A stretch of 64,000 bases of DNA, taken from contig OZ245365.1 of assembly GCA_965226495.1 (NCBI GenBank), positions 3,520,001-3,584,000 of the forward strand. Reading direction: 5' to 3'. Positions 1 through 64,000 of the stretch are shown piece by piece. Made by a program: the position numbers and the translations under genes. Below the pieces are notes generated by a model that saw only the letters and a program-made list of their open reading frames with translations, had not been told where the DNA came from and did no database searches. Source of the stretch: Candidatus Marinacidobacterales bacterium. GTDB taxonomy: Bacteria > Acidobacteriota > Vicinamibacteria > Marinacidobacterales > DATDRI01. Position 1 is the stretch's first letter. The number at the start of each line of letters is the position of its first letter.

Positions 1-705
1 AAGGTCAACCTACGGTGGATCGAAGCGGAGGAGCTTAAAAACGGCAATGTCGCTCCTCTGGAAGGAGTCGATGGGATTCTGGTTCCTGGCGGCTTCGGCC
101 AGCGCGGCACGGAAGGAATGACGGCGGCGGCAGGCTATGCCCGGACCCAGGGTATTCCGTATTTCGGCATCTGTTACGGCTTCCAGTGGTCGGTGGTCGA
201 GTATGCGCGCTCCGTGTGTGGATTGACCGAGGCGAACTCGACGGAATGCCAACCGGATACAAGCGAACGGGTCATCATCAAGCTCGAAGAGCTGGAGGGC
301 GTCGAGCAACTGGGGGGTACGATGAGGCTCGGTGGTTATCCCTGCGTCTTAGAACCCGACTCGCTGGCGCATCGCGCCTACGGGTCCCTCGACATCGTAG
401 AGCGACATCGCCACCGATTCGAGTTCAATCGAGAATATGAGCAGGTCCTAACCGACGCCGGGCTCCGCATCACCGGTCGTTCGCCGGACTCCAAGTTCGT
501 CGAGATCGTAGAGATACCGTCTCATGCCTGGTTCCTCGCGGTACAGTTCCACCCCGAATTCAAATCCCACCCACTGACCCCTCACCCCCTATTCCGTGAG
601 TTCGTAGGAGCGGCAAGGAGTTTCCGGGTCGCGCGAGAAGGAGCGGGGGCTGCCGAAACCGCCTCGAACGAAGTCGCACGACCCCACTCCCGCCCCAGCA
701 AATAG
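1..705 (+). CDS. pyrG: CTP synthase, C-terminal glutamine amidotransferase domain (5' end outside window)
   Basis: Frame open from base 1: GILVPGGFGQRG, GICYG (catalytic Cys), GGTMRLG, ERHRHRFE, AVQFHPE; precedes kdsA. Confidence 0.97.
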   Translation, partial: KVNLRWIEAEELKNGNVAPLEGVDGILVPGGFGQRGTEGMTAAAGYARTQGIPYFGICYGFQWSVVEYARSVCGLTEANSTECQPDTSERVIIKLEELEGVEQLGGTMRLGGYPCVLEPDSLAHRAYGSLDIVERHRHRFEFNREYEQVLTDAGLRITGRSPDSKFVEIVEIPSHAWFLAVQFHPEFKSHPLTPHPLFREFVGAARSFRVAREGAGAAETASNEVARPHSRPSK

Positions 706-754
706 GGCAAAGCTCGAATTCAGGCCAATTCAGGTAATATGGGGCCCGAGATCC

Positions 755-1600
755 ATGCCGACAAATGACCCCACCCGCGCGGTTCGTGTCGCGGGAACGA
801 CCTTAGGGGCCGGCCATCCGTTCGTCCTGATCGCTGGCCCCTGTGTGATTGAAGACGACCGACATCCGTTCTTCATGGCCGAACAACTAAGATCTATCGC
901 TCGCGAGGCAGAGGTCCCCTTCATCTTCAAGGCTTCGTTCGACAAGGCGAATCGGACCTCGGTGGATTCCTTTCGGGGGCCCGGCCTCGAGCACGGCCTC
1001 GCTCTGCTCGGCGAGATCCGGCGGAAGCTCGAGCTCCCCGTGACAACCGATGTTCACGAACCTCAGCAAGCGGAAGCCGTCGCAGAGGTCGTGGATCTCC
1101 TGCAGATCCCGGCATTTCTCTGCCGCCAGACCGACCTCATCATGGCCTCCGCCCGGACCGGAAAGCCGATCAACATCAAGAAGGGGCAATTCCTCGCGCC
1201 CTGGGATATGGCTCACACCGTCGACAAGGCTCGGGCAGCCGGGAACGAGAGCGTTCTGCTGACGGAGCGCGGAACTAGTTTTGGGTACAACAATCTGGTC
1301 GTCGATATGCGCGGATTCTCTGTCATGCGCGAGACCGGATGCCCGGTGGTCTTCGACGTGACACATAGCCTGCAGCTACCAGGGGGGGCAGGAAAATCGT
1401 CAGGAGGCGAAGCTCGCTTCATCGCCGAGCTCGCGTCTGCGGGAGTCGCCGCCGGAGTCGACGCCGTCTTCATGGAGGTCCACGATCGCCCGGATCAGGC
1501 TCGCTCGGATGGACCCAACAGTTGTCCACTCGATAGATTGCCGTCGGTCCTGAAACGCCTCAAAGCCATCGAGCGAGCGATCCGAGAGGAAGGGTCATGA
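755..1600 (+). CDS. kdsA: KDO8P synthase
   Basis: IAGPCVIE, FKASFDKANRTS, LQIPAFLCRQTDL, KKGQFL, ERGTSFGYNNLVVDMR. Confidence 0.97.
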   Translation: MPTNDPTRAVRVAGTTLGAGHPFVLIAGPCVIEDDRHPFFMAEQLRSIAREAEVPFIFKASFDKANRTSVDSFRGPGLEHGLALLGEIRRKLELPVTTDVHEPQQAEAVAEVVDLLQIPAFLCRQTDLIMASARTGKPINIKKGQFLAPWDMAHTVDKARAAGNESVLLTERGTSFGYNNLVVDMRGFSVMRETGCPVVFDVTHSLQLPGGAGKSSGGEARFIAELASAGVAAGVDAVFMEVHDRPDQARSDGPNSCPLDRLPSVLKRLKAIERAIREEGS

Positions 1601-2556
1601 GCCTGGAACTCGCACGCAAAGTGCTCGCCATCGAGGCCCGGGCGATCGAGAAACTCAGCGAGCGACTGGACGAGAATTTCAGCCGTGCGGTGGAGCTCGT
1701 GTCCAACTGTCAGGGTCGCGTCGTGGTGACCGGCATGGGTAAGTCTGGAATCATCTGCCGCAAGATCGCCGCAACCCTGAACAGCACCGGGACGCCGTCG
1801 ATGTTCCTCCATCCCGCCGAAGCACTCCACGGTGACCTAGGAATGGTCGTCAAAGACGATGCTGTCATCGCAGTCTCCAACAGTGGCGAGACCGAAGAGC
1901 TAGTGCAGTTACTCGAGACTCTCAAGCGTCTCAGCGTGCCCCTGATTTCTCTGCTGGGTCGCACGCGCTCCACCTTGGGTAACGCCTCTGACGTCGTTCT
2001 AGATGTCTCGGTGGATGAGGAAGCCTGCCCGATGGGCCTGGCACCCACCGCTAGCACCACTGCCCTTCTCGCCTTGGGCGACGCCTTGGCGATGGCGGTG
2101 TTGGAAAAGAAGGGCTTCACCACGGAAGACTTCGCTGTCCTCCACCCGCGGGGTCATTTGGGATTCAAGCTCCGACGAGTCGAAAACCTGATGCACACCG
2201 GAGAGGAGCTCCCGTTGGTGAAGACAGATGCGCTGATGCGCGACGTAATCTACGAGATGTCTCGCAAGGGGCTCGGAGTCACCAGTGTCGTCGACGACCA
2301 AGAAAAGCTCGTCGGCGTCATATCCGACGGTGACTTGCGTCGCCAACTTGGCCAAGATACGGGACTCTTGGGTAGGAAGGCCGGTGAATGTATGACTCGC
2401 AATCCGGTAACGATCGGTGCTCAGGAGCTCGCAACCAGCGCCCTGGCCCTCATGGAGGAGCGCAAGATCACGTCTCTTCTCGTCCCCGATGATCGTGGCG
2501 GCATCGCGGGCATTATTCACCTCCACGATTTGTGGAGACTCGGCCAGTATTTTTGA
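1597..2556 (+). CDS. kdsD: Arabinose-5-phosphate isomerase, KpsF/GutQ family (SIS + 2 CBS)
   Basis: VVTGMGKSG, HPAEALHGDLG, SNSGET, APTASTT, C-terminal CBS pair; ATGA overlap with kdsA. Confidence 0.95.
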   Translation: MSLELARKVLAIEARAIEKLSERLDENFSRAVELVSNCQGRVVVTGMGKSGIICRKIAATLNSTGTPSMFLHPAEALHGDLGMVVKDDAVIAVSNSGETEELVQLLETLKRLSVPLISLLGRTRSTLGNASDVVLDVSVDEEACPMGLAPTASTTALLALGDALAMAVLEKKGFTTEDFAVLHPRGHLGFKLRRVENLMHTGEELPLVKTDALMRDVIYEMSRKGLGVTSVVDDQEKLVGVISDGDLRRQLGQDTGLLGRKAGECMTRNPVTIGAQELATSALALMEERKITSLLVPDDRGGIAGIIHLHDLWRLGQYF

Positions 2557-2660
2557 GAGCAGCGAGCGACAGCCTTGAGGCCCACCCGCAGCGGCGAGCG
2601 GAGCGAGGCCGCGGAGGGTGCAGCGAGTGGGGGTGGGGCCCCACGAGCGCTAATAAAAGA
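2557..2660. repeat. GC-rich intergenic REP/MITE-like element
   Basis: GTGGGGGTGGGGCCCC (2627-2642) is identical to 30780-30795; both copies also carry GAGCGAGGC-type motifs. Confidence 0.55.
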
Positions 2661-2662
2661 CC

Positions 2663-3187
2663 GTGGATAATATCTTCAGAGAAAAAGCCAAAAAAATCCA
2701 AATGCTGCTCCTCGACGTGGACGGTGTTCTTACCGACGGAACGTTCGAGCGACACGGCAGCGAAGAGGTGAAGCGCTTCCACTCCCGGGACGGCATCGGA
2801 CTCGTGCTGGCGCGCAAGGCAGGCTTGAAGATCGGGCTCATCTCCGGACGTAAATCAAAGGCGGTAATCCAACGGGCCAAGGAGCTAAAGCTGGATTTCG
2901 TCTCCCTGGGCGCCGGTGATAAGCTAGCGGCTCTTCAGCAAGCACTCGGTCAGGAAGGGCTGACACAAGAACAGATCGCGTTCATGGGTGACGACCTTCC
3001 CGATCTGCCAGTCTTGAGCCGAGTGGGACTCTCCGCGGCGGTCGCGGACGCCCATCCCGAGGTCAGGGCGCGCGTCGATCTGGTAACCCGGACGCGAGGA
3101 GGTTTCGGTGCGGTGCGGGAGCTCGTCGATCAAATCTTGACCGCCAAGGGCCTGCTCGAAAACTTAGTCAAAGAATATTTGAGGTAG
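2663..3187 (+). CDS. kdsC: KDO8P phosphatase (HAD family)
   Basis: LLDVDGVLTDG, MGDDLPDL, GGFGAVRE. Confidence 0.95.
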   Translation: MDNIFREKAKKIQMLLLDVDGVLTDGTFERHGSEEVKRFHSRDGIGLVLARKAGLKIGLISGRKSKAVIQRAKELKLDFVSLGAGDKLAALQQALGQEGLTQEQIAFMGDDLPDLPVLSRVGLSAAVADAHPEVRARVDLVTRTRGGFGAVRELVDQILTAKGLLENLVKEYLR

Positions 3188-3189
3188 CC

Positions 3190-3594
3190 GTGCGTACTCT
3201 TACTATGTTGTTCTATTTGTTGCTTGGTTCTTCCCTGACGATCTTCTTCATCACCAACTTCGATCAACGGGTCATTGTCTACTTCGGTTGGCCGCCGAGC
3301 CTGGGATTTCAGACGGTCGACATTCCCCTGGCCTTGGCGCTCATAGGCGCCATGCTCGCGGGCTTCGTGATCGCTGCGTTCCTCGCCATCACCGATCAGT
3401 TTCGACTTCGAACTCGCTTGAGACAGTTGCGTAGAACGAACGAGAGGCTCGAATCCGAGCTCGAGGCGCTCCGGAATCTTCCTTTGACGTCGTTGCCCAC
3501 GTCCGAAGGTCGGCGCGCAACCGCCGAAAACCCCGAAACTGAAGACACGAAGAATGACACGACCCGCGATCGGGAACACCGACTGCTCGATTGA
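3190..3594 (+). CDS. lapA: LPS assembly protein LapA family membrane protein
   Basis: Two TM segments then a coiled coil; immediately upstream of lapB. Confidence 0.75.
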   Translation: MRTLTMLFYLLLGSSLTIFFITNFDQRVIVYFGWPPSLGFQTVDIPLALALIGAMLAGFVIAAFLAITDQFRLRTRLRQLRRTNERLESELEALRNLPLTSLPTSEGRRATAENPETEDTKNDTTRDREHRLLD

Positions 3595-3625
3595 ACCCGT
3601 TTCCGGCGACCATGCCTAAGTACTG

Positions 3626-4843
3626 TTGATGAGCATCAATGAACTGATTCTTCTTGTAGCGCTCATCGCGTTCATCGCCGGGGTCGCGCTGGGCCAGCTT
3701 TGGGGAAAGTTGACCGGCCCGGGGCGCCCGTCAGCGCGTAGGGGAATCGGAGAGTCTTTCCACTACATCTTGGGACTCGAGCTACTCGCTTCCCGACACG
3801 TCGATCGCGCCATATCCGAGCTTTCTCGTGCCGCCCGCTCCGATACCGAAGCCATCGAGATCTATTTGATCCTCGGCAATCTCTTTAGGGAGAAGGGACA
3901 GGTCGAGCGCGCCATCCAAATACACCAAAGCATCTTGCACCGCCCCGGTCTGCTGCCTCTGGAGAAAGCTCATGCGCTTCTTTGCCTCGGTGTGGATTTC
4001 AAGAGAGCCGGATTCCGTGACCGAGCGGTCGACACGTTGGAAGAAGTACTGGCGATCGAACCGACGAACTCCTATGCACTCTTACACCTTCTCCGCATCC
4101 AAGAAGAAGAGCAGGATTGGGAAGAGGCTCTCTCCGTGCTTCAGAAGCTCGATGCGGCCAGCGAAGAACCCAATCCAACTTTGGCGGCTTTCTTACACGA
4201 CCAGGTCGGCCAGGCGGCTCTCGACACCGACGAGAAGCGAGCGGCGAGAAGCTTCGAAACGGCTATCGGCTACGACCGAACCCTGGCACCTCCTTACCTC
4301 CATCTCGGAGACTTGTTGGAACGACAGGGCTCCCTCTCAGCAGCGGTTGAGCAATGGGAGAAGCTGGCCCGCGAGAGCCCGGAGCACGCCTACTTGGCGT
4401 TCGAGCGATTGGAAAGGGTCTATCCTCAGATCGGCGAAGAAGTGAAACTGGATCGACTCTATCAGGACGCGATGGCGAGCGACGGCAGGGACTGGCGAGC
4501 GCATCTTGCCTCAGCGCGGAGAAAAGCCCGTAAGGGCAACACCGACGAGGCGCTCCAACTCTTGGCAACTGCCGCGGCGAACAATCCTCATGCCATCGAA
4601 GTACATCTTGATTACTGGAATCTCCTGCTCACCCACGGTGCGTCCAAGGAACGCATCCAAGGCTATCTCGAGAACGTTCGCGGGTCGATGTTTTTCCTGG
4701 ATCCCCACATCTGCGTGAAGTGCCACTACCGCGCCAACGGGATTCTTTGGCGATGTCCCCATTGCCAAGAATGGAATACCTTCGTGGAGGAAAGGCTCGC
4801 AGCGCGGCAGCATCCACCGGCAGTCCAGAGCGAACGAAATTGA
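3626..4843 (+). CDS. lapB: LPS assembly protein LapB (TPR + rubredoxin-like)
   Basis: N-terminal TM, LGNLFREKGQVERAIQIHQ, C-terminal CVKC...WRCPHCQEWNT. Confidence 0.9.
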   Translation: MMSINELILLVALIAFIAGVALGQLWGKLTGPGRPSARRGIGESFHYILGLELLASRHVDRAISELSRAARSDTEAIEIYLILGNLFREKGQVERAIQIHQSILHRPGLLPLEKAHALLCLGVDFKRAGFRDRAVDTLEEVLAIEPTNSYALLHLLRIQEEEQDWEEALSVLQKLDAASEEPNPTLAAFLHDQVGQAALDTDEKRAARSFETAIGYDRTLAPPYLHLGDLLERQGSLSAAVEQWEKLARESPEHAYLAFERLERVYPQIGEEVKLDRLYQDAMASDGRDWRAHLASARRKARKGNTDEALQLLATAAANNPHAIEVHLDYWNLLLTHGASKERIQGYLENVRGSMFFLDPHICVKCHYRANGILWRCPHCQEWNTFVEERLAARQHPPAVQSERN

Positions 4844-4861
4844 AGCCCTTTCCTTTACTCC

Positions 4862-4918
4862 CTCTCCCTTCCGCCGAAGTCCTTTGAACCGAGGTGGACG
4901 GAGGCGGGCAGGGAGAGA
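4862..4918. terminator. Imperfect hairpin between convergent lapB and coaE
   Basis: CTCTCCCT..CCGCC pairs with GGCGG..AGGGAGAG. Confidence 0.4.
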
Positions 4919-4922
4919 GTAG

Positions 4923-5528
4923 CTAAGCCCCAGCGTCGCGCAGCAAACACTCCCAGACCTCTCCGACCCGCCGCTCAGTGTCTTCTAGACTCCCTGAGCT
5001 ATCGACCACGTAGTCGGCATAAAGTTTCTTTTGCTCAACAGAAAGTTGGGAGTCTATTCGGAGTGCCGCGTCCTCTGGTGGGAGACCATCGCGCGCCACC
5101 AACCGTTCCAGCTGGACTTCGCGAGGACAATAAACGACCACCAGGCGATCATAATCGCGATAAGTTCCGGTCTCGATCATAAGCGCCGCGTCGATAACCC
5201 CGATTTGTATGTCCCCTCGCTCGGCCTCCGCCAGGAGCCTTTTCTCCTCCGCGATCACCTCCGGGTGAACGAGGCGGTTCAGCTGCCGTCGCGCATCGGG
5301 ATCCGAAAAAACAATGGCTCCCAACTTTTTTCGATCGACCGATCCATCGGGCGCCAGGACGTCGGGCCCGAACTTTTTACCAATCGCTGCGGTGAGCTCT
5401 GTTTGCTGGTCCATGAGCTGGTGCACGACGGTATCGGCGTCCAAGGTGAAGGCTCCTCGTTCGGCCAAGAGTCTTCGGACAAAAGTCTTGCCGCATGCAA
5501 TGCCGCCGGTGAGGCCGACCCTCAGCAT
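4923..5528 (-). CDS. coaE: Dephospho-CoA kinase
   Basis: MLRVGLTGGIACGKT P-loop, LDADTVVH, LNRLVHP; start placed at ATG 5528. Confidence 0.95.
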   Translation of the reverse strand: MLRVGLTGGIACGKTFVRRLLAERGAFTLDADTVVHQLMDQQTELTAAIGKKFGPDVLAPDGSVDRKKLGAIVFSDPDARRQLNRLVHPEVIAEEKRLLAEAERGDIQIGVIDAALMIETGTYRDYDRLVVVYCPREVQLERLVARDGLPPEDAALRIDSQLSVEQKKLYADYVVDSSGSLEDTERRVGEVWECLLRDAGA

Positions 5529-5538
5529 ACTGGACCAT

Positions 5539-6462
5539 TCAAGAGGAAAGGCGTCTCTGGCGCGCCAAACGCGTGGTGTTGACGAGCAGCATCGCGATCG
5601 TGAGTGGGCCGACACCTCCTGGGACTGGGGTGAGCGCGCCGGCCACTTCCTGTGCCTCGCGCGGATGCACGTCTCCCACCAAGGTGTAGCCTTTCTCCTC
5701 GAGTTGCGCGAGCCGTGGAGAGCCATCCCCGAAGTACTCCCGAACCGCTTGCGGATCGTCAACGCGGTTGATACCGACGTCCACGACCACCGCTCCCGGC
5801 TTGATGAAGTCGCGCCCGACCATCGCCGGCCTACCAAGTGCAGCGATCAGGATGTCTGCCTCGGAAGACACCTGGGCCAGATCACGGGTCCGGGAGTGAC
5901 ACACTGTGACCGTGGCGTGCTCATGGAGGAGAAGAAGCGCCATGGGCTTTCCAACGATGTTGCTCCTTCCAAGCACCACCGCGCGGGCCCCTTTGATCTC
6001 CACCTTCTCCCTTTGTAGGAGCTCGAGAATACCGGCGGGCGTGCATGGACGAGGCGCTGGCTCGTTTTGGACCAGCCGACCGACGTTTACCGGATGGAAA
6101 CCGTCCACGTCCTTGTCCGGCCGAATGAGAGGAATGAACTCGCTCGCATCGAGGTGCTCCGGAAGCGGAAGCTGCAACAGGATGGCGTCTACGTCTTCCT
6201 TTCGGTTCAGAACCTCGATCTGCTCGGCAAGCGCATCGCGGCTCGTGTCGGCGCCCAAGCGGATGGCCTCCGAATGAATGCCCGCTTTTTCCGAGGCCCG
6301 CGTCTTGTTCCGCACGTAAATCTCGGATGCCGGGTTGTCTCCAACCAGAATCGCAACCAATCCGGGAACCACTCCTTGAGAGGCTAGTTCGCTTACTTCC
6401 CCCCGGACGTCTTCGCGGATGTCCTGCCCCACTTGCTTGCCATCGAGTATTCGTGCGCTCAA
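5539..6462 (-). CDS. folD: Methylene-THF dehydrogenase/cyclohydrolase
   Basis: YVRNK, KDVDGFHP, PCTPAG, GRSNIVGKP, TPVPGGVGPLT. Confidence 0.97.
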   Translation of the reverse strand: MSARILDGKQVGQDIREDVRGEVSELASQGVVPGLVAILVGDNPASEIYVRNKTRASEKAGIHSEAIRLGADTSRDALAEQIEVLNRKEDVDAILLQLPLPEHLDASEFIPLIRPDKDVDGFHPVNVGRLVQNEPAPRPCTPAGILELLQREKVEIKGARAVVLGRSNIVGKPMALLLLHEHATVTVCHSRTRDLAQVSSEADILIAALGRPAMVGRDFIKPGAVVVDVGINRVDDPQAVREYFGDGSPRLAQLEEKGYTLVGDVHPREAQEVAGALTPVPGGVGPLTIAMLLVNTTRLARQRRLSS

Positions 6463-6609
6463 CTACCCTCCTACTTGTACGCGTGAGCCCTCACCCAGGC
6501 CCTCTCCCAGAGGGATTAACGGAAGAAGAGACCGACGCCTGGCTAACTGTTTCGTGGCTACTCCCTGTTTTGGCGTCCCTCATGCGACGGAAGAGGAAGA
6601 ATAACCGAA

Positions 6610-7968
6610 CTAGATCACAGCGGTGGTGTCCTTCGCCGCAAAGCGCTCGAGGAATCGTGTGTTGTAACGCCCCTCTTGAAAATCTTGATCGGCAAGGATC
6701 TTCTGATGCAGCGGCACCGTGGTCTTTACGCCCTCGATGATCGTCAAGCCCAAGGCGCGCCTCATTCGCGCGATAGCCGCCTTGCGATCGCGGTCGTGGA
6801 CGACCAATTTGGCGATCATCGAATCGTAGTAGGGAAGCACTTTGCATTCGGAGTGTGCCGCGGTGTCGACGCGTACCCCTGGTCCTCCCGGAAGGTGAAA
6901 GGCGTGAATGGTCCCTGGCGATGGCGTGAAGGTATCGGGGTCCTCGGCGTTGATGCGACACTCGATACTCGCACCGTTGAAGGAGACTTCTTTCTGCGAA
7001 TAGCCGAGCGGCTCTCCGGCCGCGATCCGGATTTGCTCCTTGAGTAGATCGATGCCGGTGACCATTTCCGTCACTGGATGCTCCACTTGGATGCGTGTGT
7101 TCATCTCCATGAAGTAGAACTTCTCGTTTTCATCCAGCAGAAACTCGACGGTGCCGGCATTGACGTAGTCCACAGCGCGCGCGCCGTCCACTGCCATGCG
7201 TCCCATTTTCTTTCGCAGTCGATCCGAGACTACGGGCGAGGGTGACTCCTCGAGAAGTTTTTGGTGGCGCCTCTGGATGGAGCACTCGCGTTCTCCGAGA
7301 TGGACCACGTTGCCTTTCGAATCAGCCAGAACTTGGATCTCGATGTGCCGGGGGCTCTTCAAATATTTCTCCAAATAGACGTCGCTCACTCCGAAGGCAG
7401 ACTCCGCCTCGTGGCGAGCGGCTCGGAACGCCTTGGACAGCTCCGCCTCATTCTCGACGATTCGCATGCCGCGGCCCCCGCCGCCGGCGGAAGCCTTGAG
7501 AATGACCGGGTAGCCGATGCCTTTGGCCACGTGCACCGCTTGCTCCGCATCTTCCATCACCCCGTTCGAACCAGGTAGCACGGGAACACCCGCCTTCTTC
7601 ATCGTGCGCCGAGCAAGAGACTTGTCTCCCATCAGCCGGATGGCACGCGGGCTAGGACCGATGAACTTGATGTGGCAGGCTTCGCACACTTCGGCCAGGT
7701 ACGAACTCTCGGCGAGGAACCCGTAACCGGGGTGAATCGCATCGGCGCCGGTGATTTCGGCGGCGGAAATAATATTGGGAATATTCAGATAGCTGTCGAC
7801 GCTTCGCGCCGGACCGATACAAACCTCTTCGTCCGCAAAGCGGACGTGCAGCGAGTCCCGATCGACGTCCGAGTACACGGCCACGGTACGGATGCCCAGC
7901 TCCTTACAAGCGGAGAGGACCCTGAGCGCAATCTCACCTCGGTTAGCGATCAGGATCTTTTTGAACAT
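6610..7968 (-). CDS. accC: Acetyl-CoA carboxylase biotin carboxylase
   Basis: [46 protein letters not shown]. Confidence 0.97.
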
Positions 7969-8018
7969 AGGTACATCTCGCAGAGATGTTAAAGGTTGGG
8001 TGACCTAGAACAGTCGCT

Positions 8019-8486
8019 TTAATTGCCCACCCGGATGGTGAAGAGCTCGTCACCGAATTGAACGGGCTGCCCGTTCTCGACGAATACCTTGACGATCTCG
8101 CCCCCCTCCTCTGATTCGATCTCGTTCATGAGCTTCATCGCCTCGATGACGCAAAGCACTTGCCCTACTTCCACTCGGTCACCTTCGTTGACGAACGGAG
8201 GAGCATTGGGCTCGGGTGCTCGGTAGAATGTACCCACCATCGGTGAGCGCACCAACGACACACCATCCTCCTCCACCGTAGCTGCTTTTTCCCTAGTTGG
8301 CTGGGCGGTCTCCGTCGACGAGAGGTCTTTGCCCCGACTGCTCGCGACAGCGAGCGGGGTTGGCGGTGGTGGCGAGTCGTGGCCCTTCTTGATCTTGACC
8401 TTGACTCCCTTTTCTTCGAGCTCGAACTCGGTGATGCCTTTCTCCAAGACGAGATCGAGCAACTCTCTGAGCTCTTTCAGATTCAA
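8019..8486 (-). CDS. accB: Biotin carboxyl carrier protein
   Basis: SPMVGTFY, IEAMKLMNEI biotinylation site. Confidence 0.96.
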   Translation of the reverse strand: MNLKELRELLDLVLEKGITEFELEEKGVKVKIKKGHDSPPPPTPLAVASSRGKDLSSTETAQPTREKAATVEEDGVSLVRSPMVGTFYRAPEPNAPPFVNEGDRVEVGQVLCVIEAMKLMNEIESEEGGEIVKVFVENGQPVQFGDELFTIRVGN

Positions 8487-8529
8487 AGACGTTGGTCTCC
8501 GTTACCGGTACCTACTACGTGAGAAGGCG

Positions 8530-9639
8530 CTAACCATAACACACCCATGAAAAGTCCTGCAATCCGTTCTCATTCTCGTTGCGACTGAGGAGCCGGTACC
8601 CATCCTCGGTCACCAGTACATCGTCTTCCAACCGCACTCCCCCCTTTCCCGGGATGTAAATCCCGGGCTCGACGGTAAAGACCATTCCGGCCTTGAGCCG
8701 CTCCGCTCGACCCGGCGAGATCCAGGGGGCCTCGTGAACCTCCAGGCCGATTCCGTGCCCCGTGCCGTGCCCAAAGAACTCCCCGAAGCCGGCCGCTTCG
8801 ATGACTTCTCGAGCCGCAGCGTCCACTTCCTGAGCCTCCACGCCCGGACCGATCCTCTGAATCCCAGCCTGTTGAGCCGCGGCGACCACCTCGTAGATCC
8901 GCGCCATCTCTCCGGGCGGATCCCCAATCGAAAAAGTGCGGGTGATGTCGCTCGCGTACCCCTCCATGACTCCACCGAAGTCCGCGACCACGATATCGCC
9001 GGTTCGAAAACGACGGTCCGTGGGGCGAGCGTGCGGAAGCGCCGAGCGCGAACCGGAAGCAACAATAGTGTCGAAAGAGGTCTTTTCATAACCGTCCCGT
9101 CGCAATCGGTAGTCGAGCTCGGTCGCCAACGTTCGCTCAGATGTGTCCATCCGGATTGAGCTCCGTATCGAATCGAGCGCAGGCATCAAACCGACCGCTG
9201 CTCGTTCGAGCACCGCGAGCTCGGTCGCGTCCTTCACGATACGCAGCTCTTCAACCAACCCCTGCGTTCCTATGAGTCGCGCTGTAGGCAGTTCCGACTC
9301 CAACAAATTCAGCTGGGAGACCCGAAGATGGGACTCCTCGTACGCTAGGCTCTTGAATGCTCGGGCGCGTGTGAATCGCGCCAGCGTTTCCTCGTAGGAA
9401 TCGGTGACCACGTGGATGTCGAGGTGCCCGGTCTCTTCCTGAGATTGGTTCTTGTATCGCGAGTCGGTGATGAGCGTAGTGGCCCCGTCTTTTTCCACCA
9501 CGAGCACCGCGGCGCTTCCTGAGAACCCGGAGAGATACCGGACGTTGGGCAGATGAGTAACGATGAAAGCGCTGACCGTCAGCTCGTCGAGAGAACGTGC
9601 GAGGCGCGCACGGCGATCCACAAACTGGACGGATGACAT
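8530..9639 (-). CDS. Xaa-Pro peptidase (M24B)
   Basis: NVRYLSGFSGS, SALPHA, GYASDITRT, HGTGHGIGLEVHE, TVEPGIY, GVRLEDD; start ATG 9639. Confidence 0.92.
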   Translation of the reverse strand: MSSVQFVDRRARLARSLDELTVSAFIVTHLPNVRYLSGFSGSAAVLVVEKDGATTLITDSRYKNQSQEETGHLDIHVVTDSYEETLARFTRARAFKSLAYEESHLRVSQLNLLESELPTARLIGTQGLVEELRIVKDATELAVLERAAVGLMPALDSIRSSIRMDTSERTLATELDYRLRRDGYEKTSFDTIVASGSRSALPHARPTDRRFRTGDIVVADFGGVMEGYASDITRTFSIGDPPGEMARIYEVVAAAQQAGIQRIGPGVEAQEVDAAAREVIEAAGFGEFFGHGTGHGIGLEVHEAPWISPGRAERLKAGMVFTVEPGIYIPGKGGVRLEDDVLVTEDGYRLLSRNENENGLQDFSWVCYG

Positions 9640-9665
9640 GGAAGGAGCGAGGCGTCGAGCCCGAG

Positions 9666-10025
9666 CTACGCGAACTCTTTTTCCAACCGAAGGGTGGCGC
9701 GCCGCATCACAAAACGGGCCCGCCCCTGGTTCGCGCCCCGTCTCATCACGCCGAGAAGGATGTAGTCCTCGGTGATGGCGACGGCGAGGATCACGAGAAG
9801 CTCGGTGGTGATCGTGATCTCCCGTAGGCTCCCGGCGCCGACTTCCTCCGAAGCTTGCCGCGTGTTCTTCAGGAGAGCGGTACACTCGGCGGCCAACGTC
9901 TCGAAGTTGGCCGTATCATCCAAACGAAGCTGCTCGATGGGTATGCCATCCATTCCCATGACCACGAGACCTACCCAGCCATCGACTTTTTTCACCACGT
10001 CCTGCAAGACTTCCGAGAAAACCAT
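9666..10025 (-). CDS. Roadblock/LC7 domain protein (MglB/MglC-like)
   Basis: 119 aa, VVMGMDGIPIE and ANQGRARFVMR; roadblock-type pattern; start ATG 10025. Confidence 0.8.
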   Translation of the reverse strand: MVFSEVLQDVVKKVDGWVGLVVMGMDGIPIEQLRLDDTANFETLAAECTALLKNTRQASEEVGAGSLREITITTELLVILAVAITEDYILLGVMRRGANQGRARFVMRRATLRLEKEFA

Positions 10026-10035
10026 CCCTACTCCT

Positions 10036-11484
10036 TCAGGATCTGCCGATGGCGACGAGCCATCCTTCAAGCGCGCGGACCGCCTCTTCGAGAGCAGGCA
10101 CGTTGGAATCCGCTCGCCCCCTGGCCGCCCCGCCCCCACCTCGCTCTGGAGGCGTAGGTTCCTCAGACGCTTTGACTAACATCTCCAGCTCTTCCAGACG
10201 GCCGCGCAGGTCCACATTGTCCGGCTGGGTGGCAACGAGTTGCCGATACACCCCGAGGGCTCGGTCGAGATGCCCCTGGGATGCGTAAAGCTCCGCCAAG
10301 GTCTCCGTGGCGAGACCCGGTTTGTCTTCTTCAATAGGTTCAATGGGCTCAACGGGTTCAGCTGGCGTGGGCCCTTCAGTGGCCCCGAAACCAACCCGCC
10401 CGACAGACCGGACAGGCTGGACGGGCTGGACGGGCTGGACAGGAGCTACCGGCTCATTCACCTGCTCTAGGAGCGACGGATCGAGTGGTATCGGCTCGAC
10501 ACTCTCAAGGGGCTCAATAGACTCGAGGGGCATCGGCTCCGATTGCATGGGTTCGTCGTCGGACGGTATTCCGAACTCCGGTTTAGATGAAGCCGGGGGT
10601 GACTCCCCCGTAGCAGGCGCGCTTTGCGGGACCATTGTGGGTGGCGTCGCGCTCTCGCTACCCTGCGGTGCCCCCGGTGGTGCCGATGGCGGCTCTGTCA
10701 GCTCTGTCAGGGGGGTCGGTTCCACTGAGACAGGGGTAACAGGGGAAACAGGGGCAGCAACGTCATCGGGAGCCCCCGGAGCGGCCCCCGGTGGCTCATC
10801 ACTCTTCTTCACAGGTTGGGGAATGGAGCCTAGGTCCATGATCTCCCGAGCCTGTCGCTTGAAGATCGAAGTGACCGGCTGATCTTCGATCTCCTCTTGC
10901 ATCGAGCGGACATCCTCCGACAAGAAGTCAGACCCGCCGATCTCGCTAGCCTGCCTCTCGATGAGGGAAGATGAAGCCGGCCTCGCAGGGGGTATCGTCG
11001 GGGACATGCTTTGCTCGCCTATCGAGGGCGTGCCGGCATCACCTTCAGGCGGCCGGGAAGCCGACTGGGCGGGCGCCGCTGGAGCGGCGATGGCCGCCTC
11101 GACCTGGCCGATACGATCGACCAGATCGGTGTCTTCCGGCGACAAGGTACTCGCGAGTTGGTACTTCGAGAGCGCCTCTTGAAGGTGCCCAAGCCCTTGG
11201 TACGTTGCTCCGAGGAACTTCAACGCGAGGAGATTGTCCGGCACCTGCTGCAGTACCTTCTCGAACTCCTCGCGGGCTTCCTCGAGCGCGTTCGACTCGA
11301 GAAGCGCCCGGCCTAATGCGACCCGGGCGGAGAAGTAATTGGGGTGTTTCTCGAGGCCGTCGCGACAGGTTGCGATGGCATCCTCTTGAAGGCCGGCTTT
11401 GCGATACTCCTCGGCGAGCTGGACGAAGATCTTGGAGTTGGGGTCGGCGACTAGCCGCTTTTCCAGATCTTCAATCCGACTCAT
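10036..11484 (-). CDS. TPR protein with long Pro/Glu-rich linker
   Basis: N-terminal TPRs (FVQLAEEYRKAG, ARVALGRALL), C-terminal TPR (TETLAELYASQGH), low-complexity middle. Confidence 0.85.
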   Translation of the reverse strand: MSRIEDLEKRLVADPNSKIFVQLAEEYRKAGLQEDAIATCRDGLEKHPNYFSARVALGRALLESNALEEAREEFEKVLQQVPDNLLALKFLGATYQGLGHLQEALSKYQLASTLSPEDTDLVDRIGQVEAAIAAPAAPAQSASRPPEGDAGTPSIGEQSMSPTIPPARPASSSLIERQASEIGGSDFLSEDVRSMQEEIEDQPVTSIFKRQAREIMDLGSIPQPVKKSDEPPGAAPGAPDDVAAPVSPVTPVSVEPTPLTELTEPPSAPPGAPQGSESATPPTMVPQSAPATGESPPASSKPEFGIPSDDEPMQSEPMPLESIEPLESVEPIPLDPSLLEQVNEPVAPVQPVQPVQPVRSVGRVGFGATEGPTPAEPVEPIEPIEEDKPGLATETLAELYASQGHLDRALGVYRQLVATQPDNVDLRGRLEELEMLVKASEEPTPPERGGGGAARGRADSNVPALEEAVRALEGWLVAIGRS

Positions 11485-11515
11485 CTTGGGTTCGCTTTAT
11501 ACCAGTGTAACGCAT

Positions 11516-11549
11516 AAAGGCGGAGCGGAACCATGTCCGCTCCGCCTTT
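11516..11549 (-). terminator. Intrinsic terminator-like hairpin downstream of the pil operon
   Basis: Perfect 14-bp stem AAAGGCGGAGCGGA / TCCGCTCCGCCTTT with 6-nt loop; ends in TTTA on the minus strand. Confidence 0.7.
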
Positions 11550-11606
11550 CGGATAGTGGTCGGCGGACTGACAGTCCGCTCTAGCTCAAAATACGCACCC
11601 CGAACA

Positions 11607-12466
11607 TCAGGAGTCCGGTCCCGCAACCGTGATGCTCACAGTACAGGTCGCTTGAGTACCGGTTTGCGATTCGGTCGTGGTGAGCCGGACGACGTAGGTT
11701 CTCGTCCTCCCGGCCAGGATGCCAGACTCAAACGCATACGCCACGTTCCGCTCCGCTCCGCTGGACCAGTCTCCGTGTTCGCATCGCCGTCGGCATCCGT
11801 ACTGTCGAACGTCCACTCGTATCGCGCGATCGGGAAGCCTCCGGCACCGGAGATCTGGGTCGCGGTGAAGAAGATCAATTGGCCGACGTCGTAGAAGGTT
11901 TGCACCGGCTCGACCAGAATGCTGCAGGCCACTCCGCCCGGGAAGTTGGGTCGATTCGCGGCACGCAGGAAGATGTCCACCTGGCGGAAGACCGCGTCCC
12001 GAAAGTCGTTCCCCTCTGGCCGCCCGGTTACAGTTACGACGATGTCGTTCTCTTGATCGGTCCGAAAGGGTGACCAGTAGCGGACGCGAGCCACCCCGTT
12101 TCCGTTGGTGGTGCCAGTAACGGTCTCCGGTCGGTTAGGGCCACCGGGGATCGGACGCGACTCGTTCAGTTTAGAGAGGACCCCGATGTCGGAGAAGTTA
12201 CTGGCGCCCCTCGCCAACAGGTCGAAGACGACGGGCGCATTGGCGGCGGGATTACCGTCCGGGCCACGCAATGTGGCTTCGATGACCGAGCTCGAGCTCC
12301 CGTTCGCGGTAAGCTGATCGGGATTGGCGCTCAGGCCAAGAGACGCCGCCAGCTCCGAGGGACCGGCCAAGGCCGGCCGGTTGGTTTTGTCGAGGTTACA
12401 GCCCGCTTGGCCTAGGGCCGCCGGAATCAGCGCTAATGCTAGCACCCACTTGAGTCTATTCCACAT
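11607..12466 (-). pseudogene. Lipoprotein with Ig-like (invasin/Big-1-like) and PKD-like domains, frameshifted near the 3' end
   Basis: Lipobox-like GQAG-C; ANPDQLTANGSSSSVIEATLR Ig-like segment; YEWTF followed by a PKD-like tail in another frame; frameshift at (AGCGG)x3. Confidence 0.65.
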
Positions 12467-12479
12467 GAACGCCTCCGTG

Positions 12480-13145
12480 CTAGTTGGCTGCAGCTGCAGC
12501 TGAAGCAAAATCAGCGAAATGGATGTTGAGGAACGACTTGGCCGAAATCTCTCGGCCCGCGCCGTCGGTGCCGAAGAACTCGACCTCGGCAATGACGGAA
12601 AGGACGAGAGCCCCCCCGCCGAACGCGAGTTTGGCTAGCGGGGCTTCGAGCTTCGCCTGATCTCGTACAATGACGAAGCTTCTGGTCGCCGTGCCGGCAT
12701 CGACCGCCACTGTGAAGTTCGCGGCGCCATCGAAAGGAAAAGGCACGTCGACGCCTGGCGTGTTCCGTCCGTCGGAGCGAACGAACCTCACCCTATAGGC
12801 TCCGAACGAGCCGGATCACGAGCGGAACGTCACATCGTTGAAGAAGGAAGTCGCGGACTGAATCGGGTTCTTCAGAGTGACCGAGATTTCGACGACCCCG
12901 AAATCGGCTGCGACGGTGCAGGTCCCGTCGGTGAAGCTATCGTTAGAGCAGATATCGGACTGTAGGTCGTCGGTTGGCGAACCGGTCGGGGACCCGGCCG
13001 CGCCCTGCATGTTCTCGATGACGACGACCGTGTTGGTTGTATCTTGCTCCAACACGTTCGGAGTGCTGCAGCTAGCAAGTTGCAGGCCAAGCACCGCCGA
13101 GATGAGTAGGAACGCTTTAGATTTGAGAAACGAAGTCATTCCCAT
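12480..13145 (-). pseudogene. Lipoprotein downstream of pilQ interrupted by an in-frame TGA (12816-12818)
   Basis: Lipobox LAS-C; ORFs 12816-13145 and 12480-12791 share one frame, reading NDVTFRS*SGSFGAYRVRFVRSDGRNTPGVDVP. Confidence 0.65.
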
Positions 13146-13150
13146 ACCTC

Positions 13151-15778
13151 CTAAACCTCGCCCTTCCGGATCCTGGGGGTGAGAAAAATCAGGAGCTCCT
13201 GGTTCTCGTCCTGTTTCTGATCCGTTTTGAACAGATTTCCCAGGATGGGAATCTTATGTAGCAAGGGCACAAATTGTTGGGAACTCGCTTGGCTATTGAC
13301 GAAGACGCCACCAATGACGGTGGTGGACCCATCCGCGACCAGAACTTGAGTCGTCGCGGACTGAGTGATGATGCTCGGGATTCCGTTCACCGAACGACCG
13401 AAGTCCGCAGTGTCGTTATTGAGCTCGATGTCGAGAATGATGGTATCCGACGACGTGATTTGTGGCGTGACGAGTAGCTCGAGCACCGCGTCCTTAAAGG
13501 TCACGGTAACTGTGTTATTCGCCACGACCTGCACCGGGAAGGTCAGGCCTTGTTTTATCTCGGCGGGCTTGTTGTTCTGCGTAATGATCTTGGGCGATGA
13601 AATGATCCGTACCTGCCCATTCGCCTCGGCAGCTGCCAGCGCGACATCAATGCTGAAGGCGCCGGAGATGCTTCCCAATGCGAGTCCGATGGCTCCGCTG
13701 GGCGCCGTCGGGATGGGCAGGTTCACCGCATAGCCACGCTGTTCGCCGCCGCCGACCAACGGAGGTGTCACGCCAGGGTTTCGTGGAGCGGGAGCAACGA
13801 ACCCTTGCTCCAACTCGGAGCCGATGGACTGCCCATCGAGCAGGACGGAGTTGGGGAACGTGAGCTCCTGGCTGTTCCCGAACGCCGCGTTGGAGTTCCC
13901 GGTGAAACCCCACTGGATTCCCAAGTTGCGGGTAAAGATCCGCGTGGTCACGACGACGCGGGCCGCAATCTCGACACCGGGGATAGGCGCATCCAGGGTG
14001 TCGATGAGGCTATCGATGGTATCGAGCCGATCGGAAAGGTCGGTGATGATGAGCGTGTTGGTCCGGTTGTCGATGGCAATGTCGCCGCGAGCGGAAAGGT
14101 TCCGCTGCACGAGTGACTGCACGTCGGCCGCCTTTGCGTACGAGAGCTCGCGGAGCATGGTGCTCAGATTTCCGGCCAAGGCCTGTTCCTCGGCCAGCCG
14201 GCGTCGGTCCGCCTCCACCTGCGCTAGCTCGGTAAGAGGAGCGATACGGATGACATTGCCCTCCACGACGTAGCCCAGACGGTGCGACTTGAGGATGAGA
14301 TCCAGGGCCTGGTCCCACGGGACCTCGGTGAGCACCAATGTGATCCTCCCGGCAACGCCAGGCTGAACGACGATGTTGAGCCCGCTAATATCTGCGAACA
14401 GACGAAAGATGTCCTGAATGTCACCGTCTTTGAAATCGAGACTGATGAGCTCTCCGGTGAATGCGGTTTGATCTCCACCGATCGTGGCCCTCTGCATTAC
14501 ACGCTGACCGGGAACATCCGCGGCTCCCGCCGAGGGTGGTTCTTGAAACGGCGGTTCCGGGAGTCCCGGCATAGGGGCAGCGAGTCCGCTATCGGGTGCC
14601 GCCTGGGCGGGGTTTAGGCTCTGCGCCACCACCGCCACCGGCTTCATAGAGGCAACCGGCGAGTTGGATTCGTCGAAACCGTAATCCGGATACTCGCGCG
14701 GTGTTTCCGAGCCGCCGTTCCCGACCATCGTAATCTGAACGGTGCCCTCCGACGCGGGCGGAGGACCGAGAGCGGCAAGCCGGTCGGCAGAAGTCGAGAA
14801 GTATATCTTCAGGTCATTCCCTTCGGAGACGGCTCGATGGAGAATGTCGGAATCAAGATCGAACACGATGCGAGTGATCTTCGGGTTGGCGCTCTGAAAC
14901 TGCGCCACCCGCACGCGATAAACTCCTACCGCATCGATGGGTATTCTCCCGGTCTCCACACGGTTGAGCGTTCCAGCGAAATCGAACACTAGGCGGCTCG
15001 GCTCATCCAAACGGAAGCTCGTGTAATTCAACCGACCGTCAGCTTCAACCGAGATGGTCAAAAGCCCCTCTGAAATCGAGTGAGATACCGCATCGATGAA
15101 GGAAGCGGTTCGGGTTGATTGGGGAGGTTCCACGTAACTGGGAGCGCTCGAGACCGACGGAACTTCCAGCGAGGCGTCTTGTGGCTTCGGCTCGTGTTGT
15201 TGAGGAAGCTCGCTACTCGTTACCTCGGGCCGCTCCATCGCGACATCCGACACGGGTTCATTGCTGGAAGACGACTCGGTCAGGTCTGCTAGTGGCGCCG
15301 GGTCCTTGGCACCATCGCTGGCGGTATTAACAGGTACCGATTCAGGTGGCGATTCCGCACCCTCGAAAAGAATCGTTAGCGCGTGCTCGCCCGCCGAGAT
15401 CTGGTAGGGAACGAGTGAGCCTAGCTTTATCTCGATCCGGGAAAGGCTCTTCCCGCTCGAACCGTCGAGGCGAGTGGCACTAATGGACTCGACTTCCTGA
15501 CTCCCAACGACGGTGTGCTCTGCTATTGCCGTGATATCGGTGCCAGGTAAGTCGATGACCAGCGTCAGCGGGTCAGGGCTGTAATGGGTGTAGAACAGCG
15601 TGCCGCCCGTCTCGAACCACACTCGAGTACGCGCCGGCTCGACGTGATAGCGGACAGCGCGAATCACCGTCTCACTCACCCCGACTGGGGTGCTCTGGGC
15701 CGCCAAAACTGACAGACCCGACAAAACAATCACGGGAGCAAGGAGCGCTGCCCGAACAATTGACCAACGTTTCATCAT
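13151..15778 (-). CDS. pilQ: Type IV pilus secretin with AMIN domains
   Basis: ISLDFKDGDI, VPWDQALDLIL, DNRTNTLII, secretin C-terminus IPILGNLFK...ELLIFLTPRI; AMIN motif EPSRLVFDF; ATGA overlap with pilP. Confidence 0.95.
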   Translation of the reverse strand: MMKRWSIVRAALLAPVIVLSGLSVLAAQSTPVGVSETVIRAVRYHVEPARTRVWFETGGTLFYTHYSPDPLTLVIDLPGTDITAIAEHTVVGSQEVESISATRLDGSSGKSLSRIEIKLGSLVPYQISAGEHALTILFEGAESPPESVPVNTASDGAKDPAPLADLTESSSSNEPVSDVAMERPEVTSSELPQQHEPKPQDASLEVPSVSSAPSYVEPPQSTRTASFIDAVSHSISEGLLTISVEADGRLNYTSFRLDEPSRLVFDFAGTLNRVETGRIPIDAVGVYRVRVAQFQSANPKITRIVFDLDSDILHRAVSEGNDLKIYFSTSADRLAALGPPPASEGTVQITMVGNGGSETPREYPDYGFDESNSPVASMKPVAVVAQSLNPAQAAPDSGLAAPMPGLPEPPFQEPPSAGAADVPGQRVMQRATIGGDQTAFTGELISLDFKDGDIQDIFRLFADISGLNIVVQPGVAGRITLVLTEVPWDQALDLILKSHRLGYVVEGNVIRIAPLTELAQVEADRRRLAEEQALAGNLSTMLRELSYAKAADVQSLVQRNLSARGDIAIDNRTNTLIITDLSDRLDTIDSLIDTLDAPIPGVEIAARVVVTTRIFTRNLGIQWGFTGNSNAAFGNSQELTFPNSVLLDGQSIGSELEQGFVAPAPRNPGVTPPLVGGGEQRGYAVNLPIPTAPSGAIGLALGSISGAFSIDVALAAAEANGQVRIISSPKIITQNNKPAEIKQGLTFPVQVVANNTVTVTFKDAVLELLVTPQITSSDTIILDIELNNDTADFGRSVNGIPSIITQSATTQVLVADGSTTVIGGVFVNSQASSQQFVPLLHKIPILGNLFKTDQKQDENQELLIFLTPRIRKGEV

Positions 15779-16308
15779 TGCCCCTCCTCCACCGGATGGA
15801 GCCATTTTTCCAGTCTTTGGAACTTCTCTATTCGCAAGGGGTCGTTGATTTCCTGGCGGAAAACAACTTTTTGGGAGTCAATCGATTCGATCATACCGTC
15901 GTACATTCGCACCCCTTCCCGGGCAAAGTAACTCTTGTTGTCCGTACCCTGGATCATGGCGATGTAGCCTTCCGATGTCTTGACAAAACCGCGCAAGCTC
16001 ACTTCCTGAATGAGCATGCCGCCCAGTCCGGGTAGTCTTTCCTCCGGAGGCAAGATGTTCAACCCGAGTGCCAAACTGATGAAGGGGTCCCTTCGGCCGC
16101 GAGCGTCGTAGTTGAAACCGGTTCCCTCTAGTTGTATTTCGTCAGGGACCACGGGAACCTCTGCCTGACCTTGAGACCCCTGCGTCGATTCTCCTCCACC
16201 ACCCTCTTCCTGAGCGCGGACCCCCGGGACACTCGTCACGAAGACCATCACCAAGATGCTCGTCGCGCGACCAACCCTAAAGGGCCTCAAGAACATTTCA
16301 GACCGCAT
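15775..16308 (-). CDS. pilP: Type IV pilus assembly protein PilP
   Basis: YDARGRRDPF motif; lies between pilO and pilQ. Confidence 0.82.
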   Translation of the reverse strand: MRSEMFLRPFRVGRATSILVMVFVTSVPGVRAQEEGGGGESTQGSQGQAEVPVVPDEIQLEGTGFNYDARGRRDPFISLALGLNILPPEERLPGLGGMLIQEVSLRGFVKTSEGYIAMIQGTDNKSYFAREGVRMYDGMIESIDSQKVVFRQEINDPLRIEKFQRLEKWLHPVEEGQ

Positions 16309-16332
16309 GGCTTCGCTCCCTTAGGTCCCGAC

Positions 16333-16938
16333 TCAGCGGCGTCTCCGCCCCTTCTTCTCCTTCGACGGCGCCGGCGCTTGCCTTTCGATGAAAACGAAGG
16401 TTGTGGCGGTGCATGTGGCTCGAATCGTCGACGAAGCAGTTGGTTTGTTCTGCGCAGTGATCTTCAGGTTGCTCACGTTCACTATTCGAGACAGCTTGCT
16501 CAATCTGTCGAAGAAGTAGGCAAGGTTGTGGTACGTCCCATTCAAGTCCAAACTGATCGGCCACTTCGCGTAGAAGTCGGCGGGCTGCGTGGCCTCCGGC
16601 TTAAAGCGAAGCACATTGAGGTTCGACTGAGCGGCGAGTGCCTGCACTTTGCGAAGGAGGTCATCCACCTCTTTGCTGTCGGGGAGAATCCGCGAAAGCG
16701 TTTGCAGCTGTGCTTCGCGCCTCTCCACCTCGCGCTTGAATTCAGGAAGCTTGGCGGCGGTGAGTTTGCCGCTCTCGACCTCATCGGAAAGCGCTTGGCG
16801 TTCTTGTTGTTTCGTCACGATGTCTTCTTCCATGCCGCTATAGATGAGGTAGTGGAATCCGAAGTAGAAAGCCAGTGCGAGAACTGCGAAGAGGGCCAGC
16901 TGAGCACCGAAGGACATTTTTCCCATATCGAGAGCCAT
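16333..16938 (-). CDS. pilO: Type IV pilus assembly protein PilO
   Basis: TM + coiled coil, ILPDSKEVDDLL, GTYHNLAYFFDRLSKLSRIVNV. Confidence 0.92.
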   Translation of the reverse strand: MALDMGKMSFGAQLALFAVLALAFYFGFHYLIYSGMEEDIVTKQQERQALSDEVESGKLTAAKLPEFKREVERREAQLQTLSRILPDSKEVDDLLRKVQALAAQSNLNVLRFKPEATQPADFYAKWPISLDLNGTYHNLAYFFDRLSKLSRIVNVSNLKITAQNKPTASSTIRATCTATTFVFIERQAPAPSKEKKGRRRR

Positions 16939-16954
16939 GGCTATCCTCCTCCCC

Positions 16955-17596
16955 TCACCTTGAACCGCCGGCAGCTGCCGGCTGGTCGCCCGCCGCTTGT
17001 GGGATCTTCGGGGGAACCACTTGGGCGCGTAGTTGGAAAGTCGTGAACTCCGACTTGTCCGCCTTGGCGTCGATGAGCTCTACGTTGCGAAAGTAATCGG
17101 TGTCCTCGAGCTTGCGGATGTAGTCGGCGATGCTCACGTAAGAAGCCGCCATCCCGTTTACCGCGACACCGCCGCCGGTCTGCGTGAGGTTAGTCAGCCA
17201 GATGAAGTCCGGAAGCTGGGCGGAGAGTTCGTCCAGCATTCGTACCGGACCCGCCCGTTCGCTCATGAGACGTTGAATGAGCTCCTCCTTCTCCTTGAGC
17301 TCCTTCAACTGCTTCTGATACTCGTTGACTTGGCTGATAATCGTCGCTAGTCGAGCTTTCTCTTGGTTGAGAGAGGCGATTTCCTGATCCAAGTCGGAGA
17401 GGGTTTGTTGGGCGCTCCACCATCGGAAGCCAATAAAGGCGAGGGTCCCTCCCAAGATCACGATGGCCAGGAGAAGACCACTCTTTTCGGAAGGTTCAGA
17501 AGGAATTCCCGGTTCCGGTCCCTGGCCACCACCGCCGCCAAAAACTCCCCCCCGTGCCGCCGGCTCTTTAGATCCTAAAAGGTTGACCTTGATCAT
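16955..17596 (-). CDS. pilN: Type IV pilus assembly protein PilN
   Basis: MIKVNLL N-terminal PilM-binding motif, TM, LPDFIWLT. Confidence 0.92.
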   Translation of the reverse strand: MIKVNLLGSKEPAARGGVFGGGGGQGPEPGIPSEPSEKSGLLLAIVILGGTLAFIGFRWWSAQQTLSDLDQEIASLNQEKARLATIISQVNEYQKQLKELKEKEELIQRLMSERAGPVRMLDELSAQLPDFIWLTNLTQTGGGVAVNGMAASYVSIADYIRKLEDTDYFRNVELIDAKADKSEFTTFQLRAQVVPPKIPQAAGDQPAAAGGSR

Positions 17597-18651
17597 TACT
17601 CACCCGGCTTTCTCAGAGCCAACCCGACCGCGATGGCACAGGCGGGCCCCACTTCTTGGAGATACTCCGCATCGAAGTCTTTCGGGCTGTAGCTGACGCT
17701 CTGAAACGGGTCGAACAGCTCGACGCGGGTGTCGAACCGCTCGGCCATTTTGTCGTGCAAGCCGACAACCCTTGCGCTCCCTCCGCTCAAAACAATGAGA
17801 TCAATGCGGTCCTCCGACGTTGTAGCCTTGAAGAAATCGAACGTCTTCTGGATCTCCATTAACACGGTCTCAGTGACCTGGTCGATGATGGGGATCACCG
17901 ATTCCATTCCCTGGCCACCCTGTCCTGTTTTGAGATTTTCAGCCTGCTCGAAATTGACGCTTAGGTCCTTCTGGATTGCATCGGTGTACTGATTACCCCC
18001 AACGGTGGTGATGTCGCGGGTAAAGATCGAACTATCGCCCTTGAGGGCATTAATGTTGGCCTGGCTGGCGCCGATATTCACCAGGGCCACGATCCGGCCG
18101 GGCCCGGCGCCGTAGTTGACATCGTAGGCGTTCTGGAGAGCGAAGGCATCGATATCCATCACGACCGGGTTTCGGCCCGCCTGGTTGATGACGCTCATAT
18201 AGTCGTTGATTTTGTCCTTCTTCGCGGCTACGAGCAGGATGTCCATGTTCCCGCCGGCGGCGCCTGGATCCAAGACTTGGTAGTCGAGGTTGACATCTTG
18301 GATATCGAAGGGGATGTACTGCTCGGCCTCCCAGTGTATGGACTCCGCTAGCTCCTGCTCGGTCATACTCGGGAGCTGTATCTTCTTAACAATCACTGAG
18401 TTACCGCTAATGGCCGTAGCCACTTCTTGCGTTTTGATCTTGTATTCGGCGAAAAGACGATGGATGGCGTCGATCACGGTCGTGGAGTCCATGATTTGGC
18501 CGTCCACAATGGCCTCCGGAGGGAGGTACTCGATGCCCACGTTGGCCAGCTCCCACGCGTCCCCCTTGGCAGGCTTGACCTCGACCGCTTTGATGGAGCT
18601 TGAGCCGATGTCCAACCCTACGAGGTTTTTCTTCTTGCCGAACAGAGCCAC
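17596..18651 (-). CDS. pilM: Type IV pilus assembly protein PilM (actin-like)
   Basis: VGLDIGSSSIK, WEAEQYIPF, VLSGGSA, AIAVGLALR. Confidence 0.95.
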   Translation of the reverse strand: MALFGKKKNLVGLDIGSSSIKAVEVKPAKGDAWELANVGIEYLPPEAIVDGQIMDSTTVIDAIHRLFAEYKIKTQEVATAISGNSVIVKKIQLPSMTEQELAESIHWEAEQYIPFDIQDVNLDYQVLDPGAAGGNMDILLVAAKKDKINDYMSVINQAGRNPVVMDIDAFALQNAYDVNYGAGPGRIVALVNIGASQANINALKGDSSIFTRDITTVGGNQYTDAIQKDLSVNFEQAENLKTGQGGQGMESVIPIIDQVTETVLMEIQKTFDFFKATTSEDRIDLIVLSGGSARVVGLHDKMAERFDTRVELFDPFQSVSYSPKDFDAEYLQEVGPACAIAVGLALRKPGE

Positions 18652-18721
18652 AGGTCCGTCTCCCCGCTAACCCATCTCGATTTGATGAAGACTTACTGGA
18701 AGAAAGTTAAAGTACTGTATG

Positions 18722-18751
18722 AGGCTACAGCATATAGATTCTATCTGTCAA
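18722..18751 (-). promoter_or_regulatory. Putative sigma70 promoter for pilM
   Basis: Minus strand TTGACA-18 nt-TAGCCT in AT-rich DNA; spacer holds inverted repeat ATAGA-A-TCTAT. Confidence 0.45.
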
Positions 18752-18964
18752 GAAAAAAAACATTCGTCTAAAAGTGAGTTTTGGCTTTGAGATAAACATT
18801 ATGAAACATGTTTGCCGATTCGTCAAGGGTTTCATGGGGCAGCCCCCCCCGTGGGGGTACCCCCACTGATTCGGGGCCCCCTCCGGCTCCTGGACCGTTC
18901 CCGAATTGAGAGTCCGCGGGTCAAAGTAAACCCGCGGAAACCCACGGCCGGGCCCGCTTTTTCC

Positions 18965-18993
18965 TTGACACCACCGCTAAGGACAGTTAAATT
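18965..18993 (+). promoter_or_regulatory. Putative sigma70 promoter for rplM operon
   Basis: TTGACA-17 nt-TAAATT. Confidence 0.65.
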
Positions 18994-19075
18994 GTCTGAT
19001 TGCCGTCCCGAGGCACTTAAAGTCGGGATGGTTTTCGTTTACCGCTGGAATCGAAAAAATCAGACTGTCTAGAAC

Positions 19076-19531
19076 TTGGAAAAATCAACAACGTTCCTCA
19101 AGAAAGCAGACATCGAGCGCCACTGGTATGTCGTGGACGCCGAGGGCCAAGTCCTCGGACGGCTGGCGAGTCGCATCGCCGGAGTCCTGACCGGCAAAGT
19201 GAAGCCTACCTACGCCCCGTTTCTCGATACCGGCGATCACGTCATCGTCATCAACGCCGAGAAGGTTCGACTCACCGGCGCCAAAGAGACCGGGAAGCAC
19301 TACTACCGCCATTCCGGATACCCGGGAGGAATTCGGGAGAAACGGGCGGAGGAGGTCCGCGCCAAACATCCGGAGAGGCTCATCGAGTCGGCGGTCCGCG
19401 GAATGCTTCCTAAGAATAAATTGGGCCGTGCCCAGTATAAAAAGCTGAAGGTCTACAGCGGTCCCAACCATCCGCACCAAGCGCAGCAGCCGCAGCAACT
19501 CGAAGCCGGAGTTGCTGCGCGAGCCAGCTAA
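19076..19531 (+). CDS. rplM: 50S ribosomal protein L13
   Basis: [36 protein letters not shown]. Confidence 0.98.
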
Positions 19532-19566
19532 TCCACTAAAACGTAGACAGACAAAGCCAAATCACA

Positions 19567-19968
19567 TTGACAACTACCAATAAGCTTCAATACTACGGAA
19601 CCGGGAAGAGGAAAACATCCGTAGCCCGAGTTTTTCTGCGCCCAGGCAAAGGACAAATTCAGGTCAACGGACGTCCTCTCGAAGACTACTTCCCCAGCGA
19701 CACTCACAAGATGGTCGTCAAGCAGCCGCTTCAGCTCACGGAGTCGTCGGACAAGTTCGACGTTCACGCCAAGCTTCGCGGCGGAGGACTCACTGGCCAG
19801 GCCTGGGCGTTGCGGCTCGGCATGAGCCGCGCGTTGTGCGACTTCAACCAGGAGCTCCGAGGGAAGCTGAAGGCGGCAGGGTTTCTCACGCGGGACGCGC
19901 GTATCAAGGAGCGCAAAAAGTATGGCCAGCCGGGTGCCCGCAAGCGGTTTCAGTATTCCAAGCGTTAG
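19567..19968 (+). CDS. rpsI: 30S ribosomal protein S9
   Basis: [31 protein letters not shown]. Confidence 0.98.
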
Positions 19969-19979
19969 GGAGGATCTTT

Positions 19980-20810
19980 TTGGCGTCAACTTCGATAACG
20001 ATGAAAGAGCTTCTGGAGGCAGGGGTTCACTTCGGTCATCAGACGAAGAGGTGGAACCCGAAAATGAAGGAATTCATCTTCGGGGAACGAAACGGAATCT
20101 ATATCGTCGATCTTCAAAAGACACTCAAGCTCTTTAGAGAAGCCCTGAAGGTCGCCACGCAGCTCGGTGCCGAAGGCAAGACGGTCCTGTTTGTGGGCAC
20201 CAAACGCCAGGCTCAGGTCGTCGTCGCCGAAGAGGCCGCCCGCGCCGAAATGTATTACGTCAACCAGCGCTGGCTGGGCGGACTCCTCACGAATTTCTTC
20301 ACCGTCAAGAAGAGCATCGCACGGCTGCGAGAACTGAACGCGATGGCCACCGAGGGCCGATTCGACGAGCTGTCGAAGAAAGAGGTTTCCCGTCTAGAGA
20401 AGGAACGGAGACGGCTGGAGAAGAATCTGCGCGGAATCCAACATATGGACCGGCTGCCGGACGCGGTGTTCGTGATCGACTCGAACCGCGAGGCCATTGC
20501 AGTCCACGAAGCCCGTAAGCTCGGGATTCCCGTGATCGCCATCGTCGACACCAATTGCGACCCGGAGCAAGTCGACCACGTGATCCCGGGGAACGACGAT
20601 GCGCTCCGCGCTATCAAGCTTTTCACTTCGCGGTTGGCCGATGCCATCATCGATGGCCGCCAGATGCGGGAAAGCCTCCCGCCCCTCCCATCTAAGGAAG
20701 GAACCGGCGAAGACGTCGAGCCCGCCGAAAACAAAGGGACCGCCGAAGCGGGGGCGACCGCGGGAGCAGGATCGCAACAGCCCGCTCAAGTACTTCCTCC
20801 CCCCGCCTAG
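19980..20810 (+). CDS. rpsB: 30S ribosomal protein S2
   Basis: [36 protein letters not shown]; TTG start after GGGAGG (alternative ATG at 20001). Confidence 0.97.
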
Positions 20811-21058
20811 ACAACAACCCCTGTTCGCCGACAGTTCATCATCCCTGAAAGGGGCACTTTCCCCGCAGGGGGCATCCGGTTTACGGAATTGCTCCGAACC
20901 GAAGTGGTCATGCACCAACTGGAGGCGGCCAGCCGGCGGTTTGGAGCGCTGCCCCAGCCTGCGACTACTTTCTGCTTCAGCCTGGGCACACTTCATGGGA
21001 TGATGAGCGCCGGCGAGCGCTAGAATCACCCGTCATTGGGAGAAAGCAGGCCAGAGAA

Positions 21059-21667
21059 TTGAGCAACGTAACCGCTTCCGAAGTAAAAAACCTAAGGGAA
21101 AAGACCGGCGCCGGTCTCATGGAGTGCAAGAAGGCGTTGGTAGAGGCCGACGGTGATGTGGACCAAGCGGTCACCATCCTCCGTAAGCGAGGTCAGGCAG
21201 CCGCCGAAAAAAAGGCCGGCCGCACAACTTCAGAGGGGCTCATCGGCTCCTACGTTCACGGAGGCAAGATCGGGGTTCTCATCGAGGTTAATTGCGAGAC
21301 GGACTTCGTCGCCAAGACTCCCGAGTTCCAAGAGTTGGTCAAGGACTTGGCGATGCAAGTTGCCGCGGCTAGCCCGGCCCCCGCACGGTTCGTGAGTCGT
21401 GAAGAAGTTCCCGAAGAGGTCCTGGTTAAAGAACGTGAGATTTTGAAGAGCCAGGCAGAAGCCTCGGGCAAACCACCCAACGTAGTGGACAAAATCGTCG
21501 AGGGCAAACTGGGCAAGTTCTACTCGGAGGCGGTTTTTTTGGAGCAGCCGTTTATCAAGAACCCGGACGCGACGGTTAAACAACACATCTCGTCGATGAT
21601 CGCGATGCTCAAAGAAAACATCCAGGTGCGCCGCTTCGAACGGTTCGAGCGCGGCGAGCCTGTTTAA
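21059..21667 (+). CDS. tsf: Elongation factor Ts (short form)
   Basis: [27 protein letters not shown]. Confidence 0.97.
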
Positions 21668-21738
21668 AATGGACTGGGAAACGACTCGCCCGCGGGGCGG
21701 GAGCTCTTACCGAAGACGTCAATCGAGCAGACACGGAG

Positions 21739-22461
21739 ATGCCGACTAAAAAGCCGGTCTACAAACGCATTCTGGTCAAGCTCTCCGGCGAAGCCTTGAT
21801 GGGCGGGCAAACCTTCGGCATCGATCCGCAGATGTTCCAGATGATGGCGCGGGAGATCCAAGAAGTGCAGGCCTTGGGAGTGGAGATTTCGGCGGTGATC
21901 GGCGGTGGAAACATCTTCCGCGGAATGGCACCTTCCGCTCGCGGGATGGATCGGGTCTCCGCCGATCACATGGGGATGTTGGCGACCGTTATCAATGCCC
22001 TCGCCCTCCAAGACGCCCTCGAGAAACTGGGCACGCACACCCGTGTCCTGTCGGCCATCGAAATGCGTGCAGTCGCCGAGCCTTTCATTCGCCGGCGGGC
22101 CATTAGGCATCTAGAGAAGGGCCGCGTCGTGATCTTCGCGGCCGGCACGGGAAACCCTTACTTCTCCACCGACACCGCTGCCGCGCTGCGCGCCATGGAA
22201 ATAAAGGCGGACATCATCCTTAAGGGTACGAAGGTCTCCGGAATCTACTCGGCCGATCCCGAGAAAGACACAAACGCGACGCGGTTCGATACCATCACCT
22301 ACCTCGAGGTCATCGAGAAAGGCCTCAAAGTAATGGACACTACCGCCATATCTTTATGTATGGATAACCGACTCCCGCTGATCGTGTTCGATGTACGGGA
22401 GCCGGGCAACATGAAGCGGGTCGTCTGCGGCGACAAGCTCGGCACAATGGTCCGCAGCTGA
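21739..22461 (+). CDS. pyrH: UMP kinase
   Basis: [32 protein letters not shown]. Confidence 0.98.
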
Positions 22462-22506
22462 GCACGAAAGAACGGCTCCGCAGGCTCTCCCAGGGAGGTC
22501 AGGGCC

Positions 22507-23064
22507 ATGTCAAAGACAATCATCGATGACGCAAAACGGCGCATGGACTCATCGCTCGAAGTGCTCAAGAAAGAACTGGTGGCGATTCGAACCGGCCGTG
22601 CCTCTCTTGCCATCTTGGATGGTGTCACGGTCGACTACTACGGAACCGAGACCCCTCTGAGTCAGGTGGCAAATCTTGCGGTTCCAGAAGGGAACCTGAT
22701 TACGGTGCAGCCGTGGGAGCCAGCGCTGCTGTCTGAGATCGAAAAAGCCATTTTGTCTTCCGAGCTCGATCTCAACCCGGCCAACGATGGCAAGCTCCTC
22801 CGGATTCCCATCCCTCCTCTCACAGAGGAACGGCGCAAGCTCCTGGTGAAGCACGTCAGCAAGGTAGCCGAAGAGAGCCGGACCGCCATCCGACAAGTGC
22901 GTCGGGATGCCAACGATCACTTGAAGGCGCGCCTCAAGGAAAAGGAGCTCTCGGAAGACGACGAGAAGCGTGCACTAAAGCAAGTACAGGACCTTACAGA
23001 CCAGCACATCAAGTTCGTCGATGAGCTCGCAAAGAAGAAGGAAGAAGAGCTCTTGACGATATAG
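22507..23064 (+). CDS. frr: Ribosome recycling factor
   Basis: IRTGRAS, VDYYG, PPLTEERRK. Confidence 0.97.
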   Translation: MSKTIIDDAKRRMDSSLEVLKKELVAIRTGRASLAILDGVTVDYYGTETPLSQVANLAVPEGNLITVQPWEPALLSEIEKAILSSELDLNPANDGKLLRIPIPPLTEERRKLLVKHVSKVAEESRTAIRQVRRDANDHLKARLKEKELSEDDEKRALKQVQDLTDQHIKFVDELAKKKEEELLTI

Positions 23065-23113
23065 GAACGACGCGCCAAGAATCCTTTCCACAAAAAAACC
23101 GTTCGTTCTCGAC

Positions 23114-24301
23114 ATGCCCCAATCCCTATTCACACACTTGGAATGCGCTCGATGCCACCGAGAGCTCGATGGCGGGAAGCCGCACGGGCTGTGCTCCTGC
23201 GGCTCTCCCCTGCTGGCGCGCTACGACCTCGACCAGGGCCGCAACATTATCGGTGACCCTGCCGTTTTGCGAGACAGACGCCGCGACTTGTGGCGCTATG
23301 AGGAGATGTTACCCGTCCGCGAGCCGAGGTTTCGCGCCGCCCTCGGCGAGGGAGGAACGCCGCTCACCCTGGCTTCTCGCCTCGGCGAACGGCTGGGGAT
23401 GTCGCGACTTCTCATCAAGGACGAGTCGCTGAACCCGACCGGGAGTTTCAAGGCACGCGGGCTTTCGCTGGCGGTGTCGATGGCCAAACAGTTGGGCGTC
23501 AAAGAGCTCGCCATTCCAACGGCTGGAAACGCTGGAGGAGCACTTGCCGCCTACGCCGCCAGAGTGGGACTCCCCGCGCACATCGTGATGCCTCGTGACG
23601 TTCCACGGGCCAATGCGGTGGAATGTGAAGCCTATGGCGCCGACGTCCGTTACGTTGAGGGACTGATCACCGACGCTGGGCGATTGGTCGGTGAGCTCTC
23701 GGCGGAATATGGATGGTTCGACGTATCCACTCTCAAGGAGCCCTATCGAATCGAAGGTAAGAAGACTATGGGCTACGAGCTCTTCGAACAGCTCGAGGGA
23801 CGACTCCCGGACGTCATCTTCTACCCAACTGGCGGCGGCACTGGCATGGTGGGCATGTGGAAAGCGTTCGACGAGATGCAACACCTCGGTTGGATCGACG
23901 ATCGCCGACCGCGGATGGTTACCGTCCAATCCACTGGTTGCGCCCCCATCGTGCGTGCCTTCGAGGAAGGAACAGAGACTGCCGAGATGTGGGAGAACGC
24001 ACAAACGATCGCTGCCGGTCTCCGCGTACCGAAAGCGATCGGCGACTTCCTCATCCTCCGCGCCATTAGAGAAAGCGGCGGCACAGCCGTGGCGGTTTCC
24101 GACGAGGCCATCCGCAAAGCAGTATCGACCATTGCGGCGAGGGAGGGCATCTTCGCCGCCCCCGAAGGAGCGGCGTGTCTCGTGGCGATGGAAAGACTAC
24201 TAGAACAGGGCTGGCTTGACCGAGGGGAAACGGTCGTACTTTTTAACACTGGCTCGGGCTTGAAATATACCGAGGCCCTCTCCATCAACTCTGCCGCATG
24301 A
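23114..24301 (+). CDS. thrC: Threonine synthase-like PLP enzyme (fold II)
   Basis: LGEGGTP, NPTGSFKARG (PLP Lys), EGKKTMGYE, NTGSGLKY; N-terminal Cys-rich ribbon. Confidence 0.82.
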   Translation: MPQSLFTHLECARCHRELDGGKPHGLCSCGSPLLARYDLDQGRNIIGDPAVLRDRRRDLWRYEEMLPVREPRFRAALGEGGTPLTLASRLGERLGMSRLLIKDESLNPTGSFKARGLSLAVSMAKQLGVKELAIPTAGNAGGALAAYAARVGLPAHIVMPRDVPRANAVECEAYGADVRYVEGLITDAGRLVGELSAEYGWFDVSTLKEPYRIEGKKTMGYELFEQLEGRLPDVIFYPTGGGTGMVGMWKAFDEMQHLGWIDDRRPRMVTVQSTGCAPIVRAFEEGTETAEMWENAQTIAAGLRVPKAIGDFLILRAIRESGGTAVAVSDEAIRKAVSTIAAREGIFAAPEGAACLVAMERLLEQGWLDRGETVVLFNTGSGLKYTEALSINSAA

Positions 24302-25494
24302 CCCGGAAGCTCTATCTCGACGACCCTTATCGGCTGTCTTTCGACGGCCACATTGTGCAACGAGAGGAAACGTCAGACGGTTTCGCAGTGGTCTTGGACG
24401 AAACATACTTCTATCCCGAGTCCGGAGGCCAACCATACGATCTCGGAACCATCGACGGCATTCCGCTCCGTCGAATCGTAGAACGCGGAGAAGAAGTGCT
24501 CCACGTTCTCGCTCGGATGCCGGAGAAAGACCGTGTCAGTTGTGTTGTCGACGGAGCGCGGCGACATGAGCACATGCAGCAGCACAGTGGCCAGCACATT
24601 CTTTCCGCCGCCTTCATCAAGGAAGCAAACGCCCAGACTCTCTCGTTTCATCTAGGGAGCTCAACGAGCACCATCGATTTGGACGCGACGTCACTCTCTC
24701 CGAAAGCTTTGTCCGCCGCCGAGCACGAAGCGAACCGCGCGGTGCGCGAGGCGGCTCCCATCCGAGGCTACTTCGTGAAACCCGAAGAAGCATCGCGACT
24801 CAAGCTCCGTAAGGCGCCCGAGGTGGAAGGGACCCTCCGCATCGTGGAGGTCGAGGGTTTCGATCTCCAGGCGTGTTGCGGCACCCACCCCAGAAATACC
24901 TCCGAAGTCGGACCCATCCTGATCCGCAGTGCGGAACGTTTCAAGAAAGGCACGCGTGTGGAGTTCGTTTGCGGCGACCGTGCGCTAAGAGACTACCGAG
25001 GCACGATGGAGAAAATCCGTGCGCTCTCCCAGCTCTTCGCTGCTCCCGAGGACAAGTTGGTAGAAGCGGCGGAGAAACTCTCCGAAGAGAAAAACACCTT
25101 ACGCAAGACTCTCCAAGCGCTCCGTGAAGAGTTGATCCAACACAAGGCGTTTCGTATGGCCGCGGACGCACCGGCAGCCGATGGTGCTACGATCTTCCTT
25201 CAGCGAGTCGGCGATGTCACCCCCGCGGAGTTGAGATTACTCGCCAACTGTCTCACCAATGAGCCCGGGCGGATTGCGTGCCTCGGCTGTGTGGCCGACG
25301 AACGGGCTCATTTGGTCTTCGGCCGTTCTAGCGAACTGACACTCGACATGGCCGCCTTGCTTCGCGAATGTCTCGACCCGGTAGCAGGTAAAGGAGGAGG
25401 CTCCCCTCAGATGGCCCAGGGCGGCGGACCTAACACCTCCGGCCTAGACGTAGCGCTCGCGATGGCCCGGCGGTTTTTAGAAGAGCGAGAGTAG
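24298..25494 (+). CDS. Alanyl-tRNA editing protein (AlaX-L type) with DHHA1 domain
   Basis: FYPESGGQPYDLG, HMQQHSGQHIL, CCGTH Zn motifs, KGGGSPQMAQGGG. Confidence 0.88.
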   Translation: MTRKLYLDDPYRLSFDGHIVQREETSDGFAVVLDETYFYPESGGQPYDLGTIDGIPLRRIVERGEEVLHVLARMPEKDRVSCVVDGARRHEHMQQHSGQHILSAAFIKEANAQTLSFHLGSSTSTIDLDATSLSPKALSAAEHEANRAVREAAPIRGYFVKPEEASRLKLRKAPEVEGTLRIVEVEGFDLQACCGTHPRNTSEVGPILIRSAERFKKGTRVEFVCGDRALRDYRGTMEKIRALSQLFAAPEDKLVEAAEKLSEEKNTLRKTLQALREELIQHKAFRMAADAPAADGATIFLQRVGDVTPAELRLLANCLTNEPGRIACLGCVADERAHLVFGRSSELTLDMAALLRECLDPVAGKGGGSPQMAQGGGPNTSGLDVALAMARRFLEERE

Positions 25495-25589
25495 GACATC
25501 GCGTTAGGCGGTGGCCGGCCCCCTACCTTAGGCCATCGCGCTGAGCACCATTTCTGGTACATTAGCGCCGACGTCGAGGAAGAGGTCAT

Positions 25590-26612
25590 ATGCGGATCCT
25601 ACTAAGAGGTTGGGTTACGTCGATATTAGCGGCAATCTGCGTGGCGGGGTGCGTTCAAAGCGAACCAGAAGGTTCCAGCACCTCGCCTTCCGGGGAGGGG
25701 AAGTTCCTGAGCATAGGTACCGCCCCTCCCGGGGGAGCGTTCTTCGTTGTCGGCGGCGCAATCGGTGAGGTTCTCAACGAGCATCGCGGCCCGAACAACT
25801 GGGATGTGACCGCGGAGGCCACGAAAGGTTCACAAGAGAACATCCGTCGCCTTGCGACTGGCGAGCTTGAGCTCGGCTTGGCGAACTCCGCCATTACGTA
25901 TTTCGCCGTCCGCGGTGAAAGAGGCTGGGAAAAGACCTACGATATGCGCACGGTGATGACTTTGGCTTCGAACGTCGCGCTGTTTGTCACTCCTGTCGAC
26001 TCCGGAGTACGCGAGATTTCCGACTTCAAGGGAAAGCGGATCGTTGTCGGCGTAGCGGGGGCTGGCTTCGAATACTTCGTGGGACCTCTTCTAGCGGCTC
26101 ACGGTGTGACCTATGAGGACTTCAGTGCGCTCCACAACACACAAATCGGCGCAGTCGACATGCTTAGCGACGGCGCAGCAGCGGCCGCATTCCTCGGCGG
26201 CGCCGTGCCCACCGCCTCCATCACTCAAGCCTCAACGTCTCGGGACGTCCTCTTCATTCCTTACTCGGATGAAGCGAAAAAAGAGCTCGTCCGAACATAT
26301 CCATTCTTCCGTCCGGCCACGATTCCGGCCGGCACCTACCCCGGCCAGGACGAAGACTTCGACGGACTGGACGTTGGCTCCATGCACTTAATCACGAGCT
26401 CTGCCGCGGACGCAGAGTTGATCTACCAACTCACGCGCACGATTTATGAGAATCGAGACGGCGTTACCGAAAAGCACGCCGCCGGCCGGGCCATCACTCC
26501 CGGGAATGTGATTCGCGACACGGGAACGCCCTTTCACGCGGGAGCGATCAGGTACTACGAGGAGATCGGCATTTGGACCGCGGGCGTCGTTAAGAACTCC
26601 GGAAGCCCTTAA
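25590..26612 (+). CDS. TAXI family TRAP transporter solute-binding lipoprotein
   Basis: Lipobox VAG-C, IGTAPPGGAFF, TKGSQENI, PFHAGAIRYYEEIG. Confidence 0.92.
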   Translation: MRILLRGWVTSILAAICVAGCVQSEPEGSSTSPSGEGKFLSIGTAPPGGAFFVVGGAIGEVLNEHRGPNNWDVTAEATKGSQENIRRLATGELELGLANSAITYFAVRGERGWEKTYDMRTVMTLASNVALFVTPVDSGVREISDFKGKRIVVGVAGAGFEYFVGPLLAAHGVTYEDFSALHNTQIGAVDMLSDGAAAAAFLGGAVPTASITQASTSRDVLFIPYSDEAKKELVRTYPFFRPATIPAGTYPGQDEDFDGLDVGSMHLITSSAADAELIYQLTRTIYENRDGVTEKHAAGRAITPGNVIRDTGTPFHAGAIRYYEEIGIWTAGVVKNSGSP

Positions 26613-26625
26613 ACCACCCTCCTAA

Positions 26626-28581
26626 ATGTCGGCCCGGGCACGCGAAACGGTCATGCGTGTGCTCGCGTTCCTCCTCTGCGTTTTCACTCTGGCGGAAGTG
26701 AACTATCCCCGGCTTTCCCCGCAGTCGCAGTTGGCGATCTTCGCGATGCTGGGGATCGTCTGGGGTTTCCTGGCGTCGCCGATGGCCCCGCGGTGGAGCG
26801 GGACTCGGTTTTCCACCGCGGTCGACATCCTTGCCTCCTTAGCTACCACGGCCACCTGCCTCTACATCGTCGTGCAAACGGAGCCCTGGCTCCAGTCCTT
26901 CTGGTTGGACGAGCGCTCTCTGGGCGATCGCGCAGGAGCCGAGACCGCTACCGACGTCTTCATCGGGCTCGTCGGCGTCCTGCTCGTACTCGAGGCGACA
27001 CGGCGCTCCCTCGGTGTCGCACTGCCGATGCTGGCGTCGCTCTTTTTGGGGTACGCGTATTTCGGAGCTTATTTCCCGGACTGGCTCTTCCCACACCGCG
27101 GCTATTCCGCGGAGCGAATCGTCGCCCAGACGTTCCTTCATAGCCAGGGGGTCTTCGGCACCGCGCTCAAGGTGATGTTCACGTATGTTTTTCTCTTCGT
27201 TCTCTTCGGCGCCCTGCTCGAAGTGACCGGGGCGACACAGTTCATCATTGACTACGCGCAACGGATCTTTCGAGGCTCCCGGGGCGGCGCCGCCAAGGTC
27301 GCGGTCCTCGCCAGCGGACTGATGGGCTCGCTCTCTGGCAGTGCGGTCGCGAACGCGGCGACGACCGGAACCTTCACCATTCCCCTCATGCGAAGCTCAG
27401 GCTTCCGGCCCCACATCGCAGCGGGAGTGACCGCGGCGGCGAGCGCGGGCGGTGCGCTCGTTCCTCCGGTTATGGGTGCCGGTGCCTACATGATGCTCGA
27501 GATCATCGATCCTCCGGTCACCTATCTCCAGATCGTTCGCGCCGCGGTGATACCAGCGTTCCTGTTTTACTTGGCGCTCTTTCTTATCGTTCATTTCTAC
27601 GCACATCGCGTTGGCACGACCGAGCAAGTTGACACACCGCGTGGTCGCGGCAGTAACAACCGATTCGAGGGCTTCGTCTTCGTCAGCGCACTGGGGTCTT
27701 TGATCTTCTTCTTGCTCGCTGGCTACACCGTCTTTCGCGCCGTCACCCTTGCTCTCGGGGTGGTCTTCATCACCAGCTTCTTCCATCCTCGCACACGAAT
27801 CGGCCTTAAGCGCGCCGCCGACGCGATGGAAAGGGCCGCTCGTGGTGGCATTTCGCTCATCGCCGCTTCAGCGTGCGTCGGGATCATTCTCGGCGTCGTA
27901 ACGCTCACCGGCATTGGAACCAAGTTCCCGTCCTTGATCTTGCAGATGGCCGGCGATAGCCTCCCCCTCGCGTTGGTTTTGATTATGGTCGGCTCCATCG
28001 TCCTGGGCATGGGCCTGCCATCAGCCGTCTGTTATCTGCTCATGGCGACCCTCATTGGGTCGGTTCTCAACCAGTTGGAAGTTGTGCCACTCGCGGCGCA
28101 CCTTTTCATCTTCTATTTCGGAATGATGTCGATGGTGACGCCGCCGGTCGCGCTGGCGGCCTATACCACCGCTTCCATTGCCGGCGCCGGGATCATGCCG
28201 TCCGCTTTCGCTGCCTTCCGGTTCGCCCTCGTGGGCTTCACGCTTCCCTTCATGTTCGTGTTTCGGCCGGAGCTTTTGTTCATGACACCGAGCGGCGACA
28301 CCCCGGGATTAACAAGTGTGGGGATCGCGGTGACGATGGCCATTCTGGGAATCATACCTCTCGCTGCGGGCATCGCCGGCTACCTCTGGACACCCCTTTC
28401 CATTGCCACGCGAGGCGGCTTGCTACTGGCATCGGGGTTCCTCCTCTACCCCGGTCAGGACAATTTGTTGGGATTGGGCCTATCGGTGCTCAATGTTGTG
28501 GGCGCGACTCTACTGGGTATACTCGTTTTCACTCAGTGGGCTCGACGGCCGCAGCGCGGTCGGGCCGACGAGAATGGCTAG
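26626..28581 (+). CDS. TRAP transporter fused 4TM/12TM permease
   Basis: GGAAKVAV, SGSAVAN, PPVMGAGAY, LGMGLP, VTPPVALAAY. Confidence 0.93.
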   Translation: MSARARETVMRVLAFLLCVFTLAEVNYPRLSPQSQLAIFAMLGIVWGFLASPMAPRWSGTRFSTAVDILASLATTATCLYIVVQTEPWLQSFWLDERSLGDRAGAETATDVFIGLVGVLLVLEATRRSLGVALPMLASLFLGYAYFGAYFPDWLFPHRGYSAERIVAQTFLHSQGVFGTALKVMFTYVFLFVLFGALLEVTGATQFIIDYAQRIFRGSRGGAAKVAVLASGLMGSLSGSAVANAATTGTFTIPLMRSSGFRPHIAAGVTAAASAGGALVPPVMGAGAYMMLEIIDPPVTYLQIVRAAVIPAFLFYLALFLIVHFYAHRVGTTEQVDTPRGRGSNNRFEGFVFVSALGSLIFFLLAGYTVFRAVTLALGVVFITSFFHPRTRIGLKRAADAMERAARGGISLIAASACVGIILGVVTLTGIGTKFPSLILQMAGDSLPLALVLIMVGSIVLGMGLPSAVCYLLMATLIGSVLNQLEVVPLAAHLFIFYFGMMSMVTPPVALAAYTTASIAGAGIMPSAFAAFRFALVGFTLPFMFVFRPELLFMTPSGDTPGLTSVGIAVTMAILGIIPLAAGIAGYLWTPLSIATRGGLLLASGFLLYPGQDNLLGLGLSVLNVVGATLLGILVFTQWARRPQRGRADENG

Positions 28582-28672
28582 AATAGGGCCACTGCCGTCT
28601 GACGATGTCGGGTAATGGCACCGCCCTGTTTTGGGGGCCTAACAACAAACTCATCAGGAGCCCGTAAAGGTA

Positions 28673-30805
28673 ATGTTCGCTACTATCGCATTCGCTCTGG
28701 TTGTCGTGAGCGGGGCCATTTGGTGGGTGACTCTACGATTCCTCGGTGTCTATCGACGGGTTCCGGTCGAGAACTACGTCATTTGGGCGCTGGCGGCGGG
28801 TGTAGGGCTTTACGCCCTGATTCAGGAACCGTCGATCTTGAACGGTGCCGCGTTCCTGATTCCAACTGTCGTTTTGGGAGTAGCAGCTTGGTATTTGAAC
28901 ATAAGCGGCCAAGCGCGGTTTCCGAGAGACGAGCTTCGCCTCAAAGTCGGCGATCGTTTCCCTCGTTTCTCACTCCCCGACTCCCAGCGTCGACCATTCC
29001 AATCCGAAAGTCTGGAGGGGGTCAGCTCTGCACTCTATCTCTTCTACCGTGGAGACTGGTGACCCTTCTGCACGACGGAGCTGGGCCAGCTTCATAAGTT
29101 TCACGAGAAAGTCGCCGCAACCGGCGTCCAAGTCTTCGCCATCAGTGTAGATGCCCCCGACGTTTCGGAGGCGTTTCGCACCAAGGTTGGTGCCGAGTTC
29201 ACGTTCCTGTCCGACCAAGAACGAACCCTCATCGACCGGCTAAACATCAAGCACGACGACCCCTACGTGAACGCGGAGATCGCGTTCCCTACTGCGATAT
29301 TGGTCGACAAGTTCGGCATCGTCCGGTGGATTAACGCGATGCAGTATGGAAATACTCGAATGACGCCCAACGAGTTGTTCGAGGCCATCGAGCGTATGAC
29401 CCTCGAAGAACAAAACCGCGAGCTCAGAAGAGCGCGGGCGGTCAGCCAGGTGGTGCGGCAGGTCTTCTTGATGGAAAAGAGCGGTGACTTGGCGCAAGCG
29501 ATCCATGTCATGCGGGAAGAGCTCCAACGACTCGGGCTCGTTTTCTCACTATGTTCGATCACGATTTTCGATGAGGGGGCCGACGCGCTCAAAATCTACC
29601 GGGATGCAAGTGAGACCAGAGACGGTGCAGCGGTCAAGGTGCTTCCGGTATCGCCGGTATCTGATGTCCCGATTCTCCAAGACCTAGTGACGGCATGGCG
29701 GGAAACGCGCGTTTTTTGTGAGAACGTCGACATATTTGATGTTCGTTCCATCCTGAGCGTCCCATTCAGTCACGGAACCGTCGTGCTCGGCGGAACGAAG
29801 CCGGATCAGTTCGAGGAAGACGACATCCATACGCTCGAAGAGTTCGCAAAAGCCATCTCCGTCGGTTACAAACGCTTCCTCGACTTCCAAGAGCTGGATC
29901 GCCGCAACCATGAGCTCCAAGAGACGCAGTTGCAGCTCATTCAATCCGAGAAGATGGCCTCGCTCGGGCAGTTGGTGGCGGGAGTGGCCCATGAGCTCAA
30001 CACACCTATGGGAGCGATCAATAGCAACGCTCAGATCGCCGCGACTGCTTTGGCGCGGGTTCGGAAGGCCCTGGAGGACGGTCGGCTCTCCGAGGAACCG
30101 ACCCGGCGGCGCTTCTCCGAGCTCGTTGCAAACCTCGAAAATCTCAATGGGGTTAATCGAGACGCGTCGGTTCGCATGATCAGAATCGTCGACAGCCTCC
30201 GAAGCTTCGCGCGGCTCGACGAGGCGGAGTGGAAGCGCGCCGACCTGAAAGAGGGGCTCGAAGTCACACTCAGCCTCATGCAGCATGACCTCGGCAACCG
30301 TATCAAGGTCGTCAAGGACTATGGAGACCTGCCCGATGTTCCCTGCTATCCCAAGCAGCTGAATCAAGCATTCTTGAGCCTCTTGATGAACGCCGTCCAG
30401 GCTATCGATGGCAACGGGGAAGTCCGTATCCAAACTCATTGCGACGCGGCTCACGCGATTGTCAAGATTACCGACGACGGGCATGGGATCCCCGAGGAAC
30501 ACCTCGGCCGGATCTTCGATCCCGGCTTTACCACCCGCGGGGTGGGAGTCGGGACTGGCTTGGGGCTCGCGATCTCGTATCGGATTATCGAGAACCACCA
30601 AGGGACCCTCAGCGTGCAAAGCGAAGTTGGCAAAGGCTCCACTTTTACGATAGAGATACCGCTGCGCGCCGACGCGCCGCAGCCAACAAAGTTAGCTGGC
30701 AGGGTGCTGACGGATTCACGGCGCCCTGCGCGAGGAGCCATCAGCGGTCCCGAAGCCGCTCGCCGGCGAAGGGACGGCGGTGGGGGTGGGGCCCCGCCGC
30801 AGTGA
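28673..30805 (+). CDS. Membrane-anchored peroxiredoxin-like (UxxC)-GAF-histidine kinase fusion; in-frame TGA at 29060-29062 probably selenocysteine
   Basis: ORFs 28673-29062 and 29267-30805 share one frame with a single TGA in LFYRGDW*PFCTTEL; AhpC/TSA fold continues (AISVD, FLSD, PTAILVDKFGIVRW); HisKA VAHELNTP and HATPase N/G1/F/G2 boxes. Confidence 0.85.
29077..29093 (+). promoter_or_regulatory. Candidate bacterial SECIS hairpin
   Basis: GGAGCTG-GGC-CAGCTTC, 7-bp stem with one G-U pair; G-starting loop begins 21 nt after the TGA. Confidence 0.65.
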
Positions 30806-30892
30806 TGAAGGAGCGAGCCCGGCCCGAGTGGGCCGACGACGGGAAGCCGAGCGAGGAGCGAGGCGCCAAGCGCGCGAACGAAGAGTGAGCGC
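30720..30892. repeat. GC-rich REP/MITE-like element overlapping the kinase 3' end
   Basis: Shares GTGGGGGTGGGGCCCC and GAGCGAGGC motifs with 2557-2660; boundaries approximate. Confidence 0.5.
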
Positions 30893-30975
30893 GCATTGAT
30901 GCAGTTCTAAAGACCGGCCCGAAAACACGGAACTTTTGAGCGCTCAAGATCGTTTCAACCCGCGGCGGAGACATT

Positions 30976-33078
30976 ATGCTGCATAGACTTCTTGGAACTC
31001 TTCTTACTTTGTCGTTCGTGCTGTTAGTCGGCCTCATGGGTCTTGCTGAACCGGCTCAATCTGCACAGTCGAAAAGCGGCCCCCTCTTCGAAGAACCGTT
31101 GAGCCCACGCATCGCCAACTACCAGATCGACGTCAAGTTGACCCCCGAGACGCGGACCCTCGAGGGAAAGCAAGTGCTGACGTGGTACAACAAAACCGGT
31201 GAGACGATTGACGAGCTCCGATTCCATCTCTATCTCAACGCCTTTCGCAACTCTCGCACTACCTTCATGCAGGAATCGGGAGGCACGATGCGCGGCCACG
31301 CCATCGACGAAGAAGGATGGGGTTTCATCGAGGTCGACCGCTTGAGCCTATCCCAGCTCGAAGAGCGGACCGACGATCGCCTACGACTCTATCAACCAGG
31401 GGTCGGCTCTGACTGGCGCGAGGTTTTTCGAATCAACGCCGCCGCAACGGGAGCCGACCTCACCGAAGCCATGGAGTTTATCCAACCAGACGACAGCAAC
31501 GAACACGACAAGACGGTGTTCCGGGTGCCGCTACCCACGCCGCTCGCGCCGGGTGAAGGGGTGGCCCTCGACTTCGAGTTCCGAGCCCAGCTCCCGACGC
31601 CGCCTTTTGCGCGCACCGGCGCCAAGGAAGAGTACTTCTTCGTCGGCCAATGGTTTCCGAAGATCGCCGTCCACGACGGTGGAGAATGGAACGCTCACCA
31701 GTTTCACTACAACTCGGAGTTCTTCGCCGACTACGGGGTCTACGACGTGCGGATGACGGTTCCCGAAGACTTCGTACTGGGTGCGACCGGCTTGGAGGTG
31801 GAGACCATCGACAACGGCGATGGGACGACCACTCACTACTACCACGCCGAAGATGTCCATGACTTCGCCTGGACCGCGAGCCCGGAGTACCAGGTCTTCA
31901 CCGGCGAAACGCAAGATGTGAAGATCAGGGCGCTGGTACAGCCGGACCACGTCGGGCAAGGAAAACGCCATATCGAGGCCGCCAAAGTCGCGGTGAGTTT
32001 CTTCCAAGACAACTATGGCGATTACCCGTTTCCGAACTTGACGGTCGTCGATCCCCGACGAGGCGCCGGCGGTTCGGGAGGCATGGAGTACCCCACGCTC
32101 ATCACCGCCGGAACGAGATACAAGATGCCCGCCGGCATACGCATGCTCGAGAGGGTGATCACGCACGAGTTCGGACACAACTTCTGGTACCACCTCCTCG
32201 CCAGCAACGAGTTCGAGGAAGCGTGGATGGACGAGGGCATCAATACCTACACCGACGGGCAGGCCGTCGACGCTCACTACCAAGGCTACCTCATCGATTT
32301 TCTCGGATTCAAGGTCACAGATGAAGACCTGAACCGAGTAAGCTATATCCAAAGCCCAAAAGCGGACCCCGTCTATCTGAAAGCCTGGCAGTCGTACGAC
32401 CGCTCGAGCTACTGGGCAAACTCTTACTCCAAGCCGGGGCTAATCCTGAAAACGCTTCGAAATTATCTCGGCTCGGAGACGATGAACGAAGCCATGCGCG
32501 CCTACGTCGAACGGTGGCGCTTCAAGCATCCCAAGACCGAGGACTTCATCGACGTGATCAACGACGTCACGGGACAGGATCTCCATTGGTACTTCGACCA
32601 AGCGATCTATTCAAATGCAGTGCTCGACTACTCGGTAGCTTCGATGGAAAGCGAAGAGATCAAGGAGGTCGGATACGACCTCGACAAATCGGTCGAGGAG
32701 GCATGGAGCCCGCCCGAGGACAACGAAGACGAAGACTCCGGGGTGGTGGACGAAGGGCAAGACGACACGCTTTACCGGAGCGAGATCAGAATTCGCCGGT
32801 TGGGGGAGTTCAAATTCCCCACCGCGATCGAGATCGTCTTCGACGACGGCGAGACGATTCGAGAACAATGGGACGGACAGAACGCCTGGACGAAACTCAC
32901 ATTCGTAAGACCAGCAAAACTCGAATCCGCCACCGTCGACCCGGACCGAAACGTGCCGCTCGACGTGAACTACACCAACAACAGCCACACGCTTGAGCCA
33001 CAGAAGCTCGGCATCACCAAGGTTGCGACGCGCTGGATGTTCTGGTGGCAATTCATCTTGGACTTCGTAAGCCTGTAG
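30976..33078 (+). CDS. Secreted M1 family zinc aminopeptidase
   Basis: Signal peptide; GGMEYP and HEFGH...WMDEG (HEXXH-x18-E); YSKPG. Confidence 0.92.
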   Translation: MLHRLLGTLLTLSFVLLVGLMGLAEPAQSAQSKSGPLFEEPLSPRIANYQIDVKLTPETRTLEGKQVLTWYNKTGETIDELRFHLYLNAFRNSRTTFMQESGGTMRGHAIDEEGWGFIEVDRLSLSQLEERTDDRLRLYQPGVGSDWREVFRINAAATGADLTEAMEFIQPDDSNEHDKTVFRVPLPTPLAPGEGVALDFEFRAQLPTPPFARTGAKEEYFFVGQWFPKIAVHDGGEWNAHQFHYNSEFFADYGVYDVRMTVPEDFVLGATGLEVETIDNGDGTTTHYYHAEDVHDFAWTASPEYQVFTGETQDVKIRALVQPDHVGQGKRHIEAAKVAVSFFQDNYGDYPFPNLTVVDPRRGAGGSGGMEYPTLITAGTRYKMPAGIRMLERVITHEFGHNFWYHLLASNEFEEAWMDEGINTYTDGQAVDAHYQGYLIDFLGFKVTDEDLNRVSYIQSPKADPVYLKAWQSYDRSSYWANSYSKPGLILKTLRNYLGSETMNEAMRAYVERWRFKHPKTEDFIDVINDVTGQDLHWYFDQAIYSNAVLDYSVASMESEEIKEVGYDLDKSVEEAWSPPEDNEDEDSGVVDEGQDDTLYRSEIRIRRLGEFKFPTAIEIVFDDGETIREQWDGQNAWTKLTFVRPAKLESATVDPDRNVPLDVNYTNNSHTLEPQKLGITKVATRWMFWWQFILDFVSL

Positions 33079-33096
33079 GCATTCGAGGTACCCATC

Positions 33097-34026
33097 ATGA
33101 TCTGGAATTCTTTCAAATCTGGCCTATGCCAAGCGTGGTCCACGAAACGATTGGTAGCACTTCTATACTTGGCATCGGCGATTCTTGGACTCCTGATTGC
33201 CCTGCCGGTACGTGCGGTCCTATTGGACTTCGCGGGCCGCTCCCTGGAAGGTGCGGCGCTTGTCAACGGAGTCAGTACGGGTTTCTTCTTCGAGTTGCTG
33301 CTGCACAACGAGGCGGGCCTGGCAGGCCTGCGCACGCCTGCCCTCTTCGCCTCGGTTGCTTACCTGCTGGCGTCTCTCTTTCTGTCCGCAGGGGCGTTTG
33401 CGATCTTGGCGAGCGGCCAGGGATACAGCGCCACCAATTTCTGGGGAGGCGCCGCACGGTTTTTCGGGCGGTTCCTAAGATTGACCCTTTGGAGCTCGCT
33501 ACTCCTCGCAGCCCTCTACTTATTGCCTCTAGCCTCGCGCGGGTTGCAGCGACTCTTTTTCGGCAGCGATCCTTACGAGTACGTTTCCTATTGGGGAGCG
33601 TGGATCCGAGCCGGACTCCTGCTGATCGCCTTCTTCTTCTACCGAATCTGCTTCGACTACGCGCGCATCCACGCCGTCGTCACCGACGAGCGCAGAATGA
33701 GGGTCTCCCTATGGCGCGGGATCGGTTTTGCGTTGCGAAACCCCCTGCCGTCGATCGGACTCGCCCTGCTGGTCGCCCTCGTCGGAAGCGGCGCGTTACT
33801 AATCTACCGCCCGCTCTCAGTTGCGGTGGATGGCTCGACGGTTGCCGCGATCGTTGCAGCGGTGGGTTTGCAACAGGCTTACATCATTTGGCGTGCAGTG
33901 ATCCGGCTGACTCGTTACGGGAGCCAGATCACGCTGTTTCGCGAGTTGGCGGGGGATCTATCCGAGGCATCTGTAACTGAGCCGCCCGCACCGGCGACGG
34001 AACCGGTGATCGCGGAAGCGACCTGA
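33097..34026 (+). CDS. Multi-pass membrane protein of unknown function
   Basis: About 6 hydrophobic segments; 18 nt after the peptidase stop. Confidence 0.75.
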   Translation: MIWNSFKSGLCQAWSTKRLVALLYLASAILGLLIALPVRAVLLDFAGRSLEGAALVNGVSTGFFFELLLHNEAGLAGLRTPALFASVAYLLASLFLSAGAFAILASGQGYSATNFWGGAARFFGRFLRLTLWSSLLLAALYLLPLASRGLQRLFFGSDPYEYVSYWGAWIRAGLLLIAFFFYRICFDYARIHAVVTDERRMRVSLWRGIGFALRNPLPSIGLALLVALVGSGALLIYRPLSVAVDGSTVAAIVAAVGLQQAYIIWRAVIRLTRYGSQITLFRELAGDLSEASVTEPPAPATEPVIAEAT

Positions 34027-34029
34027 GTT

Positions 34030-35496
34030 TTAGGAACCGTCCGTTGCGGCGCTCCCAGTTTTGCCGAAACAATAGAGCGCACCGCGGGTGCGAAGGTAAA
34101 TACGCCCGTCGGCGATCGCGGGAGTCGCATAACACAGATCGTCCATATCGTTGACCGCCAGCACCTGTAATTTTCCGTCTGGCTTCATCACCGCCACCTT
34201 GCCCGACTCGCTCACGAAGAAGATCTTGCCATCCGCGGCGACCGGCGATGCGTAATAGCTATCGACAGCTTCTTTTATGCGACCCTGGGCGATCACCTCG
34301 CCCGTTTGCGGCCGGAACGAGGTCACGATCCCTCCATCGTTGATCATGTGAAGCACGTCTTGATAAATGACGGGCGAAGGAAGCTGCGGCACGGCGCGAT
34401 GGTATTGCCAGCGCATGTTTTTCTCCGACATATCGCCGCGGCCCCCGAGCGCAATCCCTAGGATGCCGTTTTTTGACGCGAGCGCCGCACGGTAGAAGTC
34501 CCATTCATCCTCGTCGAGGAAACCGTCGACGTTCAGGTCGGTAAAAAACGACATCCATCCCTTGGCCCGCGGATCTTCCTCTAGTTCTTCGGAAGTGAAC
34601 CGGCCGTCTCCGTCAGCATCCATTTTCGCCCGGGCTTCCTGGTAAGTCGCGACTTCCACCTGACTGCCGGGCTGGTTGAGCGGAGACCCGTAACCGTTGA
34701 CGTAGACAGTGTCTTGGTGCATGACCGGCGTGGACTTCATTTCGAAGGATAGGCCGCTCACCCACCAAATCTTCTCGCCGGTATCAACCGAATAAGCGGT
34801 CAACAGAAAAGAGCCAGGCACGAGGATCTGGCGGGAGCCGTCGTCGGCTTCGTAAAGGATGGGTGTCGAATGCCCGCTCTTGGCTTCGGGGCGCTCCGTC
34901 TTCCAAAGCGTGCGTCCGTCTTGTTTCGCCACCGCGATGAGAAACGATCCCGTCTGCTGATCGCAAACGAGAATCACCTTGTCATCCACAAGGATGGGAG
35001 ACACCCCCATCCCGTAAACATTATCGAATGGGCCCAACGGGAAACGCCATTGCTCGTTCCCGTCGAAGTCGTAAGAAAGCATGCCGTAGTCGGGAAAGAA
35101 TACGTAGACACCCTCACCGTCGGTGACCGGGCTGGGAGAAGCAGGATTATTGCGCTTGTCGAGCTTTTCTTCCCTTTCCCGCGGAGCTTGCCTCTGCCAT
35201 AGGACCTCCCCCGTCGAACGATCGAGAGAAATCGTGAGGAGATTGTCATCCTCGACCGCGGTCAGGAAAATGCGATTTGCCCAAAGAATCGGAGACGAAT
35301 GTCCAGGCGGAAGAGGCGTCTTCCAGACGACGTTTTGATCCGGTCCGAACTCGACCGGTAGCCCCTGGGTGTCCACAACACCCGAGCCATTCGGCCCGCG
35401 AAAACGCGACCACTCGTTCGCGTCTACGGTTGGGAACGCGCAAAACACCAAGAAGATGGGAATCGCGCTTGCCCGCGCGAGTTGCCTTACTTTCAT
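34030..35496 (-). CDS. Secreted PQQ-binding-like beta-propeller protein with EF-hand-like insert
   Basis: Signal peptide, WSRFRGPNG, repeated SP...G..LW blades, DADGDGRFTSEEL and DLNVDGFLDEDEW. Confidence 0.85.
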   Translation of the reverse strand: MKVRQLARASAIPIFLVFCAFPTVDANEWSRFRGPNGSGVVDTQGLPVEFGPDQNVVWKTPLPPGHSSPILWANRIFLTAVEDDNLLTISLDRSTGEVLWQRQAPREREEKLDKRNNPASPSPVTDGEGVYVFFPDYGMLSYDFDGNEQWRFPLGPFDNVYGMGVSPILVDDKVILVCDQQTGSFLIAVAKQDGRTLWKTERPEAKSGHSTPILYEADDGSRQILVPGSFLLTAYSVDTGEKIWWVSGLSFEMKSTPVMHQDTVYVNGYGSPLNQPGSQVEVATYQEARAKMDADGDGRFTSEELEEDPRAKGWMSFFTDLNVDGFLDEDEWDFYRAALASKNGILGIALGGRGDMSEKNMRWQYHRAVPQLPSPVIYQDVLHMINDGGIVTSFRPQTGEVIAQGRIKEAVDSYYASPVAADGKIFFVSESGKVAVMKPDGKLQVLAVNDMDDLCYATPAIADGRIYLRTRGALYCFGKTGSAATDGS

Positions 35497-35595
35497 CGTC
35501 GATCCTTTCCTCTCTGGTCCTTTTCGACCAAACTGAGGCAGCTAGTCAATCATAATTTGGCATAATTTGACAGCGTTTGGAATCGCGACGCCTCT

Positions 35596-37062
35596 TCAAT
35601 CGGAGAAGAACTTCTCGATCACCGATTCGCTCGGCGCACGGGTGGATAGCGACACCAGTACCAGGACCAACGAAGCCCCTAAGACGACTACCACCACGGG
35701 GAGTAGTCCGGTCTGACCAATCGTGTAGTCTCCCCCAGCGCCCAACGACTGGATAAAAAAATACGTCCACAATCCGGCCACGGTGACGATGGCCGCCATG
35801 ACGCCTTCCTTGGTGCTTCGTTTCCAAAAGAGCGCCGCCAGGACAATCGGGAACAACCCGCTGTATCCTGTTAACGACCACACACCCATGTTGAAAATGG
35901 AGCGGGTCGTGAAAAGCGACAGCAAGAACGCCGCCGCCAACAGGACCATGACAAACGATCGGCCAAACAGAACCTGCTGCCTTTCCGACAGTTTGTCGTG
36001 AAAGCCGTAGTGACGGACGATGTCCTGCGTAAACATCGTTCCGGCAGCCAGCGCCTGGGAATCGAGAGACGACATGATGGCGGCGAACACACCGGCTCCT
36101 AGGCACCCGGCGAGAACGCCGCCCGCATTGCCGAGGATGAGTTTTACGAGAATCGGACCGTCCAGTGGGGCCTGGTAGTCGATGTTGCCTACGACCCCGA
36201 GCATGACGCTGGGAACCCACACCGCCGCGACGCAAAGTGGGTAAAAGACAATGCTATAGCGAAACGATCTCGCCTCACGGGCCGATAGCCAGTGACTGAA
36301 GATATGCGGAAAGGCTCCCACCGAAAACGGAAGAAAAAGAAACGAGAACATGCGTACGTGAGTGGCCCGTTCGCTTCCGACCACGAGTAAAGACGGGTGC
36401 GTTGCACGGACCGACTCCATGGCACCCTGAAGGCCGCCGTATTTCCCCAAGATCACTAAGAAGGTGATGCCGCCCACGATCATGAAAACGAGCGTTTGGA
36501 ATGTGTTCGCCCATGCCGTGCTGCGCATGCCTCCATAGGTGACGTAAACGAAGACCACGCTGCAGATGAGCAAGCTGCCGATCCAGGAATCGACACCCTC
36601 TCCCGCTCCGCCGGTGATGGCTTGCAGCGCGTCGCCTCCTCCTTTCACGCCGATCAAAACGTATGGAAGCATGAGGGAAACCAACACGACGAAGAGCATC
36701 AGCCCCAAGGTATCGGACTCGTACCTTTCCCGAAAGAATTGAACCTGTGTCAGATACCCTTCCTTCTTACCCAGCCACCACAAGCGCGTCCCGACGAAGT
36801 AAAAAACCAATGGAAGCATTATTGCGGAGCTCGAACCCATCAAGGCGAAGACGATGATGCCTTCCCGATACGCTTGACCGGAAGCTCCCAACATCGTGAA
36901 GGCGGTCATGTTGGTTCCGAAAAGAGTCATCAACAGGACAAAAGGGCCAATGGTGCGGCTTGCCAAGAAGTAATCCTCGCCGGTGCCGCGGAATGAGCGA
37001 TGCGCCAGCATGCCAACGAACAGCACCAGAGTGAGGTAGGCGAGGATGACTCCGAGGATCAT
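35596..37062 (-). CDS. Sodium:solute symporter family protein
   Basis: EDYFLASR, YVTYGGMRSTAWANTFQ, FAAIMSSLDSQ, many TM segments. Confidence 0.92.
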   Translation of the reverse strand: MILGVILAYLTLVLFVGMLAHRSFRGTGEDYFLASRTIGPFVLLMTLFGTNMTAFTMLGASGQAYREGIIVFALMGSSSAIMLPLVFYFVGTRLWWLGKKEGYLTQVQFFRERYESDTLGLMLFVVLVSLMLPYVLIGVKGGGDALQAITGGAGEGVDSWIGSLLICSVVFVYVTYGGMRSTAWANTFQTLVFMIVGGITFLVILGKYGGLQGAMESVRATHPSLLVVGSERATHVRMFSFLFLPFSVGAFPHIFSHWLSAREARSFRYSIVFYPLCVAAVWVPSVMLGVVGNIDYQAPLDGPILVKLILGNAGGVLAGCLGAGVFAAIMSSLDSQALAAGTMFTQDIVRHYGFHDKLSERQQVLFGRSFVMVLLAAAFLLSLFTTRSIFNMGVWSLTGYSGLFPIVLAALFWKRSTKEGVMAAIVTVAGLWTYFFIQSLGAGGDYTIGQTGLLPVVVVVLGASLVLVLVSLSTRAPSESVIEKFFSD

Positions 37063-37074
37063 GTGTCCCTAGCC

Positions 37075-37308
37075 CTATTTCTTGTCCAGATAGCGAGGCC
37101 ACGCACGCCTGACGACGAGGAGCATGCTGACCGACCAGAGCACGCTCAAAACGATGTGATAGAGGAGATTGACCGGAAGACCCCCGATGAGGCGATCGTC
37201 ACTCCAAAGCCAAGAGATTTGGTGTAGCGAGACCCCGACCGGTAGCAACAAGACGACCCAGAGGGGATAGCGTCGGGATTTCAAGAGTGTCCGCGAAGAT
37301 CTATCCAT
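37075..37308 (-). CDS. Small 2-TM partner of SSS symporter (DUF3311/DUF997-like)
   Basis: WLWSDDRLIGGLP, two TM segments, directly upstream of the symporter. Confidence 0.7.
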   Translation of the reverse strand: MDRSSRTLLKSRRYPLWVVLLLPVGVSLHQISWLWSDDRLIGGLPVNLLYHIVLSVLWSVSMLLVVRRAWPRYLDKK

Positions 37309-37616
37309 CGGCGGGAGAATGTGTCGAAGCCATAGAGGAGCGTGATGATAATTCGAGGCCCTGCAATGATGCAATGGGCGTGCGCCGAAGCCATGTGGAG
37401 GCGGGTGGGGCGAAGGGCGGGTCTAACGCTCCGGCTCTTCAGCGGGGCGCGCTTGCCGGTCGCGATTCATTCGGATCTCGCCCGCGAGATCGTGAACCGC
37501 CATGGCGTAGTAGGAGCTTCGATTGTAGCGGGTAATGACGTAGAAATTGTTCAACCCGAGCCAATACTGCGGACCGGCGCGAGTTCGCAGGCTAAACAGC
37601 ATGGCGCGCTCGCTGT

Positions 37617-39016
37617 GGTGATGTCTTAAGATTCCTGTCAAAGAAAAACGATGTATGGTTCCCCAAGCTCAAACCCGTCCCCGTCATGGGGACAGAAAAG
37701 GAGAACCATACATCATGGGAAAGGTACTACCGAGTCAGCGATTGCTCAAGCAGTTCGAGGAACAACTGGTATTTGGGGAGATGAATCTCTCGGAGATCGT
37801 CCGGTCGGGAGCTCAGATGATGCTTCAATATGCGTTGGAGCGCGAGGTGACGGAGGCGTTGGGTCGAAACTACTATGAGAACGCTCCGGCAACGACGAAG
37901 GAGAAGGGACGACGCAACGGGTATGAGTCGCATCGGGTCCTCACGGGCGAGGGAGCGGTGACGGTGCAAGTGCCGCGGGTACGAGAAACAGAGAAGGTGT
38001 TTCAGTCAAAGATTCTCGACGCCTACGTGAGCCGGACCGAGAAACTCGATGAACTGATCGCGCGGATGTACGTCCACGGGATGTCGACGCGTGACATTGA
38101 GGCGACGTTCGCGGACGTGCTGAGCGGCACGGGTGTCTCGAAGTCGGTGGTGAGCCGGGTCACACGGTGTCTGTCGGAGGATTTCGAGGCGTTTCGAAAA
38201 CGGGATCTCTCGAACGAGAAGCTGTTGTATCTCGAGCTCGACGGCACGTACCTGCGCTACCACCAAGGAGCGGAGAGGAAAGAGCCCATCCTCGTTGCGA
38301 CCGGCTATCGCGCTGATGGGACGCGAGTTCTTCTTCATATCGGTGTCGGCAACCGAGAATCCTACGAGAACTGGAAGGGGTTCTTGCAGGAGATGGTGGC
38401 CCGAGGAATGAGGGAGCCGTTGCTCATCGTGACGGACGGGAATCCTGGAGTGCTCAAAGCGATCGCAGAGGTCTTCCCTCGAAGCCTCAAGCAACGTTGC
38501 CAGAAGCACCGCCTCGAGAACATCCTGGGCAAGGCTCCGAAGGAAGTGCGCGACGAACTCAAGGCGGCCATCCTTGAGTCGTTCCATGCGAACAGCTACG
38601 AGCAAGGGCTGAAGAAGGGTCGGGAGGTGATCGCTCGGTACCGTCAACGATTCCCGAGCGCGATGAAGTGCATGGAAGAGACCCTCGAAGCGTGTCTTCA
38701 GGCGCTACGCCTTCCTGCGGCGCATCACAAAAGGCTTCGCACGTCGAATCTACTTGAGCGCACGTTCGGAGAGCACAAACGTCGCACAAAGGTCATTCCT
38801 CACTTCTTCACCGAGGAGGCCGCGATGAAACTCTCGTTCGCTGTGCTCTTGGCCGTCGCAAACAAATGGCGCGGCGTGAGGATGGATGTCTTCGCCGCTA
38901 GGAAAGTCGAGGAGCTTCGCAACGAGCTTCTCCCGCAAGGCACGTCGGAGGAATCAGCAGCTTAACCGAGCGCGGGGAACCGTACGGAGATTTGACAGGA
39001 AAATTAAGACTTGACC
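37617..39016 (+). mobile_element. IS256 family insertion sequence, 1400 bp
   Basis: 26-bp imperfect TIRs (GGTGATGTCTTAAGATTCCTGTCAAA vs GGTCAAGTCTTAATTTTCCTGTCAAA, 22/26); 8-bp TSD CTCGCTGT at 37609-37616 and 39017-39024. Confidence 0.95.
37715..38965 (+). CDS. IS256 family DDE transposase
   Basis: RRNGY, GMSTRDI, YLELDG, IVTDG, QRCQKH, RTSNLLER; AAGGAG RBS before ATG 37715. Confidence 0.95.
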   Translation: MGKVLPSQRLLKQFEEQLVFGEMNLSEIVRSGAQMMLQYALEREVTEALGRNYYENAPATTKEKGRRNGYESHRVLTGEGAVTVQVPRVRETEKVFQSKILDAYVSRTEKLDELIARMYVHGMSTRDIEATFADVLSGTGVSKSVVSRVTRCLSEDFEAFRKRDLSNEKLLYLELDGTYLRYHQGAERKEPILVATGYRADGTRVLLHIGVGNRESYENWKGFLQEMVARGMREPLLIVTDGNPGVLKAIAEVFPRSLKQRCQKHRLENILGKAPKEVRDELKAAILESFHANSYEQGLKKGREVIARYRQRFPSAMKCMEETLEACLQALRLPAAHHKRLRTSNLLERTFGEHKRRTKVIPHFFTEEAAMKLSFAVLLAVANKWRGVRMDVFAARKVEELRNELLPQGTSEESAA

Positions 39017-40117
39017 CTCGCTGTTCGGAACGTCCTCGGCCGGCGTCACTCCTAGCCACTTCCATTGGGCTACCACGTGATCGAGCTCCAGGCTGGAGTT
39101 TACGTATGCTTCATAGTGCTCTCCGCTAACTTGCGCTCTAACCACCAACGGTTCGCCGGCCAACCAGCCGTGTCGCTTGAGATAGTTTGCTACGCTTCCG
39201 ATGGCATCGTCGACGTTCTGGAACAAGTCTCTCCGGCCATCTCCGTCGAAATCGACCGCAAAGTAACGGTAGCTACCCGGCATGAACTGCGCGATACCCA
39301 TGGCGCCCGCATAGGAACCCCGTGCGTTAAACGCCCCAACGACCTCCTCTTCACGAGTGAGGAGAAGGTATTGCTCCAGCTCGGAGCTAAAGAAATCGGC
39401 GCGTGGAGGGTAGTCGAATGCGAGCGTCGTGAGAGCGTCGAGCACACGGAACGAGCCTGTGTTTTTCCCGTAATGCGTTTCGATTCCGAGGATAGAGATG
39501 ATGAGCTCCTCCGGGACCCCGAATTCGCGCCTCGCCTTCGCCAAAACCTCGGAGTGTTCGTTCCAAAACCGTACTCCGCCTTCCACTCGGGCGGGATTGA
39601 CGAACATCGGTCGGTAGTCGTCCCATGGCTTGCGCTTGGTGGCCTTGGACATCGCCTTGATGATGCGCGGCTGATGGGTCGCGCGGGCGAACAGAGTCTC
39701 GAGGGCGGCGGCATCGAAGCCGTGTTTCGAAGCCATCGCATCGATGAACAGCTTGAGCTCGGGGTTGCCGGTGTAGGTTTTCTTGGGTGTGCGTGCCAAT
39801 GCCAACGAGGCGATGCCGAAAATGACCAAGAGACCAAGCCCGAGCGGGACGAGTCGGCCCCGACCCTGGGCGAGGCGCCACGCCCTAAATCGTTGACGTG
39901 TCGCCTCTTGCCCGGAACTGGCTCTTTTCGACATCTTCATCACTTACGCATTCACACCACGTGCCAGGCACTTGGGGACTACAGTCCGTCCTCGGCGTTC
40001 CGAGAACCCCATTGAAGAGCGACCACTCGCAACAGCTGGGGCTGCCACAACCTCGGGATGGAAGAGATTATAACCGAGTGGCGTCTTACTTGGTAGATAG
40101 CAGCGACCTTGCCGAGG

Positions 40118-41506
40118 TCAATCGCCGGCAGAAGCCTCGATGCAGTAGAGGTGTTTCTCGCTGCGGATGAATATCTTGCCTCCGGCAATGGCGGGAGAGG
40201 CCCAGATCGACTCGTCGATGGAGTTCACGGCTAGCACCTCATGAACCGGCCCGCCCCTCACGACGAAGACGTCGCCATCCTCGCTCGCCAGCAGGATGTG
40301 CCCCTGGAACCCGACGGGCGAAGCTTTGAACATGCTGGGTACGGGAACTCTTCCGCCCTCGTAAACGATCTTGCCGCTGACGGCATCGATGCCAGTGAGA
40401 ATCCCTTTGTCCGACACGAGGTAGAGATAATCTCCATAGAGGAGATTGGATGGAACGTAGGCGGTTCCTTTCTCATATTCCCAGACTACTTTGGTAGTTC
40501 CGGTCAGGTCACCTGAACCGCCAAGCTTGATGGCTTTTGTAATCTTCCGAGGGTATCCGGCCGTAACGAAGACCATCCCGTGGCCTGCCACAGGAGTGTG
40601 AATGGCATTGCTCTCGACACCCTTGACACGCCAGAGCTCTTTGCCGCTATCGGGGTCGTAGGAAATGATCGCCTCGTTGCCGTTCGTAACCAGTTCGGTG
40701 CGGCCTTCGTCTTCGATGAGGAGCGGTGTCGAAAAGCTCGCCTGAACCCCACGAGGAACTCGCCACACCTCGTCGCCGGTCCCCTTATCCAGCGCGGTGA
40801 TGAACGAGCGCTCGCCATTGTTCTCGTCGACCTGAAGGATAACCATGTTCCGATAGAGAATCGGAGAAGTTCCGACGCCCATTCCAAAGGTAGCGACTCC
40901 GCCCAAATGCCTCTTCCAAACGAGGTTTCCATTCAAGTCGTAGCAATAGAGTCCCTCTGAGCCGAAATAAACGTACACCAGACGCCCGTCGGTAGCCGGC
41001 GTGGGAGACGCGTAGGAGCTCATCCTATGTCGATCGTCGTAGACGGTTCCTTCATAGGCGACTCGTTCCCACCGGACCTTCCCCGTCTCGGCGTCTAGGC
41101 AGAACACCTTGAAGGTATGACTATGGGTGGCGCCCACGCTGTCGGGATGGAGGAACACTTCGCCGTTCTCGATATGAACGACGGGCTTCGCTCCCGGGAC
41201 CACGGGACCTTCGATAGCGGTCGTCACGAACACGTCGTCCCCCCATACGGCCGGAGAGGAGTGTCCTCGCCCCTCGATGGCTGCCGCCCACCGAACGTTC
41301 GCCCTCTTACTCCACTCGATAGGTAGCCCTGCTTCAGACGAGATGCCCTGACCTCCGGGCCCCCGCCACTGAGGCCAGTTGGTCTCCTCCGCCGGGACGG
41401 CACCCGGCAGAAGAAGCGTCGAAAGAACTAGCATGAATGCCAGCTGGAGGTTTTCTCGAGACGTCATTCGCTCTCTTCTCATCACTTCTGTCCCCGTGGC
41501 CACCAT
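40118..41506 (-). CDS. Secreted PQQ-binding-like beta-propeller protein
   Basis: Signal-like N-terminus, [10 protein letters not shown], repeated blades, WASPAIAGGKIFIRS; exact start uncertain. Confidence 0.85.
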   Translation of the reverse strand: MVATGTEVMRRERMTSRENLQLAFMLVLSTLLLPGAVPAEETNWPQWRGPGGQGISSEAGLPIEWSKRANVRWAAAIEGRGHSSPAVWGDDVFVTTAIEGPVVPGAKPVVHIENGEVFLHPDSVGATHSHTFKVFCLDAETGKVRWERVAYEGTVYDDRHRMSSYASPTPATDGRLVYVYFGSEGLYCYDLNGNLVWKRHLGGVATFGMGVGTSPILYRNMVILQVDENNGERSFITALDKGTGDEVWRVPRGVQASFSTPLLIEDEGRTELVTNGNEAIISYDPDSGKELWRVKGVESNAIHTPVAGHGMVFVTAGYPRKITKAIKLGGSGDLTGTTKVVWEYEKGTAYVPSNLLYGDYLYLVSDKGILTGIDAVSGKIVYEGGRVPVPSMFKASPVGFQGHILLASEDGDVFVVRGGPVHEVLAVNSIDESIWASPAIAGGKIFIRSEKHLYCIEASAGD

Positions 41507-41629
41507 GGGGAGGTTTGCTTGACGCGTCCGCTCGCGGCATTATATCGTCGTCGGCCTATGTTCTTCGAGCTTAGAGACTAACACCGTGGCAAGGCCCTCC
41601 GACCCTCTCCTAAAGGCATCCGAGCAAAG

Positions 41630-43840
41630 ATGATAACCAAGAGATTTTCCGAGATCGTGTTCTTGCTGACGGCGCTTCTGGTTTGCGGCGCTGCGGCATC
41701 TTTGACGACTCCTACTGCATCGAGCGGCGACTGGACCGATTGGCGTGGTCCGGCGCGGGACGGTCGATCCACAGAAAGCGGCCTCCCGACACGGTGGACG
41801 CTCGCCGGAGATAACCTCGCCTGGAAGGTTCCGTACGGAAGCCGCTCGACCCCCATCGTCCTCGGTGACCGACTTTATCTTCAGAATGCCGCGGGCGAGG
41901 GCGACACGATGCAAGAACGCGTGATGTGCTTCAACGCGAACACCGGAGAGCTGCTATGGGAGCACCGTTTCAACGTGTACCAGAGTGACGTCCCTCCGCA
42001 TCGTGTGGGATGGGCCTCGCCGGTGGGCGATCCCAAGACGGGGAACGTGTTTGCCTATGGCGTTGGGGGCACGCTGCTATCCCTCAGCAAAGAGGGCGAG
42101 CCCCTCTGGAGCCGCTCGCTGGGTGAGGACTTCGGTCTGGTAACCACCCACGGTGGGCGCACCGCGTCTCCCGTGATCGAAGGCGACATCTTAATTGTAA
42201 GCGGAGTTAATTCGGGCTGGGGCAATCAAGCACGAGGTGCACAGCGATTCTTTGCCTTCGACAAATCGACTGGAGAAACCGTCTGGGTAAGCTCACCCGG
42301 CGGTCGTCCCTTCGACACGACGTACTCCCCCCCCATCGGCGTCGACGTCAACGGCACGCGTTTGCTCATCGCAGGCGGTGGCGACGGCGCGGTACACGCC
42401 TTGAAGCCACAAACGGGTGAGCCGGTCTGGAAATACGAGTTCAGCAAACGCGGTGTCAATTCGGGGACGGTGCTAAAGGGAACGACGGCCATTGTCAGCC
42501 ACGGTGAGGAGAACCTAGCTAGCAGCGAGATGGGGTTCATCGCCGCGATCGACGCCGCCGCAACCGGACAGATCAGGCAAGACCAAGTGAAATGGCAGGA
42601 GTTCGGGTTCCTTGGTGGCTATTCTTCACCGGTGATCGACGGCGATCGCGTTTACCAGGTCGACAACGCCGCCAACCTCGTCGCCTTCGATATCGAGACC
42701 GGTAACCGGCTTTGGTTCCTCAACCTGGGAACCATCCAGCGAGCATCTCCGGTCCTGGCGGACGGAAAGCTCTACGTCGGCACGGTGAACGGAAAGTTCT
42801 ACATCATTCGACCCGGCGACGAATCCGCCGAGATCCTCAGCCAAGTGCAACTGGGCAGCGAGTCCGAGATAGAAGAGGTGTTCGCCTCGGCTGCCATCTC
42901 GCGCGGCCGGATCTACTTGGCGTCAACTCGCGCCCTCTACTGCATCGGTGAAGGGTCGAAATCCGATGGTGGCGAAGTAGCTCCTGCGCCCCCCTCGCCG
43001 GAAGCGGGCTCTCCGACTCATGTACAGGTAGTTCCAACCGAGTTGGTATTGGCCCCTGGCGACACCGTTCAATTCCAGGCTCGGCTTTTCGACGAGCGCG
43101 GTCTCTTTGTCGGCGTCGAAGAAGCGAGCTGGTCTCTCGATAGCCTCCAGGGCACGGTCGATACCGCAGGTACTTTTAGCGCAGGGACAGGAGAATATGG
43201 ACAGGCGGGACAGGTAAAAGCAACGGTCGGAGACATCGATGGCGTGGCTCGCGTTCGCGTCATTCCCCCTTTACCTTGGAAAGATAATTTCGAAGCCATC
43301 CCGGTGGACAAGGTGCCGCGACATTGGATCAACGCCACCGGCAAATACTTAGTGCGCGAGGAAGACGGAAACAAGGTCCTGGTCAAACGGGCCGACAATC
43401 CGTTTCTGAAACGCGCCCGCGCCTACCTCGGGGCTTCCGATTGGTCCGACTACACCGTCGCCGTCGATGTGAGGTCTTCGGAAAAGCGACGCCAGATGGG
43501 CGATGTGGGAGTCATCGCCCAACGATACGCACTCGTTCTCTTCGGCAACCACCAACGCCTAGAGCTCCACGCCTGGCAACCGGAAACGAGACGAAGCGTG
43601 CGAGCCCCATTCACGTGGAAGCCGGATGCCTGGTACCGCGTGAAGCTCGAAGTTCAGAACCTTTCGGACCGAACGACCCGAGCGCGCGGAAAAGCCTGGC
43701 TCGCCTCGGAACCGGAGCCGGCCGAATGGACGGTAGAGCGCATCGATCCCATCCCCAATCGCGAGGGGAGCCCCGGACTCTACGCCAACGCCATCAACGA
43801 AGTCTTCTTCGACAATCTCGAGGTCAAAGAAAATCCATGA
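41630..43840 (+). CDS. Secreted PQQ-like beta-propeller with C-terminal Ig-like and beta-sandwich domains
   Basis: DWTDWRGPARDG, blades to about aa 440, Pro-rich linker, then beta-rich domains ending VFFDNLEV. Confidence 0.82.
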   Translation: MITKRFSEIVFLLTALLVCGAAASLTTPTASSGDWTDWRGPARDGRSTESGLPTRWTLAGDNLAWKVPYGSRSTPIVLGDRLYLQNAAGEGDTMQERVMCFNANTGELLWEHRFNVYQSDVPPHRVGWASPVGDPKTGNVFAYGVGGTLLSLSKEGEPLWSRSLGEDFGLVTTHGGRTASPVIEGDILIVSGVNSGWGNQARGAQRFFAFDKSTGETVWVSSPGGRPFDTTYSPPIGVDVNGTRLLIAGGGDGAVHALKPQTGEPVWKYEFSKRGVNSGTVLKGTTAIVSHGEENLASSEMGFIAAIDAAATGQIRQDQVKWQEFGFLGGYSSPVIDGDRVYQVDNAANLVAFDIETGNRLWFLNLGTIQRASPVLADGKLYVGTVNGKFYIIRPGDESAEILSQVQLGSESEIEEVFASAAISRGRIYLASTRALYCIGEGSKSDGGEVAPAPPSPEAGSPTHVQVVPTELVLAPGDTVQFQARLFDERGLFVGVEEASWSLDSLQGTVDTAGTFSAGTGEYGQAGQVKATVGDIDGVARVRVIPPLPWKDNFEAIPVDKVPRHWINATGKYLVREEDGNKVLVKRADNPFLKRARAYLGASDWSDYTVAVDVRSSEKRRQMGDVGVIAQRYALVLFGNHQRLELHAWQPETRRSVRAPFTWKPDAWYRVKLEVQNLSDRTTRARGKAWLASEPEPAEWTVERIDPIPNREGSPGLYANAINEVFFDNLEVKENP

Positions 43841-45300
43841 ACCGCAGATTGAATTTGCCCCGACTGCTACTACTAGGAAGCTTGCTCGTCCCTTCGCTGC
43901 TCATCGCTCTCGTCGGAATCGCCTCGACACGTCCGACGTCGGACGCCGCCGGAGACTGGCCGATGTGGGGCGGTACTCCGGACCGCAACATGATCTCCTC
44001 CATGACCGGTCTTCCCGAAACGTGGGATGTGGAAGAGAAGAAGAACGTCCGGTGGGTGGCCGCGCTGGGTTCACAGACCTATGGCAATCCGGTGGTTGCT
44101 GGCGGAAAAATCTTCGTGGGTACTAATAATGAAGCGCTCTATGATCCCAAGAGGACAGGAGACGCGGGGATCTTGCTGGCCTTCCGCGAATCCGACGGTG
44201 AATTCCTTTGGCAAGCGTTCTCCGAAAAGCTCGCTTCCGGTCGCGTCAATGACTGGCCATATCAGGGAATCTGCAGTTCGCCGCTCGTCGAGGGTGACCG
44301 CCTCTACTACGTGACCAACCGCGGGGAGGTTGCGGCCCTTGATACACAGGGTTTTCGAGACGGCGAGAACGACGGTCCGTTCAAAGAGGAGACGCATAAC
44401 AGCGAACAGGACGCCGATATCGTCTGGGTATTCGACATGATGGAGGAAGTTGGGACCTTCCAGCACAATATGGCCAACTCCTCACCGGTGGCCTACGGCA
44501 ATCTGATTTACGTCAGCACCTCGAACGGCCAAGACGAGAGTCACGTCAACATCCCTTCCCCACGCGCACCGGGCATCATCGCGCTCGACAAGAACACCGG
44601 GGAGCTAGTTTGGGAAGACAACTCAGTCGAAGACCGTATCCTTCATGGGCAATGGTCCTCGGCATCGGTGGCCGAGCTCGGGGGTGTGGTTCAGGTGGTG
44701 ATGGGCCAAGGCGACGGCTGGGTCCGAGGTTACGAGGCAATCACGGGCGAGAAGCTCTGGGAGTTCAATTCCAACCCTAAAGACTCCGAGTGGCCACGAA
44801 CCCGAAACAACGTGATCAGTACTCCCGTGCTCTACAACGACCGGGTCTACATCGGCAACGGGCAGGACCCCGAGCATGGCGAAGGTGTCGGCCACTTCTA
44901 CTCGATCGATCCCACTAAGAGAGGCGACATTACCGAGACCGGCCGCGTGTGGCACTACGACAAGATCCGCCGCACTATCTCGACCGCCGCCATCCAGGAC
45001 GGGTTGATCTACATCCCCGATTTCAGCGGCTTTCTCCATGCCCTCGACATCGAGACCGGGGAGCCAGTCTGGGTGCACGACACGTTCGCCGCCGTCTGGG
45101 CCTCCCCGCTCATCGCCGACGGCAAGATGTACCTGGGTGACGAAGATGGCGACATCGTGGTGTTGAAACCAGGGAGAGAAGAGGTCGTTCTTCAGGAGAT
45201 GAACCTCGGCAGCTCGGTCTACTCTACCGCCGTTCCCGCCAACGGTTCGCTCTACATCGCCAGCCGCAACAAGCTATTCGCCCTGGCCAGACAACCTTAG
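43837..45300 (+). CDS. Secreted PQQ-like beta-propeller protein
   Basis: ATGA overlap with the previous gene; signal peptide; DWPMWGGTPDRN; SSPLVEGDRLY. Confidence 0.85.
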   Translation: MNRRLNLPRLLLLGSLLVPSLLIALVGIASTRPTSDAAGDWPMWGGTPDRNMISSMTGLPETWDVEEKKNVRWVAALGSQTYGNPVVAGGKIFVGTNNEALYDPKRTGDAGILLAFRESDGEFLWQAFSEKLASGRVNDWPYQGICSSPLVEGDRLYYVTNRGEVAALDTQGFRDGENDGPFKEETHNSEQDADIVWVFDMMEEVGTFQHNMANSSPVAYGNLIYVSTSNGQDESHVNIPSPRAPGIIALDKNTGELVWEDNSVEDRILHGQWSSASVAELGGVVQVVMGQGDGWVRGYEAITGEKLWEFNSNPKDSEWPRTRNNVISTPVLYNDRVYIGNGQDPEHGEGVGHFYSIDPTKRGDITETGRVWHYDKIRRTISTAAIQDGLIYIPDFSGFLHALDIETGEPVWVHDTFAAVWASPLIADGKMYLGDEDGDIVVLKPGREEVVLQEMNLGSSVYSTAVPANGSLYIASRNKLFALARQP

Positions 45301-45336
45301 TTGGCCTGGTCAGCCTGACGGGCCTGATTGATCTAG

Positions 45337-46464
45337 ATGGAGCCTTTCGACTTCCAGCCCCAAACCCGCGTGGTTTTCGGAAAAGGGGCGCTCACGAGTT
45401 TGGGCGCTCTTGCCCAAGAGCTGGGATTTCGTCGTACCCTCATCGTGTCTGATCCCGGCGTAGTGCGCTCGGGCCATTTCGAATCCACGAACAAAGAGCT
45501 TCGCGACGTTGGGATCGAGACGTTCGGCTTTCACGACTTCGGCGAGGATCCCGATACACACATGGTCGAATCGGGGCGTGACGTAGCCGCAAAGAAAGAG
45601 ATCAACTCTTTGGTCGGGCTCGGGGGCGGAAGCTCGATGGATTGTGCCAAGGGTATCAACTTCCTGTTCACCAACGGCGGCAGCATGAAGGACTACTGGG
45701 GGATTGGGAAAGCCTCGAAGCCCATGCTTCCGTCGATCGGCATCCCCACCACGGCGGGCACTGGCAGTGAGGCGCAATCCTTTGCCCTTATCTCCGATGC
45801 GGAGACTCACGCCAAGATGGCTTGCGGTGATCTAAAAGCCGCGTTCCGCGTCGCGCTTCTCGATCCCGAGCTCACCGTATCGCAGCCGAAGCGGGTGACC
45901 GCCGCCACCGGCTTCGACGCCATCGCGCACGCCGTCGAGACCTATGTCACCCGGAAGCGCAACCAACTCTCCGACACATTCTCGTATCAGGCGTGGCGTC
46001 TACTGGAAGCAAATTATGAACGAGCTCTCTCTCATCCAAACGACATCGAGGCTCGGGCCGCCATGCAACTCGGTGCCTACTACGCGGGAGTCGCGATCGA
46101 AAACTCGATGCTGGGTGCGACGCATGCTTGTGCCAACCCACTAACCGCCCGTTATGGGACTGTGCACGGTGTGGCGCTCGCCATTCTCTTACCGCAGGTG
46201 GTCCGTTGGAACGCCAAGGTCGCCGGTTTCCGATACGCGGAGCTCGTGGGATCGAGCGAGGGTGACGCAGGCGATAAACTGGCAAAGAGACTCGCGCAAC
46301 TGGCGGCGGCCGGCGATTTGTCGGCTCGCCTGAGCTCGATTGGTGTGCCCGAGGGGGACCTGGAGATGCTTGCCGAGGAGGCGGCACTCCAATGGACCGG
46401 CAGTTTCAACCCGCGCGTTTTCGACGCCTCCGGGGCGCTTGAGGTTTACCGTTGGGCGTATTGA
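45337..46464 (+). CDS. Iron-containing alcohol dehydrogenase
   Basis: [45 protein letters not shown]. Confidence 0.93.
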
Positions 46465-47585
46465 TCTTCCTGCTTCTAAGCATCGGCGCCTCGAGCATGA
46501 CGTCGGGCACGCCGACTAGCCAGGAAAGTTGGAATCAATTCCGGGGAAGTCCGGGGCTAACCGGCATTGCACACTCCAAGCTTCCCGAGACCTTGGAGCT
46601 CCTCTGGAGCTACGAAGGCGAAGATTCCATTGACTCGTCGGCGGCTATCGTGGATGGCGTCGTATATGTCGGCACGTTTTCTGGCGACTTGTTGGCCCTG
46701 TCTTTGGAAGACGGATCTCTTCGATGGAAATACTCGGTCGGAGAGGAGGGAATCGGCGAATCCTCCCCCGCGGTGTCGAACGGTATCGTCTACGTCGGCG
46801 ATTTGGCAGGTGTCGTTCACGCTGTTGACGCCGTCAGTGGCGACGCCGTTTGGACGTTCCAAACACTTGGCGAGATCAAATCGTCGCCGGTCATCATCGA
46901 AGAAAAACTGCTCATCGGTTCCTACGACGAACATGTGTACTCCCTTTCCGCCAGGACCGGAGAGCTGCTGTGGAAGCTCAGAAGCAACGGTTTCATACAC
47001 GGAACGCCGGCGACGAGCAAAGGGCTCACCTACGTCACGGGGTGTGATTCGATGCTTCGGGCCGTCCGCATCACCGATGGCAAGGAGATGCATCAGATCG
47101 ACTCCGGCTCCTATACCGCCGCATCCCCCGCTCTCATTGGGGGCTTCGCCTACTACGGGACCTTCGACAATCAAGTGATTGCGGTGGACCTCGCCAAGCT
47201 GGAGATCGCTTGGCGCTACGAACATCCGGTCCGCCATTTCCCATTTTATTCCTCGGCCGCGGTGGTCGATGGCCGCGTCGTCTTGGGTGGACGGGACAAG
47301 ATGGTGCACTGCCTCGACGCCCAATCCGGGGAAGCGTTGTGGACTTTCCGCACCGGTGCTCGGGTGGATTCTTCACCCGTCGTGACGGGTGGCCGAGTCT
47401 ACATTGGATCGAACGACGGACGTCTCTACGTCTTGGATCTCGAGAGCGGCGAGAAACTCTGGGAGTTCGACGCCGGCGCTCCCTTTTCGGCTTCACCGGC
47501 CGTAGCCGAGGGCCGTTTGGTGATAGGCTCCCAGGACGGGATTATTTACTGCTTTGGCTCGGCCACTGAAAACATAAACGACTAA
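46452..47585 (+). CDS. BamB/PQQ-like 8-bladed beta-propeller protein
   Basis: WNQFRG; regular SSP(A/V)....VY.G..DG....LD..SG...W repeats. Confidence 0.88.
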
Positions 47586-47609
47586 CTCACTGATTGGAGC
47601 TCATCTCAC

Positions 47610-48059
47610 ATGCAATGGTTAACATGGGTCTTGGGGGCAGTTCTAGCTTGGGGGATGTATGGCGTCGCCTTGCACCGAGGGCAGGTACTCCTCGGCAACC
47701 CGATGCGCGCCTTACTTTGTGTCGGGTTCGCGTACTTCCTCATCGGGATTCTGGTGCCGGTTGTGGCTCTTTCCTATGAAGGCGGCCTCGGCGGCTTCAA
47801 CTGGAACGGCACCGCGTTCGCAACGCTCGGAGGAGCATTGGGTGCGGTGGGCGCCGCGTTCATCATCTGGGCTTTCAAGGCGGGGGGACTCCCCACCTAT
47901 GTGATGCCGCTAGTCTTCGCGGGCGCGCCGCTCGTCAACGTCGTCGTCTCGATGGTGGTACATCCACCCAAGACCGCACCAAGTCCCCTGCTCTACCTTG
48001 GCTTCGTCCTCGCCGCAGCGGGCGCGGGGATGGTGCTGTACTTCCGGCCCACCTCTTGA
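47610..48059 (+). CDS. Small multi-TM membrane protein (DMT/EamA-like half transporter?)
   Basis: 149 aa, almost wholly hydrophobic; WGMYG, GALGAVG, PLVFAGAPLVN. Confidence 0.75.
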   Translation: MQWLTWVLGAVLAWGMYGVALHRGQVLLGNPMRALLCVGFAYFLIGILVPVVALSYEGGLGGFNWNGTAFATLGGALGAVGAAFIIWAFKAGGLPTYVMPLVFAGAPLVNVVVSMVVHPPKTAPSPLLYLGFVLAAAGAGMVLYFRPTS

Positions 48060-48085
48060 GGTAGACGGTCGGCAAGGAAAACTCC

Positions 48086-48454
48086 GTGAAATCGGCGGCG
48101 TTGGGCTTGGCGTTCGCTCTGGCCGCGATCGTTCTTTCCCGTCTTTTCTCGGTGACCCAGAGCCGTCGCTTGTTCGCTATTCTTCTTGGAGCGGCGGCCG
48201 GCGTCTACGTCGGCGCAGCCTTATCTGCGGCGGGGTCGTCACTGGGGTTTCAAGTCGCGGGTTTCGCGGCGTTCGGCAGCATGGCGATGCTGAAGGCACC
48301 GTGGGTGCTGGGTGCGGCCTGGTTGATCCACGGAGGCTGGGATCTGCTCCATTTACTCCAAGTGATCCCGACGACCTTACCGGAGGCTTACCAACTGGCC
48401 TGCCTCACTGCCGATTTAGTTTGGGGAGTATTCCTTCTCCGTTTGCCGAAGTAG
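48086..48454 (+). CDS. Small membrane protein of unknown function
   Basis: Four hydrophobic segments, IHGGWDLLH motif; AAGGA upstream of GTG. Confidence 0.65.
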   Translation: MKSAALGLAFALAAIVLSRLFSVTQSRRLFAILLGAAAGVYVGAALSAAGSSLGFQVAGFAAFGSMAMLKAPWVLGAAWLIHGGWDLLHLLQVIPTTLPEAYQLACLTADLVWGVFLLRLPK

Positions 48455-48489
48455 ATGGTGCGCTTCGAATGGTCTCGTCGCCGGCTTTG

Positions 48490-49797
48490 TCATCGTCCTG
48501 TTGTTGAAGAAGTAGTAGTACCCTTCTCGGCTCCCGCGGCGCGCTCGCCGATGCAATAGAGATACTCGCCGGTGCGGATGAAGATCTGACCGTCCGAGAT
48601 GGCCGGGGAGCTCAGACAGTAATCGTCGAGCGAGTTTTCCGCCAGAATTTCGAATTCCGGTCCCGCCTTCACCACCGTCGTCACTGCATCTTCGTTGGTG
48701 ACGTAGATCTTCCCATCCGCCAGCACTGCGGAAGAGCTGTAAGTGCCAGATGCGACCCGCTGCTCTCCCCAGATCTCCTCGCCGGTCTGCGCGTCGAGGC
48801 ACCACATCACGCCCTTGTCGTTCACTATGTAGAGATACTTGCCATCGGTAACTGGGGTCGGAACGTCTGGACCATGCTTGGTAGACCAAACACGGTGGGT
48901 CTCGGTGATATCCCCGCGCCCGCCGGCTCTGATGGCCAGCAGAGGGGAAACGCGTGACGGCACATAGATGATGTCGTCGTTGATCACGGGGGATGCCACG
49001 ATGCGATAGTAGGGCTCGTTGTCCGGATTCAGACCATTCGCCCGCCACAGCTCCTCGCCAGTTTCGGGATCGTGCCCGGTGACGCAATCGCCGCCGGTGA
49101 TGACGATCTCGGTCTTGCTGCCGTACCTCAAAAGGCCGGGCGTCGTGTAGGAGTCCGGTGATTCACGTATCGCATCCGTCGCCCGTTCGACTCGCCACAG
49201 CGTTTCTCCCGTCATCTTGTCGATCCGCAACACATAGGATGGATCGTCGGTCTTCATACCGTGTAAGACTTGAACGTATAAAACGTCCCCGTGCAAAAGC
49301 GGTGACGAGGCATAACCCCAGTTAAGCCCGAAGGTTCCGTAGTCTCTTTGGATGTCGCGCGACCAAATTTCCTTGCCGGCGAAGTCGAAGGCCTTCAGAA
49401 TTCCGGTTCCGGTCATGACCCAGATGTGTTTGCCGTCGGTCACCGGCGAGGGGGACGACATGTTCTGCTTTCGCTGCTTCTGATCCCCATCGCTCAAGAA
49501 GCGCTTCCAAAGAACGCTTCCGTCGGAGCGACCGACCGACCACAGATACAAATTCCCGCTGTCCGCTACGTTGAGGAAGATCCGCTCTCCCCAAACGATA
49601 GGCGTCGAACCACTCCAGGCAGGCATCGGGAGCTTCCACGTAACGCCCTCGCTGGTACTCCAACGAACCGGGAGGTTACTCTCTTGGCTCACACCGTCCA
49701 GGGTCGGCCCTCGCCACTGCGGCCAGTTGTCGGCGAGTGCCTGCGTCACCACGATTGAAATGATGAAGGCCAAGACGAGAGTAAAGCTGTTCCGCAC
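48490..49797 (-). CDS. Secreted PQQ-binding-like beta-propeller protein
   Basis: AAGGAGG RBS + GTG 49797; signal peptide, [22 protein letters not shown]. Confidence 0.87.
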
Positions 49798-49927
49798 GAC
49801 TTTCCTCCTTGCTCCCTCGGTGTTCGGCCACCAGGTGCAATTTCCACATAGCAATCGCCGCGCCTGGGACGACTACGGTACAACAATCCGCCGGTCCAAT
49901 TCCACTGATACTGTCGCGGTGCGCCTT

Positions 49928-52900
49928 TTACTCGGCACGAAGGGATTCGAGGAGTGGAGAGCGCACCGAAGCGGCTACCGCCAGAAGAGAGGCGACCGCC
50001 CCGCTCGCCAGCACGGCGAGCAACAGCAGGATTAGAGAAGGGAGCGAAAAGCCTCCACCTCTCGAAACCAACGCCGGAGCGATCGCAACTAGGGCGCACA
50101 GCGTGCCGATAGCAAGTCCCCAGAAGAGCATCACCGCGTTCTCCGAAAGAACCATAAGCGAGAACGCTCGGGAGTCGTATCCGACCGCGCGCAGCAACGC
50201 AAGCTCCCGGCGCCGCTCCAAGACGTTTCGTAACAACACCGCCCCTAGCCCCAACGTGCCGAGTACCAGGCCCAGTCCGCCGAGAGCCTGGAACGTGGAG
50301 AGGTAGGTGTTCTCGACGCGATGAAATCCAGCCAGACGCTCTGCAGTGCCGGCAACGTCGAAGCCGAAATCGGAGAGTCCTTGCTCGAGCGCCTCCGTCA
50401 CACGTTCCGTTTCCTTCGCTGGCACATCGAGCAGAAAGAATCGAAAGCCCTCTTGATCGGGGAAAGCGCGCAGGAAGTTCCGCTCCGACATGAGAAGCTC
50501 GCCCTGAAAGACACTGTCCTTGAGCATGGCGACCAAACGCAGACGAAGGGGCTCTTCCCCCGCACGTTCGAGCAGGAAGTCCTCACCGAGCTTGAGGTGA
50601 AGGACGTAGGTCATCGAGTTGGCATCGCCGATGACCGGTATCGCTCGGTCTGTCTCTTCCCTATCGAGGAGCAACCACGGATTGTCTTTGTCCTCTTGAG
50701 AGTCGGCAAGTGTTCCGGCGAAGGCGAAGCGGGCGCTCTCGACGAACTCTCGGCTAGGGGCGAGTATCCGCGGGTTTTGCGGGCGATAGAGATTCAGACA
50801 GCTCGCGTCTTCTCCTGGACGCACTCGCAGTGCCGAGAACCGTACGTTGGCGAGAATTGGTTCATCATCGATCCCCAGGGATTCTTTTCCTTCGACGGCA
50901 TTGGGATCCCAGGTCAGCGGAATGAGCGACTCCGCCAGGAGTGAAAATCCTCCCGTCCCGGACTTCGGATCCATGGAAGCTTGGCGGTCGTCGCGTCGGA
51001 AAGCATCGACCGCCACGATGATAAAGGTGGCAAAGGCGATCAACGCCACGCACAAGAGGCTGCGCCCGGGACGGTAGGAGACGTTGCGGAACCCGAGACG
51101 GGAGACGGCCCAGTTTCCGGTCCCCGCGATGAGGTGCGCACTTCTATTGGCCAAACGCGTCCAAAGGTAGCCGAGCGACGCCACGAGGAGGAGCGTGCCA
51201 GCTCCAAAGAAACCTGCTACCTGGCTGAGGGAGCCAGACCAGGCTCCGATGAGTAGCGCGGACGCCGCCAACGCGCTACCGATACTGAGCAGCATGGCCT
51301 TGCGTCGCTTGCCAGGCGTGGTGGCCGAGTCGAGCGCCGTCCCGGTCAGCAGACTCCGGGGCGTCATGGGTTTCACGCCGCGGAGTGTCCAGGCGATTCC
51401 CAGAATGGCGGCGAGGATGCCCCCGAGTCCACCAAGTGCCAACCACTTGGTGGACGCGTGTAGGGTCAAGAGCTCGGTGCCTACCGCATCAACCCACCAG
51501 GTCCTGAGTCCCAACATGATGAGCTCCGCATAGGCTACGGCCCCGACTGCCCCAATCAGGCTTCCCAAGGCTGCTAAGAGCAGGCCCTCGCTCAAGAAGA
51601 GTCTGCGGATCCTGGCTGAGGTGAAACCCAAAGCGAACAAAATGCCGATCTCGGGGAGTCGCTGTTCGACACCCAACCGAAAGAAAAGCCCCGCCAGCAA
51701 GAGCGCGGATACCACGAGGAAGAAGCTGAAGTAGACGAAGTACTGGCCAAAATCCGTCGCCCCACGCGAGGCACGAAGGCCTTGGGCGCGAGCCGGGTAG
51801 ATCGACAAACCCGATTCGATGGGGTCGATGGTGTCTCGGAGACCACTCCTGAAGGAATTGAGCGTGGATTCGAGGTCCTCCATCCCAACCGATGGAAAGA
51901 TGCGGATCGAAGTCAGCGCGCCGAAACGACTCCGCCACAACCTTTGCCCAGCAGCAAGCGGGATGAACGCCTTCGGGGTCGTGCCATAGAGGTCCCAGTA
52001 CTCTTCGTCCCGGTCACGAATCCGTTCGAGATCGAGGGGAAAAGGTGGATCCCAATCGGAAAGGGCATCCGACTCGGTGATGCCCGGGTAGGTCGGGGCC
52101 AGATCCGGATCACCGGCCGCCCCTTCGATCGGCACGATACCTACGATTTGGAAATCCGCGTTCCGGATCTCGAGCCGACCCTCGTCCTTCCAGAAGTAAT
52201 ACTCGAGCGTCAGGGGGTCGCCGAGCCGCACCGCTAAGTCACGGGCCACCCAATCGTTGATGACGATCGGTCGTTCGGTTGACCCTTCGGGTAAGGGTAG
52301 TCTCTCCAGACCTGCTTGAAGACTGTCGAACGCTTCCGGGTCGAGGGCGCTCACCAGCGAATAAGGAACCTCTTTGGATCCCGAGAGGATGCTATTGGCC
52401 AGATAGGTATAGATGAAGGACGTGTCCAGGCCAAGATCGCTGGATGCCTTTTGCGCAGCAACCGCCAAAGGATCGCTGATGAGAATTTGCCCACTTTCGA
52501 GGGAAAGGCAGTGCGCTGCTTCGAGGGCGCGAAGCTGGATGCCCACATCTGCGAGCCGGAAAGTCTCCTTGAGAATCCCAGCCAGGACCGCGTCTCTATT
52601 TGTCGAAGCGGACGTGTCGTCGTGGCCCGAGACCAGCAAAGTGTTGACCTTACCTTCCTGGTCGAGGTCTCTCTGGAGCCGCTCCAGAGGGACGAAGAGC
52701 GCGCGCACCGCCCCTTGTTGCGGGTAGAGGGCGAAATCCTTGGTGCCGGAGCTGGGAAGCCCTTCGCTGGCCCTCAGCCGGATGGTTCGTCCCTTTTGCC
52801 CCCTTCGACCGTGGAGGAACTCCCCCGGCACTTCGTATGGTTGCTCGACTCTTAGAAGAATCGTGTCCCCGGGGGTGCTATTCAACTCAAGTGCCAGGCG

Positions 52901-53317
52901 CTTGGTGAGAACAGCATCCCGGCCAGACGGGGGGGCGGGAGAGCTAGGATCGAGGTCGTGGAAAGCCCGGAAGCGCTCGTCGATGCCGTACACCTGGACC
53001 CGGGAGCTCCGCAGGCCGCTCTTCTCGTGTATGACGAACCCTTCGAGAACAATCAGAGGGCTGGCTTCTCGGAATGTAGCGCGAAAGTCTTGATGGGCCT
53101 GGATCTCGTCCGCCAGGTCCTCCGTGAAGAAGTCGAGTGCTGAGACAACGTACTCGACGTTGCCAAGCCGGCCAAGGAATAGGCTCCGGAGGCTCTCCCG
53201 GACGGACTCCCCGACGAGTAACGCACCCGCCAAGACTGCCACCGCCGTCGCCACTCCCCAGACGACGGCGAGGTGAGTCCGCCAGTAATACGTGAGGCTG
53301 CGCTTCAGGATCGTCAT
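49928..53317 (-). CDS. Large duplicated MacB/FtsX-type ABC transporter permease
   Basis: Two FtsX-like halves (EQRLPEIGILFALGF; ERRRELALLRAVGY) with large extracytoplasmic domains; start ATG 53317. Confidence 0.9.
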   Translation of the reverse strand: MTILKRSLTYYWRTHLAVVWGVATAVAVLAGALLVGESVRESLRSLFLGRLGNVEYVVSALDFFTEDLADEIQAHQDFRATFREASPLIVLEGFVIHEKSGLRSSRVQVYGIDERFRAFHDLDPSSPAPPSGRDAVLTKRLALELNSTPGDTILLRVEQPYEVPGEFLHGRRGQKGRTIRLRASEGLPSSGTKDFALYPQQGAVRALFVPLERLQRDLDQEGKVNTLLVSGHDDTSASTNRDAVLAGILKETFRLADVGIQLRALEAAHCLSLESGQILISDPLAVAAQKASSDLGLDTSFIYTYLANSILSGSKEVPYSLVSALDPEAFDSLQAGLERLPLPEGSTERPIVINDWVARDLAVRLGDPLTLEYYFWKDEGRLEIRNADFQIVGIVPIEGAAGDPDLAPTYPGITESDALSDWDPPFPLDLERIRDRDEEYWDLYGTTPKAFIPLAAGQRLWRSRFGALTSIRIFPSVGMEDLESTLNSFRSGLRDTIDPIESGLSIYPARAQGLRASRGATDFGQYFVYFSFFLVVSALLLAGLFFRLGVEQRLPEIGILFALGFTSARIRRLFLSEGLLLAALGSLIGAVGAVAYAELIMLGLRTWWVDAVGTELLTLHASTKWLALGGLGGILAAILGIAWTLRGVKPMTPRSLLTGTALDSATTPGKRRKAMLLSIGSALAASALLIGAWSGSLSQVAGFFGAGTLLLVASLGYLWTRLANRSAHLIAGTGNWAVSRLGFRNVSYRPGRSLLCVALIAFATFIIVAVDAFRRDDRQASMDPKSGTGGFSLLAESLIPLTWDPNAVEGKESLGIDDEPILANVRFSALRVRPGEDASCLNLYRPQNPRILAPSREFVESARFAFAGTLADSQEDKDNPWLLLDREETDRAIPVIGDANSMTYVLHLKLGEDFLLERAGEEPLRLRLVAMLKDSVFQGELLMSERNFLRAFPDQEGFRFFLLDVPAKETERVTEALEQGLSDFGFDVAGTAERLAGFHRVENTYLSTFQALGGLGLVLGTLGLGAVLLRNVLERRRELALLRAVGYDSRAFSLMVLSENAVMLFWGLAIGTLCALVAIAPALVSRGGGFSLPSLILLLLAVLASGAVASLLAVAASVRSPLLESLRAE

Positions 53318-53366
53318 TTTCGTACAAGTGCCACCCACTTGGTGACCGGGTCCGATCGACAGCCAA

Positions 53367-54068
53367 TTACACCGGGGTGAGCTTCCCCCCGACAAGTTGC
53401 AGCCGCTGGGGGAACCGTGCAGCCAGCTCGGCGCTATGGGTGACGACGACTAGAATCCTCCTGTCTCGAGCACCAAGCTCTAGCAGCAAAGAAGCCACGT
53501 TCTCCGCTGAACGTGGATCCAGGTTTCCTGTCGGCTCATCGCAAAGCAGCAAGTTCGGGTCTCGGATCAACGCACGCGCAACCGCGATCCGCTGTTTTTC
53601 TCCCCCCGACAGCTCGGATGGGCGATGGTCGATGCGAGCGGTGAGGCCCACCTGCTCGACAAGATGTCTCGCCCGCGCCGGATAGTCCTCCCCAGGCGGA
53701 GCAACCAGAGTGGGAGTCAAAACGTTCTCGAGGACCGAACATTGGGGCAGCAAGTGATGGTCTTGGAATACGAAACCCACCTCTTCGTTTCGAAAGGAGG
53801 CGATCCCCGTGGCGTCGAGATCATAAGGATTGCGGCCTCCGAGTCGAACCGTTCCCGAAGTGGGCGGCTCCAACGCACCGACAATATAAAGGAACGTGCT
53901 CTTCCCGCCTCCGGATGGTCCCATGATCGAAACCGCGTCGCCCAGAGACAGCGAAAGGTCCACCCCCGCAAGCACAGAAAGTTCTCCCCGCGGCGTGGGA
54001 TATTCTTTCCTCAGATCCTTGACTTCGAGAATCGGGGACGTCTGATCTCGGTGAGGGTTGGAGCTCAA
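53367..54068 (-). CDS. ABC transporter ATP-binding protein (LolD/MacB-like)
   Basis: GPSGGGKST, LSGGEKQR, LLLCDEPTGNLD, VVTH; TTG start overlapping the upstream stop. Confidence 0.93.
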   Translation of the reverse strand: MSSNPHRDQTSPILEVKDLRKEYPTPRGELSVLAGVDLSLSLGDAVSIMGPSGGGKSTFLYIVGALEPPTSGTVRLGGRNPYDLDATGIASFRNEEVGFVFQDHHLLPQCSVLENVLTPTLVAPPGEDYPARARHLVEQVGLTARIDHRPSELSGGEKQRIAVARALIRDPNLLLCDEPTGNLDPRSAENVASLLLELGARDRRILVVVTHSAELAARFPQRLQLVGGKLTPV

Positions 54069-55498
54069 GGTTGCGCTTCCTGAAACGCACGGGCTCGATA
54101 CAAGAAGTCGATGATGTTTCCCTCGTGAGGCTGGAGCCAATTGAGGCGGATGGTGGGAATCGGACCGAGGTTCAAGCGGTCGATCTGTGTAGCGTCCAGC
54201 AACGCGCGCCGAAAACCAGTATCCTCGGTAATGACGCTGCCCACCAACGTCCCTCCCATCGAAGAAAGCATTTTCTCCTGCGGGCATTTCACAACCGACA
54301 CGAACGGAAACATGTACTCCTTGTTTGCCAACGGGTTTTCTACCGACTCGCAATGTATGACGGTGGGGCGGAGATAATCACAGCGCTCACGCTTGACGAG
54401 ACGGCCATCGCCTCCGTCTCGGTATCTAGCCGTTAGGTCCTCCGCTCCCGGAGTCTCCAGGCCGCGGTCGATCTCGTTGGAGATCGCTTGAGCAACTCCC
54501 GGCACAGTGAAGGCCGCGAGTAAGCTTTCCGGGTCGCCTGACGGCCGGGGCGCGACGGGGCCGAGACGTTTGGCGAGGGCCTCCGCGATCTCCTTCGTAT
54601 GTCTGGAGGCCCAAATGCCGGAACAACTGATGCAGCTGCGGCCGCTGTTAGCCAACACGCTGTCCACCATCACATCCAGGTATCTCTCCCACTCGTCCAC
54701 CTTGTCGTCGCCGAGAAAGATCTTGCTGAATCCTGGCCCGTGTACTTGCACCCCCGGGTTCCCCTTGTATCGGTCTACGGTCGACGTGCCACCAAAGATC
54801 AAACTTCGGGAACAGCTGGCCACCACCGCCGCCCCAACGTCTCCGAGGCCTGGATAGATCGAGATGGCTTCCTTTGGGATCCCTGCCTCGAAAAAAGCCT
54901 GTGACATGCGATAGGGAGTCCAGGGTTCTTGAGGCCCCGGCTTGAACACTAGGCCGATTTGAAGAGGGATCACCGGCAGCCACAAAGTGTGGACACCCGG
55001 GGAGTTCGAAGGAAGTACCAAACCGAGAACGGGTGACTCGGCCTGATAACTCAGCAGAACACCGCGTTCAGAGGCTCCGTACCCCTGACTCAGAATCGAG
55101 AGATCTAATCCCCGGGTCAGGGCATCCAAAATCTCTTCCATATGGGTAAGAACGAAGTAATTCTTCTCCATGTTGGACCGACACATGTGCTCAGGGAGGC
55201 CGGTGGTCGCGGATTGGTAGTAGACAAACTGCTCGGGCGTTTGGCTTCCATCCCCCAACGGAAGTTCCGCCGACTGGTAAAGCTCGGCGGCCTTTTTCAC
55301 CATCGAGATCAAATCGCCAATAGGGATCTCCCTCAGTACGTCCCGCGCACGTTGCGCTCGACGCATATCGCGCTGCACCAGACCGGGGTTCGCTTGGCTC
55401 ACCTTCGCGAGCTCTTCACCCGTTTGAAAGTGGACAACCGTGTCCACCTCGAGACTGGTGTACGGCTTGCCCCAACGAATTATCGGGATGTTGATCAT
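54065..55498 (-). CDS. Aldehyde dehydrogenase-superfamily protein (EhpG/LuxC-like acyl reductase?)
   Basis: VLPSNSP, FKPG, IFGG, NSGRSCISCS (catalytic Cys), EYMFPF; no ELGG motif. Confidence 0.8.
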   Translation of the reverse strand: MINIPIIRWGKPYTSLEVDTVVHFQTGEELAKVSQANPGLVQRDMRRAQRARDVLREIPIGDLISMVKKAAELYQSAELPLGDGSQTPEQFVYYQSATTGLPEHMCRSNMEKNYFVLTHMEEILDALTRGLDLSILSQGYGASERGVLLSYQAESPVLGLVLPSNSPGVHTLWLPVIPLQIGLVFKPGPQEPWTPYRMSQAFFEAGIPKEAISIYPGLGDVGAAVVASCSRSLIFGGTSTVDRYKGNPGVQVHGPGFSKIFLGDDKVDEWERYLDVMVDSVLANSGRSCISCSGIWASRHTKEIAEALAKRLGPVAPRPSGDPESLLAAFTVPGVAQAISNEIDRGLETPGAEDLTARYRDGGDGRLVKRERCDYLRPTVIHCESVENPLANKEYMFPFVSVVKCPQEKMLSSMGGTLVGSVITEDTGFRRALLDATQIDRLNLGPIPTIRLNWLQPHEGNIIDFLYRARAFQEAQP

Positions 55499-55511
55499 AC
55501 GGCGCTCTACC

Positions 55512-56612
55512 TCAATAGACCCCGACCGTCGTGGTGGCTGCTAGCTTCTGGAAAGGGCGGACTCCGCTTACTCCATCCCAAGGATAGAGGGCATACGGTG
55601 CCTCCCTCTCCCCCTCGTCACGTTCGAGAAACCCGGGGACGAAAAACTCTTTCGTCAAGGTCGTGAGCTTCACGCGGCCCGTCTCTCCGTAATCAACCAC
55701 TCGCTCGGGGTCGTCCGGATCCACCACCTCGATGACGGCTCGCGGCTGCGGTGGATAATATGTGATCTTATAGTTATCGTCCGGTCCAACTGGCTTGGAA
55801 GCAGCCAGTCCCATCAATGTGTTCCCGTACGTTGGTGTGATGTACACTCCGTCGAGAAGCTCCTCCACGGCAAACCGTGTCCACTGCGGGGTGAACTCGG
55901 TGCCTCCCGAAAAGATGCCGGTGATACCCGTTTCTTTGACGCTCGACCCTTGTTCTTCCAGCGCCAACGCGAGTGTTTCCAAAAGCTTCGGTGTCGTAAA
56001 GAGACATCGGATGTCGTGACCGGCACTCAAGGTCGTGAGCGCCTGTTGAATCACATGCGCCTTGTAGGCTTCGAGTTGGTCCGTCCAACCTTTGTCAATC
56101 AGTTTAATGACCCATCGCGGATCGAGATCGACACAGAAACAAATGCCGCCCCGATACTGCGCCAAGTGCTCCACGGCTAGGCGCAGTCGACGTGGACCCG
56201 AGGGGCCGAGCATCAACCAGTTGGCACCCCTGGGGAAGTACTCCTCCGGAAGAGACTCACTGAACAGCTCGTAGTCGATACGAAAATCATCGATGGCGAT
56301 CCGGCTCTTCGGGATCCCAGTAGTGCCCCCGGTCTCGAAAACAAAGATGGGCCGACTGGCAAAAGCCTTGGGCACCCAACGGCGAACCGGCCCCCCCCGG
56401 AGCCATTCGTCCTCGAAAGACGGGAAGCGACGGAGATCCTCGAAGACCTCGATATCGCTCCTCGGATCGAATTCCAATTTTCCGGCGAATTCGAGCCAGA
56501 ACGGAGATCCCGTCTCTGGGTTGAAATGCCACTCTACGATCTCCCTCACGTGGAGGTCGAGCGCCTGCTTTGCCTCTCTTGCTCTCGCGTCAATCGGTAA
56601 CCCCTGACTCAC
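55512..56612 (-). CDS. EhpF-like atypical adenylate-forming enzyme
   Basis: WHFNPETGSPFWL, ETGGTTGIPK, DLDPRWV, GGTE, YGNT, YGETGRV, ERD and C-terminal GVY match recalled EhpF motifs. Confidence 0.8.
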   Translation of the reverse strand: MSQGLPIDARAREAKQALDLHVREIVEWHFNPETGSPFWLEFAGKLEFDPRSDIEVFEDLRRFPSFEDEWLRGGPVRRWVPKAFASRPIFVFETGGTTGIPKSRIAIDDFRIDYELFSESLPEEYFPRGANWLMLGPSGPRRLRLAVEHLAQYRGGICFCVDLDPRWVIKLIDKGWTDQLEAYKAHVIQQALTTLSAGHDIRCLFTTPKLLETLALALEEQGSSVKETGITGIFSGGTEFTPQWTRFAVEELLDGVYITPTYGNTLMGLAASKPVGPDDNYKITYYPPQPRAVIEVVDPDDPERVVDYGETGRVKLTTLTKEFFVPGFLERDEGEREAPYALYPWDGVSGVRPFQKLAATTTVGVY

Positions 56613-56613
56613 T

Positions 56614-57963
56614 TCATTCGACTCCTATTCCGCTCGAAGAGCCTGCTCTTGCAGATCGGCTTGGCGCCGGTCCGATTCCGGAAGAATGGTTTACGTACAC
56701 CTCGAGAGTGCGTCGTGCTTCCTGCTCGACACTGTAATGCTCGTAAACGCCGTTACGCCCGTTGCGGCCCAATTCGTCCGCCAAGCCGGGATCCTCCCAG
56801 ATAGAGACAATCCCCGCGGCCACGTCGGTGCCGTGTTCGGAGTCGACCAAGAGCCCACCCCTTGTTTTCTCGATGATCTCCGGGAAAGCCCCGTGGCGGG
56901 GCTGTACGACCGGAACACCGCAAGCCATTGCCTCCAACAGGTACATACCCTTTGGTTCTTTGTAGCTGCTGGGGACAGACAAGACGTCCAAACCCTGGAG
57001 GAATTTAACCTTGGCCGCGCGATCGAGAGTTCCACGATATCGGAGCTCCCCGTCGAGCCCGGAGTCACTCATTTGCTGCTGGATGCCACGGAGATAGGCT
57101 CGGTGCTCCGACGCCATGTAACCCGCGACCTCGAGTCGCGCGCCGGTCAAGCCTTTGTTTTTGCGGAGGTGACGGTAGGCGTCGACGAGGTTGTGCAATC
57201 CTTTTTCGGGCGCCACTCGCGCAAAATATCCAATGGTGAAAGGCTCCCTGCGAGAAGTTGGCCGAGCCTCATAGCCCTTGAGATTGATACCCAAGGGAAC
57301 TACGTACATTTTCTCCTCGGGAACGTGGAGGTAGTCGGCCATAAATCCCGCGTAGTAGTCGCTCACCGCGACAAATGCGTCTACGTGCTGGATGCTCTGT
57401 CTAATCAACTCGAGCGCTCTCGCCTTGTACGGCTCTTGCAGGCCCTCGAGAAAAAGATCCTCGCCTTGAAGAGTGCAAAACACCGGGCGGTTCACCGCCT
57501 TCTTGATCGGCGCAGCCAGCCCGATGAGGAGCGAGTTAGGAAGATTGACGACGTCGGGCGTGGGTTGGCTCTCGAGCCAATGAAGGAGTTTCTGCAGTTC
57601 CTTACCGTGGACGCCCGCTTCGCCCTCAAGCATGGAGATGGTGAGATCTCCCAGAAGAGCGGGGGCGGTTGATAAGGAAAAGTGCATGGCGGTTTTGATG
57701 GCGAAGGAAGAATCCCAGAGGCGATCGAGCAGCCATGGCGTCTTGCGGAATATCGGCACGTACTGCTGAAGGTAGACGCTCACTCCGCCGAAGAGGACCT
57801 TGTTCTCGCTGACGTTGGGCTCGTCAGTCAGAGTCGGCGTGTAGACCGGCAGCAGAACAACGTCGTGGCCCAGAGTCTTGAGCTCCGCGGCTAGTGCGTT
57901 GTCGCGGAGGCAACTACCGCAGTACATGCCGCCCGCACCGGCGGTTATGAAAAGAATCTTCAT
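56614..57963 (-). CDS. Glycosyltransferase family 4 (GT-B)
   Basis: ARVAPEKGL, EPKGMYLLEAMACGVPVV (ExxxxxxxE); start ATG 57963. Confidence 0.9.
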   Translation of the reverse strand: MKILFITAGAGGMYCGSCLRDNALAAELKTLGHDVVLLPVYTPTLTDEPNVSENKVLFGGVSVYLQQYVPIFRKTPWLLDRLWDSSFAIKTAMHFSLSTAPALLGDLTISMLEGEAGVHGKELQKLLHWLESQPTPDVVNLPNSLLIGLAAPIKKAVNRPVFCTLQGEDLFLEGLQEPYKARALELIRQSIQHVDAFVAVSDYYAGFMADYLHVPEEKMYVVPLGINLKGYEARPTSRREPFTIGYFARVAPEKGLHNLVDAYRHLRKNKGLTGARLEVAGYMASEHRAYLRGIQQQMSDSGLDGELRYRGTLDRAAKVKFLQGLDVLSVPSSYKEPKGMYLLEAMACGVPVVQPRHGAFPEIIEKTRGGLLVDSEHGTDVAAGIVSIWEDPGLADELGRNGRNGVYEHYSVEQEARRTLEVYVNHSSGIGPAPSRSARAGSSSGIGVE

Positions 57964-58079
57964 CTTTGAAAGGAATCCTACTGTGCCCAATCCATCCGCG
58001 CAATTCCGCCAAGTGCCAGCCGTTTGGTAGCTGGCGGCTACACTTCGCAGATTCTATACTGCTCGAGACGAGGACCTGG

Positions 58080-58407
58080 ATGGTCAGAAGAACCGCCTGT
58101 TTCGTGATTGCCCTCGTCTGGCTGTCCGGAACTGCCCTCGCAGGCACGCAAGGCCACCGAGAAGGACGGCGAGAAGAAAAAGTCCCTGAAACGGTTCCTC
58201 CACGTCTATAACTACGACCCCCGGGAACTTCACGAGATCTGGCAACAATCAGAGCAGAGGAAGCACCTAGCTGGTCCCATCTGGCTTGGTGGCTACTACA
58301 TCCCCCCGAGCCAACAGCCAGGCCCGGGCCCTCCCCTGCAGATCTGGGGTCGCGGGTTTGGAACCAGCCTCTGGAGGGACCCGGTTACTGGTTGGCCCAT
58401 CCGGTAA
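58080..58407 (+). pseudogene. Small secreted protein, apparently frameshifted after the signal peptide
   Basis: MVRRTACFVIALVWLSGTALA signal in one frame; protein-like continuation KATEKDGEKKK...WRDPVTGWPIR in another. Confidence 0.4.
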
Positions 58408-58476
58408 ACCAGCGTCACACCCCGTGCCACCCTTTTTGAGGGAGGCCGCTTCTCGCTTTTTTCGTCTTCTGTAGCT

Positions 58477-59400
58477 GTGGCAAGAAGGCTTCGCTTCATA
58501 CCAGAGGGGCACATGGTTGAGGTGGGGAATCGGACCATCCAGGGACGCTACCTGCTCCGTCCAACCCCTGAGCTCCGCAACGTCCTCCTTGGCATCCTCG
58601 GCCGGGCCCAGCGGCTCTATGGCATGTGCATTCACGCGTTTGTGTTTCTATCCAACCACTACCATATGCTCCTGTCACCGACGAGCGCCAAACAACTAGC
58701 CGAATTCATGTGTTTCGTGGACACGAACATCGCTAAGGAGGCCGGGAAGCTGGCCAACTGGAAAGGCAGGTTCTGGGCCGATCGCTATAGCGCGATCGTT
58801 GTAAGCAATGAAGAGCAAGCCCAAGTTGGACGGCTCCAATACGTTCTTTCTAACGGGTGCAAGGAAGGTCTCGTCGCAAGACCCCACGAGTGGCCTGGAG
58901 CCAGCACCACATCGGCCCTTCTAGAGGGCACGCCAACACTCTCCGGCCACTGGTGCGACCGCACCAAAGAGTACCGGGCCAGGCAGGCGGGAAGAACCGA
59001 GCTCTTTGTCGTCCCCGAAACAATCACGCTCTCCCCCTTACCATGTTGGGCTGACCTCGCGGAGAATGAGCGCAGGCTTTGCGTGAGACGAACAGTTCGA
59101 GAAATTGAGGATGCCACGGAGAAAATGCACCGAGAAAACGATTCTTCGCCACTGGGCATAAAGGAGATTTTGCAAAGGCGTCCCCACTCCCATCCAAAGG
59201 ATTTCCAACCTTCACCTGCCCCTCTTTTCCATACGGCTTCCCAGCAGGTACGCCGCTTGCTTAGGGACGCGTATTCCACCTTCGTGATGAACTATCGCCA
59301 CGCTGCTGAACGTTTGAAGGCTGGCGATCTCCAGGTTTGTTTTCCCGCGGGAAGTTTTCCTCCTGCTTGCCCGTACGTACCAGCATCAGGGTTCGGATAG
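58477..59400 (+). CDS. Y1 HUH tyrosine transposase (RAYT/IS200-like)
   Basis: HAFVFLSNHYHMLL (HUH), GRFWADRY, YVLSNGCKEGLV, EWPGAS. Confidence 0.87.
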   Translation: MARRLRFIPEGHMVEVGNRTIQGRYLLRPTPELRNVLLGILGRAQRLYGMCIHAFVFLSNHYHMLLSPTSAKQLAEFMCFVDTNIAKEAGKLANWKGRFWADRYSAIVVSNEEQAQVGRLQYVLSNGCKEGLVARPHEWPGASTTSALLEGTPTLSGHWCDRTKEYRARQAGRTELFVVPETITLSPLPCWADLAENERRLCVRRTVREIEDATEKMHRENDSSPLGIKEILQRRPHSHPKDFQPSPAPLFHTASQQVRRLLRDAYSTFVMNYRHAAERLKAGDLQVCFPAGSFPPACPYVPASGFG

Positions 59401-59444
59401 CACAAAACGCCGGTCGCTATTTCCTCGAACATGGCCGCTAGACA

Positions 59445-61621
59445 TCAGTGCATCGAAAATTGAACGCTGGCGTACGCCGCGAAAGGATCCGCGGGAATTA
59501 CTGCAAAATTGCCAAAACCGCGAGTCTCGAAGTCGCGGTTCGTTAGGTTCTTCAAATTCAGGCTCAGCTTCCATTGGCCAACTCGATAGTAGACGTTCGC
59601 GCCAAGCGTGAAGTATCCAGGGATCTCGAACGCGTTGTCGGGGGCGATGAACTGCCCGCTAACATAACGCACGCCCCCTCCCAGTCCCAAGCCGCTTGCG
59701 AACTCCTGCGTTGTCCATACGTTAAAGATATGCCGCGGGGCGAAAGGAGCTACATTTCCCGACCGCTCGAGGGTGACGAACGGAGGAATTGCACCCGTGA
59801 ACACGCTCTCCGCGAAGTCAGTCAACTCGGAGTCATTGAGCGCGTAGGTAATGAATGAGAACCAAGTGCCTGACACCTGAGTGGCAACCTCCACCTCTAA
59901 GCCTCGGGATCGCTGGTTGCCCGCCTGCTGGGTAATACCACTCGCATCAGGGATTGCGATTTTGTCTCTCTCCAAATTGTAGAACGCCACCGTGGCGTTG
60001 CTGCGGCCGCCGGCAAACTGCTTCTTCAACCCCAGTTCGAACTGCCAAGCTTCCTCGGGCTCTCTCTCCCCGATGACGCGGCTCGAGGGTGGAGCGAAGG
60101 CCTCGCTGTAGCTCGCGTAGATAGAAACGCTCGGGCGCGGCATGAAGACCCCACCCAACATCGGACTAAACGCGGTCGTGTCTCTCGCCGTGTCCGTGAC
60201 CGCATCCTCATAATCAATTGAGTCCCACCGCCCGCCAACGAAGACCTCCACCCGAGAAGAAAAAGCGATATGGTCCAGGAAATACGGCGCGAGCGTGACG
60301 CTCTGCGCGTCGGCGGCCGTGGACAGCCCCGGAATCAGGAAAACCGGCTCGGCAGCCGTCTCAACAGGGTCGAAGAGATCGATGGTCGGCAGGAACCCCA
60401 CATCGAGCGTAAACTCGTCCGTCAGTCGTGTCGCCTCGAAACCCACCAGCGCACGGTGCTCGATCGCTCCCGTCCTGAAACTCACGAGCGCCTCGAGTTG
60501 GTTCCCCAGCAGTTTCTGGCGATCGTCCAGCAGCGTTAGGTTCCGAAATACATCGACACTCCCGGCGGCATTGGGAAACGCGCCCACCAGCAGCGTCCCG
60601 GCGGTCTGCCAATCCAAGTCGGTCAAATAGAACTTGTCCCGCAGTGTCACGTGCGCATTGAGCTCGGAACGAACGTCCGCGCGCAACCGGTAGATCCCCT
60701 GCTCCGAGGCGTCCAACGGGGATTGATAGGATCGTGTCCGCGGAACCTCCGGCACCTCGTTGAAGAGTAGCGGCAGCCCGGAGTCCGGCTTGTATTCGTT
60801 GTTCACATACTCGAAGTTGACGTTCACGTTCGTTTTTCAGTGACCTCGAAATAGACAACGGGATTGACCGCGAACTGCCGGTTGTCCTTATCATCCCGAT
60901 AAAACTCCGAGCTCGTGTAGGCTGCATTCACACGCAATGCCGCGCGGCCATCGGAGCGAGAGACGTTGACATCCGCCGTCCCCTGCAAAGACTGGAAAGA
61001 GCCCAGATTCAGCTTGAAGTCGGCGGTATTCTTCGCCACCGGTGCCTTGCGAATGAGGTTCACTGTGCCGGACAAAGGATTCCCACCGTATAGGAACGCC
61101 GCCGGCCCCTTGAGCACCTCGACGCGCTCCACGTTGTAAAGCTGATAAAAAGTACTCTCCGGCTCGAAAGCGCCATCGGTCATGACCAGGCCGGTATCGA
61201 GAGAATCGAAGCCCCGGACCGTAAAGAAATCGAAAACACCGAACCCGGTGGCCACGTTCACTCCGCTGACGTTCTGCAGAGCCTCGCCGAGGATCGTCGC
61301 ATTTTGACGCTCGAAAACGAATCGGGGAACGACTCCAACACTTGCCGGCGTCGATTGCCGCGAGACCGGGATCTTTGCGAAGGTGCTTTCCATCGTCGGA
61401 ATCGCATCCACGCTTCCCTCCACGAGAACACGTTCCTCGAACCGGGGCGGCGCGGTCTCCTCGGCAGACTGCTCCTTCGATTTCTCGTCGGGCGCTTGTT
61501 CCACCCTTTCTTCCGATTCGGCCTGGTTGGTGTCCTGAGGGCCCCACAACCCGGAGGCCGGCGCCCCCCAGAGCAATACGCCGATGCTGACTCCTACCAG
61601 TCGGACGCAAACAAGGTTCAT
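59445..61621 (-). pseudogene. TonB-dependent receptor (siderophore-type), split by a 1-bp frameshift
   Basis: Plug (ALQNVSGV, VRGF, VERVEVLKGPAAFLYG) in 60824-61621; barrel (RSRGLEVE, NLKNLTNRDF) in 59445-60827; A5 to A6 at 60833-60837 fuses them. Confidence 0.88.
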
Positions 61622-61727
61622 CTCTTCGTCAAGCCTTTCTCAAGCTCCAAGAGCCGGCATTATAACCCGCCCCGACACAAAGATCCATGGCGGCTTGCAC
61701 GCAAGGTCAATACAATGGGACGGAGAT

Positions 61728-63443
61728 ATGAAAAAACAGGAACCGGAAGCCCCCAACGCGGTGCCATCGCTGGACTTCATCCGGGCCAAGGTCGCGGAAG
61801 ATCTAAAGGCCGGCAAGAACGGCGGGCGTGTGGTGACACGATTCCCTCCCGAACCCAACGGTTACCTGCACATCGGCCACGCCAAGTCCATCTGCCTCAA
61901 CTTTGGCGTCGCCGCAGAGAACAAAGGCGTCTGCAACTTGCGCTACGACGACACGAATCCAGCAAAAGAAGATGTCGAATACGTGGAATCGATCAAGGAG
62001 GACGTACGCTGGCTCGGCTTCGACTGGGGCGACCGAGAATTCTATGCTTCCGACTACTTCGACAGGCTCTACGAGTACGCCCTGCAACTCATCAAAGATG
62101 GGAAGGCTTACGTCGACAGCCTCGCGGCGGACGAGATCCGACAGTACCGGGGCACCTTGACCGAACCCGGCAAAGATAGCCCCCACCGAAAACGCTCGGT
62201 CGAAGAGAACCTCGACCTGTTCGAGCGAATGAAAGCCGGCGAGTTCGAAGACGGAACGCACGTCCTGCGCGCCAAGATCGATATGGCATCGGGCAACATC
62301 AACATGCGTGACCCCACGCTCTACCGGATCCGCCGCGTGCCACACCACCGGACCGGCGACAGATGGTTGATCTACCCGATGTACGACTTCACGCACGCAC
62401 TGTCGGACTCCATCGAAGGGGTCACACACTCGCTGTGCACACTGGAATTCGAAGATCACCGACCCCTATACGACTGGACGCTCGACGAAACAAGTGTCGA
62501 GTGCCACCCTCAACAGATCGAGTTTGCGCGACTCAACCTCAGCTACACGGTGATGAGCAAGCGGAAACTCTTGGAGCTCGTCGAGGGAGGCCACGTCTCG
62601 GGCTGGGACGATCCCCGCCTCCCCACCATCGGTGGGTTGCGTAGGCGAGGCTATACGCCGGAGTCCATTCGAGATTTTTGCACGCGCATTGGTGTGGCAA
62701 AAAAGAGCAGCGTCGTCGACATGGCGCAACTCGAACACGCGGTGAGGGAAGACCTGAACAAACGCGCACCGCGAGTGATGGCGGTGCTGCGTCCACTACG
62801 AATCGTGCTCGAGAATTATCCCCAAGAGCAAGTCGAGGAACTGGAGGCAGTAAACAATCCGGAAGACCCCGAGGCAAGCACCAGAAAGGTCCCCTTTTCG
62901 CGTGTCCTCTACATCGAACGTGAGGATTTCCAAGAAGACCCGCCGAAGAAGTTCTTCCGTCTAGCACCCGGCCGCGAGGTCCGCCTCCGTTACGCGTATC
63001 TCATCACCTGCCAGAATGTCGTTAAAGATGACCGCGGGGAGATCGTCGAGCTTCGTTGCACCTACGACCCGGAAACACGTGGAGGCTCGGCGCCCGATGG
63101 ACGTCGCGTGAAGGGCACACTGCATTGGGTCTCGGCTGCTCACGCGATCCCCGCGGAAGTCCGCCTCTACGATCGGCTCTTCACCGTAGAAGATCCGGGA
63201 GACGTCGAAGACGGCGAAGACTACAAATCCTACCTGAACCCGAATTCTCTCGAGATCCTTACCACATGCCAGGTCGAGCCCAGCCTCGCGGAAGCCACGC
63301 CAGGATACCGATGTCAGTTCGAGCGACAGGGCTACTTTTCCGTCGACCCCGACTCCTCGAACAACTCCCTGGTCTTCAACCGAACGGTGAGCCTCAGGGA
63401 TAGCTGGGCCAAGATCGAAAAAGCGCAGAAGATCAAGCCCTAA
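61728..63443 (+). CDS. glnS: Glutaminyl-tRNA synthetase
   Basis: [48 protein letters not shown]; GGAG before ATG 61728. Confidence 0.97.
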
Positions 63444-64000
63444 TCCTGACCTCCGTAACTAGCCGCATATTCTTTCTCCAACGCCTTCACCTTCTTGGAC
63501 GAAATCCCCCCAAGAGCGTCGATCGCGCGCCGGAGCCGCATCCGGACTATGTCCAAGCCCAGAATCTCCATGGACTGAAAGAGTGGTGTGGAGGCCTTAA
63601 CACCCGTGATCGCGACGTAAAAGGGTCGCGACAAGTCACGAAGAGAAATTTCGAACCGCTCCGAGAGATCACGGAAAACTTTCTCGATAGCGTTGCCCGT
63701 GAAGCGCTTCTCCTGCTCCAGACGCCAGGTTGCGAACTGTAGAAGTTCCTTCAACTCATCGGGCGTCTTGCCTTTCAGCTGAAGAGCATCGGCCTCGTAT
63801 GGCACCGCGTCGGAGAAGAAGAAGGCGGTCAGGTATCCCCAATCGGAAAGTGTTTCCATCCGCGGTCGAGCCAACGGAATGATCCGGTCGAGCGAGTCCT
63901 CACCAAGGCCCCAATTCTGGAGGGCCGTACGGAGCGAGGCGGTGTCATAGTCTTCCCGGATATACCGGCCGTTCAGCCACCGAAGTTTCTCTACGTCGAA
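63440..64000 (-). CDS. gltX: Glutamyl-tRNA synthetase, C-terminal anticodon-binding part (5' end outside window)
   Basis: [23 protein letters not shown]...[12 protein letters not shown]. Confidence 0.88.

What the first reader, a model, noticed from the sequence alone, without database searches (positions are those of the whole stretch)
28673..30805. Candidate selenocysteine-containing redox-sensor histidine kinase (UxxC peroxiredoxin-like domain fused to GAF-HisKA-HATPase)
Seen: the 129-aa and 512-aa ORFs are one frame broken only by TGA at codon 130, in LFYRGDW-TGA-PFC. Read through, it gives 710 aa: three N-terminal TMs, a full thioredoxin-fold AhpC/TSA-like domain, a GAF-like domain and a complete kinase core (H-box VAHELNTP). 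Known: RGxWCPxC is the CxxC of Prx-like proteins, and UxxC versions are established bacterial selenoproteins, usually stand-alone. Inference: no TM separates redoxin from kinase, so a cytoplasmic selenol/thiol switch could control autophosphorylation. I know of no characterised Sec-containing sensor kinase, and standard gene callers would split and miss this one.
Basis: partly seen in the sequence, partly recalled or inferred. Interest (0 to 1): 0.92.

Follow-up and report, generated by a model that had tools for sequence, protein, structure and literature searches.

The report
Selenocysteine-containing membrane sensor histidine kinase
This gene most likely encodes a membrane-anchored signalling kinase whose peroxiredoxin-like input domain carries selenocysteine at an in-frame TGA, a combination conserved across a marine acidobacterial order and missed by standard gene calling.

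Summary
TGA at 29060-29062 joins a 129-aa and a 512-aa ORF into one 710-aa frame: 3 TM helices, an AhpC/TSA redoxin domain with W-U-P-F-C, a long helix, a GAF fold, HisKA and HATPase_c.

It is very probably a real selenoprotein (about 0.9).
- The TGA sits at the same column in all 17 copies I checked, at 47-55% identity outside the genus.
- Codon-position substitution patterns are the same on both sides of it.
- The one-contig genome has selA, selB, tRNA-Sec(UCA) and a Sec-containing selD.
- A hairpin lies 15 nt after the UGA. Two stand-alone UxxC paralogues in the same genome have it in the same register, with compensatory changes.
- Cys homologues are abundant. Four public runs show no variant at the codon.

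The fusion was found only in two families of one order (titles: Candidatus Marinacidobacterales / Vicinamibacteria). No Cys form of it was seen.

The redoxin domain is not a true peroxiredoxin, because the catalytic Thr and Arg are missing. Its closest relatives are stand-alone 3TM-redoxin Cys proteins. Related TM-redoxin modules are fused to adenylate/guanylate cyclases, which fits an input-domain role.

Redox control of the kinase is inferred, not shown. No response regulator lies nearby.

The parts
28673..30805 (+). Whole coding sequence, 710 codons plus stop, with one in-frame TGA read as Sec
   Evidence: The 13-sequence full-length alignment A1 is 47-55% identical to the window's protein, with a mean column identity of 61%.
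28676..28903 (+). Three transmembrane helices (aa 2-23, 32-51, 55-77). Inferred topology: N-terminus out, C-terminus in.
   Evidence: DSSP on the AlphaFold model. Loop 1 has 3-5 K/R in 13 of 13 orthologues and loop 2 has 0-1. The topology itself is an inference from the positive-inside rule and from the ATP-dependent kinase core following without a further TM segment.
28946..29329 (+). AhpC/TSA (thioredoxin-fold, PRX-like) redoxin domain, aa 92-219
   Evidence: Pfam PF00578 at 3.1e-26 (92.2 bits, cut-off 26) and PF08534 at 2.1e-17. Both match in 13 of 13 orthologues. The best solved relatives are the BCP-type peroxiredoxins 2ywn and 2cx3.
29060..29062 (+). TGA = Sec130, first residue of the U-P-F-C motif
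   Evidence: TGA in 13 of 13 aligned orthologues. No variant at this place in 4 runs of 4 studies.
29069..29071 (+). TGC = Cys133, second residue of the UxxC motif. It aligns with the peroxidatic Cys of BCP peroxiredoxins.
   Evidence: Invariant in A1, with TGC in 13 of 13. Alignment to 2ywn and 2cx3.
29077..29093 (+). SECIS-like hairpin GGAGCUG-GGC-CAGCUUC, 7 pairs, starting 15 nt after the UGA
   Evidence: A stem of 5 or more pairs in this register is present in 17 of 17 Sec forms, against 12 of 75 Cys homologues.
29366..29467 (+). Long connecting helix (aa 232-265) with the invariant LxEQNREL motif. The junction of the two ancestral modules lies at about aa 242.
   Evidence: Models. Stand-alone 3TM-redoxin proteins end at profile position 157 (about aa 241). 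Multi-GAF kinase repeats begin at profile position 159 (about aa 243).
29480..29917 (+). GAF-fold domain (aa 270-415), with invariant Cys294 at 29552-29554
   Evidence: Pfam GAF_2 is below its cut-off and matches only 4 of 13 orthologues at E<=0.01. The model of aa 232-420 has pLDDT 84.8 and pTM 0.78. The listed top Foldseek PDB hits are GAF-domain entries, such as 6ob8, the PDE6 GAF 6x88 and 3ci6, at E 3e-7 to 1e-5 and TMq about 0.6.
29963..30223 (+). HisKA / DHp domain, with phospho-acceptor His440 at 29990-29992
   Evidence: Pfam PF00512. H440 and the H-box are invariant. Fold matches to ZraS and HK853.
30350..30667 (+). HATPase_c catalytic domain (aa 560-665), with invariant residues that I read from recall as the N, G1, F and G2 boxes
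   Evidence: Pfam PF02518 at 1e-24. N573, D601, G603, G605, F615 and G625-G631 are invariant in A1.
30695..30904 (.). Copy of a dispersed repeat of about 190-210 nt that overlaps the last ~37 codons and the stop codon. It accounts for the non-conserved C-terminal tail.
   Evidence: 74 blastn hits, self included, in the genome. Depth is 10-25 times higher at 30689-30805 in 4 runs. The tail does not align with the orthologues.

Best explanation
The locus encodes one 710-residue inner-membrane histidine kinase in which UGA130 is decoded as selenocysteine.

Decoding. The genome's SelA, SelB, SelD and tRNA-Sec system would act on a hairpin that starts 15 nt after the UGA.

Origin. The protein is a fusion of two older modules joined at about residue 242. 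The first is a three-helix membrane anchor plus a cytoplasmic PRX-like thioredoxin-fold domain with a U-P-F-C centre. The second is a helix-GAF-DHp-CA kinase.

Most likely mechanism (inferred). The selenol of U130 reacts with an oxidant or a disulfide/thiol partner and closes a selenenylsulfide with C133. The resulting change in the redoxin domain travels through the conserved helix (aa 232-265) and the GAF domain to the DHp four-helix bundle. This alters autophosphorylation of H440 and signalling to a response regulator encoded elsewhere.

Side effect. Because UGA130 precedes every signalling domain, synthesis of the full-length sensor also depends on selenium supply.

Shown here: the frame, the domains, conservation of the TGA, the Sec machinery, the hairpin and the Cys homologues. 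Inferred: Sec insertion itself, the topology, the redox switch and the output.
For: (1) TGA conservation. The TGA is at one column in 15 of 15 loci, plus G454 and G001. U130, F132, C133 and H440 are invariant in 13 full-length orthologues at 47-55% identity.

(2) Coding constraint crosses the TGA. The fractions of differing codon positions 1/2/3 are 0.34/0.23/0.63 for aa 80-129 and 0.29/0.24/0.60 for aa 131-198. The kinase core gives 0.34/0.25/0.60.

(3) Sec machinery in the one-contig genome.
- selD: 332.6 bits, with its own in-frame TGA in SAG-U-ASK.
- selA: 570 bits.
- selB: 377.7 bits.
- tRNA-Sec: 70.9 bits, anticodon tca.
- selA is over its cut-off in 54 of 55 genomes of the order.

(4) Hairpin at nt 18-34 after the U of UGA.
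- It is present in the kinase and in two stand-alone UxxC AhpC-TSA paralogues of the same genome.
- On 17 sequences, 3 of 7 pairs show changes on both sides, and the covariation score is 0.097 against 0.033 in shuffles (reached by 1 of 500).
- A stem of 5 or more pairs in this register occurs in 17 of 17 Sec forms and in 12 of 75 Cys homologues.

(5) Cys at the Sec column. 75 loci from many phyla carry FYRGxWCPFC. The closest relatives, P0079 and P0080 (3TM + redoxin, E about 1e-52), also have Cys there.

(6) Not a sequencing error. Contigs of 4 runs from 4 studies show no other letter at 29060-29062, and one contig spans 28673-29200 with 0 differences.

(7) Input-domain reading.
- The kinase redoxin domains form one clade (100/99), sister to the stand-alone 3TM Cys forms (96/88).
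- A related clade of TM-anchored forms includes two fusions to class III adenylate/guanylate cyclase domains, P0152 and P0165.
- So the same kind of module sits in front of two different signalling outputs.

(8) Kinase core. The invariant H440, N573, D601/G603/G605, F615 and G625-G631 fit a catalytically competent core. Fold matches to ZraS and HK853 agree.
Against: - No direct evidence of Sec insertion or of expression exists. No RNA run was listed as a holder.
- Within the kinase orthologues alone the hairpin stem is invariant and shows 0 compensatory pairs. It overlaps the conserved peptide E-L-G-Q-L, so coding constraint explains part of its conservation.
- The 15 orthologues are kin, not independent samples.
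- The Prx catalytic Thr and Arg are absent, so peroxide reactivity is not predicted by homology.
- No response regulator lies within about 10 kb on either side. Gene neighbours are transporters and peptidases, not redox genes.
- 8 of the 21 genomes with a match carry disrupted or partial copies. Both other genomes of the same genus are among them: G002 has a 221-nt deletion that removes the Sec region, and G001 has a 1-nt insertion.
- The full-length AlphaFold model has pTM 0.45, so it says nothing reliable about contacts between the redoxin, GAF and DHp domains.
Confidence: 0.55

Rival explanations
1. The protein is a real selenoprotein kinase, but the redoxin domain is not the sensor. It would work as a membrane-tethered thiol/selenol oxidoreductase. 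It might, for example, keep a partner or the invariant GAF Cys294 reduced, or handle a selenium or sulfur compound. The GAF domain or the membrane helices would bind the actual signal.
For: - The GAF fold is well supported and carries invariant residues, including C294, W342 and the PFxHG motif.
- Loop 1 between the TM helices is strongly conserved (YRRxPxE).
- Neighbours are solute transporters and peptidases. In the window these are a TAXI-TRAP system and an M1 peptidase. In family f2 they are an SSF symporter and DUF1028. That points to a nutrient rather than a redox context.
- The Prx triad is incomplete.
Against: - Related TM-redoxin modules precede cyclase outputs with no Pfam-detected GAF domain between them (P0152, P0165). 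There the redoxin module is the only Pfam-recognised candidate input.
- The redoxin part is among the best conserved parts of the protein. The region aa 85-300 (redoxin, connecting helix and start of GAF) has a mean column identity of 74%, against 61% for the whole protein.
Confidence: 0.3
2. UGA130 acts mainly or only as a stop codon. The cell would then make a 129-residue membrane peptide and, from an internal start such as GTG 29267 or the annotated 488-aa start, a soluble kinase that lacks an intact redoxin domain.
For: Gene callers and the deposited annotation predict exactly this. In the one bacterial system measured, UGA recoding was reported to be only partly efficient (30-40% in the abstract of PMC4513850, seen in the listing).
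Against: - Amino-acid and codon-position conservation run without a break through aa 80-198. That stretch includes 68 codons that would be untranslated under this model.
- The predicted internal starts differ from orthologue to orthologue.
- A truncated half of a thioredoxin fold would not be conserved at 47-55% overall identity with an invariant FYRGxW-TGA-xFC.
- The hairpin and the Sec machinery are present.
Confidence: 0.07
3. The TGA is a pseudogenising mutation or an assembly error in a former Cys-containing kinase.
For: Several relatives carry frameshifts or deletions in this gene. The window's genome is a single contig, which I take (inference) as a sign of a long-read assembly, a kind prone to errors.
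Against: - The same TGA is present in 17 copies checked directly, from two families.
- No Cys form was found among 69 orthologue clusters or among the genomes searched.
- Independent contigs from 4 studies show no variant.
- All 8 disrupted copies lie in assemblies of 30 or fewer contigs, whereas 11 of the 13 intact copies lie in assemblies of 40-960 contigs. That pattern fits indel errors of long-read assemblies (inference).
Confidence: 0.02

Closest known systems
Prx-like thiol:disulfide oxidoreductase selenoproteins (PF00578, UxxC). These are 'Prx-like 1' of the GOS survey (PMC2398784) and are listed as 'predicted with high confidence' in PMC13188914.
   Same: The Pfam family, the UxxC motif with Sec first, the Cys homologues with WCPxC, and a SECIS hairpin just downstream. 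Two stand-alone members lie in the same genome, with the TGA at the same column and the hairpin in the same register.
   Different: Those proteins are small. In this genome they have N-termini that look like signal peptides to me (by eye). Here the domain is cytoplasmic (inferred), anchored by three TM helices, and covalently joined to GAF-HisKA-HATPase_c. In the tree the kinase's domain lies apart from the genome's stand-alone Sec paralogues and next to Cys forms.
Stand-alone 3TM + PRX-like (CxxC) membrane proteins, such as P0079 (237 aa) and P0080 (226 aa, named 'peroxiredoxin' by its source)
   Same: They are the closest relatives of residues 1-241: E about 1e-52, hydrophobic N-terminal segments (three by eye), and FYRG(D/G)WCPFC. 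They are the sister group at support 96/88.
   Different: They have Cys where the kinase has Sec, and they end where the kinase's connecting helix begins. No function is known for them. Sec forms of this group would be invisible in protein databases because gene callers truncate them.
BCP/PrxQ-type peroxiredoxins (solved structures 2ywn and 2cx3)
   Same: The thioredoxin fold, and Cys133 at the position of the peroxidatic Cys.
   Different: In the PxxxTxxC motif, Pro is replaced by Arg126 and Thr by Sec130. The catalytic Arg aligns with the invariant Pro206. No NCBIfam peroxiredoxin model comes near its cut-off.
Thiol-based redox-sensing histidine kinases (ArcB, RegB/PrrB, SrrB, AccS, and heme/thiol GAF kinases such as MsmS). 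These names are recalled, not tested here.
   Same: A class I HisKA kinase thought to be switched by oxidation of a chalcogen centre in a cytoplasmic domain.
   Different: By recall, those use single cysteines in PAS, DHp or CA domains, or cofactors. None has a dedicated thioredoxin-fold CxxC/UxxC input domain, and none contains selenocysteine.
TM + PRX-like (CxxC) + class III adenylate/guanylate cyclase fusions (P0152, P0165)
   Same: A multi-TM anchor, an FxRGNWCP(F/L)C redoxin domain and a helical linker to a signalling output.
   Different: They have a Cys form, a cyclase rather than a kinase output, and no Pfam-detected GAF domain. They sit in a separate clade of the TM-anchored redoxin subfamily.

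Membership tests
Bacterial selenoprotein (SelB/SECIS-dependent UGA decoding) | In-frame UGA conserved among orthologues, with coding constraint on both sides | tested here: met
   TGA at the same column in 15 of 15 loci, plus G454 and G001. The codon-position pattern is equal on the two sides.
Bacterial selenoprotein (SelB/SECIS-dependent UGA decoding) | Genome encodes SelA, SelB, SelD and tRNA-Sec | tested here: met
   All four are over their curated cut-offs. The anticodon is tca. selD is itself Sec-containing.
Bacterial selenoprotein (SelB/SECIS-dependent UGA decoding) | Stem-loop shortly downstream of the UGA with G in the apical loop. The spacing rule of about 16-37 nt from UGA to loop is recalled from bSECISearch. 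| tested here: met
   A 7-bp stem at nt 18-34 with loop GGC. Two paralogues have the same register, with compensatory changes. The control on Cys forms gave 12 of 75. SelB binding was not tested. Within the orthologues there is no covariation.
Bacterial selenoprotein (SelB/SECIS-dependent UGA decoding) | Homologues with Cys at the Sec position | tested here: met
   75 loci with WCPFC, plus P0079, P0080 and others. None of them is the kinase fusion.
Bacterial selenoprotein (SelB/SECIS-dependent UGA decoding) | Selenium actually incorporated in the protein | not testable with these tools
   This needs 75Se labelling or mass spectrometry. No RNA holder was listed either.
Peroxiredoxin (Prx/BCP) catalytic family | Active-site PxxxTxxC with the peroxidatic Cys | tested here: not met
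   The Cys is kept (C133), but Pro is replaced by Arg126 and Thr by Sec130 in the alignment to 2ywn and 2cx3.
Peroxiredoxin (Prx/BCP) catalytic family | Conserved catalytic Arg | tested here: not met
   It aligns with Pro206, which is invariant in 13 orthologues.
Prx-like UxxC thiol:disulfide oxidoreductase selenoproteins (PF00578) | PF00578 match over its cut-off, with a UxxC motif at the start of the first helix | tested here: met
   92.2 bits against a cut-off of 26. W-U-P-F-C.
Prx-like UxxC thiol:disulfide oxidoreductase selenoproteins (PF00578) | Small stand-alone oxidoreductase architecture | tested here: not met
   The domain is fused to 3 TM helices and GAF-HisKA-HATPase_c.
Class I (HisKA) sensor histidine kinase | H-box histidine plus N, G1, F and G2 boxes in HATPase_c | tested here: met
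   Pfam HisKA and HATPase_c are over their cut-offs. The invariant residues are, and the ZraS and HK853 fold matches.
Class I (HisKA) sensor histidine kinase | Cognate response regulator | tested here: inconclusive
   None among the ORFs scanned from 17.6 to 43.8 kb of the window, nor among the conserved neighbours in 10 relatives. The genome was not searched for orphan regulators.
GAF domain | Sequence match to a GAF profile | tested here: inconclusive
   GAF_2 scores 22.6 bits against a cut-off of 28.6. It matches 4 of 13 orthologues at E<=0.01.
GAF domain | GAF fold | tested here: met
   The model has pLDDT 84.8 and pTM 0.78. The listed top Foldseek hits are GAF-domain entries.

The most novel reading that the evidence does not exclude
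The membrane-anchored PRX-like CxxC/UxxC domain may be a previously unrecognised class of cytoplasmic signal-input domain. It would have been recruited independently to histidine-kinase and nucleotide-cyclase outputs.

In Marinacidobacterales its nucleophile has become selenocysteine, giving what would be the first two-component sensor whose sensing chemistry is a selenol/selenenylsulfide switch. Because UGA130 precedes all signalling domains, the amount of sensor would also report selenium supply. Redox state and selenium status would then be coupled in one protein.
Probability: 0.35. Interest if true: 0.85.

Novelty: new variant of a known kind. Interest (0 to 1): 0.72.

Why it matters
Nearly all known prokaryotic selenoproteins are redox or metabolic enzymes. 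The 2026 review passages I read list no signalling protein among them.

A conserved Sec-containing sensor kinase would extend selenium biology into signal transduction. It would also offer a natural system for asking what a selenol does better than a thiol in a sensor, for example in speed, reversibility or resistance to over-oxidation.

The finding also points to a thioredoxin-fold input domain for kinases and cyclases that has not been described in the literature I could search.

On the practical side, gene callers systematically truncate this family. All 69 database clusters, and the deposited annotation of this genome, lack the N-terminal 130 or more residues. Sensor inventories of these marine Acidobacteriota are therefore wrong at this locus.

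Tried and rejected
- Rfam at gathering thresholds found nothing in the window.
- A fold of 29040-29130 alone is no more stable than shuffles (z = -0.34). Stability as such is therefore not evidence for the hairpin.
- RNAalifold on the 15 orthologues gave only a 5-bp invariant stem with no covariation. Covariation appeared only once the two paralogues were added.
A parallel call without the required field returned an error. I made no further attempt.
- No RNA holder was listed for the gene, so expression could not be examined.
- A phylum-wide sample found the fusion in none of the 400 other genomes at E<=1e-30. I read this as 'not found in those searched'.
- Synteny with the window's neighbours (TAXI-TRAP upstream, M1 peptidase downstream) holds only in the two other genomes of the genus, with G003 sharing the peptidase. 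It gives no functional lead.
- No sigma-70-like promoter was found at 28300-31200, and only one terminator-like site, on the opposite strand. Both results are within the shuffle expectation.
- No NCBIfam model reaches its cut-off on the N-terminal module.
- Literature searches for a redoxin-kinase fusion returned nothing relevant. One search listed 5 of 6 papers. In one search none of the 15 listed papers held 'AhpC-TSA'.
- The ARAGORN call of a 92-nt tRNA-Gly(acc) inside the M1 peptidase ORF was set aside as a probable false positive, because Rfam found no tRNA there.
Full report
**Observation**

The window has TGA at 29060-29062, inside G-D-W-TGA-P-F-C. The 129-aa ORF 28673..29062 and the 512-aa ORF 29267..30805 share one frame. 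Reading TGA as U gives 710 residues.

Pfam finds AhpC-TSA at residues 92-219 (3.1e-26), Redoxin, HisKA at 431-517 and HATPase_c at 560-665. GAF_2 at 272-396 is a sub-threshold match of 22.6 bits against a cut-off of 28.6.

An AlphaFold model of the whole protein has mean pLDDT 73.4 and pTM 0.45, built from 13 sequences. It shows, in order:
- three N-terminal helices (2-23, 32-51, 55-77);
- a thioredoxin-type alpha/beta domain;
- a long helix (232-265);
- an alpha/beta domain;
- two long DHp helices;
- the ATPase domain.

Its best PDB matches are kinase cores such as ZraS and HK853, and sensor-kinase assemblies.

A separate model of residues 232-420 has pLDDT 84.8 and pTM 0.78. It matches GAF domains throughout the listed top hits: 6ob8, the PDE6 GAF 6x88, and 3ci6, at E 3e-7 to 1e-5. 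The 'GAF-like' domain is therefore a GAF fold, even though only 4 of 13 orthologues reach E<=0.01 with Pfam GAF_2.

**Is the TGA a sense codon?**

*Sec machinery.* The window lies in a one-contig genome of 6.34 Mb (completeness 94.8%) that has all four components.
- selD scores 332.6 bits and has its own in-frame TGA in SAG-U-ASK.
- selA scores 570 bits.
- selB scores 377.7 bits.
- tRNA-Sec scores 70.9 bits and has anticodon tca.
- selA is over its cut-off in 54 of 55 genomes of the order.

*Distribution of the fusion.* A six-frame search of the order found the redoxin-GAF part in 21 of 55 genomes. By family (the window's genome not counted) this was f1 5 of 7, f2 15 of 19 and f3 0 of 28. In 19 of the 21, the match covers the Sec column, and in all 19 a TGA is counted inside the match. 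G002 and G003 lack that part.

*Direct check of the column.* I confirmed it in 15 of 15 loci, where the motif is YRGx(W/F)-U-(P/L)FC. I also confirmed it in G454 and in G001.

*Alignment.* Thirteen intact full-length orthologues are 47-55% identical to the window's protein. U130, F132, C133, C294 and H440 are invariant.

*Coding constraint.* The table gives the fraction of differing sites by codon position against the 12 orthologues.

| Region | Position 1 | Position 2 | Position 3 |
|---|---|---|---|
| aa 80-129 (before the TGA) | 0.34 | 0.23 | 0.63 |
| aa 131-198 (after the TGA) | 0.29 | 0.24 | 0.60 |
| Kinase core | 0.34 | 0.25 | 0.60 |

The frame is therefore under protein-coding constraint straight through the TGA. 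That includes the 68 codons that a two-gene model would leave untranslated.

*Independent reads.* Contigs of four public runs from four studies show no other letter at the codon. One contig spans 28673-29200 with no difference. One of these runs may be the source sample, so it may not be independent.

**SECIS**

A hairpin GGAGCUG-GGC-CAGCUUC occupies nt 18-34 counted from the U of UGA (window 29077-29093).

Among the kinase orthologues the core GAGCU/AGCUC is invariant and shows no compensatory change. It overlaps the conserved peptide E-L-G-Q-L, so on its own it is weak evidence.

The same genome, however, holds two stand-alone AhpC-TSA genes with TGA at the same column (W-U-P-Y/F-C). Both have a 7-bp hairpin in exactly the same register while encoding different peptides.

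On the 17-sequence alignment:
- 3 of 7 pairs carry changes on both sides;
- 80.7% of cells pair, against 26-56% when the 3' partner is slid by 1-3 columns;
- the covariation score is 0.097, against 0.033 in shuffles (reached by 1 of 500).

As a control, a contiguous stem of 5 or more pairs starting at nt 16-21 occurs in 17 of 17 Sec forms but in only 12 of 75 Cys-form homologues.

The spacing and the G-containing loop fit the bacterial SECIS rules as I recall them. SelB binding is untested.

**Cys homologues and origin**

In the 5.8-billion-protein collection, all 69 orthologue clusters begin at or after residue 131. None reads through the column. No Cys form of the fusion was found there, in the order, or among 400 other genomes sampled across the phylum.

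The redoxin domain itself belongs to a very widespread FYRGxWCPFC family. A scan of named genomes returned 75 Cys-form loci from many phyla. None is contiguous with a GAF-kinase. The scan pattern required Cys at that column, so this count is biased towards Cys forms.

The five fusion loci in that scan carry the titles Candidatus Marinacidobacterales, Vicinamibacteria or Acidobacteria bacterium.

A profile search of 1.84 billion representatives gave three results.
- The closest relatives are stand-alone proteins of 226-263 aa, with hydrophobic N-terminal segments (three by eye) plus the redoxin domain and Cys at the column. P0079 and P0080 score E about 1e-52. They end at about residue 241 of the kinase.
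- The following segment, the helix plus the start of GAF, matches repeats in giant multi-GAF kinases such as P0081 (2192 aa, 9 matched stretches).
- The protein is therefore a clean junction of two older modules at about residue 242.

I built a maximum-likelihood tree of 75 redoxin domains. The rows were the 13 kinase domains, the 60 best of 101 qualifying hits, and the 2 paralogues. 41 lower-scoring rows were left out.
- The kinase domains form one clade (100/99).
- That clade is sister to P0079 and P0080 (96/88).
- Both lie inside a group of TM-anchored forms (91/85).
- The genome's two Sec paralogues lie on the other side.

The nearest visible relatives are thus Cys forms. Sec forms of the stand-alone type would be hidden by truncated gene calls, so the direction of the change between Cys and Sec remains open.

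**What kind of redoxin**

Against BCP-type peroxiredoxins (2ywn, 2cx3), C133 aligns with the peroxidatic Cys. Sec130 takes the place of the catalytic Thr, Arg126 that of the motif Pro, and the catalytic Arg aligns with the invariant Pro206. No NCBIfam model reaches its cut-off on the N-terminal module.

The domain is therefore a Trx-like UxxC centre on a Prx scaffold. It matches the 'Prx-like thiol:disulfide oxidoreductase' selenoprotein family (PF00578, UxxC) listed in PMC13188914 and PMC2398784 (passages read). It is not a classical peroxidase.

**Topology**

Loop 1 carries 3-5 K/R in 13 of 13 orthologues. Loop 2 carries 0-1. No hydrophobic segment separates the redoxin domain from the ATP-dependent kinase. 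The redoxin domain is therefore cytoplasmic (inference).

**Mechanism**

The best-supported reading is that the UxxC centre is the input. Oxidation, or thiol-disulfide exchange, would close a selenenylsulfide between U130 and C133. The change would be relayed through the invariant LxEQNREL helix and the GAF domain to the DHp bundle.

The main support beyond the architecture comes from two other proteins. P0152 (512 aa) and P0165 (553 aa) join a multi-TM anchor and a WCP(F/L)C redoxin domain of the related TM-anchored clade to a class III adenylate/guanylate cyclase domain. Pfam detects no GAF domain between them. Finding one kind of module in front of two different signalling outputs is how input domains typically behave.

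Several points count against this reading, or leave it open.
- No redox genes and no response regulator lie nearby. In the window the neighbours are a TAXI-TRAP transporter and an M1 peptidase. In family f2 they are an SSF symporter and DUF1028.
- The GAF domain has its own invariant residues, including C294, and could be the true sensor.
- Inter-domain geometry is not reliable at pTM 0.45.

A further consequence follows from where the UGA lies: full-length sensor can only be made when Sec-tRNA is available.

**Caveats on conservation**

Eight of the 21 genomes carry disrupted or partial copies.

| Genome | Disruption |
|---|---|
| G002 | 221-nt deletion that removes the Sec region |
| G001 | 1-nt insertion about 100 nt after the TGA |
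| G003 | partial copy |
| G016 | frameshift |
| G022 | frameshift |
| G453 | frameshift |
| G026 | interrupted |
| G018 | N-terminus not aligned |

G004, which is included in alignment A1, has a divergent extreme C-terminus.

All eight disrupted copies are in assemblies of 30 or fewer contigs. Eleven of the 13 intact copies are in assemblies of 40-960 contigs; the exceptions are the window's genome (1 contig) and G008 (2 contigs). This suggests long-read indel errors, but that is only an inference, and the 221-nt deletion is probably real.

G007 is an unpublished genome. It enters only the denominators, with no fusion found and no selA match. No positive claim rests on it.

**Known or new**

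The redoxin selenoprotein family is known, and so are histidine kinases with GAF inputs. The fusion, its conservation as an obligate Sec form, and the TM-anchored redoxin module as a signalling input are not in what I could search.
- The review passages mention no signalling selenoprotein.
- Searches gave nothing relevant.
- The exception is one preprint sentence that lists 'a histidine kinase' among unverified SECIS-based predictions in deltaproteobacteria. Its supplementary table could not be read and may bear on priority.

**Verdict**

This is a new variant of a known kind. I put the probability that it is a real selenoprotein at about 0.9. The probability of the full statement, including the redox-switch mechanism, is about 0.55. 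Interest: 0.72.

Noticed in passing
window 30695-30904: A dispersed repeat of about 190-210 nt, with 74 blastn hits in the genome (self included) at up to 94% identity. It overlaps the last ~37 codons and the stop of the kinase gene. Public contigs pile up there at 10-25 times the neighbouring depth. It probably replaced the original 3' end, which would explain the non-conserved Arg/Gly-rich tail.
   Followed up: partly
G000:C1:1156213-1156215 (minus strand; locus L079) and G000:C1:2426820-2426822 (locus L080): Two stand-alone AhpC-TSA proteins with N-termini that look like signal peptides (by eye) and TGA at the UxxC column (W-U-P-Y-C and W-U-P-F-C). Each has a 7-bp hairpin at nt 18-34 after the UGA. 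They are further selenoproteins of this genome.
   Followed up: partly
L001 (G000:C1:5697778-5698710): selD of this genome has an in-frame TGA in the SAG-U-ASK motif, so it is itself a selenoprotein.
   Followed up: partly
proteins P0152 (512 aa) and P0165 (553 aa): A multi-TM anchor, a WCP(F/L)C AhpC-TSA redoxin domain, a helical linker and a class III adenylate/guanylate cyclase domain. This is a second signalling architecture built on the TM-anchored PRX-like module.
   Followed up: partly
proteins P0081, P0083, P0086, P0092 and others: Giant proteins of 1,100-3,900 aa match the helix plus GAF-start segment (aa 243-300 of the kinase) in 4-16 separate stretches. P0081 is a multi-GAF histidine kinase by Pfam.
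   Followed up: no
L027 (G002, same genus) and L028 (G001, same genus): G002 has a 221-nt, frame-breaking deletion that removes codons ~77-149, including the Sec codon. G001 keeps the TGA but has a 1-nt insertion about 100 nt downstream.
   Followed up: partly
window 32738-32829 (+): ARAGORN calls a 92-nt tRNA-Gly(acc) inside the M1 peptidase ORF (30976-33078). Rfam found no tRNA in the window at gathering thresholds. It is probably a false positive.
   Followed up: no
window 25590-28581 (+): A TAXI-family TRAP transporter lies directly upstream of the kinase. It consists of a solute-binding protein (NMT1_3) and a 651-aa permease with a DctM match. It ends 91 nt before the kinase start. Synteny is kept only within the genus.
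   Followed up: partly
L071-L078 (family f2 relatives): In most of the family-f2 genomes examined, the kinase gene lies between a sodium:solute symporter (SSF) gene and a DUF1028 gene on the same strand. A homologous SSF gene sits about 5 kb away on the opposite strand in the window (35596-37062).
   Followed up: partly
window 37655-38965 (+): A Mutator-family transposase (PF00872, 2e-77), that is, an insertion sequence near the locus.
   Followed up: no
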